Shown here: positions 1 to 64,000 of the stretch, piece after piece
Position numbering within the stretch: position 1 is the first letter of the stretch
Layout of the letters: the number at the start of each line of letters is the position of its first letter
Assembly (NCBI RefSeq): GCF_000009045.1
Contig: NC_000964.3
Coordinates: 620,001 to 684,000, forward strand
Length of the DNA stretch: 64,000 nt
Direction: 5' to 3'
From: Bacillus subtilis subsp. subtilis str. 168
Lineage (GTDB): Bacteria > Bacillota > Bacilli > Bacillales > Bacillaceae
The notes under the pieces: model-generated
Told to the model about the DNA's origin: nothing
The model's database searches: none
What the model saw: the letters and a program-made list of their open reading frames with translations, nothing else
Translations under genes and position numbers: made by a program

Positions 1-31
1 CAAAAACGAGAATTGAAAGAATTCTTCTCAT
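1..31 (-). CDS. ydhF: 5' end of lipoprotein YdhF (runs off the window)
   Basis: ATG at 31 (minus strand) with GGAGG RBS at 39-43; reads MRRILSILVF, a signal-peptide-like start; lies directly downstream of phoB. Confidence 0.8.
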   Translation of the reverse strand, partial: MRRILSILVF

Positions 32-96
32 GATGATTCCTCCATTAAAAAGAGATCCCGTTACTTCATACAAGCAACGGGACACCTTGTATTCTT

Positions 97-1485
97 TTAC
101 TTATCGTTAATCTTAATGTTGTATTGTAAAGCCTTGAAAACATTTTTGGCGATTTCTGTATTGTCGATTTGGCCGGCAAATGTCTCACTAGACGGACCGT
201 ATGCATAGACGGGAACATCTTCACCGGTATGTCCGCCTGTTGTCCATCCAGTGTGAGAGCGTTTATTAAAGATGTTCTCGATTGCGTTATCGATATCCAG
301 TACTTCCTTCGATTTTGCCGCTTCTTCAACAGATTGAATTTCGGCTTTTGTTAAAGCCAATTTCTTTTGATCGATATATGTTTTCAACGTTTTTTCAACA
401 TCCGCGCCGTCAGCGATCTTTTCTGCCATAAAGTCTGGTGTGCGCTTTGCGGCTTTAATGGGTTCACTGAACCAGTTGTAGATGCCGTCCGCACCGATGG
501 AATATCCGCCGGTTGAGTGGTCAGCCGTTGCGACAACCAATGTGTGCTTGTCTTTTTTAGCGAAATCAATAGCCGCCTTATAAGCTTGTTCGAAGTCTTC
601 CATCTCGCTCATGGCGCCAACGATATCATTGTCATGGCCCGCCCAGTCAATCTGGCTGCCTTCCACCATGAGGAAGAATCCGTCTTTATCCTTGTTTAAT
701 TTTTTAATGGCTGTGTTTGTCATATCTTTAAGTGATGGAATATCCTTCGTACGGTCAATCTTTTTAGGCAGGCCGCCGTCAGCGAATAGGCCGAGAACTT
801 GGCTGTCTTTGTTTTTCAGCATGTCCTTGCGATCATCCACGTAGCTGTACCCCGCCTTTTTGAATTCCTTAATCAAATTACGGTCCTTACGGTCAAAATT
901 GCTCTTTCCTCCGCCTAGAAGGACATCAATTTTGTGCTTGCCGTTGACCATCTCATCAAAATAATCATCCGCAATTGAGTTCATATTTTTTCGGCTGTGG
1001 TCGTGTGAACCAAAAGAGGCCGGAGTGGCGTGTGTAATTTCTGAAGTGGCCACAAGTCCTGTTGCTTTTCCTTTTTCTTTCGCAGCTTCAAGCACCGTTT
1101 TGGCTTCTGACCCGTCGTTATCAACGGCTATGGCATTATTGTATGTTTTAATTCCCGCAGACATAGCCGTTGCCGCCGCTGCAGAATCCGTTACATTTTG
1201 TTCAGGATCATCGGGGTAAGTTGTTTGCTGGCCGACAAGATACTGATCAAAAGCCGTAGGCTCCACAACTTTTGTCTTTTTATTATCCTTTAAGTATCGA
1301 TAAGCAGACGTATAAGACACACCCATACCATCACCAATCAGAACAATAACATTTTTAATTTCGTCTTGGTTCCCCTTTTTCTTTTCCTGGGCGCTGGCTT
1401 CAGGCACACTGCCGCTGGCTAAGCTGCTGAACGCAATTGATGATAAAACCGCGATAGGCAGTAATTTCTTCGGGAATTTTTTCAA
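97..1485 (-). CDS. phoB: alkaline phosphatase III
   Basis: 462 aa with signal peptide; AP motifs IGDGMG, TDSAAAA (catalytic Ser), HATPA, EGSQIDWAGH, TADH, GGHTG. Confidence 0.97.
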   Translation of the reverse strand: MKKFPKKLLPIAVLSSIAFSSLASGSVPEASAQEKKKGNQDEIKNVIVLIGDGMGVSYTSAYRYLKDNKKTKVVEPTAFDQYLVGQQTTYPDDPEQNVTDSAAAATAMSAGIKTYNNAIAVDNDGSEAKTVLEAAKEKGKATGLVATSEITHATPASFGSHDHSRKNMNSIADDYFDEMVNGKHKIDVLLGGGKSNFDRKDRNLIKEFKKAGYSYVDDRKDMLKNKDSQVLGLFADGGLPKKIDRTKDIPSLKDMTNTAIKKLNKDKDGFFLMVEGSQIDWAGHDNDIVGAMSEMEDFEQAYKAAIDFAKKDKHTLVVATADHSTGGYSIGADGIYNWFSEPIKAAKRTPDFMAEKIADGADVEKTLKTYIDQKKLALTKAEIQSVEEAAKSKEVLDIDNAIENIFNKRSHTGWTTGGHTGEDVPVYAYGPSSETFAGQIDNTEIAKNVFKALQYNIKINDK

Positions 1486-1528
1486 CTGGATAACCTCCTA
1501 AATATAGATGAATCTCAATGACAACCCA

Positions 1529-1571
1529 ATTATATTTTTAAACTGTTAAGCTAGTATTAATCGATTTTAAA
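1529..1571 (-). promoter_or_regulatory. phoB vegetative promoter with PhoP boxes
   Basis: TATAAT -10 at 1529-1534 (minus); TTAACA, TTAATA and TTAAAA hexamers at about 11-bp periodicity, matching the PhoP TT(A/T/C)ACA pattern. Confidence 0.65.
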
Positions 1572-1846
1572 GATTGGATTTACAAGAATAATGAACTGGC
1601 ACCCTTAAATAATGGTTATTCTTTTATGAGAAGTTTTAGAAGGAAAGAGCGATAGTACTAAAGAAATAAATTGGAGGAATAGATACTGGCCGTGGATAGG
1701 CGGACTGAAATCTGCTATAGTCGCATAGAAGCAACCCGCTTACATCTTGAACAATTTAAAGTATTACGTTGGAAAGAGGTATTGTGTAAGCACATGTCTG
1801 AGCAGTTCATATGGAGTGGCATCATTTTATTTTAGGAGGGAACAAC

Positions 1847-2218
1847 ATGGACGTTTTTTCTGAGTACTTAGCGGGGATTGCTGACCCGTTCCACCGAGAA
1901 AGAACGGAAGAGGTGTTAACTTGGATAAAAAATAAATATCCAAATTTACATACAGAAATAAAATGGAATCAGCCGATGTTTACGGATCACGGTACATTTA
2001 TTATTGGCTTTAGTGTTTCTAAAAAGCATTTAGCTGTCGCTCCTGAAAAAGTAACGATAGCGCACGTAGAGGATGATATTGTGAAGGCCGGATATGATTA
2101 CACCGAGCAGCTGATACGTATCCCTTGGAACGGTCCAGTTGATTATACGCTACTTGAGAAAATGATTGAGTTTAATATTCTGGACAAGGCGGACTGCTCC
2201 ACTTTTTGGCGGAAATGA
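1847..2218 (+). CDS. fra: Fra/YdhG, DUF1801 iron-chaperone-like protein
   Basis: ATG at 1847 after AGGAGG; 123 aa with the IKWNQPMF motif typical of DUF1801. Confidence 0.85.
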   Translation: MDVFSEYLAGIADPFHRERTEEVLTWIKNKYPNLHTEIKWNQPMFTDHGTFIIGFSVSKKHLAVAPEKVTIAHVEDDIVKAGYDYTEQLIRIPWNGPVDYTLLEKMIEFNILDKADCSTFWRK

Positions 2219-2292
2219 AGAAAAAGGCATAACATATGAGCTGTATAAAATATGTTACGCCTTTTCATTTGTCTATTTTTCGTTTTGATCAT

Positions 2293-2790
2293 CTATTGCT
2301 GCTTTTCATCAAACAAGGTCTTTTCATTGAGCGTAAGCTGACTCGCAGAATAATGATTACCTTGTTTCCATTTCACTTCAATCGTAATATCATGGCCTTC
2401 AAGCTCATGTTCATCTAACCGCTCTAAAAAAGAAACGGACTTTTCTTTTGCGCTTCCATCAGAAAAAGTGCCTCCAGCATAATCATGCATCGGGATTTCC
2501 GTGTCAGAACTCAGCAGAACTTCATCATCCTTTTTTACAATCAGTGATTCCAGATAAGTGTTGTCTATTTCAATTGTATCACCGATCCAATAAAGTTTGC
2601 CGCTGTATTCATTCGGTGCATCTTCATTTTTTGTGAAAACAGCTTCCCAATTCTGATCTTTGCTTTCTCCCTGCCAATTTGGATACTCCAAACGAACATG
2701 ATGAATCAGGTGATAGGAAAAAAAGATCAAGCAGAAAGCGATTAATAGGAATGCCGTGAAAATGAGAGGGTATTTATAATGACTGGACAT
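2293..2790 (-). CDS. ydhH: hypothetical membrane-anchored protein YdhH
   Basis: 165 aa ORF, N-terminal hydrophobic helix, acidic soluble domain; synteny. Confidence 0.75.
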   Translation of the reverse strand: MSSHYKYPLIFTAFLLIAFCLIFFSYHLIHHVRLEYPNWQGESKDQNWEAVFTKNEDAPNEYSGKLYWIGDTIEIDNTYLESLIVKKDDEVLLSSDTEIPMHDYAGGTFSDGSAKEKSVSFLERLDEHELEGHDITIEVKWKQGNHYSASQLTLNEKTLFDEKQQ

Positions 2791-2807
2791 AAAAGACTCC
2801 TATTCGT

Positions 2808-3290
2808 TTAATCAATTACCTTCGAAAATAGAATTTCATCCCGAATCAAAATGCCGTTTTCAGCCACCTCGGGAATCTCCGGCTTGAGTCGGCGCGCTTT
2901 TTCAACTGCGTTCGGAAACACTGCGGCGAATTGATAGCCTCTCTTTTGATAAAACGCTATCGCATTTACATTATCATTCGTTGTGATAAGCTTTATTCGT
3001 TGACAATGTGCATGTTTAGCCTTCTCTTCAACCTGCTGAAGTAAAGCTGTGCCGATTCCTTTATTTTCAATCATACTATCTAATGAAATAATTTCACAAT
3101 CTTTCCCATCTATTGTGTATGTAATACAGCCAATGATTTCGCCGCTTTCATTTACTGCGGCAAATCCATCTAATTCATCACACCGAAAAATGCCGCTGGA
3201 AATCGCCATCTCGGGTGTACCCCAATGCTTGGCAAAAAAATCGGTCAACATATGTTTCGCTATCTCATTGTTTGGGATGATGATCATCAT
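2808..3290 (-). CDS. ydhI: GNAT acetyltransferase YdhI
   Basis: ENKGIGTALL acetyl-CoA motif A and N..AIAFYQKRGY motif B; GGAG RBS. Confidence 0.85.
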   Translation of the reverse strand: MMIIIPNNEIAKHMLTDFFAKHWGTPEMAISSGIFRCDELDGFAAVNESGEIIGCITYTIDGKDCEIISLDSMIENKGIGTALLQQVEEKAKHAHCQRIKLITTNDNVNAIAFYQKRGYQFAAVFPNAVEKARRLKPEIPEVAENGILIRDEILFSKVID

Positions 3291-3372
3291 AACACTCCTC
3301 TATTGAAAGATTGCATATGTACTATCAATATAAACAATATATAACAAAAAAAATAGATGTTGAGGTGACGGC

Positions 3373-4350
3373 ATGGAAATCAGCGATATCATTTACGGGC
3401 AGCACCATATAGACGGAGTGCTGGAAGAGCTTATCAAAAGCGCTCCTGTGCAAAGATTAAAAGGAATCTATCAAGGCGGAGCAAGCTTTTTAGTCAATCG
3501 AAAGTGGAATGTGACCAGGTATGAGCACTCCATCGGCGTGATGCTCCTCATCAAAAAGCTCGGAGGAACGATAGAAGAACAGATTGCGGGTCTGCTCCAC
3601 GACGTATCACACACAGCTTTTTCTCATGTGGTCGACGTTGTCTTTGAAAATCAAGCAGAAGACTATCATGAAAACATCTTTCAACAAGTCATTGTTCACT
3701 CTGAAATCCCGGACATTTTACAAAAACACGGCTATCATACTGAAGAACTTTTATCTGACGATTCAAGGTGGACATTGCTCGAACAGCCCGCACCGGAGCT
3801 GTGTGCTGATCGGACAGACTATACGCTGCGTGATATGTACCGATATGGACACATTAACCTGCACGAAGCGCAAACCTTTTTGGATCATCTTATTGTGAGA
3901 AACGGAAGGATGTTTCCTGATAGTATTGAAGCCGCCGAATGGTTTGTCAGTGTGTACTACAAGGAAGTAATTGATTTCTTTTTGAATCCTGTGAATGTAT
4001 ATGGATATGAATATTTAGCGCGAGCATTGAAGGCAGCGCTGCGGCATGATGTCATATCTGCAGAGGATCTGCTGAAAACGGACCAAGAGGTACTGAACAT
4101 CCTGCGTGCATCAAAAAATGAAGAAGTCCTGAGCTTGCTTACATCCATTCATCCCGGCATACAAGTAATAGAGGATGACATCCAGTACGATTTCCATCAA
4201 AAGAAGAAAATGCGCCTAATCGATCCATCCATTTTTCTTGATGACAAATGGATCAAATCCTCAGGTGTTTCTGAAAAGGTGAGGAAAATGGGTGAGGCCG
4301 CTTATCAAAAAGCAAAAAAAGGTGTGTATATAAAAATCTTAAAGCAGTAA
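3373..4350 (+). CDS. ydhJ: HD-domain phosphohydrolase YdhJ
   Basis: TRYEHSIGV, LLHDVSH and CADRTDY motifs (H..HD..D); GAGGTG RBS. Confidence 0.88.
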   Translation: MEISDIIYGQHHIDGVLEELIKSAPVQRLKGIYQGGASFLVNRKWNVTRYEHSIGVMLLIKKLGGTIEEQIAGLLHDVSHTAFSHVVDVVFENQAEDYHENIFQQVIVHSEIPDILQKHGYHTEELLSDDSRWTLLEQPAPELCADRTDYTLRDMYRYGHINLHEAQTFLDHLIVRNGRMFPDSIEAAEWFVSVYYKEVIDFFLNPVNVYGYEYLARALKAALRHDVISAEDLLKTDQEVLNILRASKNEEVLSLLTSIHPGIQVIEDDIQYDFHQKKKMRLIDPSIFLDDKWIKSSGVSEKVRKMGEAAYQKAKKGVYIKILKQ

Positions 4351-4377
4351 TTGCCGCCTGACAGCGGCTTTTTTTAT
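4351..4377 (+). terminator. intrinsic terminator after ydhJ
   Basis: GCCGC-ctgaca-GCGGC followed by a T7 run. Confidence 0.75.
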
Positions 4378-4403
4378 GTTTGGCTTTGCAAACAAAGGGG
4401 AAT
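4378..4403 (+). promoter_or_regulatory. SigB-type promoter for ydhK
   Basis: GTTTgg-N14-GGGAAT matches the SigB consensus. Confidence 0.65.
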
Positions 4404-4448
4404 AGGACAAACTGCGGGAACGCTTTATGAGAATATCAGCGTATTTAC

Positions 4449-4465
4449 ATACCGTTCGGGGGTAT
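4449..4465. promoter_or_regulatory. putative CsoR (copper repressor) operator in a SigA-like promoter spacer
   Basis: ATACCGTTCGGGGGTAT (ATACC...GGTAT inverted repeat with G tract), lying between TTTACA (4444-4449) and TATTAT (4468-4473). Confidence 0.6.
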
Positions 4466-4542
4466 AGTATTATCGAGAGGGCATGTTTTCATTGTCTGCG
4501 GGCAAAAGTTACAGGAAAAAAATGAAGCAAAGGAGAATGAAC

Positions 4543-5109
4543 ATGAAAATCTCTAAATATGCACTGGGAATTCTGATGTTATCTCTAGTTTTTGTTTTAT
4601 CAGCATGCGGCAATAACAACAGTACGAAAGAAAGCACACATGACAATCATTCAGACTCCTCAACACATGAAGAGATGGACCATTCCGGATCAGCTGACGT
4701 TCCAGAGGGATTACAGGAATCTAAAAATCCGAAATACAAAGTAGGCAGCCAAGTAATCATCAATACTTCTCATATGAAAGGCATGAAAGGTGCTGAAGCT
4801 ACGGTAACAGGCGCCTATGATACAACGGCGTATGTTGTTTCTTATACTCCGACTAATGGGGGACAGCGTGTGGATCATCACAAATGGGTGATCCAAGAAG
4901 AAATCAAAGATGCCGGAGATAAAACGTTACAACCCGGAGATCAGGTGATTTTAGAGGCTTCTCATATGAAAGGCATGAAAGGAGCAACAGCCGAGATCGA
5001 TTCCGCGGAAAAAACAACTGTATACATGGTTGACTACACATCGACAACGAGCGGCGAAAAAGTGAAAAACCACAAATGGGTCACAGAAGATGAGCTTTCA
5101 GCTAAATAA
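4543..5109 (+). CDS. ydhK: DUF1541 copper-binding lipoprotein (CopL-like) YdhK
   Basis: LSAC lipobox, His-rich linker and two SHMKGMKGA repeats; ATG at 4543 preferred over 4483 because it gives a typical signal peptide after AGGAG. Confidence 0.85.
   Translation: MKISKYALGILMLSLVFVLSACGNNNSTKESTHDNHSDSSTHEEMDHSGSADVPEGLQESKNPKYKVGSQVIINTSHMKGMKGAEATVTGAYDTTAYVVSYTPTNGGQRVDHHKWVIQEEIKDAGDKTLQPGDQVILEASHMKGMKGATAEIDSAEKTTVYMVDYTSTTSGEKVKNHKWVTEDELSAK
4766..4982 (+). repeat. internal duplication in ydhK: exact 25-bp repeat CTTCTCATATGAAAGGCATGAAAGG at 4766-4790 and 4958-4982
   Basis: Seen directly; corresponds to the tandem DUF1541 domains. Confidence 0.9.
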
Positions 5110-5110
5110 T

Positions 5111-5143
5111 AAAAAATCCTCCTTTTACAAGGAGGATTTTTTT
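5111..5143. terminator. bidirectional terminator ydhK/pbuE
   Basis: AAAAAATCCTCC-ttttacaa-GGAGGATTTTTT between convergent genes. Confidence 0.85.
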
Positions 5144-6291
5144 GCTGTTTGAACAGGTCTTGTTAAAGAAATGAAAGCAAACAGGACAGCGATGATCACA
5201 ATCGATCCGCCGCACCATGCCGTTGACACCACAGTACCCGTCTGATCCAAAACAACACCGCCAATGGCTGAGCCAAGGGCAATTCCGACTTGGAGGGCCG
5301 ATGTGTTAAAGCTTTGCTGAATGTCAGACGAATCAGGTGCAATTTCAATTAAATAGCTTTGCTGAGCCGGGGCGAGGCTCCAGCTCAGAAGACCCCAAAT
5401 CACCATGACAGGCAAAAAGAAAATCATAGACGATGTAGACAGCGGCAGTAAGAACATAATGATGGCAAAGGAACCGGTCACCAGCAAAATGCTCTTAAAG
5501 GAACCAAGCCGGTCAGATAGCGCTCCTCCGAAAGGGCCTCCGCATACAGCAGATATCCCGAAAAGGAAATAACAAATGCTGACCCAGAAAGAGCTCAGGT
5601 GAAGAGTCTCTTCTAAAAACGGCGCAAAGTAAGCGTAAAGCGTGTAGTGGCCAGCTAATGTAAACATCGTGACGAGGTGTGAACTCGCGATTTTCAGATT
5701 ACCGATCGTCTTGAGTTGTTCCCGGAAAGGAATCATTTTCTCCGCCGGTATTCTTTCAAAGAAGATTGAAATAATCAGCATGGAGATCAGTGCCAACAGG
5801 CCGATGCCAAGGAACAAAATCCGCCACCCGAAGGAATCGCTGATTAAGATTCCGAGCGGCACGCCTAATGCGATAGCAGAGCTGAATCCCATAAAAATAA
5901 TTCCGATTGCGCGGGCTCTGTATTCAGGCGCTACAATTTTCGGGGCAATTGTTAAAGAAAGCACAACAATCAGCCCTGTACTCATTGCTGCCAATACCCT
6001 AGATACCATCAGTGTTGCGAAATTAGGGCTGAAATAGGCGACAAGATTGCTAAGGAAGAAAACAAATAAAGCAATTAGATATAAGCGCTTCCGCTCAATC
6101 TTCGCAGTCAATGCCAAAAGCAGCGGCCCAGATACTGCATATCCCAGCGCAAACACACTGATCAGCTGTCCGGCTGAAACAATGGAAATGTCTAAATCAT
6201 TTGCGATCTGAGGAAGAATTCCCCCCACAATTAACTCAACCAATCCGACTGCAATCGTAGAAGCTGCAAGCAGGAAAACTTTGAAATTCAT
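5125..6291 (-). CDS. pbuE: MFS purine base efflux pump
   Basis: 388 aa, 12-TM MFS pattern, directly downstream of a purine riboswitch. Confidence 0.93.
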
Positions 6292-6321
6292 AACAAACTC
6301 CTTTACTTAAATGTTTTGATA

Positions 6322-6427
6322 AATAAAAAAAATCCTGATTACAAAAAATGTCATAAACAAATTTTGTAATCAGGATTTTACGGTTCCTGGTAGACACCCT
6401 CAAACCATATTATTGAGGTTATACAAG
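6322..6427 (-). ncRNA. purine (adenine-sensing, ON-type) riboswitch with terminator
   Basis: Minus strand reads TTGTATAACCTCAATAATATGGTTTGAGGGTGTCTACCAGGAACCGTAAAATCCTGATTACAA; its 3' part pairs with TTGTAATCAGGATTTT to form a terminator followed by a U tract. Confidence 0.95.
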
Positions 6428-6549
6428 TGATAATAGCTATTTAATTGATTCGTTTCCGTTGATGAGTGTACCACATTATGAATGAATCTTCCATAGAAAA
6501 ATTTATAAAACGGTGAACCGGAAAAAAATATGATTATATTTATTTTATA

Positions 6550-6603
6550 AAAGTATAGACATTTAAAATTAAATGACTATAATAATCAATGTAAGCGTTT
6601 TAA
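6550..6603 (+). promoter_or_regulatory. gmu promoter with cre site and putative GmuR operator
   Basis: TAGACA (6556-6561) and TATAAT (6578-6583); cre-like TGTAAGCGTTTTAA at 6590-6603; AAAGTATAGACATTT resembles GntR/HutC operators (the weakest of the three calls). Confidence 0.65.
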
Positions 6604-6621
6604 TAACAGGGGGGATAGCAG

Positions 6622-6933
6622 TTGAAAAAAATATTACTCGCGTGCAGTTCAGGAATGTCTACCAGTTTATTGGTGACAAAAATGAAGGAATACGCACAGT
6701 CTATCGGTGAGGAAGCGGAGATTTGGGCTGTTGGCCAGGATAAAGCAAAAGAAGACATGAGAAAAGCGGATGCCGTTTTGATCGGTCCGCAAATGAGCTT
6801 TCTGAAAAGCGAGCTCCAAAAAGAAGCAGATCAATACAACATTCAAGTTGAAGTCATTGACATGATGGCCTACGGAATGGCAGATGGGAAAAAAGCGTAT
6901 GAGCAGGCATTGTCCTTAATGGTGAATCAATAA
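6622..6933 (+). CDS. gmuB: PTS lactose/cellobiose-family EIIB
   Basis: ILLACSSGMSTS phospho-Cys motif; TTG start after GGGGG RBS. Confidence 0.93.
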   Translation: MKKILLACSSGMSTSLLVTKMKEYAQSIGEEAEIWAVGQDKAKEDMRKADAVLIGPQMSFLKSELQKEADQYNIQVEVIDMMAYGMADGKKAYEQALSLMVNQ

Positions 6934-7265
6934 TGGAACAGATGAAAATCACGAATTTAACAGACGAGCAAATCAGTTTTCAGCTAATCCTGCACAGCGG
7001 AAATGCCCGCAGCTGCATCATACAATCACTGCGCGCCTATAAAGAAGGGAAAAAGGACGAGGCTGATGCCCTCATTGCCAAGGCGGAGCAGGATTTATCC
7101 GCGGCCCATGACATTCACTTTCAAATGATACAGAAGGAATCCGGCGGAGAAGCAACAGCTTTTTCATTGCTGCTTATGCATGCAGAGGATCATCTGATGT
7201 CAACATTATCCATGAAAGAATTAGTGAAAGAGATGCTTGATCTCTTTAAAACCAAGAATATATAA
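6933..7265 (+). CDS. gmuA: PTS EIIA
   Basis: LILHSGNAR, AHDIH and LLMHAEDH motifs. Confidence 0.93.
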   Translation: MEQMKITNLTDEQISFQLILHSGNARSCIIQSLRAYKEGKKDEADALIAKAEQDLSAAHDIHFQMIQKESGGEATAFSLLLMHAEDHLMSTLSMKELVKEMLDLFKTKNI

Positions 7266-7274
7266 AAAATCGGG

Positions 7275-8612
7275 GTGGATAGGGTGTTCGAGAAAATCAG
7301 CCAATTCCTTGTTCCAATTGCAGGGAGGTTAAACAATAACCGCTATTTGCAAGTGTTGCGTGATGCATTTATGCTGGCTTTCCCGCTGACGATATTCGGG
7401 TCCATTTTTGTCGTGTTAACGAATTTGCCGTTTCTAAACAAAATCATGAACGCCTCAATGCTTACGTCGTTTCAGTCTCATTTCGGCATTGCCTCCACGG
7501 CGACAATGGGCATTATGTCTGTCTTTGTTGTGTTCGGGATAGGCTATTACCTGTCGAAAAGCTATCAGGTCGAAGCTGTATTTGGCGGAGCGATCGCTTT
7601 GGTTTCCTTTTTGCTCTTAACGCCATTTATCATTCAGCCGGAAACAGGTGATGCCATTACAGGGGTTATCCCGGTCGATCGTCTCGGTGCAAAAGGGATG
7701 TTTCTTGGGATGATTACGGCATTTCTTTCTGGCGAAATTTACAGAAGAATCGTTCAAAAAAACCTGACAATCAAAATGCCAGCCGGCGTTCCGCCTGCTG
7801 TAGCAAAATCATTCGCCGCACTTATTCCGGCTTTTATCACATTGACTGTATTTTTGCTGATTAACGTAATGGTGACTCTGTTTTTTAAAACAAATATGCA
7901 CGACGTCATTTATCATGCGATTCAGGCTCCGCTTGTCGGACTTGGAAGCGGTATCATTCCAACACTGATTGCCGTGTTTTTCATTCAAATTCTTTGGTTT
8001 TTCGGACTGCATGGACAGATCATTATCAACTCCGTGATGGACCCGATTTGGAATACACTGCAGGTAGAAAACCTTTCTGCTTACACGGCGGGAAAAGAAA
8101 TCCCTCATATTATTTCAAAACCGTTTATGGAGATTTATACAGTAGGGATGGGCGGAACAGGGATGACGCTTGCGATTGTGTTTACCATTCTCATATTCAT
8201 GAAAAGCAGGCAGATGAAGCAAGTATCAAAACTTGGCCTCGCTCCCGGTATTTTTAACGTAAACGAACCGATTATCTTTGGGCTTCCGATTGTCATGAAT
8301 CCGATCATTATTGTGCCTTGGGTGCTGGCACCGATGGTTGTTACGCTCGTCACCTATCTGGCTATGTCAGCCGGGCTCGTTCCGCCTCCAACTGGTGTGA
8401 CAGTGCCGTGGACGGTTCCATTATTCATTAATGGCATCATGGCGACGAACTCAATCATGGGGGGCGTGATGCAGCTTATCAATCTGCTGATTGTCTTCGT
8501 GATCTGGTTTCCGTTCCTAAAAGCAATGGATAAATTAAATCTGGCAAAAGAAAAAGAACAGGCTGTGCAGGAGACAGCTGCTCAGCAAAATGATAACAGC
8601 ATAAAAATGTGA
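7275..8612 (+). CDS. gmuC: PTS EIIC permease
   Basis: Hydrophobic protein with LWFFGLHG and FNVNEPIIFGLP motifs; exact GTG start uncertain (7275 or 7284). Confidence 0.93.
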   Translation: MDRVFEKISQFLVPIAGRLNNNRYLQVLRDAFMLAFPLTIFGSIFVVLTNLPFLNKIMNASMLTSFQSHFGIASTATMGIMSVFVVFGIGYYLSKSYQVEAVFGGAIALVSFLLLTPFIIQPETGDAITGVIPVDRLGAKGMFLGMITAFLSGEIYRRIVQKNLTIKMPAGVPPAVAKSFAALIPAFITLTVFLLINVMVTLFFKTNMHDVIYHAIQAPLVGLGSGIIPTLIAVFFIQILWFFGLHGQIIINSVMDPIWNTLQVENLSAYTAGKEIPHIISKPFMEIYTVGMGGTGMTLAIVFTILIFMKSRQMKQVSKLGLAPGIFNVNEPIIFGLPIVMNPIIIVPWVLAPMVVTLVTYLAMSAGLVPPPTGVTVPWTVPLFINGIMATNSIMGGVMQLINLLIVFVIWFPFLKAMDKLNLAKEKEQAVQETAAQQNDNSIKM

Positions 8613-8629
8613 CATAAGGGGAGAGAGAC

Positions 8630-10027
8630 TTGGCACATACAGAACAATATCGTTTTCCAAAGGATTTTTGGTGGGGATCATCCGCTTCAGCAACACAAAT
8701 GGAGGGTGCCGCCGACAGAGACGGAAAAGGCCAGAATATATGGGATTATTGGTTTGAAAAAGAACCGCATCGTTTTTTTGATCATGTCGGACCCGCAGAC
8801 ACATCCCAATTTTACGACAACTATAAAGAAGATATCAGGCTGATGAAGGAACTTGGCCACAACTCGTTCCGGATGTCGATTTCCTGGTCACGTTTAATAC
8901 CAAACGGAACGGGCGAGATCAACGATAAAGCCGCAGATTTCTATAACAATGTCATTGATGAGCTGATCGCTAACGGAATTGAACCTTTTGTCAATTTGTT
9001 TCATTTCGATATGCCGATGGCGCTTCAAAAAATCGGCGGCTGGGTCAACAGAGAGACGGTTGACGCGTATGAAAACTATGCAAGAACTTGCTTCCGTTTG
9101 TTTGGCGGCCGGGTGAAAAAATGGTTCACGCATAATGAACCAATCGTTCCCGTAGAAGGCGGATACCTATATGATTTTCATTATCCAAACAAGGTCGATT
9201 TTAAAGAGGCCGTCCAGGTTGGATTTCATACGATGCTATCAAGTGCCCGCGCCATTCAGGCTTACAGGGAGATGAAGCAGGACGGAAAAATCGGCATCAT
9301 CTTAAATTTGACCCCTTCATACCCGAGAAGCAGCCATCCGGCGGATGTGAAAGCCGGGGAAATCGCAGACGCGTTTTTTAACAGATCTTTTTTAGACCCA
9401 TCTGTCAAAGGCGAATTTCCCAAAGAGCTGGTTGACATTTTGAAGCATGAAGGCTTTATGCCTGATTACAACGCTGAAGATCTCGACATCATCAAAAAGA
9501 ACACGGTTGACCTGTTGGGAGTGAATTATTACCAGCCGAGACGTGTGAAAGCGAAAGAACATCTTCCGAATCCCGACGCTCCTTTTTTGCCGGACAGGTA
9601 TTTTGATCCCTACGTCATGCCGGGCCGCAAAATGAATCCGCATCGCGGCTGGGAGATCTATGAAAAAGGCGTTTATGATATTTTGATCAATTTAAAAGAA
9701 AACTACGGCAACATCGAGTGTTTTATCTCTGAAAACGGTATGGGGGTTGAAGGTGAAGAGCGATTCAGGGATGAACAAGGCATCATTCAGGATGATTACC
9801 GGATTGAATTTATAAAAGAGCACCTCAAATGGATTCACCGCGCCATACAGGAAGGCTCGAACGTAAAAGGCTATCACTTATGGACGTTCATGGACAACTG
9901 GTCTTGGACAAATGCCTATAAAAACCGATACGGATTTGTATCAGTCAATCTTGAGAAAGACGGAGAAAGAACCGTCAAAAAGAGCGGAAAATGGTTCAAA
10001 GAGGTTGCTGAGCATAGCGGTTTCTAG
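8630..10027 (+). CDS. gmuD: GH1 6-phospho-beta-glucosidase
   Basis: SATQMEG, THNEP (acid/base) and ISENG (nucleophile) motifs. Confidence 0.95.
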   Translation: MAHTEQYRFPKDFWWGSSASATQMEGAADRDGKGQNIWDYWFEKEPHRFFDHVGPADTSQFYDNYKEDIRLMKELGHNSFRMSISWSRLIPNGTGEINDKAADFYNNVIDELIANGIEPFVNLFHFDMPMALQKIGGWVNRETVDAYENYARTCFRLFGGRVKKWFTHNEPIVPVEGGYLYDFHYPNKVDFKEAVQVGFHTMLSSARAIQAYREMKQDGKIGIILNLTPSYPRSSHPADVKAGEIADAFFNRSFLDPSVKGEFPKELVDILKHEGFMPDYNAEDLDIIKKNTVDLLGVNYYQPRRVKAKEHLPNPDAPFLPDRYFDPYVMPGRKMNPHRGWEIYEKGVYDILINLKENYGNIECFISENGMGVEGEERFRDEQGIIQDDYRIEFIKEHLKWIHRAIQEGSNVKGYHLWTFMDNWSWTNAYKNRYGFVSVNLEKDGERTVKKSGKWFKEVAEHSGF

Positions 10028-10169
10028 ATTTTCCTAAAGGTCAAGATCTTCCGGCAATCATCATAACGAATAGAGATGACGAAAATCCGCAACATTGATG
10101 AAATAGGGAAAAGAACTTATGATATCCGTAAAAGCTTATGTGATATCAAACAGCTGCCGGAGGATACCA

Positions 10170-10883
10170 ATGAATAAATACGAAATCATTGCAAATGAAA
10201 TGAGAAATAGAATTAAAAATAACGTATATCCGATCGATCAGCCCATTCCTGATGAAGTATCTCTTGCAAAAGAATTTAACTCAAGCCGCATGACGATGAA
10301 GAGAGCCTTGGATAATTTAGTTGCCGAGGGTCTGCTGTTTAGAAAACGAGGCCATGGCACGTTTATTATTCAATCTGCAATACAGGATGACCATGTCCAT
10401 GTAGTCAGCAATGAGATTCTCGGATTGACCAACTTGCTGAAAGATAAAAAAATCAAAAGCAAGGTCATTCAGTTTGAAGTGCAATTTCCCACTGAGGAAG
10501 TGGCCGCCCATTTGTCTATTGATCAGAAAACACCGGTTTATTATGTCGTTCGGCTGCGAATTGTAGAAGGTGAACCCTATGTATTAGAAAAAACATATAT
10601 GCCGACTCATTTAATACCGGGCATTAATGACGATGTCCTTCATGATTCGATCTACAATCATATTACAAATGTGCTGCAGCTCAAAATCGCCGGAACGCAT
10701 CGGAAAATCAGAGCCTGCAAATCTGATCATATTGACCAGCAGCATCTGGGCTGTAAACAGGATGATCCAATTCTTGAAGTGGAACATGTGGGCTTCTTAG
10801 ATACCGGGATTCCATTTGAATATTCCTTTTCACGTCATCGGCATGACAAGTTTGTTGTGACTTCTGTAAACATACGGCGCTGA
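10170..10883 (+). CDS. gmuR: GntR/HutC-family repressor
   Basis: Winged HTH (SRMTMKRALDNLVAEGLLFRKRGHGTF) plus UTRA domain; ATG at 10170 after GGAGG. Confidence 0.92.
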   Translation: MNKYEIIANEMRNRIKNNVYPIDQPIPDEVSLAKEFNSSRMTMKRALDNLVAEGLLFRKRGHGTFIIQSAIQDDHVHVVSNEILGLTNLLKDKKIKSKVIQFEVQFPTEEVAAHLSIDQKTPVYYVVRLRIVEGEPYVLEKTYMPTHLIPGINDDVLHDSIYNHITNVLQLKIAGTHRKIRACKSDHIDQQHLGCKQDDPILEVEHVGFLDTGIPFEYSFSRHRHDKFVVTSVNIRR

Positions 10884-10911
10884 TTGCGGAGACAACAAGG
10901 AGGCCATCTGC

Positions 10912-11811
10912 ATGCTTGGCGGTATTGAAGCAGGCGGCACAAAGTTTGTTTGTGCTGTCGGTAGAGAAGATGGAACGATCATTGACAGGATAGAATTCCC
11001 CACAAAGATGCCGGATGAAACGATAGAGAAAGTAATTCAATATTTTAGCCAATTTTCATTACAGGCAATCGGCATCGGCTCCTTTGGTCCCGTTGATAAC
11101 GATAAAACCAGTCAAACATACGGTACCATTACGGCCACGCCGAAAGCGGGCTGGAGACACTATCCCTTTTTGCAAACCGTTAAGAACGAAATGAAGATCC
11201 CAGTCGGATTTAGTACAGATGTCAACGCTGCGGCGCTGGGTGAATTCCTTTTCGGTGAAGCGAAGGGTCTTGACAGCTGCCTGTATATAACGATTGGCAC
11301 TGGCATCGGAGCGGGGGCTATTGTAGAGGGGAGGCTCCTTCAGGGGCTGTCACACCCAGAGATGGGCCATATTTATATCCGGAGGCACCCGGATGACGTA
11401 TACCAAGGGAAGTGCCCTTATCATGGAGATTGCTTTGAAGGCTTAGCTTCAGGCCCCGCTATCGAAGCCCGCTGGGGGAAAAAAGCCGCGGATTTATCAG
11501 ATATAGCACAAGTCTGGGAACTGGAAGGGTACTATATTGCCCAAGCACTGGCTCAGTATATTTTGATCCTTGCACCTAAAAAAATCATTCTTGGCGGCGG
11601 CGTCATGCAACAGAAACAAGTGTTTTCTTATATCTATCAATATGTACCAAAAATCATGAACAGCTACTTAGATTTTTCTGAATTATCAGATGATATAAGT
11701 GATTATATTGTACCTCCACGTTTAGGCAGTAACGCCGGAATCATCGGCACGCTAGTTTTAGCGCATCAGGCCTTACAAGCAGAGGCAGCATCCGGGGAGG
11801 TGCGATCATGA
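10912..11811 (+). CDS. gmuE: ROK-family fructokinase
   Basis: GIEAGGTK, TDVNAAALGE and EMGH...CPYHGDCFEG motifs. Confidence 0.93.
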   Translation: MLGGIEAGGTKFVCAVGREDGTIIDRIEFPTKMPDETIEKVIQYFSQFSLQAIGIGSFGPVDNDKTSQTYGTITATPKAGWRHYPFLQTVKNEMKIPVGFSTDVNAAALGEFLFGEAKGLDSCLYITIGTGIGAGAIVEGRLLQGLSHPEMGHIYIRRHPDDVYQGKCPYHGDCFEGLASGPAIEARWGKKAADLSDIAQVWELEGYYIAQALAQYILILAPKKIILGGGVMQQKQVFSYIYQYVPKIMNSYLDFSELSDDISDYIVPPRLGSNAGIIGTLVLAHQALQAEAASGEVRS

Positions 11812-12755
11812 CGCATCCATTATTTTTAGAGCCTGTCTTTAAAGAAAGACTATGGGGAGGGACGAAGCTTCGTGACGCTTTTGGCTACGCAATACCCTCA
11901 CAAAAAACAGGTGAGTGCTGGGCCGTTTCTGCACATGCCCATGGCTCGTCGTCTGTAAAAAATGGCCCGCTGGCAGGAAAGACACTTGATCAAGTATGGA
12001 AAGATCATCCAGAGATATTCGGGTTTCCGGATGGTAAGGTGTTTCCGCTGCTGGTAAAGCTGCTGGACGCCAATATGGATCTCTCCGTGCAAGTCCATCC
12101 TGATGATGATTATGCAAAACTGCACGAAAATGGCGACCTTGGTAAAACGGAGTGCTGGTATATCATTGATTGCAAAGATGACGCCGAACTAATTTTGGGA
12201 CATCATGCAAGCACAAAGGAAGAGTTCAAACAACGAATAGAAAGCGGTGATTGGAACGGGCTGCTGAGGCGAATCAAAATCAAGCCAGGAGATTTCTTTT
12301 ATGTGCCAAGCGGTACACTCCATGCTTTATGTAAGGGAACCCTTGTCCTTGAAATCCAGCAAAACTCTGATACAACATATCGCGTATACGATTATGACCG
12401 CTGTAATGACCAGGGCCAAAAAAGAACTCTTCATATAGAAAAAGCCATGGAAGTCATAACGATACCGCATATCGATAAAGTGCATACACCGGAAGTAAAA
12501 GAAGTTGGTAACGCTGAGATCATTGTTTATGTGCAATCAGATTATTTCTCAGTGTACAAATGGAAGATTAGCGGCCGAGCTGCTTTTCCTTCATATCAAA
12601 CCTATTTGCTGGGGAGTGTTCTGAGCGGATCAGGACGAATCATAAATAATGGTATTCAGTATGAATGCAATGCAGGCTCACACTTTATTCTGCCTGCGCA
12701 TTTTGGAGAATTTACAATAGAAGGAACATGTGAATTCATGATATCTCATCCTTAA
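11808..12755 (+). CDS. gmuF: mannose-6-phosphate isomerase (type I)
   Basis: LSVQVHPDD, KTECW and GTLHA motifs. Confidence 0.93.
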   Translation: MTHPLFLEPVFKERLWGGTKLRDAFGYAIPSQKTGECWAVSAHAHGSSSVKNGPLAGKTLDQVWKDHPEIFGFPDGKVFPLLVKLLDANMDLSVQVHPDDDYAKLHENGDLGKTECWYIIDCKDDAELILGHHASTKEEFKQRIESGDWNGLLRRIKIKPGDFFYVPSGTLHALCKGTLVLEIQQNSDTTYRVYDYDRCNDQGQKRTLHIEKAMEVITIPHIDKVHTPEVKEVGNAEIIVYVQSDYFSVYKWKISGRAAFPSYQTYLLGSVLSGSGRIINNGIQYECNAGSHFILPAHFGEFTIEGTCEFMISHP

Positions 12756-12773
12756 TGAATGGGGGAGTTGCAT

Positions 12774-13862
12774 TTGTTTAAGAAACATACGATCTCTTTG
12801 CTCATTATATTTTTACTTGCGTCTGCTGTTTTAGCAAAACCAATTGAAGCGCATACTGTGTCGCCTGTGAATCCTAATGCCCAGCAGACAACAAAAACAG
12901 TGATGAACTGGCTTGCGCACCTGCCGAACCGAACGGAAAACAGAGTCCTTTCCGGAGCGTTCGGAGGTTACAGCCATGACACATTTTCTATGGCTGAGGC
13001 TGATAGAATCCGAAGCGCCACCGGGCAATCGCCTGCTATTTATGGCTGCGATTATGCCAGAGGATGGCTTGAAACAGCAAATATTGAAGATTCAATAGAT
13101 GTAAGCTGCAACGGCGATTTAATGTCGTATTGGAAAAATGGCGGAATTCCGCAAATCAGTTTGCACCTGGCGAACCCTGCTTTTCAGTCAGGGCATTTTA
13201 AAACACCGATTACAAATGATCAGTATAAAAAAATACTAGATTCTTCAACAGTAGAAGGAAAGCGGCTAAATGCCATGCTCAGCAAAATTGCTGACGGACT
13301 TCAAGAGTTGGAGAACCAAGGTGTGCCTGTTCTGTTCAGGCCGCTGCATGAAATGAACGGCGAATGGTTTTGGTGGGGACTCACATCATATAACCAAAAG
13401 GATAATGAAAGAATCTCTCTATATAAACAGCTCTACAAGAAAATCTATCATTATATGACCGACACAAGAGGACTTGATCATTTGATTTGGGTTTACTCTC
13501 CCGACGCCAACCGAGATTTTAAAACTGATTTTTACCCGGGCGCGTCTTACGTGGATATTGTCGGATTAGATGCGTATTTTCAAGATGCCTACTCGATCAA
13601 TGGATACGATCAGCTAACAGCGCTTAATAAACCATTTGCTTTTACAGAAGTCGGCCCGCAAACAGCAAACGGCAGCTTCGATTACAGCCTGTTCATCAAT
13701 GCAATAAAACAAAAATATCCTAAAACCATTTACTTTCTGGCATGGAATGATGAATGGAGCGCAGCAGTAAACAAGGGTGCTTCAGCTTTATATCATGACA
13801 GCTGGACACTCAACAAGGGAGAAATATGGAATGGTGATTCTTTAACGCCAATCGTTGAGTGA
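12774..13862 (+). CDS. gmuG: GH26 endo-beta-mannanase, secreted
   Basis: Signal peptide; FRPLHEMNG..FWWG and FTEVG motifs; TTG at 12774 after GGGGAG. Confidence 0.95.
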   Translation: MFKKHTISLLIIFLLASAVLAKPIEAHTVSPVNPNAQQTTKTVMNWLAHLPNRTENRVLSGAFGGYSHDTFSMAEADRIRSATGQSPAIYGCDYARGWLETANIEDSIDVSCNGDLMSYWKNGGIPQISLHLANPAFQSGHFKTPITNDQYKKILDSSTVEGKRLNAMLSKIADGLQELENQGVPVLFRPLHEMNGEWFWWGLTSYNQKDNERISLYKQLYKKIYHYMTDTRGLDHLIWVYSPDANRDFKTDFYPGASYVDIVGLDAYFQDAYSINGYDQLTALNKPFAFTEVGPQTANGSFDYSLFINAIKQKYPKTIYFLAWNDEWSAAVNKGASALYHDSWTLNKGEIWNGDSLTPIVE

Positions 13863-13882
13863 ATCCGTAATGTCACAATTAA

Positions 13883-13914
13883 GAAGGTGCTCAAGAAGTT
13901 TCTTGAGCACCTTC
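13883..13914. terminator. long hairpin between convergent gmuG and ydhU
   Basis: GAAGGTGCTCAAGAA / TTCTTGAGCACCTTC perfect inverted repeat. Confidence 0.75.
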
Positions 13915-13922
13915 CCACTGGA

Positions 13923-14776
13923 TTAAGCATTCATATCGCCTAACCCAGGACTGTGTTCATTTGGTATTTCAGGAAGCACTGGTACGGGAAACCCTGCCGG
14001 AGGATCTATTACTTGTAACTCTCCGCCATTTCGGCTTGGAGATTTCCCTTGATAGATTTCACTGATTCTCGTTTCATCCAACCTAAAGTTAAAATGTGTA
14101 TTATGGTAGCCTAATTCGACATACTTTCTGCACTCAGGATATTTATTAATGTCATAATTCGGCACAGGGAGCAGCTTCGCCCATTCAACGCCCAATGTCT
14201 CGAGCGCTTTCGCGAATGCATTCTGGTGAGCATTGTCGCGTACAATCAGAAAAGCAAGTGTTTCGCGGAACGTCTGATTAGAGCTCATTTCATAAATTCT
14301 TGTTTTTTGCAGCACACCTGTCGACTCAAGAAGCAGGTTATCCAGCAGGTCAGTAATTAAGTTTCCGTGGTTATACACCCACGACCCGTTCCACGGATTG
14401 CCCCCTGCATCAACAGGAAGGGAACTTTGCGCTCCAATAATATAATGATGAGGATTAGCATGTTTAACCGCTTCATCAAGTGGCGCTTGATCTGTACCTT
14501 GACTGCCGACACCTTCACCGCCTGATTCATCTAATAAAGCATTGATTGTGTTTTGAACCAGTTCAACGTGGGCAATCTCCTCTAAAAAAATGCCGCGAAG
14601 CAGATCGCGGTACTGTTTCTGCTTTCCTCTGAAATTAGAGCTTTGGAAAAAAACTGCATCATTGTACGCATTTCTCCGTAATGACCGCCTAATATCTCCT
14701 GCAGGACCTTAGCAGCTGCCGGGTCTGGCTTGTCCGGTTTAATGATATTAATCAGTTCCTCTTTGTAGTAATACAT
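13923..14776 (-). pseudogene. ydhU: manganese catalase broken by one frameshift
   Basis: MYYYKEEL...GGHYGEMRTMMQ, then a 1-base shift at the A7 run 14647-14653, then FQSSNFRG...LEEIAHVELV...GNPWNG, continuing in frame into ORF 13923-14378 (RDNAHQ). Confidence 0.9.
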
Positions 14777-14895
14777 AACACGCCTCATTTCTTCTTAAGA
14801 GATTTTCTTATATTATTTGTAAGATGAGATAAAATATATACATGATAAGCATGGGAAGGCGTGAAAGAAGAAAATAAAAAAATACAGGAAAAGTG

Positions 14896-15091
14896 TTGAC
14901 CAAATAAAACAGGCATGGTATATTATTAAACGTCGCTGATGAACAGCGTGAAACAAAACAGAAAAACAAAAAAGTTTTCCTAAGGTGTTTACAAGATTTT
15001 AAAAATGTGTATAATAAGAAAAGTCGAATTGAAAAAGATTCGAAAAAACATTAAAAAACTTCTTGACTTCAACATCAAATGATAGTATGAT
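14896..15091 (+). promoter_or_regulatory. three tandem SigA promoters of rrnE
   Basis: TTGACC-17-TATATT (14896-14924), TTTACA-16-TATAAT (14988-15015), TTGACT-17-TATGAT (15063-15091), each with A-rich upstream sequence. Confidence 0.8.
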
Positions 15092-15109
15092 AGTTAAGTC
15101 GCTCAATAA

Positions 15110-15186
15110 GCGCCCGTAGCTCAATTGGATAGAGCGTTTGACTACGGATCAAAAGGTTAGGGGTTCGACTCCTCTCGGGCGCGCCA
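15110..15186 (+). tRNA. trnE-Arg: tRNA-Arg(ACG)
   Basis: 77-nt cloverleaf, anticodon loop CT-ACG-GA, GTTCGA T-loop, encoded CCA. Confidence 0.95.
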
Positions 15187-15199
15187 TATAAGATACCAC

Positions 15200-15273
15200 G
15201 CGGGTGTAGTTTAGTGGTAAAACCTCAGCCTTCCAAGCTGATGTCGTGAGTTCGATTCTCATCACCCGCTCCA
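15200..15273 (+). tRNA. trnE-Gly: tRNA-Gly(TCC)
   Basis: 74-nt cloverleaf, anticodon loop CT-TCC-AA, encoded CCA. Confidence 0.95.
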
Positions 15274-15433
15274 TTATTGAATGATCTTTGAAAACTAAAC
15301 AAGACAAAACGTACCTGTTAATTCAGTTTTTGAAAATCGCACAGCGATGTGCGTAGTCAGTCAAACTAGGGCCTGCACGATGCAGGTCACACAGGTGTCA
15401 CCGCGGGATGCGGTGGACTTAACCTGTGATCCA

Positions 15434-16994
<1,561 letters not shown>

Positions 16995-17154
16995 TATACG
17001 GAATATAAGACCTTGGGTCTTATAAACAGAACGTTCCCTGTCTTGTTTAGTTTTGAAGGATCATTCCTTCGAAACGTGTTCTTTGAAAACTAGATAACAG
17101 TAGACATCACATTCAATTAGTAATACAAGATATCACATAGTGATTCTTTTTAAC

Positions 17155-20082
<2,928 letters not shown>

Positions 20083-20137
20083 ATTTTTGAATGATGTCAC
20101 ACCTGTTATCTAGTTTTGAGAGAACACTCTCAATTTG

Positions 20138-20253
20138 TTTGGTGGCGATAGCGAAGAGGTCACACCCGTTCCCATACCGAACACGGAAGTTAAGCTCTTC
20201 AGCGCCGATGGTAGTCGGGGGTTTCCCCCTGTGAGAGTAGGACGCCGCCAAGC
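20138..20253 (+). rRNA. rrnE-5S: 5S rRNA
   Basis: TTTGGTGGCGATAGCGAAGAGG...CCGAACACGGAAGTTAAG...CCGCCAAGC. Confidence 0.97.
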
Positions 20254-20267
20254 ATTACTTTTATCAT

Positions 20268-20345
<78 letters not shown>

Positions 20346-20404
20346 ATATATGGTTAAATAAGGAGTGCCCTAAGGGTGCAACCAAAATAATCCTATACAA
20401 ATAT

Positions 20405-20481
20405 GGTCCGGTAGTTCAGTTGGTTAGAATGCCTGCCTGTCACGCAGGAGGTCGCGGGTTCGAGTCCCGTCCGGACCGCCA
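20405..20481 (+). tRNA. trnE-Asp: tRNA-Asp(GTC)
   Basis: 77-nt cloverleaf, anticodon loop CT-GTC-AC, encoded CCA. Confidence 0.95.
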
Positions 20482-20488
20482 TTAATGT

Positions 20489-20518
20489 AAACGAAACGAT
20501 CATGTTTTCGTTTTTTTT
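20489..20518 (+). terminator. rrnE terminator
   Basis: AAACGAAAC...GTTTTCGTTT plus T tract. Confidence 0.6.
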
Positions 20519-20661
20519 GTGTTTTCTTTTACTGTATCTTCTGCTTGGTGTCATAGCCAAGCTTTCTTTATATCGGGAACATCTTGGATATTCCAGCAAA
20601 ATTCGATAAACTAGGAAGAGCACAAATAGGCATAAGCAGGGTTGAAAGGAGGTTTTGGTTC

Positions 20662-21639
20662 ATGGATGAATTTGATTTGATACATAGCATTACTCCGCGG
20701 ACCATTCACCATTCTTCCGTTGATGTAGGAATAGGTGATGATGCAGCGCTCTACACTGCGAAACACGGCGTTCAGGAAATTGTTTGTGTTGATACTATGG
20801 TAGAAGACGTGCACTTCAAATTACACTATTCCTCACCTGAAGATATCGGGTACAAGGCGTTAGCCGTTAATATAAGTGATATTGCCGCGATGGGAGGCAT
20901 TCCTAAGTTTTATCTGGTATCACTTGCGGTACCTTCAAAATGGACTGAATCTGAAATCAAGGCGATGTATGAAGGAATGAATGAACTGGCGAAACTATAT
21001 CATATGGATCTGATTGGCGGCGATACAGTTTCTACCGCTGACAAATTAGTCGTTACAGTCACTGTAATCGGTGAAATTGAAAAGGGACAGGCCTGTTTGC
21101 GCAGCTTGGCAAAACCGAATGATATTGTGTTTGTAACCGGTGAAATCGGTTCTTCTGCAGCAGGGCTTTCTTTATTGCTGGAAGAGACTAATCCTCAAAA
21201 CTCATCTGTGGAAACGGATTACTTTATCCACAGGCATAAACGGCCTGAGCCAAGAGTAAGCGTCGGCAGATTATGCTCGATTTTTAAACGGGCAGCTTTA
21301 AATGATGTTAGTGACGGATTGGCTAGTGAACTGAACGAGATTGCAGAAGCCAGCTGTGTTTCAATTGAAATTGTTGAAAGCATGCTTCCAATTCATTCTG
21401 ATTTGCCTAAGCTTCATCCTAACTGGAAAGAATGGGCTTTGTTTGGCGGTGAGGATTTTGAGCTGACAGGGACGGTTTCAAATGAGGAGTGGGAAGTGTT
21501 GAAGCAGGAGTGCGCAGCGCTTCATCTTCCCATTACAAAGATTGGCTATGTCAGGGAAAAAACAAAATCTAAAGTGATCCTAAAAACAGATCAAACATCA
21601 ATGATCTTAGAGAAAAAGGGATATAATCATTTTAAATAA
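20662..21639 (+). CDS. thiL: thiamine-monophosphate kinase
   Basis: GIGDDAA, DIAAMGG, GGDT and DVSDGL motifs; ATG at 20662 after AAAGGAGG. Confidence 0.95.
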   Translation: MDEFDLIHSITPRTIHHSSVDVGIGDDAALYTAKHGVQEIVCVDTMVEDVHFKLHYSSPEDIGYKALAVNISDIAAMGGIPKFYLVSLAVPSKWTESEIKAMYEGMNELAKLYHMDLIGGDTVSTADKLVVTVTVIGEIEKGQACLRSLAKPNDIVFVTGEIGSSAAGLSLLLEETNPQNSSVETDYFIHRHKRPEPRVSVGRLCSIFKRAALNDVSDGLASELNEIAEASCVSIEIVESMLPIHSDLPKLHPNWKEWALFGGEDFELTGTVSNEEWEVLKQECAALHLPITKIGYVREKTKSKVILKTDQTSMILEKKGYNHFK

Positions 21640-21653
21640 GACGGGTGACTCGT

Positions 21654-22130
21654 GTGAAGCAATTAAAATGGAGAACTGTAAATCCAGAAGAAACAAAAGC
21701 AATTGCCAAGCTGACGGCAGCGTTTGCTAAACCGGGAGACGTCCTGACATTAGAGGGCGATTTAGGTGCAGGAAAAACGACTTTTACGAAAGGTTTTGCA
21801 GAAGGGCTGGGAATTACACGTATTGTAAACAGTCCGACTTTTACAATTATAAAAGAATATAACGATGGCGTACTTCCTCTTTATCACATGGATGTGTATA
21901 GAATGGAAGATGAAAGTGAAGATTTGGGACTTGATGAATATTTTCACGGACAAGGTGTCTGTCTCGTTGAATGGGCTCATTTAATTGAAGAACAGCTGCC
22001 ACAGGAGCGACTGCAAATTGTCATCAAAAGAGCTGGTGATGATGAGCGGGAAATTACCTTTACTGCTGTCGGGAATCGGTATGAAATGCTTTGTGAGGAG
22101 TTAAGTAGACATGACAATATTAGCAATTGA
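21654..22130 (+). CDS. tsaE: t6A biosynthesis ATPase
   Basis: GDLGAGKTT P-loop, SPTF, YHMDVYR and VEW motifs. Confidence 0.95.
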   Translation: MKQLKWRTVNPEETKAIAKLTAAFAKPGDVLTLEGDLGAGKTTFTKGFAEGLGITRIVNSPTFTIIKEYNDGVLPLYHMDVYRMEDESEDLGLDEYFHGQGVCLVEWAHLIEEQLPQERLQIVIKRAGDDEREITFTAVGNRYEMLCEELSRHDNISN

Positions 22131-22800
22131 TACATCAAATTATACATTGGGCATTGCGCTGCTTCGAGAAGACACTGTTATAGCAGAATACATTACATAT
22201 TTGAAAAAGAACCACTCTGTAAGAGCGATGCCTGCTGTTCATTCATTGCTGAATGATTGTGATATGGCACCGCAGGACCTTTCTAAAATTGTCGTTGCAA
22301 AAGGCCCTGGTTCATACACAGGAGTAAGAATAGGTGTGACGTTGGCCAAAACACTTGCCTGGTCTTTAGACATTCCAATAAGTGCTGTATCAAGTCTTGA
22401 GACGCTTGCGGCAAATGGCCGGCATTTTGACGGTCTGATCAGCCCAATCTTTGATGCTAGACGGGGACAGGTGTACACAGGTCTGTATCAATATAAAAAT
22501 GGGCTTTTAGAGCAAGTTGTTCCAGATCAAAATGTGATGCTGGCAGATTGGCTGGAGATGCTAAAAGAAAAGGACCGCCCTGTTTTGTTTTTAGGCCATG
22601 ATACTTCTCTTCACAAGCAGATGATCGAGGATGTGCTTGGAACAAAAGGATTCATTGGAACTGCCGCCCAGCATAACCCGCGCCCTTCAGAATTGGCTTT
22701 TCTCGGGAAGGAAAAGGAAGCAGCTGATGTTCATGGGCTTGTCCCGGATTACTTGCGGCTGGCAGAAGCTGAAGCGAAATGGATTGAAAGTCAAAAGTAG
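22111..22800 (+). CDS. tsaB: t6A biosynthesis protein
   Basis: LAIDTS, GPGSYTGVRIG and DARRGQVY motifs. Confidence 0.95.
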   Translation: MTILAIDTSNYTLGIALLREDTVIAEYITYLKKNHSVRAMPAVHSLLNDCDMAPQDLSKIVVAKGPGSYTGVRIGVTLAKTLAWSLDIPISAVSSLETLAANGRHFDGLISPIFDARRGQVYTGLYQYKNGLLEQVVPDQNVMLADWLEMLKEKDRPVLFLGHDTSLHKQMIEDVLGTKGFIGTAAQHNPRPSELAFLGKEKEAADVHGLVPDYLRLAEAEAKWIESQK

Positions 22801-22809
22801 GGTGATAGG

Positions 22810-23265
22810 ATGAAAACAAAAGCAGCGGTCAGAAATATGCGGCTTGAAGATATAGATCACGTATACGAAATCGAAGCATCCTCCTTTACGTCTCCTTGGA
22901 CGAAGGATTCGTTTTATCATGAGCTGCTGGAAAATCCGTATGCTCATTATCTCGTGATTGAAAAGGACGGCCATCTTGCTGGGTATTGCGGGATTTGGAT
23001 TGTGATGGACGATGCCCAGATTACAAATATAGCGATAAAACCAGAGTATCGCGGCCAGTCTTTAGGAGAAACGCTTTTTCGCTCAGCTGTTGAACTGTGC
23101 AAAGAAAAAGACGCAAGGCGGCTTTCGCTTGAAGTGAGGGTTTCGAATCATCCTGCTCAAGGCTTATATAAGAAATTCGGGATGCAGCCCGGCGGAATAA
23201 GAAAGAACTATTATACTGATAACGGGGAAGATGCGTTAATTATGTGGGTGACGATAAATGAGTGA
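22810..23265 (+). CDS. rimI: RimI-like N-acetyltransferase
   Basis: [20 protein letters not shown] and RKNYY..GEDA motifs. Confidence 0.92.
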
Positions 23266-24298
23266 GCAAAAAGACATGTACGTATTAGGAATTGAAACAA
23301 GCTGTGATGAGACTGCTGCAGCTATTGTGAAAAACGGGAAAGAGATCATTTCAAACGTAGTAGCCTCTCAAATTGAAAGCCATAAGCGCTTCGGAGGCGT
23401 TGTTCCGGAAATTGCTTCAAGACATCATGTTGAACAAATCACTTTGGTTATAGAAGAGGCGTTTCGCAAAGCTGGCATGACGTATAGTGATATTGATGCG
23501 ATTGCAGTAACAGAAGGTCCGGGACTGGTGGGAGCGCTTCTTATCGGAGTGAATGCCGCTAAAGCATTGAGCTTTGCATATAACATTCCGTTAGTAGGCG
23601 TTCATCATATAGCCGGTCATATATACGCGAACCGTCTTGTAGAAGACATCGTGTTCCCGGCACTGGCATTGGTCGTTTCAGGAGGCCATACAGAACTGGT
23701 TTATATGAAGGAACATGGATCATTTGAAGTCATTGGGGAAACCCTTGATGATGCGGCAGGAGAAGCCTACGACAAAGTGGCGCGGACGATGGGATTGCCA
23801 TATCCGGGTGGACCGCAAATTGACAAGCTAGCTGAAAAAGGGAATGACAATATTCCGCTTCCTCGCGCATGGCTTGAAGAAGGCTCTTACAACTTCAGCT
23901 TTAGCGGATTGAAGTCTGCGGTGATCAATACGCTTCATAATGCATCCCAAAAAGGGCAAGAGATTGCTCCGGAAGATTTGTCTGCCAGTTTCCAAAATAG
24001 TGTGATCGATGTCTTGGTAACCAAAACGGCGCGCGCGGCAAAGGAATATGATGTCAAACAGGTCCTTTTAGCCGGAGGAGTAGCTGCAAACAGAGGCCTC
24101 AGAGCTGCATTAGAAAAGGAATTTGCCCAGCATGAAGGGATTACGCTTGTCATTCCTCCATTAGCTTTATGCACGGATAATGCTGCGATGATTGCTGCTG
24201 CTGGTACAATTGCTTTTGAAAAAGGAATTCGCGGTGCATATGATATGAATGGCCAGCCCGGCCTTGAATTGACTTCTTATCAAAGTCTCACGAGATAA
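23258..24298 (+). CDS. tsaD: t6A N6-threonylcarbamoyltransferase
   Basis: [20 protein letters not shown] and DNAAMIA motifs. Confidence 0.97.
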
Positions 24299-24314
24299 TA
24301 GCGTGAGACTTTTT
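24284..24314 (+). terminator. terminator after tsaD
   Basis: AGTCTCACG-N9-CGTGAGACT plus TTTT. Confidence 0.75.
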
Positions 24315-24345
24315 ATCTGTTTGTTATTAACAGACAATTCACAAT

Positions 24346-24548
24346 TTATCCACATATCTGTGAGTAATTATAGAGATATTGATGGATAAAGGGCTGAGGT
24401 CACTGTTAATAAAGTGGATAAATTCAGAATATTTTGTGGATAGTGTGTATAAAGCGCTTACTTTGTTTATTTATTAGGGGATGTTCTGTGGATAAAAAGC
24501 ACCTCTAAAAAGAGGTGCTTGACTTTTTTAATCTTCTTCTGTGGATAG
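24346..24548. promoter_or_regulatory. DnaA-box cluster
   Basis: TTATCCACA 24346-24354; AGTGGATAA 24413-24421; TGTGGATAG 24435-24443; TGTGTATAA 24444-24452; TGTGGATAA 24487-24495; TGTGGATAG 24540-24548. Confidence 0.9.
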
Positions 24549-26456
24549 TTCTTCCCATTCGGACAAAAGAGATTCCAGCTCCTGATTAAGCTTCTCATTG
24601 TCTGCATGGATAGCTTGTACTTTTTCATGATCCTGATAGACTTCAGGGTCACATAGCAATTCATCATTGCGGCTGATGTTCTCCTCAATGGTTTGAACGG
24701 TGGTTTCAATTTCTTCAATCCGACGGAGTCGTTGGCGCTCTTTCTTTTTCCATTCTTTTTCTTCCTCGTAGGAACGTTTGGAGTCAGACTTCACTGTAGC
24801 TGGCGTTTTATCAGTTTCCTCTTGCTGATTCATTTTCTCCAATTCAAGCTGCTCTGTTTTTTTCTCTGTATAATAATCGTAATCTCCCAGATACTCCTCT
24901 ATATGGCTTGAAGAAAGCTCCAATACTCTTGTGGCGATTCTGTTAATAAAATATCTGTCATGTGAGACAAATAACAGTGTGCCTGGATAATCAATCAGCG
25001 CGTTTTCGAGAACTTCTTTGCTGTCTAAATCCAGATGGTTCGTCGGTTCATCAAGGATGAGAAAGTTGGCTTTTTGAAGCATCAGCTTAGCTAGAGCCAA
25101 TCTTGCTTTTTCGCCTCCGCTCAGTGAATGAACTGGTTTCAGCACATCATCTCCGGAGAATAAGAAATTTCCGAGACACGTTCTGATTTCTTTTTCTGGG
25201 AGCCCGGGGTACTCGTCCCACAGCTCATCAAGGACACGTTTAGAGGAAGTCAACTCAGCCTGTTCCTGGTCATAATAGCCGACACTGACATTTGAGCCGT
25301 AAGAAATTGTTCCCTGATCTGGTTTTAGGGTGTCTATTAATGTTTTCAGCAATGTCGATTTACCTATTCCGTTAGGGCCGACAAGCGCAGCGCTTTCTCC
25401 TCTTGTGAGCATGAATGACACTTCTGTTAAAAGCGGCGGCTGGTTTTCATAGCTGATTGTGAGATCCTGAACACGAAGGACTTCATTTCCGCTCTGTTTT
25501 GTAATATCAAAATGAAAGTTTGCGGATTTTTCATCGCCAAGCGGTTTTGACATGACATCCATTCGCTCAAGCTGCTTTCTGCGGCTTTGCGCCCTTTTGG
25601 TGGTAGAGGCTCTCGCCAGATTTCGATCTACGAAGTCCTGCAGCTTTGCAATCTCGTCCTGCTGCTTTTCATACATTTTCAGATCTTTTTCATACTGCGC
25701 GGCTTTTTGGTCGAGATAAGCGCTGTAGTTGCCGTGATACTTTTTGCTTTCTGCTCTTGATACCTCGTATACCTGGTTTACTACTTTGTCCAAAAAGTAG
25801 CGGTCATGCGAAACGATGAGAATGGCGCCTGAATAGCCTTGTAAATAATGCTCAAGCCAGGTAAGCGTATCAATATCCAGATGGTTTGTCGGCTCATCAA
25901 GAATGAGCAAATCAGGCTGTGTTAATAGAAGCTTACCTAAAGCCAGTCTTGTTTTCTGGCCTCCGCTGAGGCTTTGAACCTGTGTAGAATCGTCAAAATG
26001 GCTGAAGCCGAGACCATGCAGCACAGATCTAACATCCGCTTCATATTGATAACCGCCTTTATCTTTGAATTCCTGCTGAAGACGGTCGTAGGTTTTCATG
26101 ATGCTTTCTAATTCACCCGGGTCAGCTGCCGCCATTTTTTCTTCCATAGCCCGCATTTCCTTTTCCATTGCTTTTAAGTGGTCAAAAACAGTCAGCAGCT
26201 CTTCTTTTATGGTAAGCTTAGAATCCAAGCCAGTATGCTGGGCGAGATATCCCATTGTAATATCTTTCGGTTTAATAATTTCGCCCTTTTCATACGAAAG
26301 CTGGCCTGCGATAATTTTAAGGAGCGTGGATTTTCCGGCGCCATTTCTTCCTACAATGGCGATGCGATCACGATTTCTGACTTCCAGCTTTATATTGTTT
26401 AAAATAGTATCAGCACCAAATGATTTGGACAGCTGATTAACTTGTAAGATCATCAT
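24528..26456 (-). CDS. ydiF: ABC-F ribosome-associated ATPase
   Basis: Two ABC cassettes (GRNGAGKST/LSGGQ/DEPTNHLD and GPNGIGKST/LSGGE/DEPTNHLD), no TM segments, C-terminal coiled coil. Confidence 0.95.
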   Translation of the reverse strand: MMILQVNQLSKSFGADTILNNIKLEVRNRDRIAIVGRNGAGKSTLLKIIAGQLSYEKGEIIKPKDITMGYLAQHTGLDSKLTIKEELLTVFDHLKAMEKEMRAMEEKMAAADPGELESIMKTYDRLQQEFKDKGGYQYEADVRSVLHGLGFSHFDDSTQVQSLSGGQKTRLALGKLLLTQPDLLILDEPTNHLDIDTLTWLEHYLQGYSGAILIVSHDRYFLDKVVNQVYEVSRAESKKYHGNYSAYLDQKAAQYEKDLKMYEKQQDEIAKLQDFVDRNLARASTTKRAQSRRKQLERMDVMSKPLGDEKSANFHFDITKQSGNEVLRVQDLTISYENQPPLLTEVSFMLTRGESAALVGPNGIGKSTLLKTLIDTLKPDQGTISYGSNVSVGYYDQEQAELTSSKRVLDELWDEYPGLPEKEIRTCLGNFLFSGDDVLKPVHSLSGGEKARLALAKLMLQKANFLILDEPTNHLDLDSKEVLENALIDYPGTLLFVSHDRYFINRIATRVLELSSSHIEEYLGDYDYYTEKKTEQLELEKMNQQEETDKTPATVKSDSKRSYEEEKEWKKKERQRLRRIEEIETTVQTIEENISRNDELLCDPEVYQDHEKVQAIHADNEKLNQELESLLSEWEELSTEED

Positions 26457-26581
26457 ATTATTTCACCTCTGCTATAATAAGTTAAGTGTAGCTTATGAAC
26501 CAGAAGTCAGCAAACAATACATTGGCCATATAAGACATAGAGAAGAAAATAGTGTATGATCTGTTTAAGGAGCGTTTTAAT

Positions 26582-27094
26582 ATGAATGGATTTTCTCATT
26601 TTAATGAACAGGGCAGAGCCCAGATGGTGGATATTAGCGAAAAATCTTCGACTGTCCGTACTGCGGCGGCTGTTTCAAGCGTACACATGAAGAATGAAGT
26701 GTACGAGAAAATACAAAGTCACGATATCGGCAAAGGAGATGTACTGGCTGTCGCACAGGTGGCAGGCATTATGGCCGCAAAGCAAACGTCGAATATCATT
26801 CCGATGTGCCATCCGCTTTCATTGAGCGGGGTAGATATATCGTTTGACTGGAAAATAAAAGAAGCAGAAGTTATACTTCATATAAAAGCACAGGTCAAAA
26901 CGAAAGGGAGTACAGGTGTGGAAATGGAAGCGCTCACTTCTGCATCGGTGTGCGCTCTTACCGTTTACGATATGTGCAAGGCCCTTGATAAGGGAATGGT
27001 CATCGGCCCTACTTTCTTGCTGGAGAAGACAGGCGGGAAAAACGGTGACTTTAAAAGAGAACTATCCGAGTATAATTTGGAGGACCAAAAATGA
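26582..27094 (+). CDS. moaC: cyclic pyranopterin monophosphate synthase
   Basis: [26 protein letters not shown] and KTGGKNG motifs. Confidence 0.95.
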
Positions 27095-27738
27095 ATAAGG
27101 ATCAATCAAAAATTCCGCAGGCGACGGCGAAACGGCTGCCGCTTTACTATCGCTTTTTAAAGAATCTGCATGCGTCAGGAAAACAGCGTGTATCATCCGC
27201 TGAACTCAGTGATGCCGTAAAGGTTGATTCTGCCACGATTCGGAGGGATTTTTCCTATTTTGGAGCTCTTGGCAAAAAAGGATACGGATATAATGTGGAT
27301 TATTTGCTGTCTTTTTTCCGGAAAACGCTTGATCAGGATGAGATGACAGACGTCATCTTGATTGGTGTCGGGAACTTGGGAACGGCATTTCTTCACTATA
27401 ATTTCACAAAAAACAATAACACAAAAATTTCTATGGCTTTTGATATAAATGAGAGTAAAATAGGAACTGAGGTAGGCGGCGTGCCCGTCTATAACCTTGA
27501 TGACCTTGAACAACACGTAAAAGATGAATCAGTTGCCATTCTTACAGTGCCAGCAGTTGCCGCTCAATCCATTACAGACAGATTGGTCGCATTAGGAATC
27601 AAGGGAATCCTTAATTTTACGCCGGCCCGTTTGAATGTGCCGGAACACATTCGAATTCATCATATAGATTTAGCAGTTGAGCTTCAGTCACTGGTTTATT
27701 TTTTGAAGCATTATTCAGTTTTAGAGGAAATCGAATAG
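27091..27738 (+). CDS. rex: redox-sensing repressor Rex
   Basis: [16 protein letters not shown] and GVGNLG motifs. Confidence 0.97.
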
Positions 27739-27759
27739 AGGGAAAGGAGGAGCCCAAAT

Positions 27760-27933
27760 ATGCCGATCGGTCCTGGAAGCCTTGCTGTTATCGCAATCGT
27801 TGCTCTGATTATCTTCGGTCCCAAAAAGCTGCCTGAATTGGGGAAAGCAGCGGGAGACACACTTCGTGAATTTAAAAACGCTACTAAAGGATTAACGAGT
27901 GATGAAGAGGAAAAAAAGAAAGAAGATCAGTAA
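27760..27933 (+). CDS. tatAY: Tat translocase TatAy (57 aa, below the ORF-track cutoff)
   Basis: Hand translation [32 protein letters not shown]...KKEDQ; FGP hinge; AAAGGAGG RBS. Confidence 0.95.
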
Positions 27934-27939
27934 GTTAGG

Positions 27940-28704
27940 ATGACACGAATGAAAGTGAATCAAATGTCGCTGCTGGAGCATATTGCTGAGCTTCGAAAAC
28001 GGTTGCTGATTGTAGCGCTGGCGTTTGTCGTTTTCTTTATTGCTGGATTTTTTTTAGCAAAGCCGATTATTGTGTATCTGCAAGAAACAGATGAAGCGAA
28101 GCAGCTTACGCTTAACGCGTTTAACCTGACAGACCCGCTTTATGTGTTTATGCAATTTGCGTTTATCATCGGCATAGTCTTGACCTCGCCGGTTATTCTT
28201 TATCAGCTTTGGGCTTTTGTGAGCCCGGGCCTCTATGAGAAAGAGCGCAAAGTAACGCTCAGCTACATTCCGGTCTCTATTTTGCTGTTTTTAGCGGGCT
28301 TATCTTTTTCATATTATATTTTATTTCCTTTTGTTGTTGATTTTATGAAGCGGATTTCTCAGGACTTGAATGTCAATCAGGTGATCGGAATTAATGAATA
28401 TTTTCATTTTCTTCTGCAGCTGACGATTCCGTTTGGACTGCTGTTCCAAATGCCGGTCATCCTCATGTTTTTGACAAGGCTCGGAATTGTGACACCGATG
28501 TTCTTGGCGAAAATCAGAAAGTATGCGTATTTTACGCTGCTGGTGATCGCAGCCCTGATTACACCGCCTGAGCTTCTGTCCCATATGATGGTCACAGTCC
28601 CGCTTTTGATTTTATATGAAATCAGTATCCTTATATCGAAGGCCGCTTATCGGAAAGCACAGAAAAGCAGTGCTGCCGATCGGGACGTGTCTTCTGGGCA
28701 ATAA
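27940..28704 (+). CDS. tatCY: Tat translocase TatCy
   Basis: LLEHIAELRKRL, FVSPGLYEKE and LFQMP motifs. Confidence 0.96.
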   Translation: MTRMKVNQMSLLEHIAELRKRLLIVALAFVVFFIAGFFLAKPIIVYLQETDEAKQLTLNAFNLTDPLYVFMQFAFIIGIVLTSPVILYQLWAFVSPGLYEKERKVTLSYIPVSILLFLAGLSFSYYILFPFVVDFMKRISQDLNVNQVIGINEYFHFLLQLTIPFGLLFQMPVILMFLTRLGIVTPMFLAKIRKYAYFTLLVIAALITPPELLSHMMVTVPLLILYEISILISKAAYRKAQKSSAADRDVSSGQ

Positions 28705-28705
28705 T

Positions 28706-28742
28706 AAAAAATCCATTTCTCATGCGAGAAATGGATTTTCTT
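28706..28742. terminator. bidirectional terminator tatCY/ydiK
   Basis: AAAATCCATTTCTC-atgc-GAGAAATGGATTTT. Confidence 0.8.
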
Positions 28743-28933
28743 TATTTTTGGTTCTTTTTGATTTTAAATGAAAAGGCGAACATCTTAAAAGAAATGCTGA
28801 TGTTGTAAGCGGCGAACACCATCAGCAGGATGGAGTAAAATGACCACATGCTGCCTGGCGAGCTTGCGGCAAGATAAGTAAAGATGCACCCTACGGCAAA
28901 GTAGATCATTCCCCAAACTACCGGGTTTCTCAT
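28742..28933 (-). CDS. ydiK: small membrane protein YdiK
   Basis: 63 aa with two hydrophobic segments; start overlaps the ydiL stop. Confidence 0.8.
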   Translation of the reverse strand: MRNPVVWGMIYFAVGCIFTYLAASSPGSMWSFYSILLMVFAAYNISISFKMFAFSFKIKKNQK

Positions 28934-29664
28934 AAAAATAATCCTCCAATAATCAATTGCATTTGTGTGCTCTGCTGTTCAAGGTAATTACGAACAGGCT
29001 CAAGCTGCATGATGACGACGAATGTATTCATCATTAAATGGGCGAAAATCGGCACCCATATCCGTTTTGTTCTCGCATATAAAAAGGCAAAGGTAAAGCC
29101 CATTGCTGTATATAGAAGGAGATGCTTCAAATCAGCGTGAACAATACCGAAGATAACCGAGCTGATCAGTCCTGCGAAAAAGAAATTCGTTTTTTCGTAC
29201 AGCGCGCCGAAAATGATTTTTCTGAAGATGATTTCTTCTAATATAGGCCCGACGATGGAAGAAACGATAATCATGAGCGGGACTGCCTGAATGACATCCA
29301 GAATCGCTTGTGTATTTTCTGATTCTCTTCCGATGCCAAAAACATAATATTCAATAGAGCCTGCTATTCCTTGAGAGAAAAGGGCAATGAAAAAACCGGC
29401 TATCGCCCAAAGGATAGAAAGTCCGATTGAGTCCTTCTGTCCGTTTCGCAGCGTTTCTTTCGGAACGGTTCTCAGAATGAGCAGAACAACAACGAGACAG
29501 GCGATAAAGCTGATAACGGACCATAATCCTTGTGCATGCAGCATATTTTCATCTGTAGGCTGTCCTCCGGCATAACCGAATTTAAATAACAAGGGAATCG
29601 CGATTAATGCGGAAAACTGCATGATGATATATGTCAAAATAATAAACCAATACTGTTTTCTCAA
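28930..29664 (-). CDS. ydiL: CPBP/CAAX-family intramembrane protease
   Basis: GPILEEIIFR, FGIVH and AHLMMN motifs. Confidence 0.9.
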   Translation of the reverse strand: MRKQYWFIILTYIIMQFSALIAIPLLFKFGYAGGQPTDENMLHAQGLWSVISFIACLVVVLLILRTVPKETLRNGQKDSIGLSILWAIAGFFIALFSQGIAGSIEYYVFGIGRESENTQAILDVIQAVPLMIIVSSIVGPILEEIIFRKIIFGALYEKTNFFFAGLISSVIFGIVHADLKHLLLYTAMGFTFAFLYARTKRIWVPIFAHLMMNTFVVIMQLEPVRNYLEQQSTQMQLIIGGLFL

Positions 29665-29801
29665 ATGGTATGTACTCCTTTGTTAAGTGGGTTTCGTTCA
29701 TCTACAGCTATTGTAACATAATCGGTACGGGGGTGAAAAAGCTAACGGAAAAGGGAGCGGAAAAGAATGATGTAAGCGTGAAAAATTTTTTATCTTATCA
29801 C

Positions 29802-29867
29802 TTGAAATTGGAAGGGAGATTCTTTATTATAAGAATTGTGTTAGCACTCTTTAGTGCTGAGTGCTAA
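29802..29867 (+). promoter_or_regulatory. groE SigA promoter plus CIRCE (HrcA operator)
   Basis: TTGAAA-17-TATTAT; TTAGCACTC-N9-GAGTGCTAA at 29841-29867. Confidence 0.97.
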
Positions 29868-29902
29868 AATTACATATTCATACTATTGAGGAGGTTATTT
29901 CA

Positions 29903-30187
29903 TTGTTAAAGCCATTAGGTGATCGCGTTGTCATTGAACTCGTAGAATCTGAAGAAAAAACTGCCAGCGGAATTGTGTTGCCGGATTCTGCAAAAGAAAA
30001 ACCGCAAGAAGGCAAAATCGTGGCAGCTGGTTCAGGTCGCGTGTTAGAAAGCGGAGAGCGCGTTGCTTTAGAAGTAAAAGAGGGCGACCGCATTATCTTC
30101 TCAAAATACGCAGGTACTGAAGTGAAATACGAAGGTACTGAATACTTAATCTTACGTGAAAGCGACATTTTAGCTGTTATCGGCTAA
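29903..30187 (+). CDS. groES: co-chaperonin GroES
   Basis: TTG at 29903 after GAGGAGG; LKPLGDRV and TASGIVLP motifs. Confidence 0.98.
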
Positions 30188-30218
30188 TTCTTAAATAAAC
30201 AATACTTAAAACATTTGA

Positions 30219-31868
<1,650 letters not shown>

Positions 31869-31955
31869 TAAAGGGATATTAACCCTTATACATCAATGTT
31901 TTAACCGTCTTAAAAAACTAGACAAAGCGTGAATAAAAAAAGAGAAGGTCTTTCA

Positions 31956-33047
31956 TCAGTTTACTAAACTGTTGGGAGACCTTTTCTCCATATTAGCGGT
32001 CATATGAGCATAAATGTCCATCGTCGTATTTATGTCCGAATGACCAAATTGTTGCTGGATTTCTTTAATGCCTACTCCTGCCTCAATTAGTAAGGAGGTA
32101 TGGGTATGCCTAAAAGAGTGGGGGGTGACATTCTTTTTATCCCAGCTTTTTTGAGCAGCCGTTTAAGTCTAGTCTCAATAACCTTTCTTAATTGCGGATG
32201 ACCATCCTCCCGCTCAAAAATAAATGATGAGTCTTGATAAATCAATCTATTTTTAAGCTTAATTTCATTTTGATAAATTTTATTTTTTTTTAGTAGATTG
32301 ACATCGTTTCATCAATTCGAACGATATCAACAGATCCTGTTGTTTTAGGTGTTAGCAATTGGTATTTTTCAATTTGATTGTTAGGGGTGTATAGGGTCTT
32401 TGTGACCTGGCTTATCATTGAAATCTGTCCATTTTAAAGCAAGAAGTTCACCAATTCTTAGGTCGGTCTAGGCAAGTACGGTAAAGACCAAATGGTCCAT
32501 TTCTAGCCCGTCAGATTGAGCGAGCTTTAGAAAATGTGTCAGCACCTCTTTTTCCAATGCTTTGTTGCTTCTTGGGTAATTGAAAATCCCCAGTTGGGTT
32601 CATTTTAATAATCCCTTGAGTTTTAGCTTTTCGGAAAATCATACGGCCGCAGGCATGAATACCTCCCAAACAATTGTGACTGTATTGCTCGTTCAGTTCT
32701 AACGTGCGGTCTTCATACATTTTTTTGTGTTTTGCTAATCGGGTATTGACCCAATACTGCGATAAAATGCATCATTTTCTTTTCACTGGCCCGTACACTG
32801 CTTATTTTTACCCCACTCCGGTTGTAAATCTTAAGCCAACCTTTTGCAAATGTTTTGAAGGGCATATCTGACTCCTTAATAAAAGTCCCGTTGTCGTTTT
32901 GGAGTTCTACGTGACGGGCTGCTACTGGGGCTTCTTTCTTTGTTTTAAATCTTCCTTTGGATATTTCTAGACGTTTTTTGGTTAAAGGGTCAATGCCTAG
33001 TAGATATGATAACTCCACGTCTTACCGCATTGCTTGAGTTTTGCCAT
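31956..33047 (-). pseudogene. ydzT: tyrosine integrase with multiple frameshifts and stops
   Basis: Pieces across frames: MAKLKQCGKTWSYHIY / LGIDPLTKKR...FKTKKEA; FTVLA*TDLRIGELLALKW; LLTPKT; VTPHSFRHTHTSLLIEAG...FGHSDINTTMDIYAH. Confidence 0.9.
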
Positions 33048-33208
33048 TTATTTGTCCCTAACTAATTTTTTTTCATCAAATTGGTCTTTAAGTGAGTTTA
33101 ATAATTTTTGTTTCTCTCGACTGGTCAATAATTGCCCTTCATATTTCAAAAGATTGGATAAATTTGAGATGGAATCAATCCTGATGGATTCTAAAAGCTT
33201 TGTAAATT
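33048..33208 (-). pseudogene. C-terminal stub of a probable repressor gene abutting int
   Basis: Start-less open frame ...LSNLLKYEGQLLTSREKQKLLNSLKDQFDEKKLVRDK* whose TAA directly precedes the int ATG (TAAATG); the repressor identity is inferred from position and resemblance only. Confidence 0.4.
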
Positions 33209-33365
33209 TCTAATTTTATCCTGGCCTACTGTGCAACAGACCTTCTTAATCGAGCCTAATTTTCCATCTATTTGATTGGGGAACAAATGGCTTTTTAACA
33301 AGAAAGAAGTCCAAGAATACATTGATTGGTGGTCAATTGAGGTTAAAAGGAAAAAGAGGGCCTGA
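33184..33365 (+). pseudogene. excisionase-like HTH DNA-binding protein remnant
   Basis: LSWPTVQQTFLIEPNFPSI*LGNKWLFNKKEVQEYIDWW, with internal TGA at 33273-33275 and an upstream frameshift. Confidence 0.55.
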
Positions 33366-33431
33366 TATATCTTTCACTTTCGCCTAACTAGCAAAATTTA
33401 ATAAAACGATAAGCGATGTGAGGTGAAAATT

Positions 33432-34343
33432 ATGCTAAGTGATAATAATTTTGTTTCCGAAACACTGGAGAATGTACAGTATCTATTGCCAGGTGCAAAA
33501 GTAATCAAATTGAGGGGATACAGCAGGGCCCACAAAGTATACACCATTGCAAAATCCCCGGTAGAAAAGTGGAAGGTCGCCGCAGGTTTATCCGGATCAG
33601 AGATAGCAATTCTGATTAGAAAAGGTCATTGGATTGGTGCAAGCATTCCAGCTGGCGGAATTGTCATCGATATTGATGATTCAAAACAGGGAGAGCTAGT
33701 GAAAGGTTTACTAGATGCGCAAAACTTTCATTGTCATTGTATTAGGACCCTAATGGGTGGCAGTTTATTTTTAAGGATAACCAACATGGGGAAAAGAAAA
33801 TTAAACAAATAACCAAATTTTTTACTCAAATAGGTATCATAGTCGATGCTGGGATCGCTGGGGCAGGCTATATTGTTTTCCCAACAAGTAACACTGAGGA
33901 CGATATATAGTAACTAAGAGTCCTAATGAGTTAGATGAAATACCTAATTATCTGAGGCCTGTACGGAATTCTGTTAATGTAAAGGACAACAACACTGGTG
34001 AAAAATATGTATTCCCTGTACCAATCGACAGAGTTGGTAGCAGAAATGATACTTTAAATTTGCTACACATTTGAAAGCCTGGAAGGTGGAACCATACGAA
34101 ATTAGCAAGGCCATGGAATTGATTTATAAATACCTTCTGCTGGATAAAAAAGATTTCTCTTTGGAGGAATTTTATAAACTCACCATATATGCTATCAAAT
34201 GGAAACTGGAACAAGCTCAGTTTCCATTGTATTTAGAATCCACAAAAAAATCGCATCAAAATGTTATTCCCCAGCCGTTTAAGATAAAAGGAAATGTCTT
34301 ATATAAAACGGTAATCAAGAATAGCGGGGACTTTGAAGAATAG
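33432..34343 (+). pseudogene. ydiM: Prim-Pol/PriCT-type primase split across ydiM, an unannotated middle part and ydzU
   Basis: IVIDIDD; frameshift near 33750 gives RT(P)NGWQFIF...GAGYIVFP; GSRNDTL at 34036-34056, then FATHLKAW...EISKAMELI (ORF 34071-34343). Confidence 0.6.
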
Positions 34344-34539
34344 CTCATCATGGCGTGTAGGAGTGATTCACCCTTTTAAGAAACTGTCTAATATCGAAAG
34401 AAACAGTGTTCATTATGAACTAGCCTCAAACGATAACGGACGCGAAAAAAAGGATATAGTTCCTGCTAGTGTTATATCACCAAGCGGGAGTTGCTTTTCA
34501 TTGGCGGATAATGGGCTAGTTGAGAAGGAAGGGCAAAAA

Positions 34540-34906
34540 ATGAAGCTGACAGAGAGACAACGACGCTTTTGTGATTTCTTTACAGAAACTAGAAATACAA
34601 CAGAGGCTACGCGTCTAGCCGGAAACAAAGGGAAAAATCTCAACAGAGTAGCTTCTCAAAACTTGTCAAAACTAGACATTCAAACTATATAGAGCAAAGA
34701 AATAATCAACTAGAAGCGGAGCGCATAGCAAACATTATTGAGGTAAAAATGTTTTGGACAATTATTATACGCGATGGAATAGTTCGGTTAAAGAGCGACT
34801 AAAGGCGTCTGAGTATATTACTAAAACAAATGCGGCCTTCAAGGAATAGATTGAACATACTGGTGAAATTAAAACAGGGAATGAGGAAGAAGCTAAATTC
34901 GAATGA
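34540..34906 (+). pseudogene. ydzV: terminase small subunit remnant (3' half of ORF 34333-34692 plus downstream frames)
   Basis: MKLTERQRRFCDFF...A...ASQNLSKLDIQ / YIEQRNNQLEAERIA...EVKMFWT / KERLKASEYI...IEHTGEI; GAAGGAAGG RBS before ATG 34540. Confidence 0.75.
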
Positions 34907-35222
34907 GAGTGATCTAAGGCTTCTAGAATTGTATATGGAGGTGTGGTAACGTGAGCAAGCTTATATAGAAGGATTAAGTGATCAAGTTTAGTGTAATACT
35001 AGGAATGATAAGGTGTTCATTAACGCACATTACAACTAAAAATACCGTAAATGCCCTCAAGAGGATGATATATCCAAAGCAAAAACCTTCATTCTTTCAT
35101 GAATTTAAAGTATTATATAAGCTACTGAAAAAGTTTTGTATAAAAGGTATAATGATAAAGAACATTCGTTCTTGTATGGGGTACTTTCTCTGAGAATGAA
35201 AATAATGTCTTAGGGTGATATA

Positions 35223-36506
35223 ATGACAAATTTTATTTTAAATGAAAATAAACAGTTATCATTGGCAATTGAAGATGAGAACATAGAAAATTTTTATATA
35301 GATGGTACAGATTTAGTCCGAAAGATAATCCGTAGATCAGGTTCAGGAGTTACATCACGGGTTCCGGTCCTTAGCACCCAAGATTTAGAAAACAAGAACC
35401 TTCATGAATTATACGATGAATCTTGGCTCCGTATGAAAAACAGACCCAATACTGAGCTCACTACTGAGAGTATAAATATTGCGGATTTATTTAGTGGATG
35501 TGGAGGTCTATCCTTAGGGGTTTGGGAGGCATGCCGTGCCCTGGGGATAAATCCAAGATTTTCGTTTGCTTGTGATCTTAACGAAGCTGCCTTATCTGTG
35601 TACGAAAAAAACTTTTCTCCCGATTTTAGCTTGAATGAATCCATCGAAAAACATATTAATGGCGAGTTAGGTGCTCCATTAACTGTTGAAGAGCAAAGAA
35701 TAAAAGATAAGGTGAAAAAAATAGATTTCATTCTAGCAGGTCCTCCTTGCCAAGGGCATTCTGATCTTAATAACCATACTAGACGAAAAGACCCTAGAAA
35801 CGCTTTACTAATGAGAGTAAGTAGAGTTATAGAGTTGTTCCAACCTTCTTCAGTATTAGTGGAGAATGTACCAGGAATTATTCATGATAAATCTGGTTCT
35901 TTTAAAGAATTTAAGAATCATTTAAAGACACAAGGTTATTACTTCGATGAAATCGTACTAAATGCTGAAAAACTAGGTGTTTCACAAGCACGTCGTAGAT
36001 ATTTTATTTTTGCTTCAAAAACTCCTGTATCTTCCTTAAATCAAATAAATGAATTTTATTCAACCAATAGTAGGCCAATTAGTTGGGCAATATCAGATTT
36101 AGTAGAAAATGTAGGTGATGATATATTCAACACTGCTTCCGAGCATTCATTGGAAAACAAAAGGAGAATAGAATATCTTTTTGAAAATAACTTGTTTGAA
36201 TTACCTAATTCAGAAAGACCGGATTGTCATCGGCTAAAACCACATTCATACAAATCTGTGTATGGCAGAATGTATTGGGATAGACCTGCTCCCACTATAA
36301 CCAGAGGGTTTGGATCAACAGGTCAAGGGAGATTTGTTCATTCTTTGTTAAAGAGAACGATAACTCCCCATGAAGCAGCTAGGATTCAGTTCTTCCCGGA
36401 CTTTTTTAACTTTGGTGACCTTCGGAGGAGACAGTATCAAGACGTTATCGGTAATGCTGTGCCTTCCAAACTATCCTATTTATTAGCATTACATCAATTA
36501 AGATAA
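35223..36506 (+). CDS. ydiO: C5-cytosine DNA methyltransferase, BsuM modification subunit 1
   Basis: Motifs I FSGCGG, IV GPPCQ, VI ENV, VIII QARRR, IX-X EAARIQFFP...IGNAVP. Confidence 0.95.
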   Translation: MTNFILNENKQLSLAIEDENIENFYIDGTDLVRKIIRRSGSGVTSRVPVLSTQDLENKNLHELYDESWLRMKNRPNTELTTESINIADLFSGCGGLSLGVWEACRALGINPRFSFACDLNEAALSVYEKNFSPDFSLNESIEKHINGELGAPLTVEEQRIKDKVKKIDFILAGPPCQGHSDLNNHTRRKDPRNALLMRVSRVIELFQPSSVLVENVPGIIHDKSGSFKEFKNHLKTQGYYFDEIVLNAEKLGVSQARRRYFIFASKTPVSSLNQINEFYSTNSRPISWAISDLVENVGDDIFNTASEHSLENKRRIEYLFENNLFELPNSERPDCHRLKPHSYKSVYGRMYWDRPAPTITRGFGSTGQGRFVHSLLKRTITPHEAARIQFFPDFFNFGDLRRRQYQDVIGNAVPSKLSYLLALHQLR

Positions 36507-36512
36507 AAAGAT

Positions 36513-37697
36513 TTGAGGTTGATATCTTTGAAAGTTGTTAGTTTATTCTCCGGCATAGGCGGAATAGAGCTTGGCCTTCATCAGTCAGGACATACAACAG
36601 AAATATTTTGTGAGGTTGATCCTTTGGCAAAAGCTGTTTTATCAAAAAACTTCCCTGGCGTTAAGATAGAAGATGATATTAATGAAATTAGAGAGTTACC
36701 AAGCTGTGATTTAGTTGCGGCAGGGTTTCCATGCCAAGATTTAAGTCAAGCTGGAGGTAAAGAAGGGATTGACGGATCACGCTCCGGTTTAGTTAAGAAA
36801 CTATTTGAACTTATAGAAAAGAAAGAACATGCAAATCGCCCTCCATGGATACTAATTGAAAATGTCCCATATATGTTAAGGTTAAACCGTGGTAAAGCTA
36901 TGTCATATTTAACATCTGTCCTTTCTGAATTAGGTTATACTTGGGCATATCGAACTGTTGATGCTCGTTGTTTTGGTTTACCGCAACGAAGACATAGAGT
37001 TATTTTGTTAGCCTCTTTATTTGAAGATCCAAAAGATGTGATTTTTTCACAGGATCATTCAGAACCAGATTTAGATGGAAAGCCTTCTGTTGTGGATCAT
37101 TCCAACTATTATGGTTTTTATTGGACGGAAGGGTTAAGAGGTGTCGGCTGGGCACGTGAAGCAGTTCCACCTATAAAATGCGGATCGTCTGTAGGTATAG
37201 CCTCTCCACCTGCAGTTTGGTCTCCTTACGAGGATATAGTAGGGACCATTAATATAAGGGATGCTGAGCGCCTACAAGGATTCCCGGAAGATTGGACAAA
37301 TATCACTACTGAAACAGGTAAGGATATAAAAGAAGGTGCCAGATGGAGATTGGTGGGAAATGCTGTTTCGGTAAGGGTTTCTAAATGGATTGGTGAAAAC
37401 TTAAGTCAGCCAAAAGGGTCGATATCAGATTTTGAAGGTGAATTAGTGACCAAGACTTGGCCAAGTGCAGCATGGGGGTACGGAGATAAAAAGTATAAAG
37501 TTCCCGTATCAAAATGGGTTGCAAACACAGAACAAATAGCTATTTCAGAGTTTTTAAATCATCCATTAAAACCTTTATCTGCTAGGGCATTAAACGGTTT
37601 TTTAGGTAGAGCAGCCAGGTGTACAAATGTAAATTATTCGGATGAATTTATTAACTCGTTAGAACGTTGTAAGGATAGGCAACTTCAAAAGGTTTAA
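36513..37697 (+). CDS. ydiP: C5-cytosine DNA methyltransferase, BsuM modification subunit 2
   Basis: FSGIGG, GFPCQD, ENVP, PQRRHR and AERLQGFP...VGNAV motifs; start may be slightly downstream (MISLK or MKVVS). Confidence 0.95.
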   Translation: MRLISLKVVSLFSGIGGIELGLHQSGHTTEIFCEVDPLAKAVLSKNFPGVKIEDDINEIRELPSCDLVAAGFPCQDLSQAGGKEGIDGSRSGLVKKLFELIEKKEHANRPPWILIENVPYMLRLNRGKAMSYLTSVLSELGYTWAYRTVDARCFGLPQRRHRVILLASLFEDPKDVIFSQDHSEPDLDGKPSVVDHSNYYGFYWTEGLRGVGWAREAVPPIKCGSSVGIASPPAVWSPYEDIVGTINIRDAERLQGFPEDWTNITTETGKDIKEGARWRLVGNAVSVRVSKWIGENLSQPKGSISDFEGELVTKTWPSAAWGYGDKKYKVPVSKWVANTEQIAISEFLNHPLKPLSARALNGFLGRAARCTNVNYSDEFINSLERCKDRQLQKV

Positions 37698-37724
37698 CTT
37701 TTCACATTAAAGAGAGCATACTAA

Positions 37725-37762
37725 AAAGTATCGGAGCTGGATAAAACCAGCTCCGTTTTTTA
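37725..37762. terminator. terminator after ydiP, shared with the convergent pseudogene
   Basis: CGGAGCTGG-ataaaa-CCAGCTCCG plus T tract. Confidence 0.85.
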
Positions 37763-37792
37763 TCTTTAATTTTTTTTGCATTATTCCATCTT

Positions 37793-39310
37793 TTATTCGA
37801 CCAGTTCCATAAACTCCTTTTCAATTCTTTGGGGGTTTCGGGTCTCGGCAAGACTTTCATCTACCCTGAAGTAGAATTTGATTTTTGGTTCTGTTCCTGA
37901 AAGTCGCAGGCACATCCAGGGATCCGACTTCAAGAAAACATTTAAGAACATTTGACTGTGGAAGGCCCATGAGTTCCTCAGGGCCTTCCACAGTCTCTCG
38001 ATTCCGGTCAAGTAATCCTCAACAGTGGTAACCTTGACGGAACCAAAGCTGGCCAAATTCAGAACGGAAGGCAGCGAGGGTCTGCTGAATCAGTTCTGCC
38101 CCTTCTTTTCCCTTTAGTGTTAATGAGCGCAGGCCTTCCTGAAAGTAGCCATATTCTTCAATACTAAGGAGAGCTTCGTATAGTGAAATCCTTTTTTCTT
38201 ATAGTAAGCACATACCTCAACTGCAAGGACATCCGTCTGAACAGCATCCTTGTCTCGGACAAAGTCGCCAATCAGATAGCCATAGCTCTCTTCGTACCCA
38301 AAGAGGAAATTATGTTCTCCTGTCTTGTAGTAGCCATTAATCTTTCTGGCAATGAACTTAAATCCCGTTAATACACCGATTGTTTCGACTCTGAAAGAGG
38401 TTGCAACTTCCCTCCCAAGCTCCGAGGTAACAATCGTTTTAAGAACGATCCCATTAGATGGAAGTGTTCCTTTCTTTTTTATTTGGGTTAAGATATAGTG
38501 GAGCAGAAGTGGCTCGGTTTGATTTCCGGTTAAAACCGTATACTCACCATTTTCATTTTTAACAGCAATTCCAAGCCTGTCTGCATCGGGATCTGTTGCA
38601 ATTAAATATCGGCGTCAATTTGCTGCCTTCCCTGATGGCCAGCTCAAACGCGGCATGTTCTTCAGCATTTGGACTGGTGATAGTGGAAAACAGAGGGCAG
38701 GCTGCTCCTGTTCTTTTCCCACCGCTACATGCTTGTAGTTCATTGCCGCCAAGGCCATTGCAGTAGATTTGCTGTACCATGAAGCGGCGTAAATACAACC
38801 TTGATGTCTGTTTCATCTTAAATATTTGAGTTTTCTGAAATAGTTCAAGGTATGCCTTGTCCACCTCTGCGCTATATTTTGATCAGGCCCTTTGCTAGGA
38901 GGAAGCTGGCCGCCATCTGGCCCATAAACTTTATATCCATTGTATTCAGGCGGGTTATGGCTCGCAGTCACAACAATACCGGCAAAACCATGAAGGTGAC
39001 GTACTGCAAACTTAACACGGTTGTAGGCCTTAATGACTCGAAAACGTATGCGCTGGATGCCAGTGTCCTGGCGGCTTCCATTATAAAAGCCGCCAACCCA
39101 GCAGAAACTTTCCTTAACGTATAGATGTCATCCGGTTTGTTCCAGCTCCAATTTCCCCGCGCATGCCTCCTGTTCCATATCCCAAATTCCTTATAAAAAG
39201 CATCTTCCAGGTCTTTCTCATTCCTTCCTGATTTACCCAACCCCGATTTTAGCTCGGTGCAAGTTGACTAAACTGTAGCCATTTTTCTGTTTTGTTTTTC
39301 CAGCCTATGA
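37793..39310 (-). pseudogene. ydzW: phosphoglucomutase (PgcA-like) paralogue, heavily decayed
   Basis: Pieces: GTGGMRGEIGAGTNRM; [18 protein letters not shown] (phospho-Ser motif); [13 protein letters not shown]; TGFKFI; FGYEESYGY; RDKDA; SGTEPKIKFYF. Confidence 0.9.
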
Positions 39311-39622
39311 TTGACCTACAATAAAATAACATTATTGTTCATTATAATATAGTCTAGAGGTTTTCGAACGACGACTTTCTGACATAAATCGAGTGCTCTT
39401 GTCTGATTATGTCTAGTTATAGTTGGTTTTTTTTATTTTGTCTCTAAATTTGATGAGATCATGGTGGCGAGGAATTTCTTTTTCGACAGCCCCAATCAGT
39501 ACCAATTCGATATTTGAATTGGTCTCTCAAACAATTCCATCCTCTTTATTTATTATGATACAATTATATTAATTAGAAAATACATACATATTAGCTTGTG
39601 TGATTTTATGGGGGTAAAATCA

Positions 39623-40564
39623 ATGACTTTTATAAAAAGATTAGAGGACGCTTATGAAACTCTATTAGGGAATTACCCTGCCGGAGTATCTAGTACCAGT
39701 ACTAGTAAGTATAACGAAATACGAAAGATTGTTTCAGAAGCCTTCTTGATCGGTGAAAATGAAGTGTATGTAACGGGAACATCAAGAAGGATTAGCAATT
39801 TGGACACTCGGTTTGCTCAAGGAAATCAACGGAATAAACATACCCGGATGGCAGTTGCTTTTATTTCTATACCTTCTGTGGACGATTCGGAATTAGATGA
39901 ACTAATTATAAGAACGAGAAATAGTGCAATTACAACCTCATCTAAATTCTGTAACGGGGAAGAAAGGGGCACGATTTTTGACGGAATATTACTTTTTTTA
40001 GTATTTGAGGGTGAAACCAAAGTGTATCCGCTAGCATTCTTAGTTTTCGAGAACGATTTTGAATTAAAGGAAAAGGCTGAGGAATTGATTCCAGGAATTG
40101 AACTCAAAGAATACCCGCGAGCTAATCAATCCCCAGCCCAGGAAAATAACAAAAGCGCTAAAAATGAAGATGAGGAAAGTGCAAAGAGCTATGTAGTCTT
40201 CCTTGATATTGAGGAAGATGGTTCTATTGTGGAATTTGTAGAAGATAAAGACAAAACCTATAGAATTGGTGATATGATTTGGACGGCTTCACATACTAAT
40301 GGTTCATCAGCTATCACACGCAGACTGGAAGTAATTGAAGTCGTTGAAAATCTTGTGGTGTGTAAGATAAAACATAAATATAATGAACCTGTTGATAAGA
40401 ATTCACTGCTTAAGTTTGTAAATATTGAACAAGATTTGATTTCATTTCTAGACTTACATCCAAATGTCCAAAATGGAAGTGAGGGATTTGTATCTGGGGA
40501 CATTGTTGATGAGAACGCTACTACATCATCGGATGACTTACCGGAAGACTTTGAAAATAACTAA
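39623..40564 (+). CDS. ydiR: BsuM restriction subunit (unknown fold)
   Basis: AT-rich ORF, first gene of the ydiR-ydiS-ydjA unit; role from prior knowledge of BsuM; start codon uncertain (39596-39623). Confidence 0.8.
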   Translation: MTFIKRLEDAYETLLGNYPAGVSSTSTSKYNEIRKIVSEAFLIGENEVYVTGTSRRISNLDTRFAQGNQRNKHTRMAVAFISIPSVDDSELDELIIRTRNSAITTSSKFCNGEERGTIFDGILLFLVFEGETKVYPLAFLVFENDFELKEKAEELIPGIELKEYPRANQSPAQENNKSAKNEDEESAKSYVVFLDIEEDGSIVEFVEDKDKTYRIGDMIWTASHTNGSSAITRRLEVIEVVENLVVCKIKHKYNEPVDKNSLLKFVNIEQDLISFLDLHPNVQNGSEGFVSGDIVDENATTSSDDLPEDFENN

Positions 40565-40595
40565 GCGATAAACTTTAAATAGGGGAAATGAACTG

Positions 40596-41627
40596 ATGGA
40601 AATATCCAAACAAACTTCAGATTTATTATTGAGCCTAGAAAAGAAAAAAGGCACTTTACCAAAATTCAGCGTTTTACGCAGTATTCCTAGGAATAGGATT
40701 ATTTATGGTGCACCAGGAACAGGGAAGAGTAATTATCTAGAAAGGGAAGTGGGAAAGATCTTTGGTGATAATCCATATGTATTCACCCGAGTTACTTTTT
40801 TCCCTGGTTATACATATGGACAATTTATAGGTGCTTATAAACCGGTTCCTATATATAAAAAATTAAGCGGTGAGGAAGAGATATTTAGTTCAAACTTTAG
40901 GGATAAGATGGAAAACTTTGAGCCAATGATTGATTATCAATTTGTTCCTGGCCCATTTATCGATGTATTAATTAAAGCTCTGAAAAATAGATACACTAAT
41001 TTTATATTAATTATCGAAGAAATTAATCGTGCCAATGCAGCAAGTGTTTTTGGTGATATTTTTCAATTATTAGACAGAAATAAAAACGGTGAAAGTGATT
41101 ATCCTGTTACATTCGGGCCGGACATTATGAATTATTTAGCGAGAAACGGAATTAAAGATGAAATGATTAAGCTACCATCCAATTTCTTTATTTGGGCAAC
41201 TATGAATAATGCGGATCAGGGTGTTTTACCGCTCGATACCGCTTTTAAGAGAAGGTGGTCATTTGAATATTTAGAGTTGGAAAAGTATAGAAAGGCAGTG
41301 GACTCTTGGAAGCTGAGCCTCAGATATAAAGGTCATAATAAAGTAATTATGTGGAATGATTTCCGAGACATTATTAATAAGCGTCTTAAAGGAAAAGTAC
41401 CAGAGGATAAGCTGCTTGGACCTTTTTTCCTGAAAGAAAGTGAACTGTGGAATCAGAATGTATTTAAAAATAAACTGCTTTATTATTTGAAGGAAGATGT
41501 TTTCAAGCATAATCCAACGATTGATTTTTTAAATGCTAGTACTTTCTCTGAGCTAATTGAAAAATATGATGGCTCGGATAACATTTTTACTTTTGACATA
41601 GATGATTCGTCTTTTGTGAGTGATTAA
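40596..41627 (+). CDS. ydiS: McrB-like AAA+ GTPase, BsuM restriction subunit
   Basis: Walker A GAPGTGKS, Walker B IIEEINR, McrB signature TMNNAD, D.AFKRRW. Confidence 0.92.
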   Translation: MEISKQTSDLLLSLEKKKGTLPKFSVLRSIPRNRIIYGAPGTGKSNYLEREVGKIFGDNPYVFTRVTFFPGYTYGQFIGAYKPVPIYKKLSGEEEIFSSNFRDKMENFEPMIDYQFVPGPFIDVLIKALKNRYTNFILIIEEINRANAASVFGDIFQLLDRNKNGESDYPVTFGPDIMNYLARNGIKDEMIKLPSNFFIWATMNNADQGVLPLDTAFKRRWSFEYLELEKYRKAVDSWKLSLRYKGHNKVIMWNDFRDIINKRLKGKVPEDKLLGPFFLKESELWNQNVFKNKLLYYLKEDVFKHNPTIDFLNASTFSELIEKYDGSDNIFTFDIDDSSFVSD

Positions 41628-41629
41628 CT

Positions 41630-43027
41630 ATGGATAAGTCAAGTAAGTTCTTCTTTGAAGATCAAAAATACAATAAAGAAAGGATTGTACGTGTACTCGG
41701 TGGTAATTTAGCTTTACTCAAAAGTAAAGGTATATTATATGAAGATTCTAGTGGGGATTTAATATTTAACTATGTAGGTGTTATATCTAATGGGCGCAAT
41801 GTAATATTCATTTTGCCTAAATACTGTAACAGGCACTTAGATGAACATTCAAAGCGGACTTTGTTTAATAAGTTGCTGAAGATTTTTAAAAAATATTCAG
41901 GTTTAAATAAAAGCCGGGAATCTGATTATTTCGTATCGGAGCTAGATAGTGATGAAGTCTCCGACTTTATGATAGCAGATTATTTGCTTAATGATTTCTC
42001 ATTGAATGGGTATTATCAAAAAAAATTTACTGAATATGAAATTGATGGAGAAGGAATTATAGATTGGAGTAAGACAGTTAATGAAATTACCCCAGTATTC
42101 TCAAAGGGAGTTCCATATTATTTCAGTACTTATAATGAAGTGGTACAAAAAGACGAGTATCACTTGATAGTTAAAATTCATAAATGGGCTTTAAGTAAAT
42201 ATTTTAATGATTTCGGAGTCATTTTAGGTTTTACGGGACTAGAATTTGATAAATCCTGTGATGGTATGAAAATTTTGGACTACGCTGATTTTTTTGGCTC
42301 AGTAATAAATAAAGAAATCGTGAACACATATGTTGATCGTGACGTTAAATTGTTAAAGGCATTGAAAACCGCAATTGATAGGGAAGAGAATCAGTTTTCT
42401 AAACGACCCACTCTTTCTCTGTATGGAACAAAATACTTTCACAGAGTATGGGAGGAAGTATGTAAGACCGTATTTTCCCATGTTAATGAATACGTAAAAA
42501 AGATATCAAGGCCAAATTGGATTAACTTTACGGATATAGAGGTTAATAAAGAGAAAAAAACACTAGAACCCGATATTATTAAGGCTTTCGAATACCGTTC
42601 AAAAGAATACTTTTTAATATTAGATGCTAAATATTATAATATAAATTTTGACGGAAAAAAGCTGGAGGGGAATCCTGGGGTTGAAGATATAACTAAGCAG
42701 CTGTTATATGATAAGGCACTTGAAAAACTGTCCAGAGGTAAAACAAAACATAATGCTTTTCTGTTTCCTTCCTCTAATTCAACCAATACCTTTAAAGTAT
42801 TTGGTTCTGTTGATTTTGATTTTCTTGATATAGCCGCTGTAACTCTTGTTTATATTTCTGCTGAACAAGTTTATAACTTATATCTTGAAAATAAAACATT
42901 TTCCACTGATGACTTATTTAAATTTGTAAGTGAAATTAATAAGTCAAAAAAACGACATAGCGTTATAACTTCAACATTGTATGGTAATATGTTTTTGTTT
43001 ACAAAAAGATTAAGTGATAAAAATTAG
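41630..43027 (+). CDS. ydjA: McrC/LlaJI-like PD-(D/E)xK nuclease, BsuM restriction subunit
   Basis: IIDWSKT and FHRVWEEVC segments; catalytic EPDII...ILDAKYY...DITKQLLY. Confidence 0.88.
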   Translation: MDKSSKFFFEDQKYNKERIVRVLGGNLALLKSKGILYEDSSGDLIFNYVGVISNGRNVIFILPKYCNRHLDEHSKRTLFNKLLKIFKKYSGLNKSRESDYFVSELDSDEVSDFMIADYLLNDFSLNGYYQKKFTEYEIDGEGIIDWSKTVNEITPVFSKGVPYYFSTYNEVVQKDEYHLIVKIHKWALSKYFNDFGVILGFTGLEFDKSCDGMKILDYADFFGSVINKEIVNTYVDRDVKLLKALKTAIDREENQFSKRPTLSLYGTKYFHRVWEEVCKTVFSHVNEYVKKISRPNWINFTDIEVNKEKKTLEPDIIKAFEYRSKEYFLILDAKYYNINFDGKKLEGNPGVEDITKQLLYDKALEKLSRGKTKHNAFLFPSSNSTNTFKVFGSVDFDFLDIAAVTLVYISAEQVYNLYLENKTFSTDDLFKFVSEINKSKKRHSVITSTLYGNMFLFTKRLSDKN

Positions 43028-43183
43028 TTCTAGAAGGTTAAAAGCCGATAACATAATACTTGTCCTCGGTTTTGTCCTCCTATAGTTTTAAAAATATTTA
43101 TCAGCATTAAATGTTAAGTCTAAAAAACAGTATTTTGAGCTGGTTTTTTTAATACTATTTTCAACTGTTATTAGTCGGAATGA

Positions 43184-43201
43184 ATGGGTTGCATGATGTA
43201 A
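43184..43201 (+). repeat. degenerate att core (copy of the groEL 3' end)
   Basis: ATGGGTTGCATGATGTAA versus ATGGGTGGAATGATGTAA at 31851-31868. Confidence 0.75.
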
Positions 43202-43279
43202 AACCGACAAAAAACTCTTGATAAACAGGGGTTTGTCGGCAACGGACTTTTATTTTTGATGCCCTTTTGGCCATTTGCA

Positions 43280-43360
43280 AATTTTCAAGGCTTCTCATGA
43301 GTTCACCGAACTTGTGAGAAGCTTCTTTTTTGATGTATAAATAAACATGTGTAGTGTGTA
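43280..43360 (-). pseudogene. C-terminal tail of a second tyrosine integrase
   Basis: Reads THVYLYIKKEASHKFGELMRSL, similar to the reconstructed tail of the first integrase (AHMTANMEK..SQQFSKLMKDLL) and at a similar distance from its att. Confidence 0.5.
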
Positions 43361-43600
43361 CAAGCTTACATGGCATTTCATTTATGGACCGCTTCTCTCT
43401 CTATTGCAGACAGGATACCCTATTGGTATACTCTCATACGACACAAAAAAGACCCAGTTATCTAAATAAGTAGTGCCACCCACTCTTAGACTGTTTCCCC
43501 TAGAAAAGCACTGTCAAAGAGGAATCCTGTTAAATCTTGTGCTTCTTTGCTTTTTTAGCTAAAAGACGATGTTTTCCTTGCAATAAGGAACTCGTCTTTT

Positions 43601-43936
43601 ATGTTAAATATAAAGAGCGACAGAATAATGACATCTGATCCCCAAAAATTCACTGTCGATGGAGTTAGATTCTTCCAACAGTACCTTAATAAAATCCGTC
43701 CCGACGCTATGGAGATAGACAACCTAATTATCAACTCTGATATTATCAAGGAGGACTTAATAGTGCATGTCTCAAAAATGATAGATCGTTTGGCTTTATA
43801 TGATTTACACAGAAAAAGAAGCATAGATAAACATTTTTCTGCTGCTTTTACAGTCGATATCAATGATAGAGAGGAATTTTACAGTGCAAATATAGCTGAT
43901 GTTTCAATTGATTTGAATGAATCTAGTGGTGTTTAA
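43601..43936 (+). CDS. ydjB: hypothetical protein YdjB
   Basis: 111 aa AT-rich ORF; no recognisable motif; start uncertain. Confidence 0.55.
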   Translation: MLNIKSDRIMTSDPQKFTVDGVRFFQQYLNKIRPDAMEIDNLIINSDIIKEDLIVHVSKMIDRLALYDLHRKRSIDKHFSAAFTVDINDREEFYSANIADVSIDLNESSGV

Positions 43937-44117
43937 TTGAATCTCATATTCTTCAGAAGAACCATTCAATACTTCTTGAACAATATTTAAAGTATTCATC
44001 AGCTTCCTCTACTGAAACAATATCTTCAATGAAATCGGAAAAGTATTCTAGTTCTGTTCTTGTTGGAAGAACTATTCTTAAGTATCCTAAAGGGTCTCTT
44101 TTAAATGAATATACCAT
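43907..44117 (-). pseudogene. small acidic protein gene with a 1-base insertion (unannotated)
   Basis: ATG 44117 after AAAGGAAAG; MVYSFKRDPLGYLRIVLP...SVEEADEY, then a shift at TTTAAA, then LNIVQEVLNGSSEEYEIQLNTT. Confidence 0.4.
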
Positions 44118-44150
44118 GATAAATCAGTCTTTCCTTTCTGTTTATTCTTA

Positions 44151-44669
44151 GTTAATATTGATCGTACAATTGAGTCGACAAGACAGGCTATTGTAGATTT
44201 ACGGGCGTTCATTCACTGGATAAAAGCAAATAAAAAAGGGCCTGTTATCATAGTCGGAGTAAGCCTTGGGGGATGGGTTACTAATCTAATTGCTACCCTG
44301 GAATCGAAAATTGATGTAGTGGTATCTATCTTTTATGCCAATCGCCTTTCTTATTCGATATGGAACACGATCCCAGGTAAATACATAAGAGAAGAATTAG
44401 AACAAAATGGTGTGACCTATAATGAGTTAATAAAATATTGGGATATCACAGATCCTAGTCAAGCCTTGCCGAAAGTTAATAAAGATAACGTACTGCTGAT
44501 TTCTGCTAAACATGATCAATATATTGACTTGAAAGATGCAGATTATTTATGGGAAAGTTGGGGGAGACCTACAAGATATGTCTACAATTGTGGTCATTCC
44601 GGTATTGTTCTTTGTCGCAAAAAGCTGGCAAATGATACGCTTTCCTTTATACGAGAAAAACTGGTTTGA
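44151..44669 (+). pseudogene. ydjC: 5'-truncated alpha/beta hydrolase (ORF 44319-44669 is only its distal part)
   Basis: The frame stays open upstream of the GTG with no start codon and contains GVSLGG (Ser); downstream KHDQY (Asp) and CGHS (His). Confidence 0.7.
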
Positions 44670-44693
44670 TACATTTGTAGACTTTAATAAGAA

Positions 44694-44731
44694 ACGAAAG
44701 GCCAACTGCGACTTCAGTTGGCCTTTCCTAT
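44694..44731. terminator. bidirectional terminator ydjC/gutR
   Basis: GAAAGGCCAACTG-cgactt-CAGTTGGCCTTTC. Confidence 0.8.
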
Positions 44732-44774
44732 TTATAATAAAGAAATTGAGTGAGATTGCTGACAGAACTACGTA

Positions 44775-47264
44775 CTACTCGTTTTCTTTAGTTGCCCTTG
44801 CTAATCGTTCAACCTCTCCCCGAATCCCAATCGCAGGCTCCCACGAATCAATCAAACGAATCGCCTTCTGATTAGATTCCACCGCTTTCGTTTTCTCTCC
44901 TTTACGATACAACAGCTGCGCCATTCCGTAGTGATAGTAGATCAGTTCAACTTGATTGGCGTTATGTTTGTCATAGAGCATTTGCTCAAAGGCTTCTTCC
45001 GCTTTTTCAAACTGATCACATTTCACGTAAGCGACACCCAGATTGAAATAGGCTTCTATCGTTTTTTCGCCGCCGTATGTGGAGCTGATTTCATTTGCCG
45101 CTTCGTATAATTGAATGGCTTCTACATGATAACCTCTCGCAAAGCTTAAGTCACCGCGAACCAATAGAACTCTGTGTTGAATGGTAGGGGAAATCGGTTG
45201 ATTTTCGATTTCGTTTAAAATTGTCTCTGCTTTTTCCTGTTGCCCGTCTTTTAAAAACAGCCTTGCTTTGAGTGCATGTCCCCAAACCTTTAGATCATAG
45301 GCATCGTGAGCGTCTGATTGTTCAAGAATCTTCAGCCCGGCTTCTATTTGCTGAAGCGCTCCGTCTAAATCATTGACTTCCATCAATGCCCAGCCTGAGG
45401 TGTCGATTCGGAAGTACGCTTCTCGTGTGTGTTGGCCTAAGTGATGGGCGGCGTCGGCCGCTTTGCGTCCGTATTCGATTCGCAGGGGCAGGTTGATTCT
45501 GCTTAGAAAATGGCTAATGCGGGTGATGAGTTCGATTAGGATTTCTTTTTGTTCAGTTTCACTTGCCCATTGGATGACCTTTAAGATGTTTGGCCATTCT
45601 TGTTTCATTTGATCTAAGTTCCGTCCCAGCAGGTAGCTCCAATAGATAGAGTTGGGCTGTTCCCGCTTTAAATGGGTTTCGGCATAATCAATATAATAGT
45701 GCGCCCAGCGATTGCGGGCTTCTTTTTCATATTCGTGCTGTTCGGACAAGTGCTGTTCTCCGTAAGCGACAACGGTTTGGTGCGCTAAGTATTGTGTCCT
45801 GCCTTGGCTTCGTTCCGGCTGAATCAGCGCATATGACCGCATTTGTTCCATAGCGTAATGAAAACGGCGGGCGTCTAATCCGGCTGCTGCCGCCAGGCTT
45901 TTTTCATCAGGCGGCTTGCTGAAAAAGCAAAGCGTCTGCCAGAGCTTTCGCGTATCTTCATTGCATCTATCCCAGGTGCGGCCAAAGAGGAATTCAAACA
46001 ATTCCAGCAGTGAGTAGCCTGCTTTTCCAAGCTCATGAATCAGCTGCTGAGCGGGGATGTCATCGTCTGACATATAGGCAATGCTGAGTGCCATGGCTTT
46101 CGGGTTTCCGGCAGTCGCTGAAATGAATTCGTTTTTCAGGTCAGATGATAGATGTAACAGCTGCTCCAGCTTTTCCCGTTTACGTGGGAGGTTGCATGTT
46201 TGTAAGCAGTGATGCACTTCTTGTTGAAAAAATTCGTGGGCATCTGTTTGGTCAAGACCGCTTAGCTGAATGGCTGTCATTTCTCCGAAGCTTTCCCGAT
46301 AAGTTTGCTTTACGTTTTCCCGCGCTGTAAGGAGAACTTTTACGCCTTGCGGAAGGCTGGTGATAAATTCATGAATGTCACGTTCTGCAGTATCAATGCT
46401 GTCAACGATCAGCAGGATCGGTTTTTCTCTAGTGTAATTGGCTAACGCATTGCGGACGACAAACCGTTTTACATTGATTGATTTATCGATTTGTTCTTTG
46501 CGTCCGAGCTGATAGGCGATCGTATTTAAAAAATCGCTAAAGCTTAATCCTTTCCAATCAGCGCTGACCCAGATGATGCTGTTGAATGCCGGCCAAACTG
46601 AAGTATCGTCGACACAGGAATAGGCGGCTTCAAGAGCAATTGTGGTTTTTCCCATGCCGGCCCAGCCGGTGATTAAACAGACTGGTGATGGAGAAAGCAT
46701 CCATTGCCGTATCGCTTCCATATCAAAGCTGCGTCCGATAAAGCGTCCGGACCAGCGTGAGGGTAAATTATGCGTGATGGGCTGTTCTGTAAGCGCATTC
46801 GTTTCTTGGCCGGGTCTGTCATGAAACAGCCGTTTTACTACATTTTCAATTTCGCCTTCACTCGGAGCCCCGAATAATCCGTCTTTTCGCAGTATTTTCG
46901 CTTTTTTCAAACAGGATGCTGCCCATACAGGCAATGCGGGTTTGATGACTGGGATAGTGGTGGCTTCCAGCAAGTCGGTCAACCACTCGATATCCAAGTC
47001 GGTCTTTTCGAGAATGATCCAGATCATTCCGAACAGTTTTCCGTCGTCGATTCTTCCGGGAATGTAGTTTGCCCCCATCTGTCCGATCCAGCTTTTGATC
47101 GTGTTTGGGGAGACTCCCAGCTGGAGTGCGATTTTATCTATGTAAGACTGTCCTGTTTTTTCATTCTTTTTCCTTCTGACTTTATAATCAGGATGAAGTT
47201 TTAGCGTTTTGACGCCAGGTGCCAGCATTTGTGCAAATTGTTTTCGGTTTTCAAGTTCAGCCAT
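44775..47264 (-). CDS. gutR: glucitol operon activator: HTH + STAND/NB-ARC ATPase + TPR
   Basis: HTH IALQLGVSPNTIKSW; Walker A GWAGMGKTT; Walker B LLIVDSID; GNP motif; C-terminal TPR-like repeats; divergent from gutB. Confidence 0.93.
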   Translation of the reverse strand: MAELENRKQFAQMLAPGVKTLKLHPDYKVRRKKNEKTGQSYIDKIALQLGVSPNTIKSWIGQMGANYIPGRIDDGKLFGMIWIILEKTDLDIEWLTDLLEATTIPVIKPALPVWAASCLKKAKILRKDGLFGAPSEGEIENVVKRLFHDRPGQETNALTEQPITHNLPSRWSGRFIGRSFDMEAIRQWMLSPSPVCLITGWAGMGKTTIALEAAYSCVDDTSVWPAFNSIIWVSADWKGLSFSDFLNTIAYQLGRKEQIDKSINVKRFVVRNALANYTREKPILLIVDSIDTAERDIHEFITSLPQGVKVLLTARENVKQTYRESFGEMTAIQLSGLDQTDAHEFFQQEVHHCLQTCNLPRKREKLEQLLHLSSDLKNEFISATAGNPKAMALSIAYMSDDDIPAQQLIHELGKAGYSLLELFEFLFGRTWDRCNEDTRKLWQTLCFFSKPPDEKSLAAAAGLDARRFHYAMEQMRSYALIQPERSQGRTQYLAHQTVVAYGEQHLSEQHEYEKEARNRWAHYYIDYAETHLKREQPNSIYWSYLLGRNLDQMKQEWPNILKVIQWASETEQKEILIELITRISHFLSRINLPLRIEYGRKAADAAHHLGQHTREAYFRIDTSGWALMEVNDLDGALQQIEAGLKILEQSDAHDAYDLKVWGHALKARLFLKDGQQEKAETILNEIENQPISPTIQHRVLLVRGDLSFARGYHVEAIQLYEAANEISSTYGGEKTIEAYFNLGVAYVKCDQFEKAEEAFEQMLYDKHNANQVELIYYHYGMAQLLYRKGEKTKAVESNQKAIRLIDSWEPAIGIRGEVERLARATKENE

Positions 47265-47323
47265 AAGCCTGCACCTCCTATTAGTACTATTTTATCAATC
47301 CAGCGTTTTTTGTATATGAAAAA

Positions 47324-47352
47324 ATAAAAGTACAGTGCCGCTGTCCTTTTAT
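47324..47352. promoter_or_regulatory. GutR operator
   Basis: ATAAAAGTACAG-tgccg-CTGTCCTTTTAT, an 11/12 inverted repeat upstream of the gutB -35. Confidence 0.85.
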
Positions 47353-47368
47353 ACAGCAGGAAAGGCTG

Positions 47369-47435
47369 TTGAACGTGTTAAAAAGCAGATAAAATGGGGG
47401 CAGTAACAGAGAAAACAAAAATGTATGCACTTACA
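47369..47435 (+). promoter_or_regulatory. gutB promoter (short 15-bp spacer) and cre
   Basis: TTGAAC-15-TAAAAT; cre-like TGTATGCACTTACA at 47422-47435. Confidence 0.7.
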
Positions 47436-47465
47436 TTTTATTTTCTAAAGAAAGGAACTTGCCAA

Positions 47466-48527
47466 ATGACTCACACAGTACCTCAAAACATGAAAGCGGC
47501 TGTTATGCACAACACAAGAGAGATCAAAATTGAAACATTGCCTGTGCCTGATATCAATCATGATGAAGTGTTGATTAAGGTGATGGCTGTCGGAATTTGC
47601 GGATCTGATCTGCATTACTATACAAATGGCCGAATAGGCAACTATGTTGTGGAAAAACCATTTATCCTTGGGCATGAATGTGCGGGTGAAATTGCCGCTG
47701 TCGGATCATCTGTCGATCAATTCAAGGTGGGAGACCGCGTCGCTGTAGAGCCGGGTGTTACGTGCGGACGCTGTGAGGCGTGCAAAGAAGGACGCTATAA
47801 TCTTTGCCCGGATGTACAGTTTTTGGCTACACCGCCGGTAGACGGTGCGTTTGTCCAATATATTAAAATGCGTCAGGACTTTGTTTTTTTAATCCCAGAC
47901 TCACTTTCTTATGAAGAAGCTGCTTTGATCGAGCCGTTTTCTGTCGGTATCCATGCGGCGGCCAGAACGAAGCTACAGCCCGGATCAACGATTGCGATTA
48001 TGGGGATGGGCCCTGTTGGGTTAATGGCTGTTGCCGCAGCTAAAGCATTTGGGGCAGGCACAATCATTGTCACCGACTTAGAGCCGCTGCGGTTAGAAGC
48101 TGCGAAAAAAATGGGAGCGACTCACATTATTAATATACGTGAACAGGATGCACTTGAAGAGATTAAAACGATCACGAATGATAGAGGCGTTGATGTTGCT
48201 TGGGAAACAGCAGGGAATCCAGCGGCATTGCAATCCGCACTGGCTTCTGTGCGCCGGGGCGGAAAATTGGCGATTGTCGGTTTGCCTTCACAGAACGAGA
48301 TTCCGCTCAACGTGCCGTTTATTGCGGATAATGAGATTGATATTTACGGGATCTTCCGTTATGCCAATACGTATCCAAAGGGAATCGAATTTCTTGCTTC
48401 AGGCATTGTGGACACGAAGCATCTAGTAACGGACCAATATTCGCTGGAGCAGACGCAAGATGCGATGGAGCGGGCGCTTCAATTTAAGAATGAATGTTTA
48501 AAAGTGATGGTGTATCCAAATCGCTGA
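47466..48527 (+). CDS. gutB: sorbitol (glucitol) dehydrogenase
   Basis: GICGSDLH, GHE, structural Zn CGRCEAC...C and GMGPVG motifs; ATG at 47466 after AAAGGA. Confidence 0.95.
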   Translation: MTHTVPQNMKAAVMHNTREIKIETLPVPDINHDEVLIKVMAVGICGSDLHYYTNGRIGNYVVEKPFILGHECAGEIAAVGSSVDQFKVGDRVAVEPGVTCGRCEACKEGRYNLCPDVQFLATPPVDGAFVQYIKMRQDFVFLIPDSLSYEEAALIEPFSVGIHAAARTKLQPGSTIAIMGMGPVGLMAVAAAKAFGAGTIIVTDLEPLRLEAAKKMGATHIINIREQDALEEIKTITNDRGVDVAWETAGNPAALQSALASVRRGGKLAIVGLPSQNEIPLNVPFIADNEIDIYGIFRYANTYPKGIEFLASGIVDTKHLVTDQYSLEQTQDAMERALQFKNECLKVMVYPNR

Positions 48528-48600
48528 GTGAACAGGGAGGATCTTCGTATTCTCCCTCTTGTTTACTGGAAATGAAAACGGATTCTTGGGGTGGGAAATG

Positions 48601-49992
48601 ATGATTGGAACAGAAAAAGTAACGGCATTGAAGGCGAAGCATCAGTCAAAATCCAGCACCGGCCTGTCCTGGTTTGAACGAATCGGTTATGGATTCGGCG
48701 ATATGTCGTATAATATTATCTTTCAGTTTGTAAACGCATACTTATTATTTTATTATACAGACGTCGGCGGCATTCAGCCTGCGGTAATCGCAACTTTGTT
48801 TCTTGTTGTGCGTGTGCTGGATGCTATTTTTGACCCGATCATGGGATTGATTTTAGATAAAACGAATACAAGGTGGGGAAAAGCAAGGCCATATTTGCTG
48901 TGGGTGGCATTTCCTTTTGCGCTATTCACATTCTTATGTTTCACGACGCCTCATTTCGGTGAGACCGGAAATATGGTATATGCGTATGTCACTTATATTC
49001 TGCTTGGGATGTCCTTTAGTATGCAAACGATCCCGGTGAACAGCTTAACGGGGCGGATGACGAATTCGGTGGAGGAACGAACGGTTCTGACCACAACCCG
49101 GATGATTTTGGTGTATATCGGCATTCTTTTATCCATTTCCTGTGCGACACCGCTTGCAACTGCTATCGGAGGAGAGGATCAGGCGTTTGGATTTCAGATG
49201 ACGGCGCTCATCTATGCGGCTGTCAGCATCGTTTTGAATCTATTTAGTTTCTTTACTGTACGGGAGCGGATTCAGCCTAAAAAGAGAAAAAAACAAGGGA
49301 TCAAAAAGACGTTATCCGTTTTATTCAAAAACAAACCCTTGCTCATGTTAATTTCATCATTTTTGGCTTTTGCGATCGGGTTTAATATTAAGCTCAGCAC
49401 GATGGTGTATTATTTTACGTATAACGTAAACCATAAAGAGTTCGTGTTTATGGGCACCGTTTTATTTTTCGGGGCAGCGCTGATCAGCAATTTGTTTATT
49501 CCTTTCTTTTCTGAGAAGTGGGGCAGAAAACAAGTCATGATTATCACGGCAGCTCTATCGCTTATTTCTTATGCCGGCCTGCATTTTACGCCGTATTCTT
49601 CAATTCCACTCATTTTCATTTGGCTTTTCGCTTCGGGATTTTTCACAACGCCTTTAAATACGCTTGCTTGGGGAATGGTTGCGGATTGCGTCGATTATGC
49701 GGAATGGAAAACCGGAATTCGCGCGGATGGTGTTGTGATTTCGAGCATGAGCTTTATTAATAAGCTGGGTGTTGCGTTAGCCGGGTCATTTTCGGCCATT
49801 TATTTAGGAATCGCCGGGTATGTGGCGAATACAGACCAGACAGTTGCGTCGTTGAATGCGATTAAAAATATGAATGCTTTGATTCCGGGATTTTTCATTT
49901 TGCTTTCTATTATTCTTATCGCCTTCTATCCTTTAACGGAAAAAAGATATAAACACATCATCTCTGAGCTGGAGCAAAGGTCTGCGAGATAA
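48601..49992 (+). CDS. gutP: GPH-family glucitol symporter
   Basis: [21 protein letters not shown] and [15 protein letters not shown] motifs. Confidence 0.92.
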
Positions 49993-50086
49993 ATAGATGT
50001 AAAATTTTTAATATTCAATGTTGTATTTATGGCAAAAAGTAATATACTGAGACTGTAATCTAGACTTTATAAATGAGTGTGATAAT

Positions 50087-51049
50087 ATGCGTAGTCATTC
50101 TGTAGTTTGTATTGGGGAATTGTTGATTGATTTCTTTTGTACCGATGTTGACGTTGATTTAATGGAAGGGCGCCAATTCCTGAAAAGTGCCGGCGGGGCA
50201 CCGGCGAATGTGTCGGCAGCGATTGCCAAGCTGGGCGGAGACGCCGCTTTCAGCGGAAAAGTAGGAAAGGATCCGTTTGGGTATTTTCTGAAGCGAACAT
50301 TGGACGCTGTACATGTCGATACCTCTATGCTGGTGATGGATGAGAAAGCGCCTACAACGCTTGCTTTTGTTTCATTAAAACAAAATGGAGAGCGTGACTT
50401 TGTTTTTAATAGAGGCGCGGACGCTTTGTTTACGCTGGAGGACATTGACCAGGAAAAACTAAACGAAGCGAAAATCCTTCATTTCGGCTCTGCGACGGCA
50501 CTGTTATCGGATCCGTTTTGCTCAGCCTATTTACGGTTGATGTCGATTGCGAAAGACAATGGACAGTTTATTTCGTTTGACCCTAACTACCGTGAAGATT
50601 TATGGAGGGGAAGAGTCTCAGAGTTTGTAAGTGTTGCGAAAAAAGCGATCGCTGTAAGTGATTTTGTGAAAGTCAGTGACGAGGAACTTGAGATTATCAG
50701 CGGTGTGAAGGATCATGAAAAGGGAGTTGCGATCCTTCATGAGATCGGAGCCAACATTGTCGCTGTGACACTTGGGAAAAGCGGAACGCTTCTTTCCAAT
50801 GGAAAAGACCGTGAAATCATTCCAAGCATTCCGGTGACATCAATTGACTCAACAGGGGCGGGAGATGCTTTTGTCGGTGCGGCTTTATATCAATTGGCAA
50901 ACACGGATCAGATTCAATCTGTAGATGCTGATTTTGTGAAACTGCGTGAGATTGTGGCGTTTGCCAATAAGGTCGGAGCTCTTGTGTGCACTAAAATTGG
51001 AGCGATTGATGCACTGCCGAGTTTGGATGAGATTGGAGTTTCTTTGTAA
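50087..51049 (+). CDS. ydjE: PfkB-family fructokinase
   Basis: GGAPANV, FDPNYR and [11 protein letters not shown] motifs. Confidence 0.92.
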
Positions 51050-51173
51050 ATCATTGAAGATGTTTCTTGAAAGTCTTTGGACTTTTGGGGGCATCTTTTT
51101 TTATTGCTTACATTTTTGTTCAGGTAAAAAGTTGTATATTTTTTGTTTGAAATGTCATTTTTTATTAAAAAAG

Positions 51174-51200
51174 TGAAACTTTTAACGATAATAAATAGTA
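51174..51200 (+). promoter_or_regulatory. SigW-type ECF promoter for pspA-ydjGHI
   Basis: TGAAAC-N17-AGTA. Confidence 0.7.
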
Positions 51201-51244
51201 TATGTAACAAGGGTTACCGAATTAGCTTTAGGAGGAACGATATA

Positions 51245-51928
51245 ATGAGTATAATTGGAAGATTTAAAGATATTATGTCTGCGAATATCAATGCTTTATT
51301 GGACAAGGCTGAAAATCCGGAGAAAATGGTAGATCAATATTTAAGAAATATGAATAGCGATTTGGCTAAGGTTAAGGCAGAAACAGCAGCTGTTATGGCT
51401 GAGGAGCAGAGAGCAAAAAGAGAATATCACGAATGCCAGGCGGATATGGAAAAGATGGAAAGCTATGCAATGAAGGCGCTGCAAGCCGGGAATGAGAGCG
51501 ATGCGAGAAAATTTCTTGAAAGAAAAACATCTTTGGAGTCAAAGCTTTCTGAGCTGCAGGCGGCGAATCAAATTGCTGCAACCAATGCCGCACAGATGAG
51601 AAAGATGCATGACAAATTGGTATCTGACATTGGAGAGCTGGAAGCACGCAAAAATATGATCAAGGCGAAGTGGGCAGTAGCGAAAACGCAAGAAAGAATG
51701 AACAAACTGGGCGCTTCTGTTTCAAGTACAAGCCAATCAATGTCTGCATTCGGCCGAATGGAGGACAAAGTAAATAAGGCACTTGATCAGGCCAATGCAA
51801 TGGCTGAACTGAACAGCGCTCCGCAGGATGATATGGCTGATCTGTCTGCAAAGTATGACACTGGCGGTTCAAGCCAGGTTGATGATGAACTTGCGGCGTT
51901 AAAAGCGAAAATGATGCTCGATAAGTAA
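51245..51928 (+). CDS. pspA: phage shock protein A (PspA/IM30, ESCRT-III-like)
   Basis: ATG 51245 after AGGAGG; SANINALLDKAENPEKM motif, long coiled coil, VDDELAALKAK end. Confidence 0.95.
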   Translation: MSIIGRFKDIMSANINALLDKAENPEKMVDQYLRNMNSDLAKVKAETAAVMAEEQRAKREYHECQADMEKMESYAMKALQAGNESDARKFLERKTSLESKLSELQAANQIAATNAAQMRKMHDKLVSDIGELEARKNMIKAKWAVAKTQERMNKLGASVSSTSQSMSAFGRMEDKVNKALDQANAMAELNSAPQDDMADLSAKYDTGGSSQVDDELAALKAKMMLDK

Positions 51929-51993
51929 TACATAGGAGGCCGCAGCTTTCGGCTGCGGCGTCATTTTATCATAAAATGTGAGAGGGAACGGTA

Positions 51994-53019
51994 ATGATAA
52001 TATCTTATAAGTGTCCGAACTGCGGCAGTGATATGGCATTTGACAGTGAAACCGGCTCGTTATCCTGCAGCAGCTGCGGAAGACAGGACAATATTGAAAG
52101 CCTTCCGAAAGAAAACATTGCGGCACGGTTTTCTGATGATGAAGCAAAAGAATATCAATGTAAAAACTGCGGTGCCGTTTTGATCACGGAAGCTGAAACG
52201 ACAGCAACGACGTGCAGCTTCTGCGGAGGTGCTGCAATACTTGCCGATCGTTTATCAGGACATTTGGCGCCGGCGAAGGTCATTCCATTTACAATCAGCA
52301 AGCAAGAAGCGGAGCAGGCATTTCGAAAGTGGTGCAAAAAAGGCCTTCTGACACCAAGAGGTTTCATGTCTGCTGATCGTATCAAAAGCATCACCGGCAT
52401 GTATATTCCATTTTGGATGTTTGATTTAAATAGTGAAGTACAGGTGAGAGCAAACTGTACCAGAGTCCATCAATATGAAGAAGGGGATTATATTTGCACG
52501 GAAACAGAGCACTTTGAAGCGTTTCGTGATATCAATCTCGATTATTTGAAAATCCCTGTCGATGCCTCTGAAAAAATGAAAGACGAATTAATGGACAAAT
52601 TGGAGCCTTATTCATACGAAGAGCTGAAGGACTTTCAAACGGCATATTTGGCCGGTTATATTGCGGAAAAGTACAATTATACCGATGAGGAGCTTTTTCC
52701 GAGGGCAAAAGAGAAAATCAGCAGTTATATAGATTCATACATCCATTCTACTTTTTCCGGATATACGTCAGTCAATGTGAGGGACAAACATATTCACACG
52801 AAAAACGTGAACAGCTTTTACGTTTTGCTTCCTGTTTGGATGGTCAGTTACGATTATGAAAGAGCGGAGCATATCTTTGCGATGAACGGGCAAACAGGAA
52901 AGGTCGTTGGAAAGCCGCCGATCAGTCGAGGAAAAGTGGCTGCATGGTTTAGCGGAATAGCAGGCGGGACATTTCTTGCGTTGAAGCTCGTCTCATTGAT
53001 GATGGGAGGCGGATTTTGA
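51994..53019 (+). CDS. ydjG: double zinc-ribbon membrane protein
   Basis: CPNCG..CSSCG and CKNCG..CSFCG; MNGQTGKVVG motif; C-terminal TM helix. Confidence 0.88.
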   Translation: MIISYKCPNCGSDMAFDSETGSLSCSSCGRQDNIESLPKENIAARFSDDEAKEYQCKNCGAVLITEAETTATTCSFCGGAAILADRLSGHLAPAKVIPFTISKQEAEQAFRKWCKKGLLTPRGFMSADRIKSITGMYIPFWMFDLNSEVQVRANCTRVHQYEEGDYICTETEHFEAFRDINLDYLKIPVDASEKMKDELMDKLEPYSYEELKDFQTAYLAGYIAEKYNYTDEELFPRAKEKISSYIDSYIHSTFSGYTSVNVRDKHIHTKNVNSFYVLLPVWMVSYDYERAEHIFAMNGQTGKVVGKPPISRGKVAAWFSGIAGGTFLALKLVSLMMGGGF

Positions 53020-53783
53020 TGCGTGGATTTTTTGGGAAAGCGATCTTTGTTGTGCTGGCTGTTTTCATCATGATGCCTTTACTGGGTATCGAAGCGGTAA
53101 GAGCCTCTGAATTGCAGCAGCATGTGTACGATCGCGCTCATCTATTGTCAAAAGCGGAGATCGGAAAACTTGAATCTCTCTCGGCAAAGCTGGGTGCAAA
53201 GAGGGACACTGATTTCATCATTATTACGACCAAAAGCACAAACGGTGAAGATATTGCAGACTATACCGGCGATTTTTATGATCGTTACGGAAAAGGCAGT
53301 ACAGCCATTCTGACGATTGATATGACAAACAGAGAAGTGTTTATCGCAGGCTTTAAAAAAGCCGAACAGTATTTGGACAACAGCAGGCTCAATAGCATCA
53401 GAAATACGATTTCATCTGATTTATCCAATGAAAATTATTTTGAAGCTTTTGAGACATATATTCAGCTTTCCTATAAAGATATGGGCATAAAACCGGGAGT
53501 AAACCCTGACAACATATTCTTTACATGGTGGTTTCAGCTGATTGCTGCCATCGCAGTCGGGGGAATTGCGGTTTCAATCATGCTTTATCATGCAGGCGGC
53601 AAAGTAACGGTTAATGGAAGTACATATATGGATCAGCGTACGTCTGATGTGATTGATCAATACGACACTTATATTAGAACGACTGTAACAAGAGAAAGAA
53701 AACCATCAGATAAAGACAGCGGCAGCGATGGCGGTGTTACGAAAGGCGGCACGTCATACAGTGGGAGCCGGGGCAGTTTTTAA
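53016..53783 (+). CDS. ydjH: TPM-domain membrane protein
   Basis: Signal peptide, VYDRAHLLS TPM start, TM helix, Gly/Ser tail ending GSRGSF. Confidence 0.85.
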   Translation: MMRGFFGKAIFVVLAVFIMMPLLGIEAVRASELQQHVYDRAHLLSKAEIGKLESLSAKLGAKRDTDFIIITTKSTNGEDIADYTGDFYDRYGKGSTAILTIDMTNREVFIAGFKKAEQYLDNSRLNSIRNTISSDLSNENYFEAFETYIQLSYKDMGIKPGVNPDNIFFTWWFQLIAAIAVGGIAVSIMLYHAGGKVTVNGSTYMDQRTSDVIDQYDTYIRTTVTRERKPSDKDSGSDGGVTKGGTSYSGSRGSF

Positions 53784-53813
53784 ATGTAAGAAATAGAGAA
53801 AGGGAGAGGCGTA

Positions 53814-54785
53814 ATGTCGTTTTTCAGAAATCAATTAGCGAATGTAGTAGAGTGGGAAGAATTTAGAGATGATATGATTTTTTATAAATGGAACAATCGT
53901 GAAATCAAAAAAGGGAGCCGTTTAATCATTCGTCCCGGACAGGATGCTGTCTTTTTGAACAATGGGCGGGTTGAAGGAGTCTTTCAAGATGATGGCGATT
54001 ATGATATTGAATCAGAAATTATTCCATTCCTTTCAACGTTAAAGGGCTTTAAGTTTGGCTTTAACAGCGGCATGCGAGCTGAGGTGCTGTTTGTCAATAC
54101 GAAGGAATTTACCGTAAGATGGGGAACAAAACAGGCGATAAATATTCCGGCAGCGGGAATGCCAGGCGGGATGCCCATTCGCGCAAACGGCACATTTAAT
54201 TTCAAGGTGCAGGACTATATCAGCCTGATTGATAAAATCGCTGGCGTGAAAGATCAATATTTTGTAGAGGATATTAAAACCCGTATCATTTCTATTCTGG
54301 ATCAGCTTCTCATGAAGTGGATCACAAGAGAAGGGAAAGATATGTTTAATCTTCAAGCAAACGCTTTTGATATTGCCAAGGGAATTCAAGAGGACTTAGA
54401 TATGCAATTAATAAGCGACGGGATGACGGTCACTGGTTTTCAAATCATGAGCTTTAATTATCCTCAAGAGGTTCAAGATATGATTACAAAGAACGCTTCC
54501 TACGGTATGGTTGGGGATGTGAACAGATACCAGCAAATATCAATGACGGATGGAATGGCATCCGGAAAGATGAGCGGAAGCGGAGCGGCTTCGGATATGG
54601 CTGGAATGATGATGGGAATGAATATGGCCAATCAGATGATGAACCAAATGAATCAGAATCAGCAGGCACAGTCATCAGGCCCACAGTCAACTGGCAGCGG
54701 AAGCAAACCGAATTTCTGTCCAAACTGCGGAACAAAAACGGGCGAAGCCAATTTTTGTCCGAATTGCGGCCAGAAGCTTGTATAA
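53814..54785 (+). CDS. ydjI: SPFH/band-7-like protein with C-terminal zinc ribbon
   Basis: GSRLIIRPGQDAVF and EVLFVNTK segments; Met/Gln-rich linker; FCPNCG...FCPNCGQKL. Confidence 0.85.
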   Translation: MSFFRNQLANVVEWEEFRDDMIFYKWNNREIKKGSRLIIRPGQDAVFLNNGRVEGVFQDDGDYDIESEIIPFLSTLKGFKFGFNSGMRAEVLFVNTKEFTVRWGTKQAINIPAAGMPGGMPIRANGTFNFKVQDYISLIDKIAGVKDQYFVEDIKTRIISILDQLLMKWITREGKDMFNLQANAFDIAKGIQEDLDMQLISDGMTVTGFQIMSFNYPQEVQDMITKNASYGMVGDVNRYQQISMTDGMASGKMSGSGAASDMAGMMMGMNMANQMMNQMNQNQQAQSSGPQSTGSGSKPNFCPNCGTKTGEANFCPNCGQKLV

Positions 54786-54799
54786 GAATCATACAGTGA

Positions 54800-54836
54800 A
54801 AAGTCCGGAGTGATCAGCACTCGGGACTTTTTTATT
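54800..54836. terminator. terminator ydjI/ydjJ
   Basis: AAAGTCCGGAGTG-atcag-CACTCGGGACTTT plus T tract. Confidence 0.75.
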
Positions 54837-55857
54837 TAGGAGAATAAGCATTACCTATTGCTTGCTCCTGAACAGGCCATTTTCGAGCCCCCGCTTGGAT
54901 AATTCCCAGCAGCAATTGACGACGTTCCTTTATTGAATTGACGGCAATTTGAAATGTTTGCTTTGATAAAGCCGGTATGCCTGATTGTTGAAGCTTTGAG
55001 ATGTCTGGTTCTGGCGGCGCTTGTTCTGCAGGATGGATATAGGCAGTATGAACGGTATCCAGATAGTTTTTGATACTTGAGCGCGCTTCTTTGATATGAA
55101 GCTGATTCGGCTGATATTGTTCAGGAATTCCGTATTTGAAAATGGTTAGAGCCTCATCCAATACAGCAACAGCTATAATGGATGATTCCTGATGCTGCGT
55201 GCTGTGGTAAAAATGAAGGATGGGGAAGGCGTTATGCTGAGCGGTCAGCTTTCCCAGTTCTGATGAGGCAGCGACAAGAAGAAAATCAATGTCGTGAAAA
55301 TCTTTGCCATTCCATGCATTATGGACGATTTCAGTTCCGTCATGCCCTAGACTTAATACACTTTGGGCAAAGGAGCGTTTTTGATTAACCGCACTCAAGA
55401 CGGAAATCAAATACGTGACAGAAAATGTGATGGTAAGCAGTCCTTGAGCTGTTTCAATAATCGTGACAAGCTTCCATAGGCCTCCGTTCGGAGCGAGGTC
55501 GCCATTTCCTAATGTAAACATGACATAGCCGGAAAAATAAATTCGGTCTGACCAGGAAGCCGGTTCTTTTGATTGAGTTTCCATAAGTGAGTGAGGGTCA
55601 CTCGAGTAAATCAAAACCCACCCGCTCCAAAATAGACTGATCCATATCACTAACGTCAGGCATAACAGCAGAGGACCAGCCATACTTAGAACCTTTGCGT
55701 GGTCACCGCTGATTTTGCGGCAGCCCTTCCACAGCCAGGCAGACAGGCATCTTGTGATCGGGCCGGCACCGCTCTCTAACCATAACGTGGTCCATAAAAA
55801 ATCAATCATCCCCGCTGTCAATAATAAAAGGCCTGCAATGATATAACCCTCATTCAT
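54832..55857 (-). CDS. ydjJ: two-TM/pore-loop ion-channel-like membrane protein
   Basis: TM - pore helix - TLGNGD filter-like motif - TM topology. Confidence 0.8.
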   Translation of the reverse strand: MNEGYIIAGLLLLTAGMIDFLWTTLWLESGAGPITRCLSAWLWKGCRKISGDHAKVLSMAGPLLLCLTLVIWISLFWSGWVLIYSSDPHSLMETQSKEPASWSDRIYFSGYVMFTLGNGDLAPNGGLWKLVTIIETAQGLLTITFSVTYLISVLSAVNQKRSFAQSVLSLGHDGTEIVHNAWNGKDFHDIDFLLVAASSELGKLTAQHNAFPILHFYHSTQHQESSIIAVAVLDEALTIFKYGIPEQYQPNQLHIKEARSSIKNYLDTVHTAYIHPAEQAPPEPDISKLQQSGIPALSKQTFQIAVNSIKERRQLLLGIIQAGARKWPVQEQAIGNAYSPK

Positions 55858-55901
55858 TTTGGTTGCCTCCCTTAAGTCAGCCTTCTTTTATTTTCTTCTC
55901 T

Positions 55902-55927
55902 ATTTCCTTTTATCCTGAGTCTGAAAC
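55902..55927 (-). promoter_or_regulatory. SigB-type promoter for ydjJ
   Basis: Minus strand GTTTCA-N14-GGAAAT. Confidence 0.65.
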
Positions 55928-56118
55928 AATTGAACGAATGTTTGATTTTACAGAGAAAAATAGGTGGGAGTTACCCAACACTTACTCATTTTTCAATATG
56001 AACAGAAAATCACAAGATTTTTGACTTGATTCACACATTTTCATGAAGAAAAACGTTCATTTTCCCCTTGAATTGGTGATTTTCCTTTTATAGAGTAAAA
56101 AATTTTCAGAAATTTATA

Positions 56119-56283
56119 TTGACTGAAAGCGTTTTTATAATTATGATAATATCAGATATAACAAAAATGTCACTATAACATCACTACAATTGAACTATTA
56201 AGTGACTAATAAATACCAAATGAACGAGGTTATGCACAAAGAAATGACCATTGTTCTTTTAACGAGAAATGAAATCGCTTCCA
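56119..56283 (+). promoter_or_regulatory. iolT promoter and two cre-like sites
   Basis: TTGACT-17-TATGAT (56119-56147); TGAAAGCGTTTTTA (56124-56137); TGAAATCGCTTCCA (56270-56283). Confidence 0.7.
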
Positions 56284-56441
56284 TAGGGATTGACATGCTA
56301 AGAAGAAGGGAAGGTTATGAGGTTATTGGATAAAAACATGAACAACTATTTTCTGAAGCCTGCTTACGAAATGTGAGGAAGGCAGCAGCCCTGGAATAAG
56401 TTTTTGACATACGCATTTTGAAAAAGACTGGGGGAAACAGT

Positions 56442-57863
56442 ATGAATAAACAAGGAAATCAAATGTCATTTTTACGTACAATTATTTTAGTCTCCACTTT
56501 CGGCGGGCTTCTTTTTGGCTATGATACCGGTGTGCTCAATGGAGCTTTGCCGTATATGGGAGAGCCGGATCAGCTTAATCTCAATGCCTTCACAGAAGGC
56601 CTTGTCACCAGTTCACTTCTTTTTGGAGCGGCACTGGGTGCTGTGTTTGGCGGCAGGATGTCTGATTTTAACGGCCGCCGCAAAAATATTTTGTTCCTCG
56701 CTGTTATATTTTTTATTTCAACGATTGGGTGTACGTTTGCACCAAATGTTACGGTCATGATTATTTCCCGTTTTGTGCTCGGTATTGCGGTTGGGGGTGC
56801 ATCCGTAACGGTGCCTGCCTATTTAGCAGAGATGTCTCCTGTGGAAAGCAGGGGACGGATGGTGACGCAGAACGAATTGATGATTGTATCAGGACAGCTT
56901 TTGGCCTTTGTTTTTAATGCGATCCTTGGAACAACAATGGGAGACAACTCCCATGTGTGGAGGTTTATGCTGGTCATTGCGTCACTTCCAGCCTTGTTCC
57001 TGTTTTTCGGCATGATCAGAATGCCCGAGAGTCCCCGTTGGCTTGTTTCTAAAGGAAGAAAAGAAGATGCTTTGCGTGTATTGAAAAAAATCAGGGACGA
57101 AAAACGGGCAGCAGCTGAGCTGCAAGAAATTGAATTCGCTTTCAAAAAAGAAGACCAGCTTGAAAAAGCGACATTTAAAGATCTTTCAGTCCCATGGGTG
57201 CGCCGTATTGTGTTTATTGGATTAGGGATTGCGATTGTACAGCAAATTACAGGTGTGAATTCGATTATGTATTATGGGACTGAAATTCTAAGAAATTCCG
57301 GTTTCCAAACGGAAGCCGCTTTAATCGGAAATATTGCGAATGGCGTGATTTCGGTATTGGCAACATTCGTCGGAATCTGGCTGCTGGGAAGAGTGGGGCG
57401 CCGGCCGATGCTGATGACAGGCTTGATCGGTACGACAACAGCATTATTGCTAATCGGGATATTCTCACTTGTACTTGAAGGATCACCGGCACTTCCGTAT
57501 GTAGTCCTGTCATTAACGGTCACATTTCTTGCTTTTCAGCAGGGCGCCATTTCACCAGTGACTTGGCTGATGCTATCTGAAATTTTCCCGCTTCGCCTTC
57601 GCGGACTGGGAATGGGTGTTACGGTATTCTGTCTGTGGATGGTGAATTTTGCAGTCAGTTTCACGTTTCCGATATTGCTGGCAGCTATCGGGCTGTCCAC
57701 AACGTTCTTTATCTTCGTTGGATTAGGAATTTGCTCTGTCTTGTTTGTGAAGAGGTTTTTGCCGGAAACGAAAGGGCTTTCGCTTGAGCAGCTGGAGGAA
57801 AACTTCCGCGCTTATGATCACAGCGGGGCAAAGAAGGATTCTGGGGCTGAAGTGATTGGATAA
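56442..57863 (+). CDS. iolT: major myo-inositol transporter (sugar porter MFS)
   Basis: FGYDTG, D..GRR, PESPRW, QQITGVN and PETKG motifs; ATG 56442 after GGGGG. Confidence 0.93.
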   Translation: MNKQGNQMSFLRTIILVSTFGGLLFGYDTGVLNGALPYMGEPDQLNLNAFTEGLVTSSLLFGAALGAVFGGRMSDFNGRRKNILFLAVIFFISTIGCTFAPNVTVMIISRFVLGIAVGGASVTVPAYLAEMSPVESRGRMVTQNELMIVSGQLLAFVFNAILGTTMGDNSHVWRFMLVIASLPALFLFFGMIRMPESPRWLVSKGRKEDALRVLKKIRDEKRAAAELQEIEFAFKKEDQLEKATFKDLSVPWVRRIVFIGLGIAIVQQITGVNSIMYYGTEILRNSGFQTEAALIGNIANGVISVLATFVGIWLLGRVGRRPMLMTGLIGTTTALLLIGIFSLVLEGSPALPYVVLSLTVTFLAFQQGAISPVTWLMLSEIFPLRLRGLGMGVTVFCLWMVNFAVSFTFPILLAAIGLSTTFFIFVGLGICSVLFVKRFLPETKGLSLEQLEENFRAYDHSGAKKDSGAEVIG

Positions 57864-57865
57864 TT

Positions 57866-57901
57866 TAAAAAAGAATCCGCACCCGAGTGCGGATTCTTTT
57901 T
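57866..57901. terminator. bidirectional terminator iolT/bdhA
   Basis: AAAAGAATCCGCAC-ccga-GTGCGGATTCTTTT. Confidence 0.88.
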
Positions 57902-57910
57902 GGTTTCAAA

Positions 57911-58951
57911 TTAGTTAGGTCTAACAAGGATTTTGACTTGGCTTTTCTCTTTAATAAGAGCCCCGAAGCCTTCCTCGATCAAATCATCTAGTACGATTTT
58001 TTTCGTTACGAGTTTGTCGGCTGAGAAATAGCCTTCTTTCATTAATGACAATACAGCCGGGAAGATGTCGCGGTATCCGATAATTCCTTTTACTGTACGT
58101 TCTTTGATTACGATATCGTTCGGATGGATTTCAGCACCTTTTTCCCAAATGCTGACGATGACGGTTTCACCGGCAATTGTAGTGGACTGGATGGCTTGTC
58201 GTAACACCACTGGGACACCAGTGACTTCGAATGCTACGTCAACACCGCCTCCTGTACGTTCTGCAATCTCAGCGACTACATCGTCTGTTTTAGACGGATC
58301 AACGATGATCGCGCCAAGCTCCTCAGCTTTTTGCTGGCGTTCAGGAGAAAGCTCAACAGCGTAAATATCAGTTGCACCGGCAGCCTTCAGCGCTTCAATG
58401 ACAAGAAGTCCGATCGGGCCGCAGCCGAATACAGCCGCTTTGTCGCCTGCTTTGAGTTTGCTTGAGCGGACAGCGTATAGAGCAACTGCAGAAGGTTCAA
58501 CGAGCGCGCCTTGTTCATATGATAATTCATCAGGAAGTTTGAACAAAAGCTCTTCATCCACAGAGACGTATTCAGAGAAACCGCCGCCTCCGCCGGCTAA
58601 GCCGAGGAATCCCATTTGTTCATCAAGGTTGTAGGCGCCTTGGTGGCCGTGTGTAGCAAAAATCGGCTCGACTACAACGCGGTCTCCAACTTTATAATTT
58701 TCAACGCCTTCTCCGACTTCGACAACTTCACCGGAGAATTCATGCCCCATTGTGACAGGTGCCGTTTCATTTGTTAATGGGTGCGGTTTGTCAACCGGAA
58801 TAAAGATCGGGCCGCCCAGATATTCGTGTAAATCACTTCCGCAGATGCCGCACCATTTGACTTTGATCTTTACTTTTCCCGGCTCCGTTTTTGGCTCTTC
58901 GATATGTTCAATACGGATATCCTTTTGGTTATGCCATCTTGCTGCCTTCAT
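57911..58951 (-). CDS. bdhA: (R,R)-2,3-butanediol dehydrogenase
   Basis: CGICGSDLHEY, GHEFSG and GCGPIG motifs; MDR family. Confidence 0.93.
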   Translation of the reverse strand: MKAARWHNQKDIRIEHIEEPKTEPGKVKIKVKWCGICGSDLHEYLGGPIFIPVDKPHPLTNETAPVTMGHEFSGEVVEVGEGVENYKVGDRVVVEPIFATHGHQGAYNLDEQMGFLGLAGGGGGFSEYVSVDEELLFKLPDELSYEQGALVEPSAVALYAVRSSKLKAGDKAAVFGCGPIGLLVIEALKAAGATDIYAVELSPERQQKAEELGAIIVDPSKTDDVVAEIAERTGGGVDVAFEVTGVPVVLRQAIQSTTIAGETVIVSIWEKGAEIHPNDIVIKERTVKGIIGYRDIFPAVLSLMKEGYFSADKLVTKKIVLDDLIEEGFGALIKEKSQVKILVRPN

Positions 58952-59302
58952 GGATTACCACTCCTATAACTTTTGATGTGAGTAATTCCGCACCGGTCAA
59001 TATGAACTGTTCACAAAATCGCCATTTTTAAAACCAAAAAAGAAATGAAATTTTTATATAATATAATCTACGTTTTTTTGAAAAAAAGAAACTTTAAAGA
59101 AAAAAGGGTCTCGCACACTCTTTTTTCTTTATATGAGAGTATCAATCGTTTACATAGCTATGAATTTGGTTTGAACAATACGGTAATGGTTCGTTCATAT
59201 TGAATGCGACAACTACTCTATCAATAATTATAACTCTAATACTGCTATTATAATAGGATAATCTTCCATGGTTTATTTTAGCAGAGGTAACTTTTTTGAC
59301 TT

Positions 59303-59319
59303 TGTAACATTACTGTAAG
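59303..59319 (+). promoter_or_regulatory. WalR box upstream of ydjM
   Basis: TGTAAC-N5-TGTAAG direct repeat, upstream of an extended -10 TGTATAAT. Confidence 0.75.
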
Positions 59320-59389
59320 GATATTGAAATAAAAAATAGCTGGTTGATCGTGTATAATCTTCCTAGATGTTAACAAACAGGGGGACGAA

Positions 59390-59761
59390 ATGTTGAAGAA
59401 AGTCATTTTAGCCGCTTTTATCTTAGTAGGAAGTACTTTGGGAGCTTTTAGTTTTTCATCAGATGCCAGTGCGAAACATGTGAACGGAAATATTACTTGG
59501 TATAATGGAGTCGGGAAAAAAGGCTCTTCAGGTAAGAAACTTGGACATTGGGATTGTGCGACCAAAATCGGATTTGATGTTCCTAGAAACGGGACAAAAA
59601 TCAGAGCTTATGCAAAAGCGAAGCCTAAAAAGGTGATTACGGTTTATAAAAATGATGTTGGCAGAATGCCTAATGCAGTGCTGGATGTTAGCCCTAAAGC
59701 GTTTAAAGCGCTTGGATACCCATTAAGCAAAGGTAAAGTAGCGGGGCATTACAGCTATTAA
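59390..59761 (+). CDS. ydjM: secreted RlpA-like double-psi beta-barrel protein
   Basis: Signal peptide; GNITWY, CAT, YKNDVG and VLDVSPKAFKAL motifs. Confidence 0.85.
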   Translation: MLKKVILAAFILVGSTLGAFSFSSDASAKHVNGNITWYNGVGKKGSSGKKLGHWDCATKIGFDVPRNGTKIRAYAKAKPKKVITVYKNDVGRMPNAVLDVSPKAFKALGYPLSKGKVAGHYSY

Positions 59762-59826
59762 TGTACATATATAATCTGGAAAGCAAGAAGTCACATTCTT
59801 GCTTTTTCTATTGGTGGAGATAAAAG

Positions 59827-60873
59827 ATGAAAAAAAGAATCATATTATTATTAGCAGTGATAATAGCGGCAGCTGCCGCGGGGGTTGCGTTTTATGTTGC
59901 AAAGGATAAAGGCCATGAGAAGGCTGCTGATGTTTCAGTCAATACCGAAAGCGGTGATGAGCTGCTGGTTTCAATTACAGATACGGATCTGCTGACAAAG
60001 TATTATGAAAATGACAAGGTGATCCATGAGGAGAAGCTGACCAGCTATCCGGCATTTGCCTTGGATCAAAAACAGCAGGTGCTCTATTATACGGGCAATA
60101 ATGAACAGAATGAAATGAGGCTTTTTAAATTGGATCTGAAGTCTCATAAAAAAACGATGCTTTATAAAGGCGCGGAGAGTGCGGACAGTTTATTTTTATC
60201 AAAGGACCGTTCAACCATCTATTTCCGCTTAGGAAAAGCGGACGAAAGCAATTTTCGAATCGCCGCTTTTGATCTGAAGACGAAAAAGTATAAAAATCTT
60301 TATCCTGCCGCTAATGATCAGGATGACACCGTCAGCAGCTTCTTTTATAACCAAAAAAACGATTCATTTGCATTGCTTCATTATTCTGTAGAAGAAGACT
60401 ACAAGAAAACAGATGAAGCAAACGAAAAGGGCATCGACCCTGAACCGACAACGATTCATTTTGCGGAAGGCCGCCAAAATAAATTTAATGAGCTGAAAAG
60501 CCTGAACCAATTTATCAGCGATATTGCTGTTTCTGATGATGATAAACGTATTTTATTCACATCATATACGCAAAAAGGAACGGAGCAAACCGCTTCTATT
60601 CAAATGCTCAATGCGGATACGAAAAAATATGAAAGCATCATCTCAAATCAAAAATCATTTAAGCTGTTAATTGACGCACAGCCTCAGTTTTCTAAGGATG
60701 GGAAGAACATTTATTTTCTTGCCGAAGCCAAGGGGGCTAAAAAGCTGAAGGACGAAACAGGGCGTGAAGCTAAGGTGCGGACGATTTATTCCTATAGCCT
60801 TGAGAATAAGACCTTCAAAAAAGTATGGGAAAATCCGAACGGCATCATCAACAGCTTTTTTGTGATTAACTAA
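59827..60873 (+). CDS. ydjN: membrane-anchored beta-propeller-like protein
   Basis: N-terminal TM anchor; repeated beta-strand units (FSKDGKNIYF, VSDDDKRILF). Confidence 0.8.
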   Translation: MKKRIILLLAVIIAAAAAGVAFYVAKDKGHEKAADVSVNTESGDELLVSITDTDLLTKYYENDKVIHEEKLTSYPAFALDQKQQVLYYTGNNEQNEMRLFKLDLKSHKKTMLYKGAESADSLFLSKDRSTIYFRLGKADESNFRIAAFDLKTKKYKNLYPAANDQDDTVSSFFYNQKNDSFALLHYSVEEDYKKTDEANEKGIDPEPTTIHFAEGRQNKFNELKSLNQFISDIAVSDDDKRILFTSYTQKGTEQTASIQMLNADTKKYESIISNQKSFKLLIDAQPQFSKDGKNIYFLAEAKGAKKLKDETGREAKVRTIYSYSLENKTFKKVWENPNGIINSFFVIN

Positions 60874-60906
60874 TAAAAACCACTCGGCATGAGCTGAGTG
60901 GCTTTT

Positions 60907-61065
60907 TTAATGGATGAGGTGCAGGGCTAATGATCCGAGCCATTTAAAGATATGAATCAGAGGTACCGACAAAAACAGAAGTTCAACATATGAGTTCATT
61001 GCAACATTCAGCTTTTTGAACGCAGCTCTTTTTTTCAAGTCTTTTTGCTGCTGGTTTGAGATCAC
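60907..61065 (-). CDS. ydzJ: small protein YdzJ (52 aa, below the ORF-track cutoff)
   Basis: GTG after AAGAGGAG; MISNQQQKDLKKRAAFKKLNVAMNSYVELLFLSVPLIHIFKWLGSLALHLIH. Confidence 0.75.
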   Translation of the reverse strand: MISNQQQKDLKKRAAFKKLNVAMNSYVELLFLSVPLIHIFKWLGSLALHLIH

Positions 61066-61254
61066 GTTATCACTCCTCTTATATCCATATTATACCATTA
61101 AAACAGACAAAAAAGCCCTAAACGTTTACAGTTTTGGGCTTCTTTCTTCGTATTTGGCCTCTTGCAATGAGAGGCTTTTATTCTGAAATATAGAATTTTG
61201 TCTCCGTTCGGGGTTTGTTTGCTTGCGGGAGACTGCATTTGTTATAGGGAAGAA

Positions 61255-61464
61255 CTAGCTTGTTTTCGTTTGGCTGTTGTTTTGGAGATTCACTAATGAA
61301 CGGATGCCGTCGACCATTTTACTTCCGCACAAAGGGCACAATGGCGTATCACTGCTGGCGAAGTTTTTTCGGGTCCAGCCATTACAGTCTTCTTTTGTGC
61401 ATTCCCAAGTACTCACATCTTCCTTTGGCAGCGGTTCTTGATTTCGTTTGTTATAGTAAGACAT
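61255..61464 (-). CDS. ydjO: YdjO-family small zinc-ribbon protein
   Basis: ATG after GGAAG; WECTKEDC..W.R....P.CPLCG. Confidence 0.85.
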   Translation of the reverse strand: MSYYNKRNQEPLPKEDVSTWECTKEDCNGWTRKNFASSDTPLCPLCGSKMVDGIRSLVNLQNNSQTKTS

Positions 61465-61546
61465 AAAGTCACTTCTTCCCTCATGTATTTTACTGCACAT
61501 TTCCTATTGTCTCATACTTTTCCCTAATCTCCTAATTCCTTTTTCT

Positions 61547-62362
61547 TTATGACTTTCCAATAACCCCATCTAAAAAGGAGAGGAGTGTGCTGTTAAAAGC
61601 ATCTGGCTCTTCTAAAAACGGGCAATGGCTGCTTTTAGGAAAGGTAACGAGTGTCGCGTTTGGAATATTGCTGCGCAAGTGTTCCCCAGCTGCTGTAGAG
61701 AAAAATTTCTTGTCTTCCCCGAAGCACAGCAATGCCGGCACATTGATGTTTTGGAGGGTGCCCCGGTAATCAGCGGCCGTTTGGTTAAATAAAATCGTGC
61801 TAGAAATGGCAGCCGGCTGTTTGAGGATTTCTGCCAGCATCCATTCTGTTTCGGTCTCGGCAGGCGGTTCTGCGAACATATTCTGGATGAAGCTTTCGTA
61901 GAAAGGCAGCGGGTCAGTTTGAATGGCGTGCATCGCTGTTTTTAAGCCGTCAAAATCAAATGGACCATGTTCCCAGCCCTCCCATTGATAGTCCGAAGCG
62001 GATTGATCGATGATCACAGCGGCTTGAATGTTATCATTCCCAAACTGATTGAGATAATCCCATACGACAAAAGCACCCATTGACCAGCCGGCAAGAACGA
62101 CATGATCAAGCTCCATTGCATTTAGAAATTCCCTTATGTCACGGGCATATTGGGAAATGGTGTGGCCGTGAAGCACTTTGTCAGATTCGCCGTGTCCTCT
62201 AAGATCAAGACGAATACATTGATAATTGGCAGAAAGCACCGAAAATTGTTTGTGGAAAAATTGTCCGCTCATCAGCACCCCATGTATAAACAGGATCGGC
62301 GTCCCGCTCCCGTGTGTTTCATAGTAAAGGCGTGTCTGATCTTCTAATATGATGTATGGCAT
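61547..62362 (-). CDS. ydjP: alpha/beta hydrolase (non-haem peroxidase-like)
   Basis: HG oxyanion motif, DLRGHG, GWSMG nucleophile, SSHCPF. Confidence 0.9.
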
Positions 62363-62374
62363 GTTTCTCCTCCT

Positions 62375-63364
62375 TTAGTTTCCATCATGAGTATGGCTGG
62401 CTGCTGTTGAGCTGATGATGGCAGCTGTCGCGGCTGCCTGCTGCGCTTGAATGACTGTTTCGATAGCGGTGTATAGTCCTGATTCCATCAGCAGATTTTT
62501 CTCCATATGCTCACTGAGATAGAGGCTGACAGCAATTTTAAAGTTCATTTCCTTTTGCCATTTAAAAGCTTTTTCCTGGTTTAATTCGTCAGTGATGCAC
62601 AAAACGGTTTTGATATCTGGCTCTTCCAGAAATGTGAGGAGAGCAAGGTCTGGATAATGATAATCCTTTGTTTTTTTGACAGATTCAGTGATCGATTGAT
62701 ATATCTGTTTGCAAGCGGAAACAAGCATTTCGGGCTCTTTTTCACTTTGCAAGGCCAGAATATGGCTGACCTGATGTAAGTACTGTCCTTTTTTAAAGCC
62801 GTTGGCTGCCAGCAGTTGATAGCATGTTTCCGCCTTCTGTAGCGCCTGCAAACCTTTTCCGTTTTCTCCAAGCAGTACGGCAAGCGGAACATTCTGAGTT
62901 GAAGTGAGGAAATAATGATTTTTCTTCATCTGCTGATAAACAGCTAGCCCCATGTTCATCTGTTCTTTTTGGTTTGTCGTTTCAGATTTGCCGGTGAGCA
63001 AGATCAGAGCGGAAAGGTATGTGAACATATCCCGCTTATACCCTAGCTTCACCATTTCATTGTATACATCGATGAAAGTCTGAAATGTTTGTTTTGCCTC
63101 ATGCTGAAAATGAATGTCCAGAATAGATGCAACAGTAAAGCGGTGGTGTGAATTGAGTGTTGAGAAGCTGCCGATGTTTGATTTGATATAGCTGCTCAAA
63201 TCATAAAAGCGCTGAAAATCAAACTCTCTTTTATTCACAATATATGCAGAAGAAATGAGCATTAATATCTGATCGTGTGAAACTTTCCATTTTAATTTTG
63301 TTTTTAATTCAGCATAAATGGAAATGTAATGCTTTGTTTTTTCATGTAGATCGTGTGTGAGCAT
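62375..63364 (-). CDS. yeaA: DUF4003-like helical protein
   Basis: 329 aa; AAGGAG RBS; C-terminal AQQAAATAAII tail; synteny. Confidence 0.8.
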   Translation of the reverse strand: MLTHDLHEKTKHYISIYAELKTKLKWKVSHDQILMLISSAYIVNKREFDFQRFYDLSSYIKSNIGSFSTLNSHHRFTVASILDIHFQHEAKQTFQTFIDVYNEMVKLGYKRDMFTYLSALILLTGKSETTNQKEQMNMGLAVYQQMKKNHYFLTSTQNVPLAVLLGENGKGLQALQKAETCYQLLAANGFKKGQYLHQVSHILALQSEKEPEMLVSACKQIYQSITESVKKTKDYHYPDLALLTFLEEPDIKTVLCITDELNQEKAFKWQKEMNFKIAVSLYLSEHMEKNLLMESGLYTAIETVIQAQQAAATAAIISSTAASHTHDGN

Positions 63365-63396
63365 AAAAAGCAGCTCCTTTTGTTGTTTTTACGTAA

Positions 63397-63422
63397 TACG
63401 ATAAATAGGGCCAAAGGTTTCA
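63397..63422 (-). promoter_or_regulatory. SigW promoter of yeaA-ydjP-ydjO
   Basis: Minus strand TGAAAC-N16-CGTA, a consensus match. Confidence 0.85.
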
Positions 63423-63428
63423 TAAAGA

Positions 63429-63455
63429 AAAAACTTGCCTGCTAGAGGCAAGTTT
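63429..63455 (-). terminator. cotA terminator
   Basis: AAACTTGCC-tgctaga-GGCAAGTTT with a minus-strand T tract. Confidence 0.75.
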
Positions 63456-63461
63456 GTCGGG

Positions 63462-64000
63462 TTATTTATGGGGATCAGTTATATCCATCGGTCTCATCAT
63501 GTCATAGTCTTCATGCTCTAGAATATGGCAATGCCATACGTATCGTCCGCTGTACGGACCGAATGTCGCCGCGATTCTCAGGACTTCACCTGCATGCGCT
63601 TGAATGGTGTCTTTCCAGCCCTTTTCACTTGGCGGCGGCGGGACAGCCGGACCGGTATAGGACAATTCCCCGCTTTCTTGATAACGGGCGATATCAAACG
63701 GCCGCCGGTCTAATACACGGAAGGAGACTAGATGCAGGTGGATCGGATGTGTTCCGCGTGTCGGGTTGATAATGGACCATATTTCAGTTGTGCCGACTTT
63801 TGGTGTTTCTGTGACGGGATCGTGCCAGCGTTTGTTATTAAGCAGAAGGACGGGTCTGCCGTATTCGTCCTGGGTGCCTGCCAGTTTTAACGTTCTGATG
63901 TTTTGTATTCTTTCATGCTGTACCGAAGGGTATGAGGCGAGGTACTTCGGCTTTCTGCTTTCGTCTTTTTGTGCCAATGGTTTTGTGACTCTGAATTGCA
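63462..64000 (-). CDS. cotA: spore-coat laccase, 3' part (runs off the window)
   Basis: Multicopper oxidase motifs HPIHLH and WHCHILEHEDYDMM. Confidence 0.97.
   Translation of the reverse strand, partial: QFRVTKPLAQKDESRKPKYLASYPSVQHERIQNIRTLKLAGTQDEYGRPVLLLNNKRWHDPVTETPKVGTTEIWSIINPTRGTHPIHLHLVSFRVLDRRPFDIARYQESGELSYTGPAVPPPPSEKGWKDTIQAHAGEVLRIAATFGPYSGRYVWHCHILEHEDYDMMRPMDITDPHK

Follow-up and report, generated by a model that had tools for sequence, protein, structure and literature searches.

The genome of Bacillus subtilis 168 carries behind groEL the BsuM restriction-modification island, also called 'prophage 3', which Ohshima et al. are said to have described in 2002 and whose conventional extent we take to run to ydjC. 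A near-copy of the groEL end lies within this extent, between ydjA and ydjC. The locus thus raises the question of where the island stops, and whether more than one element has entered the chromosome at the same site.

The genes ydiO, ydiP, ydiR, ydiS and ydjA lie in a prophage-like region (prophage 3/BsuM; Ohshima et al. 2002, cited in PMC2853133 and PMC8156514) that varies among strains. The bsuMA gene was found in 24 of 108 B. subtilis genomes (PMC8156514). In PMC4893254 a ydeK-ydjC deletion ends at ydjC, and no statement is made there on prophage 3. A literature search that reached few subscription papers found no paper describing the att pair or the second integrase tail of prophage 3; an earlier description is possible.

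Sequences compared

The window is the whole stretch of 64,000 nt that was analysed, positions 620001-684000 of the single-contig 4,215,606-bp genome, and all coordinates below are window positions. The comparison set consisted of 48 other species-representative genomes of the genus, which together with the window genome gives 49 genomes, sampled at one genome per species. Window positions 43100-44770 and the groEL 3′ end served as queries against the 48 relatives. Relatives are cited by genome number (G) and loci by locus number (L).

The right end of the BsuM island

Four features define the island and its ends:

30234-31868, + strand: groEL, an ORF of 544 aa; its final 18 nt, 31851-31868, serve as attL core for the BsuM island (repeat family D1)
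31869-33000, - strand: 'type b' tyrosine integrase that belongs to the BsuM island (prophage 3 proper) and has decayed, its translation interrupted by many stops and frameshifts
41630-43027: ydjA, LlaJI-type nuclease gene (Pfam scan)
43184-43201, + strand: core of the attR of the BsuM island, matching the groEL end at 16 of 18 positions, and also the core of the older element's former attL

A preliminary description of this stretch, made from the letters alone, had noticed the copy at 43184-43201 and had proposed that it was both the right end of the BsuM element and the left end of an older one. The copy is real. It differs from the last 18 nt of groEL at two positions, and the 64-kb window contains three matches to the groEL tail with up to three mismatches, where 0.08 are expected by chance (100 shuffles). 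The third match (42448-42465, 15/18, three mismatches) lies inside the conserved LlaJI-type nuclease ORF ydjA; no relative breaks there, and it was taken as a chance match.

Each of the 48 relatives has the groEL 3′ end, at 84-98% identity. Comparison of the groEL-gutR interval, suggested earlier as a way to find strains in which groEL is joined to 43202 or later, identified five such genomes (G009, G015, G034, G038 and G044). In these BsuM-empty sites groEL runs directly into the homologue of 43202 onward, and the BLAST match of the groEL 3′ end and the match starting at 43184 share exactly 18 nt. In many relatives homology to the window begins precisely at 43184. Different islands occupy the site in two further genomes, G011 and G041 (3.9 and 15.4 kb). 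The far end of each is a copy of the core with 17/18 or 18/18 matches, behind which stands the arm found from 43202 onward in the window.

Because the island-free relatives break exactly at the repeat, we regard 43184-43201 as the attR, and the end of groEL as the attL, of an island of 11.3 kb. The elements of an att pair are all present: near-identical copies of the target sequence at both ends of the insert (31851-31868 and 43184-43201), an integrase gene beside one of them, and, in the five genomes named above, empty sites with the breakpoint exactly at the repeat. The integrase gene, on the minus strand at 31977-32997, is heavily broken. Nevertheless, about 354 of its approximately 400 residues were recognisable by tblastn with the intact integrases of relatives, so that the first integrase of the preliminary description was correctly identified. 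The breakpoint at 43201/43202 also supports the boundary proposed there: the island proper stops after ydjA at 43201, not at ydjC as in the conventional extent of prophage 3, and the left arm of an older element begins at 43202.

Within the island, the C-terminal 47 residues of the ORF at 34333-34692 match only the start of Pfam Terminase_2 (E = 2.3e-9). This ORF is a truncated terS (terminase small subunit).

An integrase fossil beyond the island

Two features follow the attR core:

43202-43277, + strand: left arm of the older ('type a') phage, with an imperfect hairpin at about 43204-43239 (homology, fold energy)
43278-43355, - strand: fossil C-terminus of a tyrosine integrase, 26 codons, with the catalytic Tyr (VYL), a four-codon deletion and a lost stop (BLASTP, tblastn)

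The minus-strand peptide that had been likened to the tail of the first integrase is present: the frame 43400-43161 reads ...TTHVYLYIKKEASHKFGELMRSLENLQ... The peptide aligned with residues 369-398 of the integrase of G003, 24 of 30 residues being identical across a four-codon gap (BLASTP, E = 2e-11), and was also found by tblastn. The homology includes the catalytic Tyr, which stands in VYLH in G003 and in VYLY in the window fossil. The ancestral stop, now a sense codon, lies about 73 nt past the core. This agrees with the 75-93 nt that separate the integrase from the groEL stop in intact relatives, and with the similar spacing of the two integrase tails claimed at the outset.

The search against integrase C-termini that had been suggested for this peptide thus succeeded with BLASTP, but its 79-aa frame gave no Pfam or PHROG match, and no complete catalytic domain (the Arg-His-Arg-His/Tyr set) scored above a family threshold. 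A blank Pfam scan of the tail is expected, because the PF00589 model reaches only to residue 378 of the 398-residue G003 protein and leaves the last 20 uncovered. With only 26 codons left, the sequence at 43278-43355 is a fragment and not a functional member of the family.

The intact counterpart is found in G003, where a 398-aa tyrosine integrase on the minus strand ends 75 nt past the groEL stop. It contains Pfam PF00589 Phage_integrase (E = 1.6e-27), arm-DNA-binding and SAM-like domains, and is located at the edge of a 43.6-kb element between two perfect 18-nt cores. The element encodes small and large terminase subunits, a repressor, an anti-repressor, an exonuclease and a DnaC-like loader; judged by these predicted genes, it is a temperate prophage. 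Among sequenced phages, its integrase came closest to those of Geobacillus phages phiOH2 and GBSV1 and of 'Bacillus phage 1', with 50% identical residues across 99% of the length. No sequenced phage integrase was 60% or more identical to it, and the likeness to these phages concerns the integrase sequence alone.

The arm at 43202-43277 is 80-91% identical to the sequence behind groEL in G003, where it lies inside the att boundaries of the prophage, and in G009, G015, G034, G038 and G044. Its hairpin has a predicted fold energy of -16.2 kcal/mol (z = -2.45).

Other relatives retain more of the integrase. At the same position G009 has residues 274-350 and 384-405 of the type-a enzyme, shorter pieces occur in G011, G015, G041 and G044, two pieces in G013, and G020 has a remnant of nearly full length. 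Since these longer, frameshifted pieces occupy the same position, we regard the tail in the window as the most eroded member of a fossil series of one integrase family (type a).

The groEL 3′ end as an integration site in the genus

Behind the groEL stop the 49 genomes have at least nine unrelated types of sequence. An intact or near-intact integrase lies just past groEL in eight genomes, a remnant in about 22, and neither in 19. Every one of these integrases and remnants is encoded on the minus strand, and 61-158 nt lie between its C-terminus and the groEL stop.

Four genomes (G002, G003, G024 and G033) carry elements of 42-44 kb between perfect cores, and after each distal core there is another integrase-tail hairpin. 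In all, ten genomes have a second core with one more integrase tail or element arm behind it: G000, G002, G003, G006, G011, G019, G024, G031, G033 and G041. As tandem arrays are common at the groEL site, the term 'tandem insertion hotspot', used in the preliminary description, is apt. A hotspot of this breadth should be useful for locating defence islands and prophages throughout the genus.

A CCTTGA…TCAAGG-like palindrome stands directly behind the groEL stop, within the first 30-45 nt, in nearly all arms of the 49 genomes (L032-L079; in the window 31869-31900 and 43202-43240), whether the arm is a native terminator or came with a phage of one or another of the unrelated integrase types. In their attP arms the phages seem to mimic the stem of the native terminator, and the sequence recognised by the integrase may extend past the 18-nt block of identity.

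The ydjB-ydjC hydrolase and the right side of the variable region

The DNA from 43356 to about 44800 varies among species. In the window it contains, up to gutR, the following features:

43601-43936, + strand: ydjB, N-terminal third of a broken ABHD18-like alpha/beta-hydrolase gene (alignment with P0016)
43926-44137, - strand: 212 nt of foreign DNA in place of about 280 nt of the hydrolase gene (homologues elsewhere)
44109-44669, + strand (frame open from 44109): ydjC, C-terminal half of the same hydrolase, with a GxSxG motif (P0016; Pfam ABHD18 and Abhydrolase)
44696-44727, no strand assigned: bidirectional terminator-like hairpin between ydjC and gutR (terminator scan)
44775-47264, - strand: gutR, right limit of the variable region; synteny resumes at about 44803-44812, inside its 3′ end, in all subtilis-clade genomes

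Both halves of the broken gene are recognisable in P0016, a B. subtilis protein of 385 aa: its residues 1-108 are 83% identical to ydjB and residues 202-375 are 91% identical to the ydjC frame. Residues from about 109 to 201 are missing from the window pieces. The hydrolase is a single ORF of 335-394 aa at five loci (L008, L010, L012, L013 and L015), one in G041 and the others in four distant species.

Homologues of the 212-nt segment were found at unrelated loci in G039, G011, G015, G044, G045 and G027, and the window genome has no second copy. In G039 (L017:1350-1697) the homologue is the 5′ part of a 115-aa ORF just downstream of a protein with a PF14436 EndoU_bacteria domain, a nuclease toxin domain. 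The segment is probably a fragment of an immunity gene.

Alignment of the gutR 3′ ends gave a diffuse boundary at about 44803-44812, with neither a sharp junction nor an att-like motif. Genomes with the hydrolase next to gutR differ from those without it there in the final 3-15 codons of gutR, from which it follows that the right boundary of the variable region lies inside the gutR 3′ end. Apart from the match inside ydjA, no third att core with three or fewer mismatches was found in the window, and the right end of the older element is unmarked.

Alternative readings of the sequence past the island

The 18-nt repeat is short and imperfect, and Pfam and PHROG were silent on the peptide, so that one might see in both no more than coincidence in AT-rich, low-complexity DNA. 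Given the chance expectation of 0.08 matches, the exact breakpoint in five species and an alignment of 24/30 residues with a real integrase C-terminus (E = 2e-11), in a region most of which lies past the end of the Pfam model, we allow this practically no probability. Another reading starts from the fact that a stretch of 150 nt past groEL recurs in many species of the genus, and that its hairpin, described below, resembles a good terminator in the sense of groEL. Arm and hairpin (43202-43335) would then be the native downstream region and terminator of groESL, there would be no fossil element, and the phage integrases would have mimicked or captured host sequence; the palindrome common to native and phage arms would fit as well. 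However, in G003 the stretch lies inside a 43.6-kb prophage with perfect cores and is part of an intact integrase frame, and in relatives the homology continues into the catalytic domain (residues 274-350 in G009, nearly the full length in G020). The native sequence, moreover, can be seen elsewhere. In G020 a type-a remnant of 3.7 kb is followed by a second core (17/18) and then by a canonical terminator, the same one that stands directly past groEL in nine integrase-free genomes; G036, G007 and G017 likewise have the native, integrase-free terminators of their clades after attR. Because of these distal terminators and the att boundaries of G003, we take the arm to be phage DNA and not native groEL downstream sequence, and hold the native origin to be very improbable.

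A better case can be made for a single older element that comprised the fossil tail, ydjB and ydjC (43.2-44.7 kb) and carried the hydrolase as cargo, which is the extent given in the preliminary description. The groEL-gutR interval does vary as a whole, other DNA being present in G005, G037, G039, G043, G045, G027 and G034 and synteny returning only at about 44803-44812, and the fossil tail adjoins the hydrolase in seven species. On the other hand, the hydrolase was not found in G003, which has the intact type-a prophage, or in G002, G033 and G020, and in G024 it is on another contig. Eight more distant species have it either on a different contig or at a great distance from groEL along the chromosome, and at the two loci examined its upstream neighbour does not look like a phage gene. 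G034 and G002, moreover, have the type-a tail with different DNA downstream, and no copy of the core closes the supposed element on the right. We therefore find this reading, and with it an older element reaching to 44.7 kb, unlikely: the hydrolase as cargo of the older phage is not supported, and only 43202-43355 is demonstrably phage-derived.

Order of the insertions

The type-a fossil followed by the same hydrolase gene is found in seven species, the window genome included, and in the window the BsuM island sits between groEL and the fossil. The most parsimonious order is that the fossil is the older and that the island arrived later, into the core on the groEL side. The degree of integrase decay was considered as a clock for the order of insertion and rejected, as the groEL-proximal copy is the more eroded one in G006, G011 and G031.

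We conclude, with a probability of about 0.85, that several tyrosine-integrase families use the 3′ end of groEL, in its final 18 bp, as their attB, that a type-a element entered first and decayed, and that the BsuM island entered later at the same core. In the sequence of events that we propose, a temperate phage with a type-a integrase would have entered the 3′ end of groEL, and the prophage would have decayed to its left arm and the last 26 codons of its integrase (43202-43355). The BsuM restriction-modification element, with its type-b integrase, would then have entered the same core on the groEL side and displaced the fossil 11.3 kb downstream. The repeat at 43184-43201 is accordingly both the attR of BsuM and the core that once headed the older prophage, with the two elements in tandem. 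The preliminary description had counted at least two nested insertions; two insertions are supported, but their arrangement is one of tandem accretion and not of nesting.

Excision competence of the island is doubtful, because the attR core has two mismatches and both integrases are dead. Reconstituted attP or attB joints were not found in RNA-seq contigs.

On this reading the map of B. subtilis 168 would be redrawn, with 'prophage 3' as an 11.3-kb island (31869-43201) with defined att ends, beside it the stump of an older phage, and then a broken hydrolase gene of separate history. For strain engineering, this provides exact coordinates for a clean deletion and a candidate site for site-specific integration.

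Comparison with known systems

Tandem accretion at one att site is known from islands at tRNA and tmRNA genes and from streptococcal ICE and CIME elements. As in ICE/CIME accretion, a new element at the groEL site enters the core at the junction of the resident one, and arrays separated by cores arise in which the older members decay. Unlike in ICE/CIME and tRNA accretion, insertion is into the 3′ end of a protein-coding gene, that of a chaperonin, and what survives as a fossil is a piece of integrase coding sequence that also forms a terminator-like hairpin.

The closest known system is that of the staphylococcal islands at groEL. [quoted passage not shown] The present locus is a new Bacillus example of this already known kind of site, since the islands of staphylococci have the same 18-bp target at the end of groEL. 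The two systems have in common the attB at the groEL 3′ end and an integrase adjoining groEL (PMC8125051), whereas the genus and the integrase families differ, the Bacillus relatives are prophages of 42-44 kb and not satellites of 10-15 kb, and the older element described here, known from sequence alone, is reduced to 26 codons. The older element does not qualify as a PICI, which is a satellite of 10-15 kb that has integrase, repressor, primase or replication and packaging-interference genes but is devoid of virion genes: the intact element whose integrase matches is a prophage of 43.6 kb that encodes terminase and replication functions, and in the window no more than the integrase tail is left.

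A terminator-like hairpin in the integrase tail

Both integrase tails in the window coincide with a strong hairpin:

43288-43333, + strand (groEL sense): intrinsic-terminator-like site in the type-a integrase tail, a 17-bp hairpin (43288-43324) followed by a T-run (terminator scan)
31941-31987, + strand: hairpin encoding the tail of the first integrase (…SQQFSKLMKDLL; fold energy)

The site in the fossil has the stem-loop and T-run of a Rho-independent terminator, with 17 pairs at 43288-43324 and then CTTTTTTGAT. The hairpin is formed by the last 13 codons of the integrase tail. Its predicted energy is -22.9 kcal/mol (z = -6.0) in the groEL sense, against -16.5 kcal/mol in the sense of the integrase. 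The hairpin in the tail of the first integrase shows the same bias, with -26.5 kcal/mol (z = -5.7) on the plus strand and -19.2 kcal/mol on the minus strand, as do those of live integrases (G003, -26.2 against -13.9 kcal/mol; G017, -24.7 against -16.8 kcal/mol). Many of the pairs are G-U on the groEL-sense strand and would be A-C mismatches on the opposite one.

In an alignment of the hairpin (16 distinct sequences) pairing was kept in 97.4% of the cells, mostly through switches between G-U, A-U and G-C, and all 17 aligned sequences had the T-run on the groEL-sense strand. Covariation was modest: one pair showed a double change, shuffle controls were only marginally exceeded, and the sequences share ancestry. 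Distant genomes have homology to no more than the hairpin, ending at 43331. RNA-seq contigs break at the same place: the one up to 43330 has a depth of 127, the following one, from 43301, a depth of 26. Such a step is compatible with termination, but contigs cannot show transcript ends, and the break, which falls in a palindrome, is possibly an assembly artefact.

Integration parts groEL from its own terminator, and for this reason we infer that the element carries a groESL terminator within its integrase gene, in the form of the hairpin and T-run. The phage would supply groESL with a terminator after having cut it off from the native one. In the island-free species of the subtilis clade the fossil would be the terminator of the operon, and what passes there for the 'native' region downstream of groEL would be a fossil integrase tail.

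A wider proposal, to which we give a little under an even chance, is that the essential groESL operon of the B. subtilis clade ends at a terminator of phage origin, that every element entering at the last 18 bp of groEL writes a groEL-sense hairpin into the last 13 codons of its integrase, and that selection keeps this dual-use piece. An integrase coding sequence that doubles as the terminator of a host gene would explain why fossil tails persist and why exactly this piece of the type-a integrase survived in the window.

Fossil integrase tails of other types, each with a hairpin of its own, were seen in L080 (G003), L081 (G024) and L068:180-300 (G037). They lie past the distal core of intact prophages or, in G037, directly past groEL.
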